Positions 1 to 10,929 of a stretch of 10,929 nucleotides of DNA are shown piece by piece; positions within the stretch are counted from its first letter, which is position 1; every line of letters starts with the position of its first letter. This stretch comes from Parcubacteria group bacterium Gr01-1014_20. Lineage in GTDB: Bacteria; Patescibacteriota; Minisyncoccia; UBA6257; 2-01-FULL-56-20. The notes below the pieces were generated by a model. That model did not search any database. It saw only the letters and a program-made list of their open reading frames with translations, and had not been told where the DNA came from. The position numbers were made by a program, and so were the translations under genes. The stretch covers positions 1 to 10,929 of the forward strand of contig VMFW01000006.1 of the NCBI GenBank assembly GCA_007376265.1. The letters are read 5' to 3'.

Positions 1-2
1 GT

Positions 3-81
3 CGGGAGAAAGCGACAGGTTTCTCCCGTGTCGGAAACAATTCAAAACCGAGGGTTTTGAAAGAGTCTCGCAACGCGAGAC
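3..81 (-). other. Cluster of three perfect short hairpins downstream of the last gene of the redox cassette. Stems are 3-11/20-28 (9 bp, 8-nt loop), 43-49/53-59 (7 bp, 3-nt loop) and 65-71/75-81 (7 bp, 3-nt loop). On the minus strand the middle hairpin is followed by a U-rich stretch (aauuguuucc). Candidate intrinsic terminator or structured RNA.
   Basis: Read directly. cgggagaaa/tttctcccg, caaaacc/ggttttg and gtctcgc/gcgagac are exact reverse complements. The position is 100-180 nt downstream of the stop at 181-183. Confidence 0.3.
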
Positions 82-180
82 GACGCATAATTGCATTCCA
101 TTAACTTTTAAGACGTACTTGGCCATAATATTAACTAATTAACTTATAACTTTTTGATGATATATTTTATTCGTTAGAGA

Positions 181-636
181 CTATTGATTAGGTAGGGGAT
201 TGGTATCTTCCTTAATGATATCCCTCACTTTGATTCTGCCAATCATGTCGAAATGAGTACGTTTGGTCCCTTTGTATTCACCTTCGCCGCAGGGTACGGA
301 ACAGTAAAATGGAAATTCACCGGGTTGGGTAGCTACGAACTCAACCACGATCGTTTCGTTAGCTGGCATCCGTTGGGACACGCCGAGCGCGTCAATCGCG
401 ATACCGTGGTCATAACTATCTTTATTTACGACCGTCATGATGACTTTGTCGCCCCGATTAACCTCGATTTCTTCGGGTTCAAAAAGCCAGGCGTCTTTTA
501 CCGCGGTCACCGTTACTTTTACAACTTCGCCGGTTGTGAGGGGTTTGTCTTCGGACTTTAAGAAAGCTACCCGATAGATAATGCCTCCCCCAATGATTAG
601 AACTCCGACGATGGCTATCCAGAAGTATTTATTCAT
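181..636 (-). CDS. Cupredoxin-fold protein with a CuA-like ligand set, anchored by a single N-terminal transmembrane helix (151 aa)
   Basis: N-terminal hydrophobic helix (FWIAIVGVLIIGGGIIY). The C-terminal region FYCSVPCGEGEYKGTKRTHFDM gives C-x3-C-G ... H-x2-M, the pattern seen in the CuA site of cytochrome oxidase subunit II (C-S-E-L-C-G ... H-x2-M). An upstream His (SYDHGIAID) resembles the first CuA His. Fold and size fit the cupredoxin_1-type family. Only 4 nt separate it from the upstream gene, which indicates operon coupling. Confidence 0.7.
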   Translation of the reverse strand: MNKYFWIAIVGVLIIGGGIIYRVAFLKSEDKPLTTGEVVKVTVTAVKDAWLFEPEEIEVNRGDKVIMTVVNKDSYDHGIAIDALGVSQRMPANETIVVEFVATQPGEFPFYCSVPCGEGEYKGTKRTHFDMIGRIKVRDIIKEDTNPLPNQ

Positions 637-640
637 CCCG

Positions 641-2926
641 TTATTTTTTCATAACTACCGGAGGGACGGTAATATATTTTTTGACAGCCCAGCTCAAAAC
701 GAAGATCAAAATGATGGAGACTATTAAATTTCGCCACCAAGCGGCACCCTCGCCACTTTTCTCAACTGCAATTTGGGAATCTCTAGCCTCAATCCAAAAT
801 TCAGCGACTAAGGAGGCGTCTGCTTCCAGGGTTGTTCCCTCTGGTCTAAATTGCGCGAAGACTTTATAGAAGCCAGCTTTTTTAATTGGTAAGGTGAAAC
901 CGACATGGTCGGCTTCGGTTTCTCCACTTACGGTGGTTGTAGCTTCCTCCGTCTCGCCACCGTGGGCCAAGGCCTCTAGGGCGTTAGCGACTTGCGTGGG
1001 GTTTTTGGTATCCATCAGTGTGTGACTATGGTCGGTGTGACCGTCACCCTCGGGGAGATTACCGTGACCAGCCGCATCTGGGTGAGTATGAATAAATTGA
1101 CTCAGGTCTTCAGAGATGAGGGCGAGGTGCATTTTTTCGCCTAAGTAATTCTCAAGTTTTGCTGAATGACCAAAGGAATCCATAATTTCAAAGTCCACGT
1201 GGTTGTTGCCTAAACCAACTTCCGCATAGTCCAAAGTTACCTGATAGTTATCGACAATTCGGCTCTTTACTATTTCTTTCTCTAGTTTAGACGCGGGCCC
1301 TGCGCCTGCGACCGGAACTATTGGGTGGCCAAAGGCATGGTTTTCTCCTTTATATTTTATTTCTGACCAAATCTTGAAATAGCCCGGTTCTTTAAAAATG
1401 TGTTCGATGGTAAACAAACCACTTTCTTCGACTTTCATGTCTGGATGAATGTGAAAGAAGTTGGTTAGATCATCCCTGACCCCGATTACATGCATTTTTT
1501 TCTCGTGCTGGATTTCTAGGTCCGCTTCGGTAACAAAGTTATTATCCGGTCTGATTCTTACCGAAAATCCCAGTTGAGTTTGGTCTCCACTTTCGGGTTT
1601 GTCGGGCGTTACAACCAGACTAACTACTATTCCCTCAGCAACCTCAGTTTCCTCGTGATAAAAACTTTCGTGAGCTCCGGCGTGACTCTCGTCGCCCATC
1701 ATTTCGCTGTCTTGCATATGCCCATCCTCCATGTGCTCATCCATCATCTCTTCTATGCCGTGAGCTTGGGCCTTTTCTCTGAAGCGGTGAGGCAAAACAT
1801 AACCAAAAACCAGAATTAGAACTAAAGAGACAGAAATAATAGTCCAAAAATGGTAGGGGAGGTTTTTTTTCGCGCTTTCTTTTTCAGGCGAGTCTAGTAG
1901 CGCTTGAGTCGCTTTCCTTTTTCTTAAGTAATACCAAAATAGCGGCGTGATCCATAGGAAAAGTAAAACCCAGGTGCCCCAACTAATCGGCAGACTAAAA
2001 AGTCCGGTCGAGGTTTCCGGTGGCAGGCCGTGCGCGTGGGGAGCGGCTAGATTTAACCTCTCCGAGACAATCCCGAGGAATTTCTCTTCGCCAGTTAGCT
2101 CTTCGAGGAAGGTGTGTTGACCAGAGGCTACCCACCAATCGTGGGAAAAAAGCCCTAGTACTAAAATGAAACCCGCAACCAAAACCATGCCCCACCCAGT
2201 GGCTCGTTGGATTCTATCTTTGTTTTTAACTAGGCCGGCGAGGAGATTGACCCCTAGGATGGCTAGGATGGCTAGGAAGATGAGTGGCAAAACTCGTCCG
2301 ACGGCATGGGTAAAAAAGAGAAGCCAGCCATAAAAAACGTCGCCGGAAACTGCGATGCGAGTCAAAATCACCGGAGTGGCTGGATGCGGACAGCCAACAC
2401 CAATGTTTCCCAGGAAGAGCCCTAAGAGCAGGGCCTTTAGGACATCCTTCTGCTTCTGGATGAACCCCGGAAAGGCTCCGCTGTAAGATGGCATTCGAAG
2501 GCGGATTAGGCCTAGTTCGCCGAGAGCAAAGAGGAAAGCAAAAGTTCCAGCGACAAAATAGAGCCAGTTTTTGACGACTTCTAGGGGCGCACCGAGTGAA
2601 CCAATGGCGACCTTGCCGAGAACTGCCGCAAAGACTCCATAGAGACTTAGTGTGAAGGCGACTCCGATGCCGAAGGCGACGGCGATTGTAAAACCTTTAA
2701 CCGCGCCCTTGCCCATTGAAAGAGGGACAATGACGAAGGCTAGCGGCAGGGTGCAAGGAAGCACGATCATGGATAGTCCCGCCGCAAAACTAAAAAGGTA
2801 CCAGCCGGCACCAACGGGACTAGCTGGACTCCAAAGAAAGAACCAAATTAAACCGAGCGCAATAGCGGCGAAAAGTACAAAAAGAAGGGTAATTAAAATC
2901 TTTCTAAATCCTGAAATTTCTTCCAT
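641..2926 (-). CDS. 761-aa multidomain membrane protein. It comprises a CcdA/DsbD-like transmembrane thiol-disulfide relay domain (aa ~35-260), two extra TM helices, a Met/His-rich segment (aa 388-426), two tandem copies of a ~120-aa His-containing extracytoplasmic domain (aa ~430-545 and ~550-715) and a C-terminal TM anchor.
   Basis: The N-terminal domain has the hallmark CcdA/DsbD TM motifs with Cys in predicted TM1 (LPCTLPL, Cys57) and TM4 (GVGCPHPATP, Cys179). The Met/His-rich stretch HGIEEMMDEHMEDGHMQDSEMMGDESHAGAHESFYHEE (DNA 1649-1765) was verified by back-translation. A duplicated motif, KMHVIGVRDDLTNFFHIHPD (DNA 1439-1498) and KMHLALISEDLSQFIHTHPD (DNA 1076-1135), is followed in both copies by G-x-FT...GFYK. 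The second copy carries a His-rich insert (AAGHGNLPEGDGHTDHSHTLMD). A terminal hydrophobic helix (WWRNLIVSIILIFVLSWAV) is present. No SD is seen. Confidence 0.75.
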   Translation of the reverse strand: MEEISGFRKILITLLFVLFAAIALGLIWFFLWSPASPVGAGWYLFSFAAGLSMIVLPCTLPLAFVIVPLSMGKGAVKGFTIAVAFGIGVAFTLSLYGVFAAVLGKVAIGSLGAPLEVVKNWLYFVAGTFAFLFALGELGLIRLRMPSYSGAFPGFIQKQKDVLKALLLGLFLGNIGVGCPHPATPVILTRIAVSGDVFYGWLLFFTHAVGRVLPLIFLAILAILGVNLLAGLVKNKDRIQRATGWGMVLVAGFILVLGLFSHDWWVASGQHTFLEELTGEEKFLGIVSERLNLAAPHAHGLPPETSTGLFSLPISWGTWVLLFLWITPLFWYYLRKRKATQALLDSPEKESAKKNLPYHFWTIISVSLVLILVFGYVLPHRFREKAQAHGIEEMMDEHMEDGHMQDSEMMGDESHAGAHESFYHEETEVAEGIVVSLVVTPDKPESGDQTQLGFSVRIRPDNNFVTEADLEIQHEKKMHVIGVRDDLTNFFHIHPDMKVEESGLFTIEHIFKEPGYFKIWSEIKYKGENHAFGHPIVPVAGAGPASKLEKEIVKSRIVDNYQVTLDYAEVGLGNNHVDFEIMDSFGHSAKLENYLGEKMHLALISEDLSQFIHTHPDAAGHGNLPEGDGHTDHSHTLMDTKNPTQVANALEALAHGGETEEATTTVSGETEADHVGFTLPIKKAGFYKVFAQFRPEGTTLEADASLVAEFWIEARDSQIAVEKSGEGAAWWRNLIVSIILIFVLSWAVKKYITVPPVVMKK

Positions 2927-2958
2927 GCGTTATCGCTAAACAACGAGTTTCTACTCGC

Positions 2959-3387
2959 TTAAATTGTAGCATTTCGGACTGCTGGTGACTCTGATTTTTT
3001 CCACAGCAAGCCGGTTAGCGCCAGGCTGGCGCCTAAAAGCCCGATGTCTCGGAAGGTAATTAGAAAGTTTGCCTCCTTGAATGGGATGAAGGCGAGAACA
3101 AGAATTCCAAAAAGTTCGAGAGTTGAAAGGAGGGCTACCCAAAAGACGATTTTTGGTTTTAGAAACCAAGCCAAAAAAATCAGGGCCATCAAAATTTCTA
3201 TGAATCCCTGAACTCTTAAATAGGTGTTCACGGCCACAACTTGTTCTATCCATCCCGAAAGCCAGTAGGGGAGAGCCCAATGCCAACTTCCCGGGTGTTT
3301 CATGAGATCAAACCCAGAATATAGATACATTATTCCCAAGCCAAGGCGGAGAGACCATTCGACACCAATTTTATTTAGGAATGACAT
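2959..3387 (-). CDS. DoxX-family integral membrane protein (142 aa, 4 predicted TM helices)
   Basis: N-terminal LRLGLGIMYLYSGFDLMKHP matches the DoxX signature (R-L-x-L-G-x-x-F-x-x-x-G-x-x-K). There are four hydrophobic helices. The stop lies 32 nt upstream of the start of the fusion gene. Confidence 0.7.
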   Translation of the reverse strand: MSFLNKIGVEWSLRLGLGIMYLYSGFDLMKHPGSWHWALPYWLSGWIEQVVAVNTYLRVQGFIEILMALIFLAWFLKPKIVFWVALLSTLELFGILVLAFIPFKEANFLITFRDIGLLGASLALTGLLWKKSESPAVRNATI

Positions 3388-3403
3388 TCGGTTTTTTATT
3401 TGG

Positions 3404-3670
3404 TTACCCAGAAAGTTCTTTCAGTTTGGTAAGTAGTTTGTCTTTACTGAATCCACCCGTAGAAAAAAGTTCGTTATTGATAATGATCCCCGGGGAGGCC
3501 ATAATCATGTATTTTTGGATGAGTTCACGGCCTTCGGGAGTCGTGATATCCGATTTTTTGTATTCTACATTAGGCCATTCCTTTTCAATCGATCGCCAAA
3601 ATTTTTCGAATTCTAAACAGTGCTGACAGCCGGGCGAGGAAAGTTCTTGGAGCAAAACTTGTTGAGGCAT
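3404..3670 (-). CDS. Small cytoplasmic thioredoxin-fold protein with a CxxC active site (CQHC), 88 aa, with no signal peptide
   Basis: SPGCQHCLEFEKFW near the N-terminus is a CxxC redox motif in thioredoxin/glutaredoxin-like context. Size and layout are typical of short Trx_3-like proteins. The gene lies 16 nt upstream of the DoxX gene. Confidence 0.65.
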   Translation of the reverse strand: MPQQVLLQELSSPGCQHCLEFEKFWRSIEKEWPNVEYKKSDITTPEGRELIQKYMIMASPGIIINNELFSTGGFSKDKLLTKLKELSG

Positions 3671-3679
3671 ATCGCCTTA

Positions 3680-3688
3680 ATTATAGCA
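3680..3688 (-). promoter_or_regulatory. Extended -10 element TGcTATAAT. It ends 9 nt upstream of the thioredoxin-like ATG, which implies a leaderless or near-leaderless transcript.
   Basis: The minus-strand sequence tttgcTATAATtaaggcgatATG was read directly. No SD is present. Confidence 0.4.
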
Positions 3689-3698
3689 AATCCCACTA

Positions 3699-4457
3699 CT
3701 ACAGGTAGCCAATTTTTTTCAGCGAAGATTCGTTTTCCCATTCCCAGAGTTTTTTAGCTCCAAGGAAGGCCGCGAAGTCGTTTTGCCAATGAGGGAATTC
3801 CTGAAACTCAATATCACCCCTCATTTCACTCCAAGCGTGTTCGAGGCAGGGGAGACGACCGTTCGGTTTTATTTTTTCGATGCCACCTTTTAATCTTCGA
3901 CGAGCGCCGCAGAATTGGCAGGTTTGGATTTGGTCAATTTTTAGAATCCAGCGGGTTTCGAGGCCAGTGAATTCATCTTTCAGGGCATCCATATAGGCGG
4001 AGGTTTGGAGGTTGTAGTCACGGTAGATGGCCTGAGAGGTTTTGATATCTAAAACACCAAGCTTGCCATCAATGAAGGCCACGGCGTCGACGGTGCCGGC
4101 GTAACGGTGGTTGTGATTGACTACTCTTTTTTCCACAAAATCTTCAGTGACGTGAATGTTTTTTTGGTTTATGAAATCTTGAAACGATTTTATCGCTGGT
4201 TGGATTTTGGGATCGTTTTTTGGCTCTCGTCCCAAAAGGATGGCTTCGACGGCTTCATGAACTGCCGTGCCTTCGCTGGCGGATTTATTTTTTACAGACT
4301 CGCCTTCGGCAAAATTTTTCACACCCGCGTAAAATCGGTAAAGAGCCGGTTTGGCTTTAATATCAACAATTTTGGTGACGCGAGGGTACCAAACGCCACC
4401 CACGTCATAGCCGTTTTTTTCTTTGAAGGTTTCGCTAGTTTGAAAATCGTTATACAT
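3699..4457 (-). CDS. PD-(D/E)xK superfamily nuclease, Cas4/RecB-nuclease-like (252 aa), with a C-terminal Cys/His cluster
   Basis: Motif I is GTAVHEAVE (G-x3-H-E-x2-E). Motif II Asp is in GTVDAVAFIDG. Motif III is LDIKTSQ (D-x-K). The QxxxY motif (QTSAY) is characteristic of the RecB/Cas4 nuclease clade. The C-terminal segment is CQFC...PCLEH. No cas1/cas2 or repeat array lies nearby. Confidence 0.65.
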   Translation of the reverse strand: MYNDFQTSETFKEKNGYDVGGVWYPRVTKIVDIKAKPALYRFYAGVKNFAEGESVKNKSASEGTAVHEAVEAILLGREPKNDPKIQPAIKSFQDFINQKNIHVTEDFVEKRVVNHNHRYAGTVDAVAFIDGKLGVLDIKTSQAIYRDYNLQTSAYMDALKDEFTGLETRWILKIDQIQTCQFCGARRRLKGGIEKIKPNGRLPCLEHAWSEMRGDIEFQEFPHWQNDFAAFLGAKKLWEWENESSLKKIGYL

Positions 4458-4467
4458 AAGTGGGGGT

Positions 4468-4473
4468 ATTATA
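4468..4473 (-). promoter_or_regulatory. -10 hexamer TATAAT lying 10 nt upstream of the nuclease ATG (leaderless-type arrangement)
   Basis: The minus-strand sequence aagTATAATacccccacttATG was read directly. The 121-nt intergenic region has no SD. Confidence 0.35.
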
Positions 4474-4578
4474 CTTCTTTTCGTTCTGTGATTGAACTTA
4501 TGATTTGGTTTGGGATTGATGAGTTTCGGTTGATTTTATGATTGGAGGGATGTTTTTACGAAAAGCAGCAATTTTGTT

Positions 4579-5181
4579 TTACCCCAGGGATTCTAAGACG
4601 GGGACTGGGTTTACGTCTTTTCCCTTCGGGTTCGGGCCGCAGCCGTTTTCTTGATCCATTCTAAAACCATCTTTCTTGAAGACTGAAAAATGCAAGTGGG
4701 GCGCGGTCGAGAGACCGGTGCGGCCGACCTCTCCAATTTTTTCTTTGAGGTCAAGATCCTGGTTCTCTTTAACACTGATTTTTGATAGATGGGCAAAAAG
4801 AAAGAAAAAGTCGCTTTTGTCGCTCTCGACAATTACAAATTTCCCGTACCCTCGTCTCGGACAGTAAAGTTCTTGATTGCCGACTGCCATCACTTTGCCC
4901 TTGGTTGGTGTTAGGACGGGAGTGCCGAGTTTAGCGGGAATATCGATGCCGTTATGTCGCTTGCCGGCAAGTCTTATTTGAGCAAACTCCGTTCGGCCGT
5001 ACCCTTGAGAAATGTAAACAGTGCTGTTTTTTCCGGGTAGAAGCGGAGAATTTTTCAGTTGGGCCGACGAGTCTGTTTTTGAGTATTCACCGCGAACGAT
5101 CAAGCCAAGGGTTTCAAGGGTAGAACTAATCGCAACAAGAGAAAAGAATGTAAATATAAGGAGTAAAAAAAACTTACCCAT
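4579..5181 (-). CDS. M23 (LytM-type) peptidoglycan metalloendopeptidase with an N-terminal signal/anchor
   Basis: HNGIDI (H-x-x-x-D) and PHLHF (H-x-H) are the M23 zinc motifs. The ATG at 5181 directly precedes the signal peptide MGKFFLLLIF and overlaps the murC stop (ATGGGTAAG), so it is preferred over the GTG at 5220 given in the track. Confidence 0.8.
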   Translation of the reverse strand: MGKFFLLLIFTFFSLVAISSTLETLGLIVRGEYSKTDSSAQLKNSPLLPGKNSTVYISQGYGRTEFAQIRLAGKRHNGIDIPAKLGTPVLTPTKGKVMAVGNQELYCPRRGYGKFVIVESDKSDFFFLFAHLSKISVKENQDLDLKEKIGEVGRTGLSTAPHLHFSVFKKDGFRMDQENGCGPNPKGKDVNPVPVLESLG

Positions 5182-6556
5182 GGGAAGGAAGGAGGGAGGG
5201 CGTGTAATCGACAATGTCACCGGCGCCCATCATGATGATACATGAATCATGAAGTTTAAAACCTTGATTATCGAGGATTTTGGGTAGGAATTTATTGATC
5301 CGGTTAGGGGAGGGGAGATAGTAAGCCTTTTTTCGTGGATATTTTTTGCGGATGGCTTCGACCAGCTTTTTTGAGGTAAAAGTTGAGGTGACTTTGTCTC
5401 GGCCAGCAACTTCGTAGACGGGAATAATGATGAGAAAATCAGCTAGTGAAAATGATTCGGTAAATTCTTTGAAGAGAGATTTAAGGCGTTTAGCTTGGTG
5501 GGGTTGGTAGACACAGATAAGTTTTTTTTCAGGGAATTTTTCTCGAAAGGCTTGGAGGGAAGCTTTTATTTCGGTTGGGTGGTGAGCATAGTCATCGTAA
5601 ACGTGAATCTTGAATCTTGAATCATGAATAAGGAATCCTCTGAACTCCATCCGGCGCCAGGCGCCGGTATAAGAACCGAGCGCTTTTAGGGCAATCGATT
5701 TTTTAATTTTTAAAATCTTAGCCATGACTAAAACTGCACTCGCATTCGAGATATTGTGATCACCGGGAATTCGGAGAATTTTTTTTAACTCTGCTTTTTT
5801 GGCCGAATACCAGACAACTTCCAGACTCCGTTTTTTTGCGATTTTTGAAATAGGGGATTTAAGGGAGGAAAGATTTTTGTCGTCTTGGTTGAGTATAAGC
5901 GAGCCGCCAGGTTTAGTTCTGCTCATAAATTTCAGAAATGTTTTCTTGACGTCCGAGAGGTCTCTATAGAAATCCAAATGCTCTTTGTCGATCGTGGTAA
6001 CGATGATGACATCGCTTTCATAATTTAAGAAAGAAGCTTTCCATTCATCAGCTTCAATAACGAGCCACTTGGAACGCCCGTATCGAAAATTCTTATTGCC
6101 AAATCCTTTAAGGTTAGTGCCGATGATAACATTAGGATCGAGCTTGGCTTTGATGAGCGTGAGCGCGGCGAGCGCGGTCGTGGTGGACTTACCGTGACTC
6201 CCCGCGATAGAGATAGTCTTGTAGACTCTGGTTAGGCAGCCCAGGGTTTCGGGGTAGGAAAGGGGTTTTAGGCCCCGCTTTTTTGCTTCAACCATCTCTG
6301 GATTGTCGGGTCTAATAGCGGGGCTATAAATGACCATATTTAGGTCTCTTTTTGGCAAGTTAGCTTTTTTATGGCCAATTTTGACTCTAGCGCCCTCCGT
6401 TCTAAGGTTCGTAATGTTAGCGCTACTTGAGATGTCAGAGCCGCTCACCACCCAATTTTGAGCTAAAAACCAGCGAGCTAGAGAGCTGATTCCTATGCCA
6501 CCGATACCTATAAAATGGGCTACCGGTTTTGACTGGGGGAGGGTTTTTCTAGGCAT
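5174..6556 (-). CDS. murC: UDP-N-acetylmuramate--L-alanine ligase
   Basis: The N-terminal HFIGIGGIGISS motif is the MurC signature. The central P-loop is GSHGKSTTTA, and DYAHHP is present. The ATG at 6556 (MPRK...) is preferred over the TTG at 6562 given in the track. Confidence 0.85.
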   Translation of the reverse strand: MPRKTLPQSKPVAHFIGIGGIGISSLARWFLAQNWVVSGSDISSSANITNLRTEGARVKIGHKKANLPKRDLNMVIYSPAIRPDNPEMVEAKKRGLKPLSYPETLGCLTRVYKTISIAGSHGKSTTTALAALTLIKAKLDPNVIIGTNLKGFGNKNFRYGRSKWLVIEADEWKASFLNYESDVIIVTTIDKEHLDFYRDLSDVKKTFLKFMSRTKPGGSLILNQDDKNLSSLKSPISKIAKKRSLEVVWYSAKKAELKKILRIPGDHNISNASAVLVMAKILKIKKSIALKALGSYTGAWRRMEFRGFLIHDSRFKIHVYDDYAHHPTEIKASLQAFREKFPEKKLICVYQPHQAKRLKSLFKEFTESFSLADFLIIIPVYEVAGRDKVTSTFTSKKLVEAIRKKYPRKKAYYLPSPNRINKFLPKILDNQGFKLHDSCIIMMGAGDIVDYTPSLLPSHG

Positions 6557-6587
6557 TTGCAACGTATGTTATCTGTCGCACAATATA

Positions 6588-6689
6588 GCTTTCACGACAG
6601 TATTATTCATGAGGCTTGAGGGGTGTTCGCTATTGGGTACCCTCACCTTTTTTGTGTTTTGTGTCTATCCAGAATACTGTCGTGAAAGC
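6588..6689. repeat. Perfect 17-bp inverted repeat (gctttcacgacagtatt / aatactgtcgtgaaagc) flanking a 68-nt core, in the murC upstream region
   Basis: Arms at 6588-6604 and 6673-6689 are exact reverse complements. Neither arm extends further. Confidence 0.5.
6617..6656 (+). terminator. Terminator-like hairpin on the plus strand, tgaggg-[17 nt]-ccctca followed by ccTTTTTTgtgTTTTgtg, located inside the 17-bp inverted repeat
   Basis: The 6-bp stem at 6617-6622/6640-6645 and the T6/T4 runs were read directly. Orientation is opposite to all genes, so function is unclear. Confidence 0.25.
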
Positions 6690-6691
6690 CA

Positions 6692-6740
6692 GCAATTATT
6701 TTACAACGGCAATAAATAATAGCCATCGTAAAATAATTGC
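6692..6740. repeat. Perfect 11-bp AT-rich inverted repeat (gcaattatttt / aaaataattgc) with a 27-nt spacer, immediately downstream of the stop of the 6744-7145 gene
   Basis: 6692-6702 and 6730-6740 are exact reverse complements. Confidence 0.4.
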
Positions 6741-6743
6741 GCC

Positions 6744-7145
6744 CTATTTCCTGACTGAGATTATCGAAAAAACCTTTTTGAGCGCATTGGCTATGGCGTC
6801 CACTAGGTATACAAAAAATCCGCCAATTTTGCCAAAGGTTTCGCCGATTGTGAGTCCGGTTATTTTTTCGAACCAGCCGTCAATAAAAGTAAAAGCTGGT
6901 CGAACTAGATCAAAAAGCCACCAAAATATGATTTTAATGATTTCGTAAATTTTGACCACGATATTTTTCACAAATTCTATGGCGCGATAAAATGAGTTTC
7001 GAACGGGTTCGAAAACTTCTCGCAAAGCTTGGTTAGGAGTTTTAATGCCGTAGTTCCATTCTTCATCGGCTGAATGAACTTGAGTCGAGGCGAACGTGAT
7101 AATTAATCCAATTCCAAAAAGTAGGGCGAGGTTTTTTTTGCGCAT
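6744..7145 (-). CDS. Small secreted or membrane-associated hypothetical protein (133 aa) embedded in the cell-wall gene block
   Basis: Signal peptide with an AXA-like site (TQVHS-AD). A strongly hydrophobic internal segment is present (IIKIIFWWLFDLV). No recognisable catalytic motif is seen. The gene lies 11 nt downstream of the MurE-like gene. Confidence 0.45.
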   Translation of the reverse strand: MRKKNLALLFGIGLIITFASTQVHSADEEWNYGIKTPNQALREVFEPVRNSFYRAIEFVKNIVVKIYEIIKIIFWWLFDLVRPAFTFIDGWFEKITGLTIGETFGKIGGFFVYLVDAIANALKKVFSIISVRK

Positions 7146-7156
7146 ATCTTATTGTC

Positions 7157-8470
7157 TTATATCAAACCGAAAGTAGTTTTTTCTAATTCTTGTCTGACCA
7201 CTTCTCGGTCGTCCCACGGAATCGTTTTGTTTGTGATTATCATTGATTGTTCAGCTCCTTTCCCCGTAATGATAACAATATCGTCCTCAAGAGCCAGTGA
7301 CAAGGCTTTCTGAATTCCCTCTCTCCTGTCTTCGATCGGGAAAAGATTTTTATTTCTTACTTTACCATTTTTTTCTGCCGCTTGGGTAATTGACTCGATA
7401 ATTTCTTGGGGATCGTCGTCGTAGGGGTCGACATTTGAAACTACTATAAGATCGGCGAGTTCGGCGGCCACTTGACCCATTCGAGGCCTTTTCTTTTTAT
7501 CCCGCCCGCCACCTTCGGCGCCGATAAGAATTATGATTCGGTTTTTTTTGATTTTATTAGCGAGCTCAAGAATTGCCCTCAGACTGACTTCATCGTGGGC
7601 GTAGTCAACAAAAACGGAATACTTTTTACTGGTCTTCACTAGTTCCATTCGGCCTGGCACACTCGTCACTTTTCCTATCCCCTCTTTTATAGACTTATAA
7701 TCTAGGCCTAGAGCGGAGGTGGTAGCGATGGCGGCCAGAGCGTTCGTAACGTTATGAGCCCCCAAGAGTGCTAGTTCATAGTTGCGATTGCTCACTGAAA
7801 AGGTAACATTTCTCGGAGTGACTTGTATTTTTTCGGCCACAAAATTGGCCTTAGAATTTATGCCGTAAGTAATTTTTTGATCAGCTTCAGATTCAAGGAG
7901 TTTTTCGCTTTCTTCTGTGTCCATGTTGATAACAATCGTTTTCGGAATTTTTTTGCCGTCAATAGTTTTTCGTTGGTTTTTTCCGAGCGCAGAAAATATT
8001 TTTCGGTTCATCATTTTTAGTCGTTCATAGTCCCAGCCATGAATTTCTAGATATTCCGGGTAGAGCGTAACTAGAACCGCGACATCGTAACGAATAGCGT
8101 GGTGTCGCCATTGCTCAATGCCTTCTGATGGGGTTTCGATTACAGCGTACTTGCATCCTGCTCGCACCATTGCTCTCAACATTTTCTGCATCGCGAAACG
8201 ACCGGGCATGGTCATGTGATAAGGGTTTAGAATTTCCTTTTCACCTAGGTGAATCGTAGCGGTGCTAGTTAAGCCGGTTTGGTGGTTGGCGGCTCGAAGG
8301 CATGACCAGATAAATTTGGCCGTGGTTGTTTTGCCTCGGGTGCCGACTACGCCGATTATCACCATTTTTTTTGAAGGGAGCCCATAGATTGCCGCGCCAA
8401 GGTAGGGCAGGAGCCAATGGTACCAACCTATCAGGAATTTCGGAATTAATTTTTTGATAATTTTTTTCAT
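7157..8470 (-). CDS. Mur ligase family protein with MurE-type central and C-terminal domains but lacking the N-terminal UDP-MurNAc-binding domain. It begins instead with a ~35-aa hydrophobic/aromatic segment.
   Basis: The P-loop GVVGTRGKTTT is already at aa 41-51. VFVDYAHDEVSL is present. GAEGGGRDKKKRPRMG...SNVDPYDDDP parallels MurE (GCGGDRDKGKRPLMG...TDDNPRTEEP). The C-terminal ITGKGAEQ parallels AGKGHE. The ATGA start/stop overlap with the FemAB gene was seen directly. Confidence 0.7.
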   Translation of the reverse strand: MKKIIKKLIPKFLIGWYHWLLPYLGAAIYGLPSKKMVIIGVVGTRGKTTTAKFIWSCLRAANHQTGLTSTATIHLGEKEILNPYHMTMPGRFAMQKMLRAMVRAGCKYAVIETPSEGIEQWRHHAIRYDVAVLVTLYPEYLEIHGWDYERLKMMNRKIFSALGKNQRKTIDGKKIPKTIVINMDTEESEKLLESEADQKITYGINSKANFVAEKIQVTPRNVTFSVSNRNYELALLGAHNVTNALAAIATTSALGLDYKSIKEGIGKVTSVPGRMELVKTSKKYSVFVDYAHDEVSLRAILELANKIKKNRIIILIGAEGGGRDKKKRPRMGQVAAELADLIVVSNVDPYDDDPQEIIESITQAAEKNGKVRNKNLFPIEDRREGIQKALSLALEDDIVIITGKGAEQSMIITNKTIPWDDREVVRQELEKTTFGLI

Positions 8471-9432
8471 TTAAACTTTTTAATAAGCTGGAATAGGAAG
8501 TGCCATTTTTTATTTAAAGCGAGGTCCCAGGTGCCAATATATTTTACAGTTTGACTCCCAAAGCTTTTTTTGAAAGACGTTATGCCTGACCATTTTTTAT
8601 TATTTTCATCAATACCCCACAGGTCGAAAATGTTAAGGCCGTTGGCTTTAGCATCGAGAATGGCTTCCCATAAAAGCAGAGATGGGGCATTGAATTTACC
8701 ATAACCCTCCAGAGAAGAAGCCAAGCCATAGGTAGAGCTTTCGGCAAAGTGAATTATTAGGGCAGCACTGACTGTTTTGTCCCCTACCTGACCCAGGAAA
8801 ATTTTTGATCGACAGTTGCCGGTCAGCGCGAAAACCTCGCGGTAATACTTTTCTGGGTAGGTTCGGAGCTCGTGGCGTTTGTTGGTGGCTTCGAATATTT
8901 CCCAAAACTCATTGAATTTTTCCAATTTCTCTTTAGTAGATTCAATCTTTATGATTTTTACTCCTCTTTTTTGGGCGGTTTTGATGGCGTAGCGTGTATC
9001 TTTATCTAATTTTTCGTATAGTTCACTCTCTTTGATTTTCAGGTTCAAAACTGCGGTAGTTTCTGGCTGAACCTGTTTGCTCTTTTTAAAACCTAGAACC
9101 TGAAGGATTTTTTTGTCCTCGGTGTTTTCTTCAACCGCCGGTTCAACCCTTAAGAAGATGACCTTGTGCCTCTCTTTTAGTTTTTGAATTTCCGAGATTA
9201 GAATTTCTAGTTTTTTGAGGGACCCGCTTGGGCCGCGAGGAACGTAAAAATAATTTAAGCCAAACGGTAATTTGTATTTGATGAGTAGGGCGGATAAGTC
9301 AGCTACCGAGACGTGGAACACCTCTCGGCCAAGATTTCTCTGAAGCTCTCCCCATTCCCACGATTGGAGATAGGATCCATTCTGGGCGAAGACAAGTTTG
9401 TCCCACTCCTTTTGATCCTCAACTAATTTCAT
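8467..9432 (-). CDS. FemAB-family peptidoglycan aminoacyltransferase (FemX/MurM-like)
   Basis: 321 aa. The overall FemAB-like composition and length fit. The FemAB assignment is my recognition of the family, not a motif match I can point to. The gene is flanked by and translationally coupled to the Mur ligase (ATGA) and the M23 gene (TAAATG). Confidence 0.65.
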   Translation of the reverse strand: MKLVEDQKEWDKLVFAQNGSYLQSWEWGELQRNLGREVFHVSVADLSALLIKYKLPFGLNYFYVPRGPSGSLKKLEILISEIQKLKERHKVIFLRVEPAVEENTEDKKILQVLGFKKSKQVQPETTAVLNLKIKESELYEKLDKDTRYAIKTAQKRGVKIIKIESTKEKLEKFNEFWEIFEATNKRHELRTYPEKYYREVFALTGNCRSKIFLGQVGDKTVSAALIIHFAESSTYGLASSLEGYGKFNAPSLLLWEAILDAKANGLNIFDLWGIDENNKKWSGITSFKKSFGSQTVKYIGTWDLALNKKWHFLFQLIKKFK

Positions 9433-10731
9433 TTAGAGGTATTGCTCAGGATCTAGGTCACCACCGACTGGCATCGGACCGCAGACTCTTGAGGCCTTGG
9501 TTCCTTCCGGAAAACCAGCTCGAGCTGGAGTCAGCGTGTTATTGGCAAAAACAGTAAAGTGAAGGTGTGGGCCGGTAGCCCAACCACTTTTTCCCATATA
9601 ACCGATTACCTCGCCCTCCTTGACCTCCTGGCCGATTGAAACGATGAATCGTGAGAGATGAGCGTAAAGAGTGGTTAAGCCGTTTTTGTGTTTGACGACG
9701 ATGAGTTTGCCGTAAGCCCCGCCGCGGCAACCTCTGTACTGATCTTGATCGGCTACGTTGATTACTATGCCATCTCCGGCCGCTAAGATGGGCGTTCCGA
9801 TCGGTCCGCCGAGGTCAAGTCCGTTGTGGTGCTGGCCGCGGTAGTTTTTTTTGGCAAATTCAGTTACACCGTATCTTTGGGTTATTTTTACAGTTTTAAC
9901 CGGCCAGAGAAAAACGCCTGGTCTGGGGGTGGGCAGAAGATTAGGATCGATCTGTTTGCGCAGTTCGGTTTCAACTTTTTCAATTTCAGCCGCTATTTCT
10001 TCTTGCTTTTTCTCGAGTTCTTTCAGTTGCTGATTGTAAATGCTTTCTTTGTTTTTAGTGTTCGCGAGGAGGGTTTCCTTAGTATCTTCTTGGTCCTCGA
10101 TAATAATTCTTTTATTTTCCGAATTTCTCTTTCGCTCGGATATTTCAACGAGTTTGGCATCTATATCACCGACTTTTCTTACCTTAGCACCTCTCAGTTC
10201 ATCTAGGCCGCCAATTTCGATGCCGAGTTGTGAGCTTGTGTCAGTTAGAGATTGAGCTTCTAGGAGGTTTTCGGCTAAGCTATTTCCTTTGAGTAAAACT
10301 ATTAGGAGATTGGTGTGGCTGTTTCTCTGAAGGCGTCTTAGGAGTTGAACGATGGCGTCGCGTTTGTCATCGACTGAGAGTTCAATGTCCTGGATGTCGT
10401 ATTTCAGCGAGTCTATTTCTAGGGAAAGCTTCTCGGTCGCGACCTTGTCGGCGCGGATGCTCAGATTGAGTTGTGAAATATTATTTTTAATAGTCGTTAA
10501 CTCTTTTTGGAGCCCAACCTTTTCCGTTTTAGTGTCCTGAAGTTTTTCTTGGGTTTCGGCGAGCTCTCGGTTTAGCTTTTCGAGTTCAAGGCTTTGGGAG
10601 CGGATACGGCTTTCTAGTTCCTCTCGGCTAAGATTTACCTCAGCTGAATCTACCGCCAAGGTCAGATTGGAGGTTACAACCGAAGAAAGAACAACGGAGA
10701 ATAAAATTATTTTTTTAGCTAGATTGATCAT
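9433..10731 (-). CDS. EnvC-like murein hydrolase/activator. It has an N-terminal signal peptide, a long coiled-coil region and a C-terminal M23 peptidase domain.
   Basis: A signal peptide is followed by ~250 aa of heptad-like, E/K/L/Q-rich sequence. The C-terminal M23 motifs are HHNGLDLG and GPHLHFTV. Confidence 0.8.
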   Translation of the reverse strand: MINLAKKIILFSVVLSSVVTSNLTLAVDSAEVNLSREELESRIRSQSLELEKLNRELAETQEKLQDTKTEKVGLQKELTTIKNNISQLNLSIRADKVATEKLSLEIDSLKYDIQDIELSVDDKRDAIVQLLRRLQRNSHTNLLIVLLKGNSLAENLLEAQSLTDTSSQLGIEIGGLDELRGAKVRKVGDIDAKLVEISERKRNSENKRIIIEDQEDTKETLLANTKNKESIYNQQLKELEKKQEEIAAEIEKVETELRKQIDPNLLPTPRPGVFLWPVKTVKITQRYGVTEFAKKNYRGQHHNGLDLGGPIGTPILAAGDGIVINVADQDQYRGCRGGAYGKLIVVKHKNGLTTLYAHLSRFIVSIGQEVKEGEVIGYMGKSGWATGPHLHFTVFANNTLTPARAGFPEGTKASRVCGPMPVGGDLDPEQYL

Positions 10732-10929
10732 AGCGATTTTCTCGTGTGTTAGTTACTTTCTCTATGGCGAGCTTAATTCTTTTTTCGGTTTCTTTTTTAC
10801 CAATGATGCTTCCAATTTCAGCAGGGTCGGGGGAGGCTTTTTGGCCAGAGAGAGCTACTCGAAGGGGCCAGTAAATTTGACCACGACTAGTTGAATCAAC
10901 TACGGAATCAAGAGCTTCTCTGATGTTTT
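10715..10929 (-). CDS. gltX: Truncated C-terminal end of glutamate--tRNA ligase. The 5' part of the gene lies beyond the window end.
   Basis: My own minus-strand translation from 10927 down to the TAA at 10715-10717 gives ...IYWPLRVALSGQKASPDPAEIGSIIGKKETEKRIKLAIEKV*. This matches the conserved GluRS C-terminus pattern PLRVALTG..SP.L.E....LGKE. It is not in the supplied ORF track because there is no in-window start. It overlaps the M23 start by 17 nt. Confidence 0.55.
   Translation of the reverse strand, partial: NIREALDSVVDSTSRGQIYWPLRVALSGQKASPDPAEIGSIIGKKETEKRIKLAIEKVTNTRENRYDQSS

Follow-up and report, generated by a model that had tools for sequence, protein, structure and literature searches.

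In Bacillus subtilis, the extracytoplasmic, Ig-like YtkA-family domains of CtaK (YtkA) and YcnJ carry conserved histidines, and genetics links them to copper trafficking and to formation of the CuA centre in the cupredoxin CtaC; CtaK itself assists CuA assembly from outside the cytoplasm, and its His118Tyr mutant is defective (PMC9145763, PMC13344008). The TlpA/ScoI/PcuC system of Bradyrhizobium and CcdA-ResA relays follow a common logic, in which cytoplasmic thioredoxin feeds a CcdA/DsbD relay for CuA cysteine reduction outside the cell and the metal is put in place by a copper chaperone. ScsABCD likewise has a DsbD-family membrane reductase in a copper-linked operon, tying copper stress to envelope thiol redox (PMC10907172). 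The electrons of ScsB go to ScsC and ScsD, both thioredoxin-fold proteins, and the system, found in proteobacterial diderms, lacks a cupredoxin, YtkA domains and a linked P-type ATPase. CuA domains proper are known from NosZ and cytochrome oxidase subunit II (CoxB), and a membrane-anchored cupredoxin-fold copper protein adjoins copA in the CupA-CopA system of Streptococcus pneumoniae. Here we describe a parcubacterial operon that shares features with each of these systems, and for which no published description was found in the literature.

The window analysed (10,929 nucleotides of contig VMFW01000006.1, Parcubacteria group bacterium Gr01-1014_20) contains four co-oriented minus-strand ORFs at 3404-3670 (88 aa), 2959-3387 (142 aa), 641-2926 (761 aa) and 181-636 (151 aa), separated by 16, 32 and 4 nt in the ORF listing, the same gaps as in the original prediction made from the letters of the window. 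The features of the locus, in window coordinates, are as follows.

3404-3670, minus strand: small cytoplasmic thioredoxin-fold protein, 88 aa, with its CQHC motif at 3611-3634
2959-3387, minus strand: 142-aa four-helix membrane protein, distantly DoxX/MauE-like
1907-2926, minus strand: N-terminal half of the fusion protein (residues 1-340), with a leader TM helix, six-TM CcdA/DsbD-type core, external loop and TM7
2741-2764, minus strand: C58 in VLPCTLPL, CcdA/DsbD-type core
2372-2401, minus strand: C179 in GVGCPHPATP, CcdA/DsbD-type core
2006-2146, minus strand: external loop (residues 261-307) with invariant H262, H271, H297 and H299
1655-1906, minus strand: cytoplasmic loop, TM8 and acidic Met/His-rich tract (residues 379-424, 1655-1792), the tract predicted outside
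1292-1654, minus strand: YtkA/CtaK-like Ig domain 1 (residues 425-545), triad H479, H492, H494 (KMHVIGVRDDLTNFFHIHPD)
782-1264, minus strand: YtkA/CtaK-like Ig domain 2 (residues 555-715), triad H600, H613, H615 (KMHLALISEDLSQFIHTHPD)
671-751, minus strand: TM anchor closing the fusion protein at its C-terminus, with a hydropathy peak at residues 730-752 and basic residues behind it (KK tail)
181-636, minus strand: membrane-anchored cupredoxin, 151 aa, anchor at residues 4-26 (559-627)
244-303, minus strand: cupredoxin ligand loop with the CuA-type ligands C112, C116, H128 and M131; the fifth, H77, lies at 406-408
1-126, minus strand: spacer before the missing copA; a decayed copA 5'-end copy (MAKYVLKVNGMQ...) comes first, then hairpin-rich sequence

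These four genes open a copper operon of six genes that is conserved in hundreds of tiny Parcubacteria. Relatives encode the thioredoxin, the small TM protein, the fusion, the cupredoxin, an HMA/E1-E2 ATPase and an HMA protein, all in the same orientation, and alignment with L007 and L009, together with translations, indicates that the window and its contig stop before the true copA start. In an 87%-identical relative this start (MKYVLKVKGMHCASC) leads into an 820-aa HMA/E1-E2 ATPase, with a 68-aa HMA protein behind it. CopA of a close relative carries GMHCASC, CPC, YN(x4)P and M(x2)SS, a set of motifs established as the signature of P1B-1 Cu(I) ATPases. Among fusion-centred loci from 80 species-level genomes, the cupredoxin is found in 70 of 73 evaluable cases, copA in 55 of 58, the thioredoxin in 62 of 70 and the small TM protein in 50 of 70. 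Conversely, when 80 metagenome loci were centred on the cupredoxin, the fusion stood immediately upstream in 36 of 37, copA was found in 39 of 40, and the thioredoxin and TM protein were there in 29 of 29. Synteny is therefore tight in both directions and, since the same order is seen in both sets, its recurrence is far beyond chance. The four genes had been read as a complete electron path; they are instead the first two-thirds of a unit ending in copA-copZ and cut by the contig end, and because the unit continues in this way, its context is copper trafficking or homeostasis and not electron transfer alone. The hairpins predicted after the last gene exist (for example 61-41 on the minus strand), but sit in the spacer before copA and not at an operon end; this spacer has an RNA fold z of -3.76 and no Rfam match. 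The TATAAT proposed as a -10 box is also present (3685-3680, minus strand, 9 nt 5' of the first ATG), but lacks statistical support, because a promoter scan performed at shuffle level (5 sites against 5.3 expected) without listing it and the upstream gene ends just 28 nt away.

The proposed gene identities (a cytoplasmic CxxC thioredoxin fold, a CcdA/DsbD-type domain and a cupredoxin with CuA ligands) were upheld by profile matches and invariant residues. The 88-aa protein matches Pfam Thioredoxin_3 (E 5.9e-8) and the NCBIfam MJ0307-type thioredoxin (E 1.4e-7, well under the family cut-off), hydropathy analysis found no hydrophobic segment in it, and its CxxC is retained in 67 of 69 syntenic homologues. 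The dipeptide within this motif is variable and includes His in 51 of the 67 homologues bearing it, which bears on its redox potential and counts against the model developed below. Nothing in the analysis connects the DoxX-like protein to quinones, a link that had been suggested; it has no conserved cysteine and its gene is missing from about 30% of clusters. DsbD_TM of Pfam matches residues 45-222 of the 761-aa protein (E 1e-8, 35.2 bits; gathering score 27.1), placing the N-terminal domain in the DsbD/CcdA family, and C58, C179, H181, H207, H262, H271, H297 and H299 are each present in 121/121 sequences. The second cysteine motif, GCPHP or, in distant members, GCPNP, deviates from the PCxxP context that is canonical for CcdA. 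Hydropathy and the loop charges, judged by the positive-inside rule, agree with an N-in topology in which the His loop and the module beyond it are predicted to lie outside, as had been claimed for the Met/His and duplicated domains, and the C-terminal TM anchor is predicted to return the chain to the cytoplasm. The N-terminal half is a separate gene in about 15 genomes, split near residue 340.

Both the Met/His tract and the two His-motif repeats expected in the 761-aa protein are present. The tract (PHRFREKAQAHGIEEMMDEHMEDGHMQDSEMMGDESHAGAHESFYH) differs in length among homologues, with M409 (69%), H415 (58%) and H424 (88%) recurring. The module forms two Ig-like domains in a structure model and is YtkA-like in searches, its nearest solved folds being copper-binding CrdA and P19/Tp34; each three-histidine site sits on a beta-hairpin, the triads do not vary within a family of 4952 clusters, and domain 2 bears a disordered His-rich insert (about residues 620-670; pLDDT <50 at model residues 201-251). 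The idea of CuA maturation is strengthened by these repeats because they resemble CtaK, a CuA-assembly factor (PMC9145763, PMC13344008). Elsewhere the module is joined to Cupredoxin_1 (P0423, P0457, P0484), to DsbD_TM (P0424), to DoxX and DsbD_TM (P0436), and to CopC and CopD (P0486), the last tying it to the YcnJ type. In P0414 a ferric-reductase-type haem membrane domain takes the place of CcdA, and because both are transmembrane electron carriers we argue that the module side receives electrons. This ferric-reductase fusion rests on one representative, a point against the model.

The 151-aa protein matches Pfam Cupredoxin_1 (E 1.2e-11, 44.9 bits against a cut-off of 27) and contains the predicted C-x3-C-G...H-x2-M motif as CSVPCGEGEYKGTKRTHFDM (244-303). 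Its best solved relatives are nitrosocyanin and two CuA domains, those of NosZ and of cytochrome oxidase subunit II; all five side-chain ligands align with the CuA domains and are invariant in 121 sequences, as the membrane cysteines are in homologues of the fusion. The NosZ alignment pairs C112/C116 with CSWFC and H128/M131 with HMEM; the 8 residues inserted between them are a feature of the ligand loop in the window's clade. Other cupredoxin lineages have Gln for Met at the axial ligand, including one sister clade with the exact CuA loop spacing (CSVPCGEGHYEQ, C-x3-C-x3-H-x2-(M/Q)). The Met/Gln axial switch and the CuA loop length are typical of redox copper sites and not of Cu(I) chaperones. 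However, the Cys-to-His spacing is 11 residues in the window's clade (18 in homologue L092) against the canonical 3, which makes a binuclear CuA site less than certain.

The locus also departs from each described system. Whereas CtaK is a lipoprotein, the window's module consists of two tandem domains with strict H...HxH triads, is TM-anchored and CcdA-fused, and neighbours a free-standing 151-aa cupredoxin instead of an oxidase subunit, with no Sco encoded in the cluster. In contrast to TlpA/ScoI/PcuC, the cluster has neither a TlpA/ResA intermediate nor Sco or PCuAC, its relay and chaperone form one polypeptide, and its thioredoxin is a dedicated operon member. Unlike the CuA domains of NosZ and CoxB, the cupredoxin stands alone as a single domain, and the cluster encodes no catalytic partner for it.

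Starting from the observed gene content, synteny, invariant residues, folds and natural fusions, we propose, with a probability of roughly 45%, that the six-gene operon (trx, doxX-like, ccdA::ytkA-ytkA, cupredoxin, copA, copZ) exports copper and loads an extracytoplasmic CuA-type cupredoxin. Cytoplasmic Cu(I) would go from CopZ to CopA, the exporting P1B-1 ATPase; once outside, copper would be captured by the acidic Met/His tract and both CtaK-like domains and delivered to the cupredoxin encoded 4 nt downstream, a direction of flow that we infer. The loaded cupredoxin could then act either as a redox protein or as a copper sink. The dedicated thioredoxin would reduce both membrane cysteines in the CcdA domain, which would send reducing equivalents outward and keep the cupredoxin C-x3-C reduced for copper entry, or, alternatively or additionally, convert Cu(II) on the His sites to Cu(I). 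Keeping a CuA cysteine pair reduced is the job of TlpA in Bradyrhizobium. If the cupredoxin is outside, its pair would be the cluster's only conserved cysteines on that side, a point in favour of the model; the DoxX-like protein may be an accessory membrane partner of the CcdA half. For the relay originally predicted, the family and the cysteines fit, but direct reduction of the cupredoxin by CcdA is conjectural, the usual CcdA client not being encoded in the cluster, and we know of no precedent for it. The missing thioredoxin-fold client, the atypical second cysteine motif, ambiguous anchor charges and the long Cys-to-His spacing all count against the model.

A rather doubtful alternative, though the best-faring one, is that the operon is a copper-stress surface defence with no dedicated client. 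CopA and CopZ would export copper; the tract, His domains and cupredoxin, the last not a matured redox protein, would act as external sinks against re-entry, like CopL/CopI/CusF, and thioredoxin and CcdA would repair copper-oxidised surface thiols or shift the copper redox state in the manner of Scs. Acidic Met/His-rich tracts such as the one found here are typical of periplasmic copper-resistance proteins. The co-oriented linkage to a P1B-1 efflux ATPase and a CopZ-type chaperone, and the Helicobacter pylori copper-resistance protein CrdA as nearest solved fold of the module, also fit, as does the lack in the cluster of any encoded extracytoplasmic thioredoxin-fold acceptor of the ResA, CcmG, TlpA or ScsC type; a DsbD-family relay in a copper-induced operon has its precedent in ScsABCD (PMC10907172). 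However, a plain sink needs neither an invariant five-residue CuA set nor a Met/Gln axial switch nor, in one clade, the exact CuA loop, the cupredoxin-fusion coupling (36/37) suggests a specific partnership, and YtkA-family genetics favour copper delivery to CuA over sequestration (PMC13344008).

That the cupredoxin faces the cytoplasm as a tethered chaperone giving Cu(I) to CopA, the CcdA fusion serving some other external target, is unlikely. The idea draws on Streptococcus pneumoniae CupA, reportedly (Fu et al., 2013) a TM-anchored cupredoxin-fold protein encoded beside copA, to which the cupredoxin has a weak PDB match (2mry/4f2e, E 0.082). The anchor is flanked by one Lys before and about 1.8 Lys/Arg after, with KIKK directly after it in L092, and because these charges are ambiguous the positive-inside rule does not confidently place the cupredoxin outside. 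However, the ligand set is His/Cys/Cys/His/Met(Gln) and is accompanied by external modules and a reductant relay, whereas CupA has a Cys/Met Cu(I) site (Cys...Cys-x-Met-x-Met) and probably acts on the cytoplasmic side, and the HMA-type CopZ and the HMA domain of CopA already cover the cytoplasmic chaperone role. The best solved relatives, nitrosocyanin and the NosZ/CoxB CuA domains, are extracytoplasmic, and fusions from other phyla that carry Cupredoxin_1 after the exported module (P0423, P0457, P0484) are signal-peptide or lipoprotein proteins.

We consider it still less probable that the CcdA-like half itself handles copper, with C58, C179 and H181 as a membrane Cu(I) site and the CxxC protein as a metallochaperone, in copper uptake or return. 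The LysE transporter superfamily, of which the DsbD family is a member, includes metal-ion carriers, and invariant histidines surround the cysteines (C179-P-H181, H207) with the four-His loop at the domain mouth; the atypical second cysteine motif, the usually His-bearing thioredoxin dipeptide and the fusion of the module to the copper importer parts CopC/CopD would agree. Against this, the equivalent of H181 is Asn in the distant fusions P0424 and P0436, and is thus not essential, the haem-type electron-transfer domain replacing CcdA in P0414 points to a shared electron supply, and to our knowledge no DsbD_TM member carries metal. An ordinary cytochrome c biogenesis CcdA with unrelated neighbours, as the source annotations ('cytochrome c-type biogenesis protein' or 'CcdA') would have it, is very improbable, given that no ResA, ResB, ResC, Ccm or cytochrome c gene occurs among the Pfam-annotated neighbours in the five neighbourhoods read, that copper genes are the conserved partners in 160 loci, and that electron-transport chains are generally reported absent from CPR bacteria (PMC5581439).

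The cluster's copA and copZ may be the organism's sole copies, and copper detoxification may for that reason be the main selective advantage of the operon rather than cuproprotein maturation. On the reading that we prefer, export coupled to cupredoxin loading, a respiratory-style copper protein would be combined with an electron relay, copper-binding domains and an export pump in bacteria generally reported to lack respiration.

Four co-oriented genes occupy the start of the contig, and the ORF table agrees with the original prediction in their coordinates and in the gaps of 16, 32 and 4 nt between them. These genes, one loop of the fusion protein and the spacer that follows the cupredoxin gene are as follows:

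3404-3670, minus strand: thioredoxin-fold protein, 88 aa (ORF table; Pfam Thioredoxin_3)
2959-3387, minus strand: small TM protein, 142 aa (ORF table; no Pfam or NCBIfam match)
641-2926, minus strand: fusion protein, 761 aa (ORF table; DsbD_TM at residues 45-222)
2006-2146, minus strand: external loop after the sixth CcdA helix, fusion residues 261-307, with four invariant His
181-636, minus strand: cupredoxin, 151 aa (ORF table; Cupredoxin_1)
1-126, minus strand (3020-3190 in L007, another genome locus with the cluster): spacer after the cupredoxin stop, holding a copy of the copA start and preceding the true one

The 124-kb contig breaks off about 220 nt past the cupredoxin. In a relative that is 87% identical, genes for an 820-aa HMA/E1-E2 ATPase and then a 68-aa HMA protein come after the cupredoxin, and the same gene order is found in more distant Ryan-, Sung- and other Parcubacteria. 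The relatives encode a P1B-1 ATPase with CPC, YN, MxxSS and HMA features beside an adjacent, co-oriented HMA chaperone, as expected of copA-copZ, and the motifs of the ATPase in the 87%-identical relative (GMHCASC, CPC, YN(x4)P and M(x2)SS) form the established signature of Cu(I)-exporting P1B-1 pumps. Judged by this gene order, the cassette is truncated by the contig end and continues into copA-copZ in relatives. The hairpin-rich sequence predicted 3' of the last gene is indeed present, but it does not mark the end of the unit because relatives continue into copA, whose true start lies outside the window. The proposed -10 box exists as a TATAAT hexamer at 3685-3680 (minus strand), 9 nt 5' of the first ATG, but it was not listed by the promoter scan, and the counts from both promoter and terminator scans were no greater than in shuffled sequences. 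A 252-aa gene (3699-4457, minus strand), separated from the thioredoxin gene by 28 nt, shows weak PD-(D/E)XK nuclease and Cas4-like similarity (E 3.6e-4 and 1.8e-3, both below threshold), and its place beside the cassette is not conserved in relatives. Beyond it lies a co-oriented cell-wall block (4579-10731, minus strand) with two M23 peptidases, two Mur ligases, a FemAB-family transferase and an unassigned 133-aa protein (6744-7145), part of which also precedes the cluster in a relative with 58% identity (locus L005).

The spacer begins with a frameshifted, diverged copy of the first ~15 copA codons (M-A/T-K-Y-V/I-L-K-V-N/K-G-M-Q...) followed by ~110 nt of hairpin-rich sequence (RNA fold z -3.76), an arrangement confined to the lineage of the window. 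Within the window itself this decayed 5'-end copy is all that is visible of copA before the contig stops. An Rfam search of the window and L007 matched no RNA family to the hairpin-rich part. The spacer may represent a first HMA domain or a duplication in decay, or else a small insertion, or it may serve as a regulatory leader of copA. A mobile element with inverted ends was considered first. Its 'left end' proved to be the frameshifted copA-start copy, so that partial duplication or a decayed first HMA domain may be the simpler reading of the sequence. Two independent assemblies of the organism end within or just past the spacer.

A scan of one genome per species matched the fusion protein in at least 220 genomes, and the best 80 loci were analysed by searching stop-to-stop ORFs with the six cluster proteins. 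These loci are labelled as Patescibacteria/Parcubacteria lineages together with many MAGs submitted as 'uncultured Candidatus Saccharibacteria', and one 1.7-kb contig bears a Gammaproteobacteria label. Their commonest gene order is thioredoxin, small TM protein, fusion, cupredoxin, copA and copZ. The cupredoxin gene is present in 70 of 73 evaluable fusion-centred loci (directly downstream in 54), copA in 55/58, the thioredoxin gene in 62/70 and the small TM protein gene in 50/70. Reciprocally, among 80 metagenome loci found by a cupredoxin search, the fusion lies directly upstream in 36 of 37 cases, copA is present in 39 of 40, and the thioredoxin and TM protein genes are present in 29 of 29. 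The neighbourhood is thus conserved in relatives whether approached from the fusion or from the cupredoxin. No match to the CcdA half was obtained by tblastn against 72,556 plasmids, hence no plasmid analogue from a cultured organism.

The last gene of the cassette encodes a cupredoxin (Cupredoxin_1, 44.9 bits against a Pfam cut-off of 27) whose nearest solved relatives in the PDB are nitrosocyanin and the CuA domains of NosZ and oxidase subunit II (CoxB). Aligned with NosZ, H77 falls on the HGF His, C112/C116 on CSWFC and, after an eight-residue insertion, H128/M131 on HMEM. Each of the five is invariant across 121 sequences, in line with the predicted CuA-type ligand set, albeit with a long ligand loop in the window clade. 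Measured against the pattern H...C-x3-C-x3-H-x2-M, the window clade has 11 residues between C and H and locus L092 has 18, and a sister clade with Gln for Met has the canonical 3. This distant clade (Giovannoni-, Azam-, Terry-, Brennerbacteria and others; loci L047, L049, L050, L053, L061, L066, L075 and L085-L088) has a loop of the type CSVPCGEGHYEQ, with exact CuA spacing (C-x3-C-x3-H-x2) and an axial Gln; HFDQ also replaces HFDM in some closer lineages among the 80 genome loci. A natural CuA-type motif with Gln in the axial position has not, to our knowledge, been described. The strict His/Cys/Cys/His set, the Met/Gln axial switch and the tolerated loop excursion make the site read as a genuine redox type rather than a Cys/Met Cu(I) chaperone site, and a binuclear mixed-valence centre is putative at this predicted CuA-type site. 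In contrast to CupA, which has a Cys...Cys-x-Met-x-Met site, the window protein has H/C/C/H/M; a Cys-Gly-Met-x-Met type is present in acidobacterial and other fusions (P0423 and P0457, P handles denoting representative proteins with the module described below). The cupredoxin is a stand-alone 151-aa protein, not part of oxidase subunit II or NosZ, and no gene for either enzyme was found in the five neighbourhoods read. Its anchor consists of MNKY, about 20 hydrophobic residues and YR, with one Lys before and about 1.8 Lys/Arg and 1.7 Asp/Glu after, so that charge counting does not fix the orientation. We favour a location outside the cell for the domain, based on the location of its relatives, the module-cupredoxin fusions in exported proteins and the separate cytoplasmic CopZ.

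The C-terminal half of the fusion protein fits a predicted extracytoplasmic Ig-like beta-sandwich module with conserved copper-type His/Met residues. The YtkA profile (PF13115) has no match in the window sequence itself; it matches 8 of 19 close homologues (best E 6.9e-9), as well as P0068 and the YcnJ-like P0486. In Bacillus subtilis, the extracytoplasmic lipoprotein CtaK (YtkA), which has conserved His/Met residues, is required for the CuA centre of cytochrome caa3; its His118Tyr mutant is defective and rescued by added copper, and it is seen as a functional counterpart of PCuAC (PMC9145763). CtaK shows partial redundancy with the YtkA domain found in YcnJ, an importer (PMC13344008). Unlike the lipoprotein CtaK, the window module sits between TM8 and TM9 of the fusion. 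Two CtaK-like domains beside a CuA-type cupredoxin provide the strongest support for the maturation role first proposed.

A profile of the two-domain module matched 4952 representative clusters (50% identity), 2940 of them at E<=1e-10, and the His triads are kept in all aligned members of the best 150 matches. Several of these proteins are natural fusions. A signal peptide or lipobox precedes the module and Cupredoxin_1 in P0423 (Pyrinomonadaceae), P0457 and P0484, the latter two with an additional YHYH domain; P0486 joins CopC, CopD and the module as in YcnJ; P0475 joins HMBD to the module; P0424 has the module before DsbD_TM, in reverse order; and P0436, which combines DoxX, DsbD_TM and the module, is followed by cupredoxin, copA and copZ genes. 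In P0414 (527 aa, ENA ERZ27297570), a single representative, a ferric-reductase-like haem membrane domain (Pfam Ferric_reduct, E 9.9e-8) stands at the CcdA position, joined to the same two-domain module with its His triads. By domain architecture, the fusions connect the module to copper, an exported-side cupredoxin, a DoxX-like protein and transmembrane electron carriers. The presence of two unrelated electron-carrying membrane domains in the same place, the ferric-reductase case with n=1, argues that the CcdA half contributes electron supply and not metal transport. The neighbourhood of the acidobacterial module-cupredoxin lipoprotein contains no copper genes and is therefore uninformative on partners. 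Neither the full fusion nor profiles derived from it gave anything useful when searched against solved structures, and a weak match of the C-terminal profile to the CuA domain of ba3 oxidase (E 0.012) was set aside as fold-level noise.

Assignment of the N-terminal half to the CcdA/DsbD family stands, as its DsbD_TM match over residues 45-222 scores 35.2 bits against a Pfam gathering score of 27.1, while the NCBIfam DsbD and TsoB models match far below their cut-offs. One cysteine per three-helix half (C58 and C179) is kept in 121/121 sequences and also in distant fusions. The canonical CcdA cysteine context is P-C-x-x-P; the first motif, LPCTLP, matches this pattern, and the second reads G-C-P-H-P, with Asn for His (G-C-P-N-P) in distant members. 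In the external loop that comes after helix six, H262, H271 and H297-x-H299 are invariant, as are two tryptophans, and the loop resembles an additional metal site at the outer entrance to the predicted cysteine relay. About 15 genomes apparently encode the fusion as two adjacent genes, split near residue 340 in a cytoplasmic loop (loci L025, L031, L064, L068, L072, L073, L076, L078, L081, L089 and others), indicating that the 761-aa gene fuses a CcdA half with a module half. The cytoplasmic CxxC protein was correctly foreseen: the 88-aa protein matches Thioredoxin_3 (33.1 bits against 24.8, E 5.9e-8), carries CQHC and lacks a hydrophobic segment or export signal, and CxxC is kept in 67/69 homologues. 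The CcdA half would perform transmembrane thioredoxin-dependent disulfide exchange; the dedicated cytoplasmic CxxC protein is syntenic in 62/70 loci. In the five neighbourhoods read, the cluster encodes no extracytoplasmic thioredoxin-fold acceptor. In L004 (Sungbacteria), the region just upstream of the cluster (1216-5135) encodes a flavoprotein resembling thioredoxin reductase along with a glutaredoxin, a DsbA-like protein and a further pyridine-nucleotide disulfide oxidoreductase; the DsbA-like gene lies about 3 kb upstream and is not general among loci. This locus hints at a larger thiol-redox neighbourhood in some lineages. Profiles did not bear out the DoxX identity proposed for the 142-aa protein, which has no match up to E 5; 11 of 55 homologues match below threshold (best E 0.004), and the DoxX part of P0436 scores 22.8 bits against a cut-off of 23.6.

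We tentatively propose, at a probability of roughly 0.45, that the cluster is a copper export, capture and insertion system that loads the cupredoxin using reductant passed from thioredoxin to CcdA. CopZ and CopA would export Cu(I), the Met/His tract and two CtaK-like domains would bind copper outside and load the cupredoxin, and the thioredoxin-CcdA relay would send reducing equivalents outward, to maintain C112/C116 in the reduced state, for the reduction of Cu(II) at the His sites, or both. Weak points of this model are the lack of a thioredoxin-fold acceptor in the cluster, the atypical second cysteine motif, the anchor charges that leave orientation unfixed and the long ligand loop of the window clade. 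The main rival, which we consider rather unlikely, is surface copper defence, with the proteins acting only as sinks and the relay as general thiol repair as in Scs (PMC10907172). The haem-domain variant P0414 (n=1) and the many HxH motifs allow another, improbable reading in which the fusion is a thiol-driven transmembrane copper reductase forming a minimal extracytoplasmic redox chain with the cupredoxin; electrons would pass from thioredoxin through the CcdA cysteines to copper at the four-His loop and two three-His sites, and on to the cupredoxin. If true, this would be an outlet for reducing power in bacteria without quinones or cytochromes or, alternatively, a copper oxidoreductase outside the cell with Cu(II), oxygen species or nitrite as substrates. 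A cytoplasm-facing CupA-like chaperone is very improbable, as a separate cytoplasmic CopZ is already encoded, and a metal-translocating CcdA-like domain is highly unlikely, as the ferric-reductase-type domain at the same place in P0414 (n=1) points to electron supply. Ordinary cytochrome c biogenesis is scarcely credible, and the database labels 'cytochrome c biogenesis protein CcdA' and 'plastocyanin' for cluster genes are probably misleading.

All parts of the cluster belong to known families; neither copper operons nor CcdA relays nor CuA assembly factors are new in themselves. The combination conserved across Parcubacteria appears to be undescribed: a CcdA relay and tandem CtaK-like domains in one fused protein, together with a dedicated thioredoxin, a DoxX-like partner, copA-copZ and a CuA-type cupredoxin that stands alone and has Gln-axial and loop-insertion variants. 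Full-text literature on cupredoxin or CcdA with Parcubacteria, Patescibacteria or CPR yielded only a lone 'plastocyanin-like' cupredoxin as a possible NirK electron donor. The usual picture of Parcubacteria and other CPR bacteria is of fermenters that lack electron-transport chains, yet at least 220 species-level genomes match the fusion and the 160 examined loci retain a six-gene unit centred on a respiratory-type copper site. This would surprise a copper or CPR specialist and is directly testable, the function being inferred. The Gln-for-Met axial and loop-insertion variants are natural experiments in copper-site chemistry, and the role of a CuA-type protein in cells without an oxidase is the question raised. 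If the export, capture and insertion model is true, the operon would be a compact, self-contained route to an extracytoplasmic CuA-type centre, combining pump, chaperone domains and relay and dispensing with Sco, PCuAC and TlpA, and it would provide a testable role for the tandem YtkA family, which is large (about 4950 clusters at 50% identity) and little understood.

What the first reader, a model, noticed from the sequence alone, without database searches (positions are those of the whole stretch)
641..2926. 761-aa fusion protein with a tandem-duplicated unassigned K-M-H...F-x-H-x-H-P-D domain and a Met-rich copper-type segment
Within one ORF, a CcdA-like 6-TM core is followed by two more TM helices and then MMDEHMEDGHMQDSEMMGDESHAGAHE (DNA 1649-1765). 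Clustered Met/His motifs of this kind are established Cu(I)-binding elements, as in Ctr1 Mets motifs, CopC/PcoC and CusF. Next come two ~120-aa tandem copies of one domain, at DNA ~1292-1639 and ~782-1279. Both carry the nearly identical 20-mers KMHVIGVRDDLTNFFHIHPD and KMHLALISEDLSQFIHTHPD, and both continue with G-x-FT...GFYK. The second copy has an extra His-rich insert (GHGNLPEGDGHTDHSHTLMD). The segment is flanked by TM helices on both sides, so it forms a membrane-tethered extracytoplasmic loop. I cannot assign this repeated domain to a family from memory. It might be related to YtkA/CtaK-like or PCuAC-like Cu chaperone folds, but that is a guess. A CcdA reductase fused directly to a putative metal-binding client has not been described to my knowledge.
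Basis: seen in the sequence. Interest (0 to 1): 0.8.

Follow-up and report, generated by a model that had tools for sequence, protein, structure and literature searches.

The report
CcdA fused to tandem copper-chaperone domains
This membrane protein joins a CcdA-type thiol-electron conduit to two outward-facing, histidine-rich YtkA/CtaK-like copper-binding domains; it sits in a conserved copper operon of the tiny-genome Patescibacteria, where it probably helps load or handle copper for a neighbouring two-cysteine cupredoxin.

Summary
The 761-aa ORF (641..2926, minus strand) is real and has the features described. It has a DsbD_TM/CcdA-like core, and its only two cysteines (C58, C179) are invariant. 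After the core come a Met/His/acidic linker, two homologous Ig-like domains carrying H-x3-M-H...H-x-H-P motifs, and a C-terminal TM helix.

The "unassigned" domain is a divergent YtkA/CtaK-like domain. Sixteen of 121 homologues reach Pfam PF13115. Distant relatives are fused to CopC-CopD, to Cupredoxin_1 or to DsbD_TM.

The fusion is not a chimera and not rare. Forty-two of 60 species-level Patescibacteria loci have it, and the other 18 carry the two genes adjacent. All sit in one operon: cytoplasmic thioredoxin, DoxX-like membrane protein, CcdA, tandem domain, CuA-like cupredoxin, CopA-type ATPase, CopZ.

The tandem domain has no cysteine, so it cannot be CcdA's thiol client. The co-encoded cupredoxin, with an invariant C-x3-C pair, is the better candidate.

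My best reading is a combined thiol-reduction and copper-delivery module for that cupredoxin. A copper-permease role and a copper-detoxification role remain open. I found no paper describing this architecture. I class it as a new variant of known kinds, of moderate to high interest.

The parts
641..2926 (-). 761-aa fusion ORF: CcdA-like module plus tandem YtkA-like ectodomain
   Evidence: The identical protein occurs on 3 contigs from independent assemblies. Fused orthologues occur in 42 of 60 species-level loci.
2834..2905 (-). Extra N-terminal TM helix (aa 8-31), running in to out
   Evidence: Hydropathy. AF2 helix 2-31.
2123..2806 (-). CcdA/DsbD_TM-like 6-TM core (aa 41-268). Invariant C58 (DNA 2753-2755) and C179 (DNA 2390-2392) lie at helix breaks. 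M53, H181 and H207 are also invariant in 89 close CcdA-type homologues.
1991..2143 (-). Extracytoplasmic His loop of the CcdA-like module (aa 262-312), with invariant H262, H271, H297 and H299 (HDWW...SGQH...PHxHG)
   Evidence: Conservation in 40 fused orthologues and 89 CcdA-type homologues. Topology.
1781..1990 (-). TM8 (aa 313-344), a K/R-rich cytoplasmic junction (aa 334-358) and TM9 (aa 359-382). The junction is where the two genes are joined. In split orthologues the CcdA gene ends here and the tandem gene starts here.
   Evidence: AF2 helices 314-344 and 359-388. In L001 the two genes overlap by 1 nt. Sequences of standalone proteins.
1667..1780 (-). Met/His/Asp/Glu-rich low-complexity linker (aa 383-420)
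   Evidence: Compositional bias is conserved in 99 homologues although sequence and length are not.
1304..1666 (-). YtkA-like Ig-type domain 1 (aa 421-541). Conserved residues: H474, M478, H479, H492, H494, P495, H534.
   Evidence: Alignments. AF2 pLDDT above 95. PF13115 hits in homologues fall on this domain.
779..1264 (-). YtkA-like Ig-type domain 2 (aa 555-716). Conserved residues: M599, H600, H613, H615. It carries a variable His-rich insert that is predicted disordered (aa 625-669, DNA 920-1054).
   Evidence: hhalign of domain 1 against domain 2 gives E 4.9e-9. In the AF2 model, fragment residues 205-249 have pLDDT below 50.
674..736 (-). C-terminal TM anchor (aa 731-751), followed by a K-rich cytoplasmic tail
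181..636 (-). Membrane-anchored CuA-like cupredoxin, the probable client. Ligand set: H77, C112-x3-C116, H128-x2-M131.
   Evidence: Cupredoxin_1 at E 1.2e-11. Nitrosocyanin, NosZ CuA domain and CoxB are the best PDB matches. Both Cys and both His are kept in 60 of 60 orthologues; the axial residue is Met in 56 and Gln in 4.
2959..3387 (-). 142-aa, 4-TM, Cys-free operon member, weakly DoxX/MauE-like
   Evidence: Present in nearly all related loci. Sub-threshold DoxX hits, E 0.003-0.04, in 3 of 6 orthologues.
3404..3670 (-). 88-aa cytoplasmic thioredoxin (Thioredoxin_3, CQHC), the presumed electron donor to the CcdA module
   Evidence: CxxC is present in 63 of 63 orthologues and there is no signal sequence or TM helix.
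1..126 (-). Start of an HMA-like ORF (MAKYVLKVNGM...) where copA lies in related loci. It is cut off by the end of the contig.
   Evidence: The ATPase follows the cupredoxin in most related loci.

Best explanation
The ORF is a two-module copper-handling membrane protein of Patescibacteria.

Module 1 (aa 1-344) is a CcdA-type transmembrane thiol-disulfide conduit. It would take electrons from the small cytoplasmic thioredoxin encoded two genes upstream.

Module 2 (aa 359-761) is a membrane-tethered extracytoplasmic copper chaperone. It consists of a floppy Met/His/acidic capture linker followed by two YtkA/CtaK-type Ig-like domains, each with an invariant His cluster (H-x3-(M)-H ... H-x-H-P).

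Proposed mechanism: CopZ and the CopA-type ATPase of the same operon export Cu(I). The linker and the YtkA-like domains capture the copper at the membrane surface and pass it to the membrane-anchored CuA-like cupredoxin encoded immediately downstream. The CcdA module keeps that cupredoxin's C-x3-C pair reduced so that it can accept copper; it may also keep nearby His-bound copper reduced. In function this would combine what TlpA/Sco (reduction) and PCuAC/CtaK (copper delivery) do separately in CuA assembly.

Shown here: the domain identities, the topology, the conservation, the operon and the fusion patterns. Inferred: copper binding, the direction of copper flow, the identity of the thiol client and the electron donor.
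For: Module identities:
- DsbD_TM match above cutoff.
- The protein has only two Cys, both invariant and both at predicted helix breaks.
- The model aligns to CcdA 5vkv.
- The tandem Ig-like model is confident: pLDDT 84.9, pTM 0.81.
- 16 of 121 homologues hit PF13115 YtkA, and no other family recurs.

Copper context:
- The operon Trx, DoxX-like, CcdA, tandem domain, Cupredoxin_1, Cu-ATPase, HMA is found in about 60 of 68 species-level loci.
- The ATPases pass TIGR01511.

Fusion (Rosetta-stone) links:
- The tandem domain is fused to DsbD_TM in either order, to Cupredoxin_1, and to CopC-CopD as in B. subtilis YcnJ.

Thiol relay:
- The thioredoxin has CxxC in 63 of 63 orthologues and no export signal.
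- The cupredoxin keeps C-x3-C plus two His in 60 of 60, with a Met/Gln axial position typical of real copper sites.

Literature:
- CtaK/YtkA and the YtkA domain of YcnJ act in CuA assembly together with Sco. TlpA keeps the CuA cysteines reduced (PMC13344008, PMC9145763).
Against: - No extracytoplasmic thioredoxin-fold partner (ResA, TlpA or Sco type) is encoded in the operon, yet every characterised CcdA acts through one.
- The window protein's own tandem domains do not reach PF13115.
- The cupredoxin's copper loop has 11 residues between the second Cys and the His, against 3 in canonical CuA, so it may not be a CuA centre.
- Its N-terminal anchor gives only weak charge evidence that the domain faces outward.
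- The CcdA module carries invariant His and Met residues in and beside the membrane (M53, H181, H207, H262, H271, H297, H299). These fit a metal path at least as well as a pure thiol relay.
- No model coordinates were available, so I could not check whether the His residues converge on one site.
- No experiment exists for any member of this family.
Confidence: 0.5

Rival explanations
1. Copper permease. The CcdA-like module does not relay electrons. It is a Cu(I)/Cu(II) channel of the LysE/DsbD superfold in which C58, C179-P-H181, M53 and H207 form an intramembrane copper site. The His loop and the YtkA-like domains feed or receive the ion. This would be analogous to CopD followed by YtkA in YcnJ.
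For: - Invariant M53, H181, H207 and an extracytoplasmic cluster of four His.
- The C-P-H triplet resembles the CPx motif of P1B-ATPases (my own knowledge, not tested here).
- The same tandem domain follows CopC-CopD in distant relatives, and YcnJ is a copper importer (PMC13344008).
Against: - Every characterised PF02683 member is a thiol-disulfide transporter.
- A cytoplasmic thioredoxin with CxxC is kept in 63 of 63 operons.
- A dedicated copper ATPase is already present.
- I know of no precedent for copper transport by a DsbD_TM protein.
Confidence: 0.2
2. Copper-stress defence. The operon is a cop-type resistance cluster. The ectodomain and the cupredoxin buffer exported copper at the cell surface. 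The CcdA module supplies reducing power to repair copper-catalysed mis-oxidation of envelope thiols, as DsbD/ScsB do in copper tolerance. No specific cuproenzyme is matured.
For: - CopA- and CopZ-type genes are adjacent.
- The order cupredoxin then copA resembles cupA-copA of Streptococcus pneumoniae. The match to CupA is weak, E 0.08.
- ScsB/DsbD have known links to copper tolerance (PMC3322552 was listed; the link itself is from my own knowledge).
Against: - The cupredoxin keeps a complete redox-type ligand set, including the Met/Gln axial variation, rather than a Met-rich sponge.
- Tandem-domain-to-cupredoxin fusions imply a specific partnership.
- No envelope thioredoxin-fold acceptor is present in the operon.
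Confidence: 0.2
3. One reading: the tandem His/Met domain is itself the substrate ('client') reduced by the fused CcdA.
For: Physical fusion of the two modules.
Against: There is no cysteine anywhere in aa 180-761 and none is conserved in the tandem region across homologues. A thiol-disulfide conduit has nothing to reduce there, unless the substrate is bound copper.
Confidence: 0.04
4. Assembly chimera or sequencing frameshift that artificially joins two adjacent genes.
For: In 18 of 60 related loci the two genes are separate, and in L001 they overlap by 1 nt, so a single-base error could fuse them.
Against: - The identical 761-aa ORF occurs on three contigs from independent assemblies.
- 42 other species have the fused ORF, including one on a complete 716-kb chromosome.
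- A second, more divergent fused subtype of 641-683 aa is also common.
Confidence: 0.01

Closest known systems
[quoted passage not shown]
   Same: Both are extracytoplasmic, membrane-tethered, all-beta Ig-like domains with conserved His/Met. They sit in a copper-trafficking context. The YtkA domain lies C-terminal to a polytopic membrane module (CopD in YcnJ). CtaK/YtkA is genetically tied to CuA assembly.
   Different: Here the domain is duplicated in tandem and anchored at both ends. It has a distinct H-x3-M-H...H-x-H-P signature. It is too divergent to hit PF13115 itself. It is attached to a CcdA-like module rather than to CopC-CopD or a lipid anchor. The host organisms are not known to have a cytochrome c oxidase.
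CcdA / DsbD-beta / ScsB transmembrane thiol-disulfide transporters (PF02683)
   Same: The 6-TM core has one cysteine in each half at a helix break. A cytoplasmic thioredoxin is encoded nearby. The annotation and Pfam match agree.
   Different: There is an extra N-terminal TM helix and an extra C-terminal TM helix. The second motif is G-C-P-H-P rather than the P-C-x-x-P type (the canonical form is from my memory). There are invariant intramembrane His/Met residues and an extracytoplasmic loop with four His. No thioredoxin-fold acceptor is in the operon. Cytochrome c maturation seems an unlikely role, because as far as I know these bacteria generally lack c-type cytochromes; I did not check these genomes.
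CuA assembly systems (TlpA/Sco reductant plus PCuAC or CtaK copper donor, with a CopA-like ATPase supplying copper)
   Same: The same logical parts are encoded together: a reductant path, a His/Met copper chaperone, a Cu(I) exporter and a two-Cys cupredoxin target.
   Different: Reductant path and chaperone are on one polypeptide. No Sco, TlpA or PCuAC homologue was seen in the operon. The target is a stand-alone cupredoxin with an 8-residue longer copper loop, not subunit II of an oxidase or NosZ.
S. pneumoniae copY-cupA-copA (a membrane-anchored cupredoxin-like Cu(I) chaperone next to CopA)
   Same: A membrane-anchored Cupredoxin_1 protein with two Cys is encoded directly upstream of a copper ATPase.
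   Different: The match to CupA is only E 0.08. The ligand pattern here is H/C/C/H/M (CuA-like), not Cys/Cys/Met/Met. CupA is described as cytoplasmic (my own knowledge), whereas an outward orientation is proposed here, and only on weak charge evidence.

Membership tests
DsbD_TM / CcdA (PF02683) | Profile match above the curated threshold | tested here: met
   aa 45-222, E 1e-8, 35.2 bits against a 27.1 cutoff. All 120 best homologues carry PF02683.
DsbD_TM / CcdA (PF02683) | One conserved redox cysteine in each half of the 6-TM inverted repeat, located at a helix discontinuity | tested here: met
   C58 and C179 are invariant in 89 and in 40 sequences. AF2 helices break at residues 56-58 and 177-182.
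DsbD_TM / CcdA (PF02683) | Fold similar to the solved CcdA structure | tested here: met
DsbD_TM / CcdA (PF02683) | Cytoplasmic thioredoxin donor | tested here: inconclusive
   A Thioredoxin_3 gene with CxxC is present in 63 of the related loci and has no export signal. Electron transfer itself cannot be tested here.
DsbD_TM / CcdA (PF02683) | Extracytoplasmic thioredoxin-fold acceptor (ResA, CcmG, TlpA or Etrx type) | tested here: not met
   None among the operon genes in the window or in related loci. The rest of the genomes was not searched.
YtkA / CtaK-like (PF13115) | Profile match of the window's own domains | tested here: not met
   No PF13115 hit for either domain at E up to 10.
YtkA / CtaK-like (PF13115) | Profile match at family level (homologues with E below 1e-40 to the window domain) | tested here: met
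   16 of 121 homologues hit PF13115. The best is E 7.4e-6, 27.0 bits against a 25.9 cutoff, covering domain 1. No other family recurs. Distant relatives with CopC-CopD also hit PF13115.
YtkA / CtaK-like (PF13115) | Extracytoplasmic, membrane-tethered Ig-like beta-sandwich with conserved His/Met | tested here: met
YtkA / CtaK-like (PF13115) | Role in copper delivery to a CuA centre | not testable with these tools
   Only context: a CuA-like cupredoxin is adjacent, and tandem-domain-to-cupredoxin fusions exist.
PCuAC (DUF461) | Profile match to the family and its His/Met copper motif (which I recall as H(M)x10Mx21HxM) | tested here: not met
   No Pfam hit to that family at E up to 10. The motif seen here is H-x3-M-H-x12-H-x-H.
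CopC / CrdA | CopC profile match, or the Met-rich loop / His-brace site | tested here: not met
CuA-type cupredoxin (neighbouring gene 181..636) | Ligand set H...C-x3-C-x3-H-x2-M | tested here: inconclusive
   All ligand types are present and conserved in 60 of 60, but the spacing is C-x3-C-x11-H-x2-(M/Q). The centre could be binuclear or of another type.

The most novel reading that the evidence does not exclude
Patescibacteria, which as far as I know are generally thought to lack a respiratory chain, maintain a self-contained machine in which a thioredoxin-fed CcdA conduit acts directly, without any thioredoxin-fold intermediary. It would act on copper or on the cysteines of a copper site held by its own His loop and the fused YtkA-like domains. 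That would make it a thiol-driven cupric reductase and copper insertase that matures a new class of long-loop CuA-like cupredoxin with an unknown redox role at the cell surface.
Probability: 0.15. Interest if true: 0.85.

Novelty: new variant of a known kind. Interest (0 to 1): 0.6.

Why it matters
YtkA/CtaK domains are genetically tied to CuA assembly, but I know of no solved structure or defined metal site for them. This family offers a large, well-conserved set: about 2,300 clusters at E up to 1e-10, with a sharp His signature and a confident model.

The recurrent fusion to a CcdA conduit, and in other lineages to cupredoxins and to CopC-CopD, links thiol reduction, copper delivery and the copper-protein target in one testable unit.

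It also raises a biological question. Ultra-small Patescibacteria are generally considered non-respiring, yet they keep a seven-gene copper cluster built around a CuA-like cupredoxin. Why they do so is unknown.

If the CcdA module acts without a thioredoxin-fold partner, or acts on copper, that would extend what this transporter family is known to do.

Tried and rejected
- Sequence searches of the tandem region against PDB chains, with a single sequence and with a 121-sequence profile, gave only chance-level hits at E of about 0.1 or more.
- The CcdA part alone found no PDB sequence match.
- The Foldseek top hit, Zcp (DUF4198, a zinc-capture protein), had TM-scores of only 0.24-0.30. I treated it as generic two-Ig-domain similarity.
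- The afdb50 library was unavailable.
- Model coordinates are not exposed, so I could not measure whether the His and Met residues converge on one site.
- The 142-aa membrane protein could not be assigned beyond sub-threshold DoxX/MauE hits.
- Literature searches for CcdA with YtkA, for Patescibacteria with cupredoxin or copper, and for the YtkA domain found no description of this fusion or operon.
- Chimera or frameshift was rejected.
- The 'thiol client' reading was rejected because there are no cysteines.
Full report
**1. Observation**

The window holds a 761-aa ORF at 641..2926 on the minus strand.
- The Met/His segment is aa 394-420 (DNA 1667-1747).
- The two 20-mers are aa 477-496 and aa 598-617.
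- The His-rich insert is aa 620-639.

The first copy reads GYFK rather than GFYK. Pfam assigns aa 45-222 to DsbD_TM (E 1e-8, above the gathering score) and assigns nothing to the C-terminal 380 residues.

The two copies are homologous. BLASTP gives E 2e-6. A profile-profile comparison built from 121 homologues gives 96% probability and E 4.9e-9.

The linker is 16% Met and 13% His, against 1.5% and 3.7% elsewhere in the protein (p 2.7e-6). Ninety-nine homologues keep this composition without keeping sequence or length.

**2. Topology**

Hydropathy and an AlphaFold2 model of aa 1-392 (pLDDT 78.8) give the following layout:
- an extra N-terminal helix;
- a 6-TM core whose first and fourth helices are broken at C58 and C179;
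- an extracytoplasmic stretch with short helices (aa 267-312);
- two further TM helices.

A last TM helix lies at aa 731-751. Short loops assigned to the cytoplasm carry 18 K/R against 3 outside. The 348-aa tandem segment is strongly acidic.

**3. What the repeated domain is**

A search with aa 421-718 found 192 homologues, all from Patescibacteria/CPR metagenomes, and none of them named.

Alignment shows a His-centred signature:
- Domain 1: H474-x3-M478-H479 ... H492-x-H494-P, plus H534.
- Domain 2: M599-H600 ... H613-x-H615-P.

AlphaFold2 with this alignment gives two confident all-beta sandwiches (pLDDT 84.9, pTM 0.81). The His-rich insert of domain 2 is predicted disordered.

Sixteen of the 121 homologues reach Pfam PF13115 (YtkA-like) on domain 1, and no other family recurs.

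An exhaustive profile search finds 4,383 clusters at E up to 1e-3 and 2,293 at E up to 1e-10. Among the more distant members the same tandem unit is fused in several ways:
- to CopC-CopD, which is the YcnJ architecture;
- to Cupredoxin_1;
- to YHYH plus Cupredoxin_1;
- to DsbD_TM, in either order.

In these distant members the His positions are kept, while the Met is replaced by I, F, A or G.

I conclude that the domain is a divergent, duplicated member of the YtkA/CtaK-like superfamily. CtaK and the YtkA domain of YcnJ are extracytoplasmic factors for CuA assembly in B. subtilis (PMC13344008, PMC9145763).

**4. The fusion and its surroundings**

The same 761-aa protein is encoded on three contigs from independent assemblies.

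In GTDB species representatives, 68 loci encode a relative, and nearly all of them are Patescibacteria. Of the 60 loci where the arrangement can be judged, 42 have CcdA and the tandem unit in one ORF and 18 have them as adjacent genes. One fused ORF, of 735 aa, lies on a complete 716-kb chromosome.

A rough NJ tree interleaves the two states, with about 12 changes and the fused state at the root. A second, more divergent fused subtype (641-683 aa, no Met-rich linker, no C-terminal TM helix) is common in Giovannonibacteria and Brennerbacteria.

The gene order is almost invariant:
1. thioredoxin (Thioredoxin_3);
2. a 4-TM protein;
3. CcdA;
4. the tandem unit;
5. Cupredoxin_1;
6. a copper P-type ATPase that passes TIGR01511;
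7. sometimes other genes in between, then a CopZ-like HMA protein.

In the window, the contig ends just as an HMA-like ORF begins.

**5. The partners**

*Thioredoxin.* It has CxxC in 63 of 63 orthologues and no export signal.

*Cupredoxin (181..636).* It is anchored by an N-terminal helix. Its best matches are nitrosocyanin, the CuA domain of NosZ and CoxB. It keeps H77, C112-x3-C116 and H128 in 60 of 60 orthologues. The axial position is Met in 56 and Gln in 4, a substitution that, as I recall, is also seen in stellacyanin-type copper sites. The loop between the second Cys and the His is 11 residues, against 3 in canonical CuA.

*The fusion protein itself.* It has only two cysteines, C58 and C179. 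The tandem unit therefore cannot be a thiol client.

*The CcdA module.* It has features that I do not associate with canonical CcdA. M53, H181 (in G-C-P-H-P) and H207 are invariant among 89 close CcdA-type homologues (H181 in about 85% of the 40 fused orthologues), and there is an extracytoplasmic cluster of four invariant His: H262, H271, H297 and H299. Its model aligns to CcdA 5vkv over 193 residues at 19% identity. RnfA and NqrE score higher.

**6. Mechanism**

My best reading (confidence 0.5) is a combined module for the operon's cupredoxin:
- The thioredoxin feeds the CcdA conduit, which keeps the cupredoxin's cysteine pair reduced. It may also keep nearby copper reduced.
- The Met/His linker and the YtkA-like domains capture copper exported by the ATPase and hand it over to the cupredoxin.

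This mirrors the division of labour between TlpA/Sco and PCuAC/CtaK in CuA assembly, but on one polypeptide.

The main weakness is that no thioredoxin-fold acceptor is present.

The rivals are:
- a copper-permease role for the CcdA-like module (0.2), supported by the intramembrane Cys/His/Met set and by the parallel with CopD followed by YtkA;
- a general copper-defence role (0.2);
- the 'thiol client' reading (0.04) and the chimera reading (0.01), both effectively excluded.

**7. Novelty**

Both modules belong to known families, and the fusion is widespread in public data under the label 'CcdA'. Full-text searches found no description of this architecture, of the tandem His-signature family, or of the Patescibacteria copper operon.

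I class it as a new variant of known kinds. Interest is moderate to high, because it offers a tractable handle on YtkA-domain function and raises the question of what a CuA-like cupredoxin does in these bacteria.

Noticed in passing
window 1-126 (-): An ORF starts MAKYVLKVNGMQLCVVSRC..., resembling the HMA N-terminus of the copper ATPase that follows the cupredoxin in related loci. Its GMxCxxC motif is garbled. Both independent contigs end within about 40-170 nt of this point, so the assemblies break exactly where copA should begin.
   Followed up: partly
window 181-636 (-): The membrane-anchored cupredoxin has a CuA-like ligand set but an 8-residue longer copper loop (C-x3-C-x11-H-x2-M). Four of 60 orthologues replace the axial Met with Gln. 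It may be a distinct cupredoxin subclass specific to Patescibacteria.
   Followed up: partly
window 2959-3387 (-): A 142-aa, 4-TM, Cys-free protein is conserved between the thioredoxin and CcdA genes in nearly all related loci. It has only sub-threshold DoxX/MauE similarity, and its role is unknown.
   Followed up: partly
window 1991-2143 (-), aa 262-312 of the ORF: The extracytoplasmic loop of the CcdA-like module has four invariant His (HDWW, SGQH, PHxHG). M53, H181 and H207 are invariant within the membrane. This suggests the CcdA module itself touches metal.
   Followed up: partly
L001, L003-L005, L016, L022, L023, L037, L039 (upstream of the operon): In the Yanofskybacteria-like loci an Nramp-family metal transporter gene lies divergently just upstream of the thioredoxin gene. 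It is absent from the window.
   Followed up: no
loci L072, L073, L074: Three weaker relatives of the tandem domain (31-32% identity) lie in MAGs labelled Bifidobacteriaceae and Verrucomicrobiia, without the CcdA, cupredoxin or ATPase neighbours. This shows the tandem unit exists outside the Patescibacteria operon.
   Followed up: no
window 3699-10731: The rest of the window encodes ordinary Patescibacteria cell-envelope genes: two M23 peptidases, two Mur ligase-family proteins and a FemAB-family protein. There is also a 252-aa protein with a weak PD-(D/E)XK/Cas4-like match (E 3.6e-4).
   Followed up: no

Follow-up and report, generated by a model that had tools for sequence, protein, structure and literature searches.

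The gap upstream of murC, the gene of UDP-N-acetylmuramate--L-alanine ligase, in the uncultured candidate phyla radiation (CPR) organism Parcubacteria group bacterium Gr01-1014_20 is densely filled with perfect inverted repeats, and this raises the question of what they are made from and whether they act on the expression of murC. The window analyzed here is a stretch of 10,929 nucleotides from a 124-kb contig of this genome, and its MurC and the 133-aa protein encoded next to it are 100% identical to that genome's proteins. A second assembly of the species is identical over the gap, leaving no population variation to show constraint. All sizeable genes of the window lie on the minus strand, in the order M23 peptidase, FemAB-family protein, Mur ligase (437 aa), 133-aa protein, murC, M23 peptidase, and then thiol-redox genes. 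The 133-aa protein, placed between two Mur ligase genes, belongs to no Pfam family and has only three detectable homologues among 5.8 billion proteins. A gene of similar size occupies its position in most relatives examined.

The gap measures 187 nt (6557-6743), given that murC starts at the ATG at 6556, and it is the longest in the window; the earlier note had called it the only long one of the cell-wall block. The second-longest, of 121 nt (4458-4578), separates an M23 peptidase gene from a 252-aa gene; its sole RNA match is a weak chance hit to the snoRNA family sn2429 (23 bits; gathering score, 50). ARAGORN detected no tRNA or tmRNA. The longest ATG frame of the murC gap, 36 aa on the plus strand, was rejected as a small gene, having no ribosome-binding signal and no conservation and containing the terminator-like site described below. 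The murC gene lacks a Shine-Dalgarno sequence, as do most genes of Gr01-1014_20. Several of these genes carry a TATAAT-like hexamer just 10 to 14 nt before the ATG (e.g., L001:12689, 13476, and 4944), which suggests, as far as such spacings can tell, that mRNAs in this organism are leaderless or have very short leaders. Loci used for comparison are designated here by numbers with the prefix L, and the features of the gap and its flanking genes are collected in the table.

Table. Features of the murC gap and of the genes on either side (positions in the window)
Feature	Positions	Strand	Remarks
murC (UDP-N-acetylmuramate--L-alanine ligase)	5174-6556	-	460 aa, ATG at 6556; Pfam Mur_ligase, Mur_ligase_M, Mur_ligase_C
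Conserved murC-specific box TGTCGTGAAAGCTATATTGTGCGACA	6574-6599	-	Alignment A2, 11 copies, plus two further species
Proximal arm of 17-bp repeat	6588-6604	-	Abuts the -10-like hexamer; 6588-6599 is the upstream half of the box
68-nt core between the arms	6605-6672	.	Terminator-like site with stem 6620-6643; T-runs 6648-6653 and 6657-6660
Inverted box copy ("anti-box")	6673-6707	-	RNAduplex; alignment A4
Hairpin 1	6692-6740	-	19-bp AU-rich stem, 11-nt loop
Upstream gene, 133 aa	6744-7145	-	ORF with signal-peptide-like N terminus; last gene before the gap

Two inverted repeats dominate the gap. The perfect 17-bp repeat that had been noticed first was found exactly in place (6588-6604 / 6673-6689), with arms 68 nt apart in a unit of 102 nt, and it lies far beyond chance. 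Indeed, the 17-mer arm occurs only twice in the window even when three mismatches are allowed, with 0.03 occurrences expected and none of 200 shuffles reaching two. The adjacent AT-rich repeat is also real and is stronger than the 11 bp originally attributed to it, being perfect over 13 bp (6692-6704 / 6728-6740) and extending to 22-nt arms that match at 86%. No other local inverted repeat in 17 kb of the source contig is as strong as either of these two.

Folding of both strands, proposed in the earlier note as a check, showed that the gap is far more stable than its shuffles, with a whole-gap fold of -68.6 kcal/mol on the gene strand (z of -7.9) versus -60.2 kcal/mol on the other (z of -4.8). 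On the mRNA strand, two 19-bp stems abut with no spacer between them. The first, hairpin 1, begins 3 nt past the stop codon of the 133-aa gene, reaches -26.1 kcal/mol (z of -7.5) on the minus strand and -18.0 kcal/mol (z of -6.7) on the plus strand, and is followed on the gene strand by UGGCUUUC. The second, stem 2, closes a 68-nt loop and is followed on the same strand by UAUAUUGU (5 U in 8). Both internal mismatches of hairpin 1 are G-U pairs on the minus strand, and the non-Watson-Crick positions of the stems are likewise G-U on the gene strand. This G-U asymmetry comprises few, perhaps non-independent events, and the folding tool itself favors G-U pairs.

The key to the origin of the 17-bp repeat, missed in the earlier note, is that one of its arms is, by alignment with related loci, the conserved murC promoter-like box itself. 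The box has a 26-nt consensus (TGTCGyrAAAsCTAyawTGTGCGACA) and lies ∼22 to 25 nt before the ATG of murC in all the relatives examined, over a range of MurC identities from 83% to 60%. It includes the motif TGTGCGAC (6575-6582), unchanged in 11 of 11 copies in alignment A2, beside a -10-like TATATT (6582-6587). In the related loci, this combination of hexamer and TGTGCGAC occurs solely upstream of murC or of an inserted endonuclease gene. The pattern TAnnnT fits all nine murC-proximal copies in alignment A2 (TATAAT, TATATT, or TACCTT), as well as the TACATT of L068/L069 and the TATATT of L072/L073; the two copies that precede an endonuclease gene read TTTAAT and TTTGAT. The three bases that weigh most in a -10 box (T, A, and T) are retained in the hexamer. 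No TTGACA-like -35 element is conserved in alignment A2 (by eye, the window has ATGAAT, a 3/6 match), and a generic promoter scan did not call the murC box.

The box nevertheless looks like a promoter, with a TAnnnT element followed by the invariant TGTGCGAC at a short distance from the ATG. This promoter-like context is strengthened because other genes carry TATAAT near the ATG and no Shine-Dalgarno sequence, and a promoter-like role is suggested because endonuclease cassettes in L003 and L054 preserve just AAAAGGTATAATGTGCGAC ahead of murC. The gap is best explained as the murC promoter and leader region, lengthened by ∼135 nt in this lineage. The box also holds a short internal palindrome (CTGTCG / CGACAG), which takes the perfect form TGTCGCA-N12-TGCGACA in L057, L062, and L063. 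Covariation in this small box hairpin is not significant (84.9% of cells paired versus 83.1% in shuffles), and the idea that the box sits within a larger hairpin in every species was rejected (flank-shuffle z of ∼0). When metagenomes were scanned for the exact box, the only match was the L055 contig already in the comparison, and a search of the literature by title and abstract found nothing on murC promoters.

Of the 17 nucleotides in the proximal arm, 12 belong to the box, and L004 has the remaining AATAC (6600-6604) as well. A 30-nt match between the window and L004 at 93% identity (E of 5e-7) marks the sole significant similarity in the whole gap, and the similarity of the arm and box to L055 has an E value of 3e-5. 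On the strength of these matches, the proximal arm is ancestral, older than whatever made the repeat. Beyond the distal arm (6673-6689), pairing with the box extends for 2 bp (6690-6691), is interrupted by a 5-nt bulge (6692-6696), and resumes in a degenerate stretch (6697-6707) complementary to UAUU...UGCGAC. The duplex between this anti-box and the box reaches -35.6 kcal/mol on the gene strand (z of -7.4) versus -29.1 kcal/mol on the opposite strand by RNAduplex. Since complementarity to the box runs beyond 17 nt and past the bulge, the whole box has been copied here in inverted orientation, with the distal arm as the well-kept part of the copy and its degenerate half included in the 3' arm of hairpin 1 (6692-6710). 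The most likely source of the copy is a local inverted duplication of the palindromic box.

The anti-box and hairpin 1 are missing from the closer relatives L003 (MurC, 83% identical), L004 (75%), L055, L057, L060, and L068. The same RNAduplex test gave no box-complementary segment in L004; an anti-box would not fit into the short spacers of L055, L057, and L060, nor is there space for it in L003 and L068. A similarity search of related loci did not recover hairpin 1 in any relative. Its absence and that of the anti-box from closer relatives means that the function of these elements, if any, is dispensable. A looser analogue was found in L062 and L063, where MurC is ∼60% identical and a segment complementary to the species' own box lies 52 to 55 nt upstream of it. 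The duplex is again better on the gene strand, both in L062 (z of -3.5 and P of 0.003, versus z of -1.4 on the opposite strand) and in L063 (z of -2.6 and P of 0.015, versus z of -1.6). These two loci represent one lineage, so the recurrence amounts to two lineages at most. The inverted copies of the window and of L062/L063 both keep a TATTTT hexamer. The window spacer shows no residual homology to the spacers of L004, L055, and L063, and that to L062 is marginal (P of 0.024). L062 differs from L063 by a 37-nt indel (L062:1348-1384) that forms a hairpin with its 3' arm overlapping the box-complementary segment, which gives L062 the same three-part layout of hairpin, anti-box, and box as the window. 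The structure upstream of murC is real but lineage restricted, its long stems being found in one species, and is built from the murC promoter-like box; it is of a known kind, that of intergenic stem-loops, and defines no new class.

We tentatively favor the reading that the two stems form a transcript-boundary structure that acts on read-through mRNA, by processing, stabilization, or pausing at the murC promoter. The earlier note had proposed a cis-regulatory RNA in the murC leader. The greater stability on the mRNA strand agrees with this proposal, but the structure matches no known family and lies mostly upstream of the likely murC promoter, and it would therefore act only on read-through transcripts. 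In the favored reading, transcripts reading through from the upstream mur genes would be acted on at the RNA level, and the stems would mark the boundary between the upstream operon and murC. Long perfect duplexes are substrates for RNase III-type processing and barriers to exonucleases. Stem 2, followed by UAUAUUGU, the -10 box as RNA, could bring read-through to a stop or a pause right at the murC promoter. Under such an arrangement, the main source of murC expression would be murC's own promoter, with the gene insulated from the operon upstream.

This boundary reading is favored because of the strand asymmetry, the place of the structure right after a stop codon, and the presence of an anti-box in a second lineage. 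Against it, a proper U-tract is lacking behind both stems, and the 68-nt loop of stem 2 is atypical for a terminator. We infer from the sequence that the box is a promoter, that the stems have a boundary function, and that the inverted copy originated by duplication. Were the stems to act on read-through RNA, a very small genome with almost no Shine-Dalgarno sequences would separate the expression of an essential cell wall gene from that of the genes upstream, and this separation would need just a copy of murC's own promoter box. In a bolder version, which we regard as a long shot, the anti-box and hairpin 1 would form an undescribed RNA-level control module of murC in Parcubacteria that have short leaders and no Shine-Dalgarno sequences. 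The hairpin would decide between a full 30-bp duplex and the 19-bp stem and would thereby set processing or termination at the junction of operon and promoter. Selection, and not mutation bias, would then account for the anti-box of L062/L063 and for the three-part layout of L062.

Stem-loops at transcript boundaries are well known, both as REP-type mRNA stabilizers, such as that of malE-malF in Escherichia coli, and as RNase III processing hairpins. The stems in the murC gap resemble these in being long and stable, in lying between two cistrons of one operon right after a stop codon, and in being stronger on the mRNA strand. They differ in that they are not a repeated family, in that one arm is the promoter-like box of the downstream gene, and in that their processing is putative. 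Compared with Rho-independent terminators, stem 2 shares a following U-rich segment on the mRNA strand, as does the core hairpin, which is followed by U6 on the other strand; however, stem 2 closes a 68-nt loop, hairpin 1 has no U-tract, and the core hairpin is at chance level.

The main alternative, which we consider somewhat less likely, is that the repeats are a functionless by-product. At a site prone to recurrent breakage and to invasion by mobile DNA, template switching or fold-back repair would have made a local inverted duplication of the palindromic box, and the perfect match over 17 bp would reflect recency or gene conversion between the arms. Such an origin is in keeping with the absence of the anti-box and hairpin 1 from the nearest relatives and with a core that has neither structure nor homologue. 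The same box, moreover, receives a LAGLIDADG gene, an IS30-like element, the ∼125-nt insert of L072/L073, and the 37-nt indel of L062. A by-product, however, leaves the consistently better stems on the mRNA strand and the position of hairpin 1 exactly after the stop codon unaccounted for, and the anti-box of L062/L063, at 60% MurC identity, would be hard to retain without selection unless it had an independent origin.

Control at the level of DNA appears improbable. Here the anti-box would be either a second protein-binding site, that is, an auxiliary operator 85 bp away from center to center, or a decayed divergent promoter running antisense into the 133-aa gene. The operator pair offered in the earlier note belongs here and is conceivable from the overlap of one arm with the promoter-like box. 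The proximal arm occupies the 17 bp that immediately precede the -10-like hexamer, the box palindrome is perfect in three related loci, and the TATTTT hexamer is kept in both inverted copies, all of which would suit a bound protein or a promoter. The arms themselves, however, are not palindromic, and the distal and proximal arms together do not reproduce the half-site arrangement of the box. The hexamer of the anti-box also lies 7 nt further from AAAGC than does the -10 element of the box, no regulator gene is present in 17 kb, and the strand asymmetry favors RNA.

A switching leader RNA of the riboswitch or attenuator type, in which hairpin 1 and stem 2 in a long murC leader alternate with the extended duplex of anti-box and box, is very improbable. 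As an alternative partner, the 3' arm of hairpin 1 can indeed take the 3' half of the box, and the three-part layout recurs in analogous form in L062. In the minimum-energy fold, however, hairpin 1 is closed and just the 19-bp stem 2 is used, and forming the extended duplex instead costs 23 kcal/mol (-45.2 versus -68.6 kcal/mol), so a thermodynamic switch is rejected. Neither state contains a terminator or sequesters the start codon, the arrangement is not conserved in near relatives, and the small box hairpin shows no significant covariation. The Rfam scan suggested in the earlier note, run with cmscan on the whole window, gave no match in 6557-6743 at E values up to 10.

The earlier note had also considered a miniature inverted-repeat element (MITE), with the 102-nt unit (6588-6689) inserted between the two genes, and this now deserves hardly any credence. 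Bacterial miniature elements of this type include Correia/NEMIS, ERIC, and RUP, and the unit resembles them in its size of ∼100 nt, its perfect 17-bp terminal repeats, and its intergenic position beside a promoter; the site is, in addition, an insertion hotspot in relatives. In contrast to such elements, it is single copy in the sequences searched and has no target duplication, and one of its "terminal repeats" is ancestral host sequence that relatives carry without the distal arm. The proximal arm being older than the repeat, the MITE reading is removed. The flanks (...TTGCTG / unit / TATATT...) contain no direct repeat that could be a target-site duplication, and the further genomic copies that the earlier note had regarded as diagnostic did not appear, as the 17-mer arm gave no second copy of the repeat in 17 kb of the 124-kb contig. 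Among 596 Gb of representative genomes, which do not include the source genome, no paired arm match was found, and the 48 single hits correspond to the chance level, itself a rough estimate. The one Paceibacterota match among them (L014) falls inside a long ORF. Viral contigs gave four single arm hits and no pair, with no hits for a 20-mer of the core or for the arm of hairpin 1. Comparison of hairpin 1, the distal arm, and the core with the endonuclease cassettes, the ends of the IS30-like element, the L072 mini-insert, and the rest of the contig revealed nothing significant.

A small RNA gene on the plus strand, or a reverse terminator in the core that insulates the locus, is most unlikely. 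The T6 and T4 runs described in the earlier note are present on the plus strand behind a possible hairpin, and the genome does use intrinsic terminators (e.g., L001:501-526 and 4397-4420). The hairpin itself did not stand up: the core folds like its shuffles (z of -0.31 on the plus strand and -0.43 on the minus strand), the terminator scan found one site versus 1.1 expected in a 1-kb region, and the 10-pair version of the stem (6620-6643) requires, by reading of the sequence, five G-T pairs. The scan found no promoter-like site on the plus strand to serve it, Rfam gave no match, and the core has no homologue in relatives and no similarity elsewhere in the loci compared.

Equally hard to credit is a miniature invertible switch, in which the 17-bp arms would recombine and the 68-bp core would flip, creating a forward terminator and altering the murC -35 region: like fimS and the cwpV switch of Clostridioides difficile, which are invertible promoter or terminator switches, the locus has perfect repeats around a short segment upstream of a cell surface-related gene, with the proximal arm forming exactly the 17-bp spacer beside the -10 element and a terminator-like site in the "wrong" orientation, but unlike them, its segment, at 68 bp, is very short for site-specific inversion, the 17 kb examined contain no recombinase gene, both assemblies show the same orientation, the hairpin is weak, and the -10 element is outside the repeats.

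The conserved box and its role as an insertion hotspot are a more solid outcome than the function of the repeat. In L003 (1134-1646) and L054 (2448-2954), a free-standing LAGLIDADG endonuclease gene (170 and 168 aa; Pfam E of 1e-20 to 1e-21) lies directly after TGTGCGAC, at a position for which window 6574-6582 represents the empty site. The cassette ends in its own segment of -10 element and TGTGCGAC, so that a promoter-like box still precedes murC. Identity is 86% between the two endonucleases and 65% between the adjacent MurC proteins, from which it follows that the LAGLIDADG gene moves between species into the box. In this respect, the partly palindromic murC box resembles LAGLIDADG homing sites. 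LAGLIDADG endonucleases of CPR bacteria have been described in rRNA-gene insertions (PMC11270868). Unlike those rRNA sites, the target here is an intergenic promoter-like box rather than an rRNA or coding sequence, and the box of the window is uninterrupted and accompanied by no endonuclease gene.

Other elements use the same site. In L005 (640-1149), from a Hainich groundwater relative, an IS30-like element with an HTH_38 and HTH_32 N terminus is inserted after the TTGTGC of the box. In L072 (∼1122-1247) and L073 (∼547-672), an insert of ∼125 nt lies between the box and the likely true murC ATG, with imperfect inverted repeats of ∼20 nt at its ends and the flanks TATGCC and TATGGC. It may be a genuine miniature element, and the gene caller read through it in L072 to give a MurC of 504 aa. 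Mobile DNA of several kinds (a homing endonuclease gene, an IS30-like element, and small fold-back inserts) has repeatedly landed in the murC-specific promoter-like box of Parcubacteria, which makes this box a useful marker for how selfish elements target promoters in uncultured bacteria. The terminal motif of the L005 element, GAATCCGAACAC, also adjoins an HTH_38 gene at L072:3492-3915.

What the first reader, a model, noticed from the sequence alone, without database searches (positions are those of the whole stretch)
7157..9432. MurE-type Mur ligase lacking the UDP-binding N-domain and carrying a hydrophobic N-terminus, translationally coupled to a FemAB transferase
The ligase has clear MurE-like central and C-terminal motifs (GTRGKTTT, DYAH, GGGRDKKKRPRMG, GKGAEQ). 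However, its P-loop is already at residue ~41, whereas canonical MurE has a ~100-aa N-terminal domain that positions the UDP-MurNAc substrate. Here the N-terminus is instead a hydrophobic/aromatic stretch (FLIGWYHWLLPYLGAAIYGL). In MurT, absence of the UDP-binding domain goes with action on lipid-linked precursors. Together with the ATGA-overlapping FemAB-family gene, this suggests a membrane-associated ligase/transferase pair that modifies a lipid-linked stem peptide, or an unusual peptidoglycan chemistry. It may not be the housekeeping MurE step. No other murE is visible in the window to settle this.
Basis: partly seen in the sequence, partly recalled or inferred. Interest (0 to 1): 0.55.

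Follow-up and report, generated by a model that had tools for sequence, protein, structure and literature searches.

The report
CPR-type MurE lacking its UDP-binding domain
This is most likely the ordinary cell-wall ligase MurE of a Parcubacteria (candidate phyla radiation) bacterium, in a form shared across that radiation that has replaced the roughly 90-residue nucleotide-binding domain with a 17-residue basic helix, so it is a lineage-wide enzyme variant and not a special lipid-linked pathway.

Summary
The 437-aa ligase (7157-8470, minus strand) has only the Mur ligase middle and C-terminal domains. Its P-loop is at residues 43-50. A stop codon sits directly before its ATG, and it overlaps the FemAB gene by ATGA. 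It is clearly MurE-like by sequence and by fold, and not MurT-like.

The truncation is not peculiar to this gene. At least 140 protein clusters (50% identity) and 323 GTDB species hits, nearly all labelled as Patescibacteria, share the short N-terminus. That N-terminus carries conserved basic residues plus P10, Y17 and H18.

The gene lies in cell-wall and division clusters: ftsW-murG-…-femX-murE-murC here, ftsI-murE in Peregrinibacteria, and beside mraY-ftsW-murG elsewhere. Only residues 1-17 are new, because residues 18-31 match the first helix of the canonical central domain. The segment is amphipathic and does not look transmembrane.

The DNPR (diaminopimelate) motif is replaced by (E/V)DPY, and FemX-type genes sit directly upstream in 58% of loci. 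Both point to a branched, non-DAP peptidoglycan.

My best reading is that this is the lineage's housekeeping MurE. I could not test whether it is the only MurE in the genome. This window's subclade also lacks two canonical metal-site residues.

The parts
7157..8470 (-). Short MurE-type Mur ligase, 437 aa, with middle and C-terminal domains only
   Evidence: AF2 model has pLDDT 88.6. The best Foldseek hits are all MurE-type chains (top hit plant MurE-like PAP11, 8r6s_Q); among bacterial enzymes S. aureus MurE 4c13 has TMq 0.85 and rmsd 2.4 A.
8420..8470 (-). Residues 1-17 (MKKIIKKLIPKFLIGWY). This is the only truly new N-terminal segment: a basic amphipathic helix (2-9), then P10, then the start of the long helix, ending at Y17, which with H18 (in the next part) forms the conserved Y17-H18 pair.
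   Evidence: Canonical MurE alignments start at query residue 18-24. Across 138 diverse family members K/R at position 6 is 89%, P10 89%, Y17 89% and H18 94%. muH is 0.82 for residues 2-9. Predicted helices span 2-8 and 11-28.
8378..8419 (-). Residues 18-31 (HWLLPYLGAAIYGL). This helix is homologous to the first helix of the canonical MurE central domain (E. coli about 90-103, ...LSALAGRFYHEPS).
   Evidence: phmmer to 1e8c maps query 18 to chain 90, and to 2wtz maps query 20 to chain 130. MAFFT alignment with E. coli MurE agrees. pLDDT is 95 for residues 21-30.
8321..8344 (-). P-loop GTRGKTTT (residues 43-50)
   Evidence: G43, G46 and K47 are invariant in the family.
8051..8053 (-). Y140, at the position of E. 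coli MurE H210 (DHLDYH motif). It is H in 95% of the wider short-MurE family.
8006..8008 (-). N155, at the position of E. coli MurE K224 (the carbamylated lysine). It is K in 94% of the wider family. K152 (8015-8017) is conserved instead.
7421..7432 (-). VDPY (residues 347-350), at the position of the DNPR (mDAP) or DNPA (L-Lys) specificity motif
   Evidence: Alignments to T. maritima DDPR and E. coli DNPR. In the family the positions are E/D/V, D 97%, P 94% and Y 86%. Motif roles are described in PMC3829189.
8467..9432 (-). FemAB/FemX-family aminoacyl-tRNA-dependent transferase, 321 aa, without the coiled-coil insert
   Evidence: PF02388 scores 139 bits. PDB hits are S. aureus FemX 6snr and W. 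viridescens FemX 1ne9. The alignment skips the 6snr coiled-coil region 234-305.
8467..8470 (-). ATGA stop/start overlap between femAB and the ligase
   Evidence: The same 4-bp overlap occurs in about 17 related loci.
9433..10731 (-). M23 peptidase with an N-terminal coiled-coil region. It abuts femAB with no gap and is the first gene of the M23-femAB-murE block.
   Evidence: The M23-FemAB-sMurE order is conserved in 18 or more loci.
6744..7145 (-). 133-aa protein with a signal-peptide-like N-terminus and no family hit, immediately downstream of the ligase
   Evidence: A comparable small hydrophobic ORF (family f6, or f83 in the window's own organism) follows sMurE directly in 13 loci.
5174..6562 (-). 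Full-length MurC with its N-terminal domain, in the same gene string
   Evidence: TIGR01082 scores 368 bits against a cut-off of 335. PF01225 covers residues 16-113.

Best explanation
This is the lineage-typical, housekeeping MurE of Patescibacteria (CPR), here from a Parcubacteria genome.

Inferred role: it still performs the third stem-peptide step, ATP-dependent addition of an amino acid to the D-Glu gamma-carboxylate of UDP-MurNAc-L-Ala-D-Glu. It does so with a minimised architecture. Domain 1, which holds the uridine in canonical MurE, has been replaced by about 17 residues: a cationic amphipathic helix, P10 and a Y17-H18 pair that extend the first helix of the central domain.

I infer that this short element caps the nucleotide end of the substrate cleft, holds the enzyme at the membrane or next to partner enzymes, or does both.

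The amino acid added is probably not meso-DAP, because the arginine of DNPR is a conserved tyrosine. It is most likely a diamino acid such as L-Lys or L-Orn. Its side-chain amine would then be branched by the translationally coupled FemX-type transferase using an aminoacyl-tRNA.

Shown: architecture, family-wide conservation, gene contexts and motif replacements. Inferred: the substrate, the role of the N-terminal element and the identity of the amino acid.
For: 1) Identity. TIGR01085 murE scores 323 bits, above its 257 cut-off. The top PDB sequence hits are all MurE. The AF2 model matches S. aureus MurE with TMq 0.85, E. coli MurE with 0.82 and MurT with only 0.46.

2) Lineage-wide form. The top 120 homologues are 432-467 aa with M and C domains only. 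About 140 of the best 150 50%-identity cluster representatives are short and align from residue 1-10. The first canonical-type hit aligns query 33-427 to its residues 101-481. The segment before P32 has a median length of 34 aa and a range of 21-50 in 137 members. There are 323 relatives in GTDB species genomes. The best 80 come from 80 different assemblies labelled Paceibacterota, Falkow-, Berkel-, Doudna-, Kaiser-, Taylor-, Vogel-, Lipton- and Azambacteria, CPR2 and Peregrinibacteria.

3) Housekeeping context. In this genome and relatives the order is Amidohydrolase-ftsW-murG-gltX-M23-femAB-murE-x-murC. Two Peregrinibacteria/Peribacteria loci have ftsI (PBP_dimer plus Transpeptidase) directly followed by murE, the canonical dcw position. 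L050 has mraY-ftsW-murG, then murE, then murD.

4) No other MurE-type ligase was found in any of 85 loci, 1.2 Mb in total. No domain-1-like sequence was found in any frame.

5) The N-terminal element is under selection: P10 89%, Y17 89%, H18 94%, basic at positions 6 and 7.

6) Catalytic core. The P-loop, E112, S115, R122, H144, D289-Y-A-H, G-G-R323-D324 and G403-K-G-x-E407 are conserved.

7) Chemistry. DNPR is replaced by (E/V/D)DPY. FemAB lies directly upstream in 46 of 79 loci with enough upstream sequence. Three loci that lack FemAB have instead a racemase, ATP-grasp and asparagine-synthase module next to murE.

8) Other Mur ligases in these genomes (MurC, MurD) keep their N domains, so the loss is specific to MurE.
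Against: Whether this is the only MurE in the genome was not tested, because no whole CPR genome could be scanned with these tools.

Canonical MurE uses domain 1 for the uridine-binding site (PMC3829189). How a domain-1-less enzyme would bind UDP-MurNAc-dipeptide is unexplained.

In this protein and its near clade (about 87 of 340 sequences) two residues that are canonical for MurD/E/F catalysis are replaced. The E. coli H210 equivalent is Y140, and the carbamylated K224 equivalent is N155 (H, N or D in the clade). Catalysis may therefore be altered in this particular subclade.

The equivalog-level MurE models are all below their cut-offs; the best is NF001126 at 336 against 373.

One locus (L036) carries a second, divergent and frameshifted short copy, so paralogy exists in the family.

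MurF of these genomes was not found, so I could not check that the next enzyme expects a UDP-linked substrate.
Confidence: 0.68

Rival explanations
1. Membrane-associated ligase acting on a lipid-linked (undecaprenyl-PP-MurNAc-peptide) or otherwise non-UDP precursor, by analogy with MurT. It would work as a pair with the FemX-type transferase at the membrane.
For: Domain 1, the uridine-binding part, is missing. MurT also lacks it and works on lipid II (PMC6113224). Residues 2-9 form a cationic amphipathic helix with muH 0.82, and residues 12-30 are aromatic-rich, with a Wimley-White interfacial sum of -8.7 kcal/mol. Some Fem transferases act on lipid II; the best PDB hit of the FemAB protein is S. 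aureus lipid II:glycine glycyltransferase.
Against: The protein is far closer to MurE than to MurT in sequence (323 against 47.6 bits) and in fold (TM 0.85 against 0.46). It has no zinc ribbon, no GatD partner and no MurT-type C-terminal domain. Residues 18-31 are part of the globular central domain. The segment is not TM-like in the family, with a KD19 median of 1.0 and only 7 of 137 members at 1.6 or above. A lipid-linked MurE step would also need MraY and MurF to accept non-canonical substrates, yet MraY here is an ordinary TIGR00445 member. FemAB is absent from 42% of loci.
Confidence: 0.1
2. A MurE-derived paralogue with a different job, such as adding a second amino acid, recycling peptides or making another gamma-linked polymer. 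The true full-length MurE would be encoded elsewhere in the genome.
For: Other Mur-ligase relatives without domain 1 (FolC, PgsB, cyanophycin synthetase, MurT) act on non-UDP substrates (own knowledge). The specificity motif is non-canonical. H210 and K224 equivalents are replaced in this clade. A second divergent copy exists in L036. The source annotation calls the protein 'Uncharacterized protein'.
Against: No second MurE-type gene was seen in 85 loci. The gene occupies the murE slot after ftsI in two genomes and lies within ftsW-murG-…-murC strings in many others. The family is very widespread, and no assembly appears twice among the best 80 GTDB hits. The whole MurE-specific core is conserved and scores above the TIGR01085 cut-off.
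Confidence: 0.12
3. In this particular subclade the protein is catalytically impaired or repurposed, for example as a scaffold or regulator. The argument is that the second-metal-site residues (H to Y140, carbamyl-Lys to N155) are lost.
For: Y140 and N155 replace residues that are 95% and 94% conserved in the wider short family and conserved in E. coli MurE.
Against: The clade is strongly conserved at 50-79% identity with all other motifs intact. K152, one helix turn away, is nearly invariant in it. It keeps the same ftsW-murG-femAB-murE-murC context as H/K-type orthologues such as L046 and L076. Position 155 is often D or H, which could bind metal directly. MurC works without a carbamylated lysine (own knowledge).
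Confidence: 0.07

Closest known systems
Canonical MurE (UDP-MurNAc-L-Ala-D-Glu:diamino acid ligase; E. coli 1E8C, S. aureus 4C12/4C13, T. maritima 4BUB, M. tuberculosis 2WTZ)
   Same: The central ATP-binding domain and the C-terminal domain match in sequence (129-166 bits to the PDB chains) and in fold (TMq 0.80-0.85). The P-loop, the Mg-binding Glu, DYAH, GGxRD and GKGxE are present. The gene lies in dcw-type neighbourhoods.
   Different: There is no domain 1, which is 88 aa in E. coli and 98 aa in S. aureus. About 17 residues carrying a basic helix, P10 and Y17-H18 take its place. DNPR/DNPA is replaced by (E/V)DPY. In this subclade the H210 and K224 equivalents are Y and N.
MurT of the GatD/MurT lipid II amidotransferase (S. 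aureus 6H5E)
   Same: It is a Mur-ligase relative that lacks the N-terminal domain.
   Different: Similarity is very weak: 47.6 bits against a cut-off of 800, and TM 0.46. The window protein has no Cys4 zinc ribbon and no GatD partner. MurT has an open, linear domain arrangement and amidates D-Glu of lipid II; it does not add an amino acid.
Domain-1-less Mur-ligase relatives: FolC/FPGS, cyanophycin synthetase M domain, PgsB/CapB
   Same: All have a two-domain Mur-ligase core without a UDP-binding domain. PgsB also has a hydrophobic N-terminus (own knowledge).
   Different: Scores are much lower: cyanophycin synthetase 113 bits, FolC 57 bits, and PgsB not among the listed hits. None sits in dcw clusters, and the substrates are unrelated to MurNAc-peptides.
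FemX of Weissella viridescens and S. aureus (partner gene)
   Same: The partner belongs to the FemAB family (PF02388, 139 bits). At 321 aa and without a coiled-coil insert it resembles FemX_Wv.
   Different: It scores only 57.8 bits against the FemX equivalog cut-off of 500. A conserved murE-coupled arrangement is not, to my knowledge, described for characterised Fem enzymes.

Membership tests
MurE (UDP-N-acetylmuramyl-tripeptide synthetase, TIGR01085) | Score above the curated family cut-off | tested here: met
   323.4 bits against a cut-off of 257.3. The equivalog-level models are all below cut-off (best NF001126, 335.9 against 373).
MurE | Central Mur_ligase_M domain with P-loop, and Mur_ligase_C domain | tested here: met
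   PF08245 at 41-250 (106 bits) and PF02875 at 273-405 (88.5 bits). GTRGKTTT at 43-50.
MurE | N-terminal domain 1 that forms the uridine-binding site (PF01225 type; E. coli 1-88, S. aureus 1-98) | tested here: not met
   No PF01225 hit. Profile and PDB alignments start at residue 18-24, which corresponds to E. coli residue 90. An in-frame stop lies directly before the ATG.
MurE | Amino-acid specificity motif DNPR (mDAP) or D(D/N)P(N/A) (L-Lys) | tested here: not met
   VDPY at 347-350. The family consensus is (E/D/V)-D-P-Y with Y at 86%. Motif definitions are from PMC3829189.
MurE | Carbamylated lysine (E. coli K224) and the His of the DHLDxH motif (E. coli H210) | tested here: not met
   N155 and Y140 in the window protein. 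These residues are K and H in 243 of about 340 family members.
MurE | Location in a division/cell-wall (dcw) gene neighbourhood | tested here: met
   ftsW-murG-…-murE-…-murC. ftsI-murE in L048 and L064. mraY-ftsW-murG next to murE in L050.
MurE | Catalyses addition of the third residue to UDP-MurNAc-L-Ala-D-Glu, and is the only such enzyme in the genome | not testable with these tools
Only 10-kb flanks were available.
MurT (lipid II isoglutaminyl synthase subunit) | Score above the equivalog cut-off | tested here: not met
   NF052464 scores 47.6 bits against a cut-off of 800. Foldseek TM is 0.46 to 6h5e_D.
MurT | Cys4 zinc ribbon in the middle domain, present in S. aureus MurT and a subset of homologues | tested here: not met
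   Only two cysteines, C57 and C106. The feature is described in PMC6113224.
MurT | Adjacent GatD glutamine amidotransferase partner | tested here: not met
   No GATase gene in the window or in L001.
FemAB family (partner gene 8467-9432) | PF02388 above the gathering score | tested here: met
   139.3 bits against 24. The FemX equivalog NF047883 scores 57.8 against 500, so that level is not met.

The most novel reading that the evidence does not exclude
Across the CPR, MurE has dispensed with the nucleotide-binding domain because the third stem-peptide step is organised differently. The conserved 17-residue cationic amphipathic helix with its Y-H pair would tether the enzyme to the membrane or to MraY, MurG or FemX. 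In that arrangement the stem peptide would be completed in a membrane-bound assembly, possibly on a lipid-linked or otherwise non-UDP carrier. It would incorporate a non-DAP residue selected by the novel (E/V)DPY motif.
Probability: 0.12. Interest if true: 0.75.

Novelty: new variant of a known kind. Interest (0 to 1): 0.45.

Why it matters
MurE is an essential and well-studied antibiotic target. Textbook descriptions give all MurC-F ligases three domains, with the N-terminal one holding the UDP-sugar.

Here a very large bacterial radiation appears to run this step with a two-domain enzyme. That raises a concrete and testable question: how is UDP-MurNAc-dipeptide recognised without domain 1?

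Two further points follow. The replaced specificity motif, together with the linkage to FemX-type or ATP-grasp/AsnB-type branching enzymes, gives the first sequence-based prediction that many CPR bacteria build a branched, non-DAP (Gram-positive-like) peptidoglycan. No muropeptide data for these lineages turned up in the searches made here.

There is also a practical consequence. The source genome's deposited annotation calls this protein 'uncharacterized' (NCBI annotations of other homologues do name it MurE), so pathway reconstructions built on such annotations may wrongly score murE as missing.

Tried and rejected
1) Longer start codon. Rejected, because a stop codon directly precedes the ATG and the FemAB gene is complete to the end of its profile.

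2) Transmembrane anchor. Rejected as the general reading. The KD 19-residue maximum is 1.05 here and has a median of 1.0 in 137 members. There are 1-3 charged residues in the helix. Residues 18-31 belong to the globular domain with pLDDT 95.

3) MurT, PgsB, FolC or cyanophycin synthetase membership. Rejected on scores and fold.

4) Domain 1 supplied by a separate ORF. The downstream 133-aa protein has a signal-peptide-like N-terminus and no family hit. tblastn and phmmer with E. coli and P0233 domain 1 against 1.26 Mb of loci found nothing below E = 0.05. This is a weak negative because domain 1 is poorly conserved.

5) Fusion partners as functional clues. The longer relatives are fused to DUF192 or archease, which is uninformative.

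6) Looking for MurF or a canonical MurE next to mraY in CPR genomes. A MraY search and two contexts showed mraY-ftsW-murG and murD but no murF or murE, so the MurF N-domain test could not be made.

7) Literature. Four full-text searches and six papers gave no description of an N-truncated CPR MurE. Subscription-only papers are not covered.

9) The sole-MurE test could not be done.
Full report
**What is in the window.** All genes in the region lie on the minus strand and are tightly packed. The order is M23 peptidase (10731-9433), FemAB-family transferase (9432-8467), the ligase (8470-7157), a 133-aa protein (7145-6744), MurC (6562-5174) and a second M23 peptidase. The ligase has Pfam Mur_ligase_M at 41-250 and Mur_ligase_C at 273-405, and no N-terminal Mur ligase domain. 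The neighbouring MurC does have that domain, at residues 16-113. The NCBIfam murE model TIGR01085 scores 323 bits (cut-off 257), but the match starts only at profile position 73 and protein residue 24. The femAB stop and the ligase start share ATGA at 8467-8470. In the ligase frame a stop codon directly precedes the ATG, so a longer N-terminus is impossible.

**How much of the N-terminus is really new.** PDB sequence alignments map query residue 18 to E. coli MurE residue 90, residue 20 to M. tuberculosis residue 130, and residue 24 to S. aureus residue 91. A MAFFT alignment with E. coli MurE, fetched, puts YHWLLPYLGAAIYGLPSKK opposite LNERLSALAGRFYHEPSDN. Domain 1 is residues 1-88 in E. coli (my recollection of the 1E8C structure paper) and 1-98 in S. 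aureus, where it contains the uridine-binding site (PMC3829189). So about 72 residues are missing, and residues 18-31 of the 'hydrophobic stretch' are simply the first helix of the canonical central domain. Only residues 1-17 (MKKIIKKLIPKFLIGWY) are new.

**Structure of the new segment.** An AlphaFold2 model (pLDDT 88.6) predicts helices at 2-8 and 11-28, with confidence rising from 68 to 95 along the segment. Residues 2-9 are strongly amphipathic and cationic (muH 0.82, mean hydrophobicity -0.10). The best 19-residue Kyte-Doolittle mean is 1.05, below the usual 1.6 criterion for a transmembrane helix. This is not a classical transmembrane anchor. A peripheral, in-plane membrane helix remains possible.

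**It is MurE-like, not MurT-like.** Foldseek places the model on MurE structures: S. aureus 4c13 with TMq 0.85 and rmsd 2.4 A, and E. coli 1e8c with 0.82. MurT (6h5e) reaches only 0.46. The MurT equivalog model scores 47.6 bits against a cut-off of 800. The protein has two cysteines and therefore no Cys4 ribbon. No GatD-like gene is nearby. The features of MurT are taken from PMC6113224.

**The truncation is a family trait of the candidate phyla radiation.** The window is the end of a 124-kb contig of 'Parcubacteria group bacterium Gr01-1014_20'.
- The top 120 homologues (50-100% identity) are all 432-467 aa and have only the M and C domains.
- In an exhaustive search of 1.84 billion cluster representatives, about 140 of the best 150 hits (down to about 35% identity) are of the same length class and align from residue 1-10 of both proteins. 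The first canonical-type hit, a MurE-MurF fusion, aligns query 33-427 to its residues 101-481.
- In 137 diverse members the segment up to the conserved P32 has a median length of 34 residues (range 21-50). Its maximal KD19 has a median of 1.0, and only 7 members reach 1.6.
- The new segment is conserved: basic residues at 2, 6 and 7, P10 89%, Y17 89% and H18 94%.
- A scan of GTDB species genomes found 323 relatives. The best 80 come from 80 different assemblies labelled Paceibacterota, Falkow-, Berkel-, Doudna-, Kaiser-, Taylor-, Vogel-, Lipton- and Azambacteria, CPR2, Peregrinibacteria and similar names.

**Gene context points to the housekeeping step.**
- Upstream of the window, the same contig carries ftsW and murG. 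The string Amidohydrolase-ftsW-murG-gltX-M23-(femAB)-murE-small protein-murC-PD-(D/E)XK protein recurs in many relatives.
- In two Peregrinibacteria/Peribacteria genomes the short murE directly follows an ftsI-type PBP (PBP_dimer plus Transpeptidase). This is the canonical murE position, as seen in E. coli.
- In L050 it lies between mraY-ftsW-murG and murD.
- In 85 loci (1.2 Mb) there is one strong short MurE per locus and no full-length MurE. The other Mur ligases found, MurC and MurD, keep their N domains.
- No domain-1-like sequence was detectable in any frame. This is a weak negative.

The remaining clause, that it is the sole MurE, could not be tested because no whole carrier genome can be read with these tools.

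**Link to branching enzymes and probable chemistry.** A FemAB gene lies directly upstream on the same strand in 46 of 79 loci that have at least 1 kb of upstream sequence. It does so in otherwise unrelated surroundings, and with the same 4-bp overlap in about 17 loci. The FemAB protein is FemX-like: it has no coiled-coil insert, and its best PDB hits are S. aureus FemX and W. viridescens FemX.

Three loci of the ftsW-murG type lack FemAB. Next to murE they carry an alanine-racemase-family gene, an ATP-grasp gene (PRK12767-like, 42 bits) and an asparagine synthase. From my own knowledge this resembles the racemase, D-Asp ligase and AsnH set that builds D-iso-Asn bridges in lactic acid bacteria.

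The specificity motif DNPR (mDAP) or DNPA (L-Lys) is replaced by VDPY here. In the family it is (E/D/V)-D-P-Y, with Y at 86%. Loss of the arginine argues against meso-DAP. The branching enzymes argue for a residue with a free side-chain amine. I infer a Lys- or Orn-type, branched peptidoglycan, but the motif itself matches no characterised class.

**A complication specific to this window.** In the wider short family the equivalents of E. coli H210 and of the carbamylated K224 are conserved (H140 95%, K155 94%). In the window protein they are Y140 and N155. About 87 of about 340 sequences share Y140 with H, N or D at position 155, and K152, one helix turn earlier, is nearly invariant in them. 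This clade keeps the same dcw-type context as H/K-type orthologues and is well conserved. I therefore read this as a remodelled metal site and not as loss of function, but it lowers my confidence that catalysis is fully canonical.

**Mechanism proposed.** The following is shown: a two-domain MurE core with an intact ATP site and a closed MurE-like fold, a conserved 17-residue N-terminal element, dcw context, and coupling to FemX. The following is inferred. The enzyme still acylates an amino acid with the D-Glu gamma-carboxylate of UDP-MurNAc-L-Ala-D-Glu. The basic helix and Y17-H18 substitute for domain 1 at the uridine-diphosphate end of the cleft, or hold the enzyme at the membrane or next to partners, or both. 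The product's third residue is then branched by FemX using an aminoacyl-tRNA. My confidence is about 0.68.

**Rivals.** A lipid-linked or non-UDP substrate: 0.10. A paralogue with another function and a canonical MurE elsewhere: 0.12. An impaired or repurposed protein in this subclade: 0.07.

**Novelty and score.** Four full-text searches and six papers gave no description of a domain-1-less MurE in CPR bacteria. Databases simply label these proteins MurE, Mur ligase family protein or, in the source genome, 'Uncharacterized protein'. I rate it a new variant of a known kind. It is an ordinary pathway step carried out by an unusual, lineage-wide architecture. It offers a testable structural question and a prediction about CPR wall chemistry. 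Interest is 0.45.

Noticed in passing
L046:5737-9939, L076 and L015 (same arrangement): Where FemAB is missing from the ftsW-murG-gltX-M23-…-murE string, three genes sit next to murE: an alanine-racemase-family gene, an ATP-grasp gene (PRK12767-like, no Pfam hit) and an asparagine synthase on the opposite strand. This may be an alternative D-amino-acid cross-bridge module, like the racemase, D-Asp ligase and AsnH set of lactic acid bacteria.
   Followed up: partly
L001:6269-7756 (just upstream of the window), also L004, L005 and about 15 other loci: A canonical glutamyl-tRNA synthetase gene (gltX) is conserved inside the cell-wall cluster between murG and the M23-femAB-murE block. Whether this relates to the aminoacyl-tRNA donor of the Fem transferase is unknown.
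   Followed up: no
window 6744-7145 (-): A 133-aa protein with a signal-peptide-like N-terminus and a hydrophobic C-terminal part, with no Pfam or NCBIfam hit. A comparable small hydrophobic ORF directly follows the short murE in 13 loci.
   Followed up: partly
L036:11452-12905: A second short-MurE copy lies directly downstream of the first. It is only 35-40% identical to it and is split over two frames, so it is a frameshift or a pseudogene. Divergent paralogues of the short form therefore exist in at least one genome.
   Followed up: partly
window 9433-10731 (-) and 4579-5220 (-): Two M23 (LytM/lysostaphin-type) peptidases bracket the femAB-murE-murC block, the first with a long coiled-coil N-terminal part. 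M23 next to a FemAB-family gene recalls lysostaphin/Lif-type pairs, but here the arrangement is a conserved core cluster.
   Followed up: no
window 3699-4457 (-): A 252-aa protein with weak PD-(D/E)XK/Cas4-like similarity. It is conserved downstream of murC in 11 loci.
   Followed up: no
window 181-3670 (-): A redox/copper-looking block: a cupredoxin-like 151-aa protein, a 761-aa protein with a DsbD-type transmembrane domain and His-rich stretches, a 142-aa membrane protein and a thioredoxin-like 88-aa protein. A related set (HMA, DsbD_2, cupredoxin) lies directly upstream of the short murE in L003.
   Followed up: no
P0134 (613 aa), P0250 (589 aa): Some short-MurE representatives carry C-terminal DUF192 or archease domains. 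These are probably fused gene calls or chance fusions, and they gave no functional clue.
   Followed up: partly
P0001 and P0081 names: The source MAG annotations call this protein 'Uncharacterized protein'. Pathway reconstructions based on them could score murE as absent in these Parcubacteria.
   Followed up: no
L059:6609-8066 (-): A 485-aa MurC/Mpl-like ligase with its N domain lies near the short murE in one genome. It may be a peptide-recycling ligase.
   Followed up: no
L001:1917-3425 and 10 other loci: An amidohydrolase-family gene of about 500 aa is conserved immediately upstream of ftsW in the Paceibacteria-type cluster. Its role is unknown.
   Followed up: no
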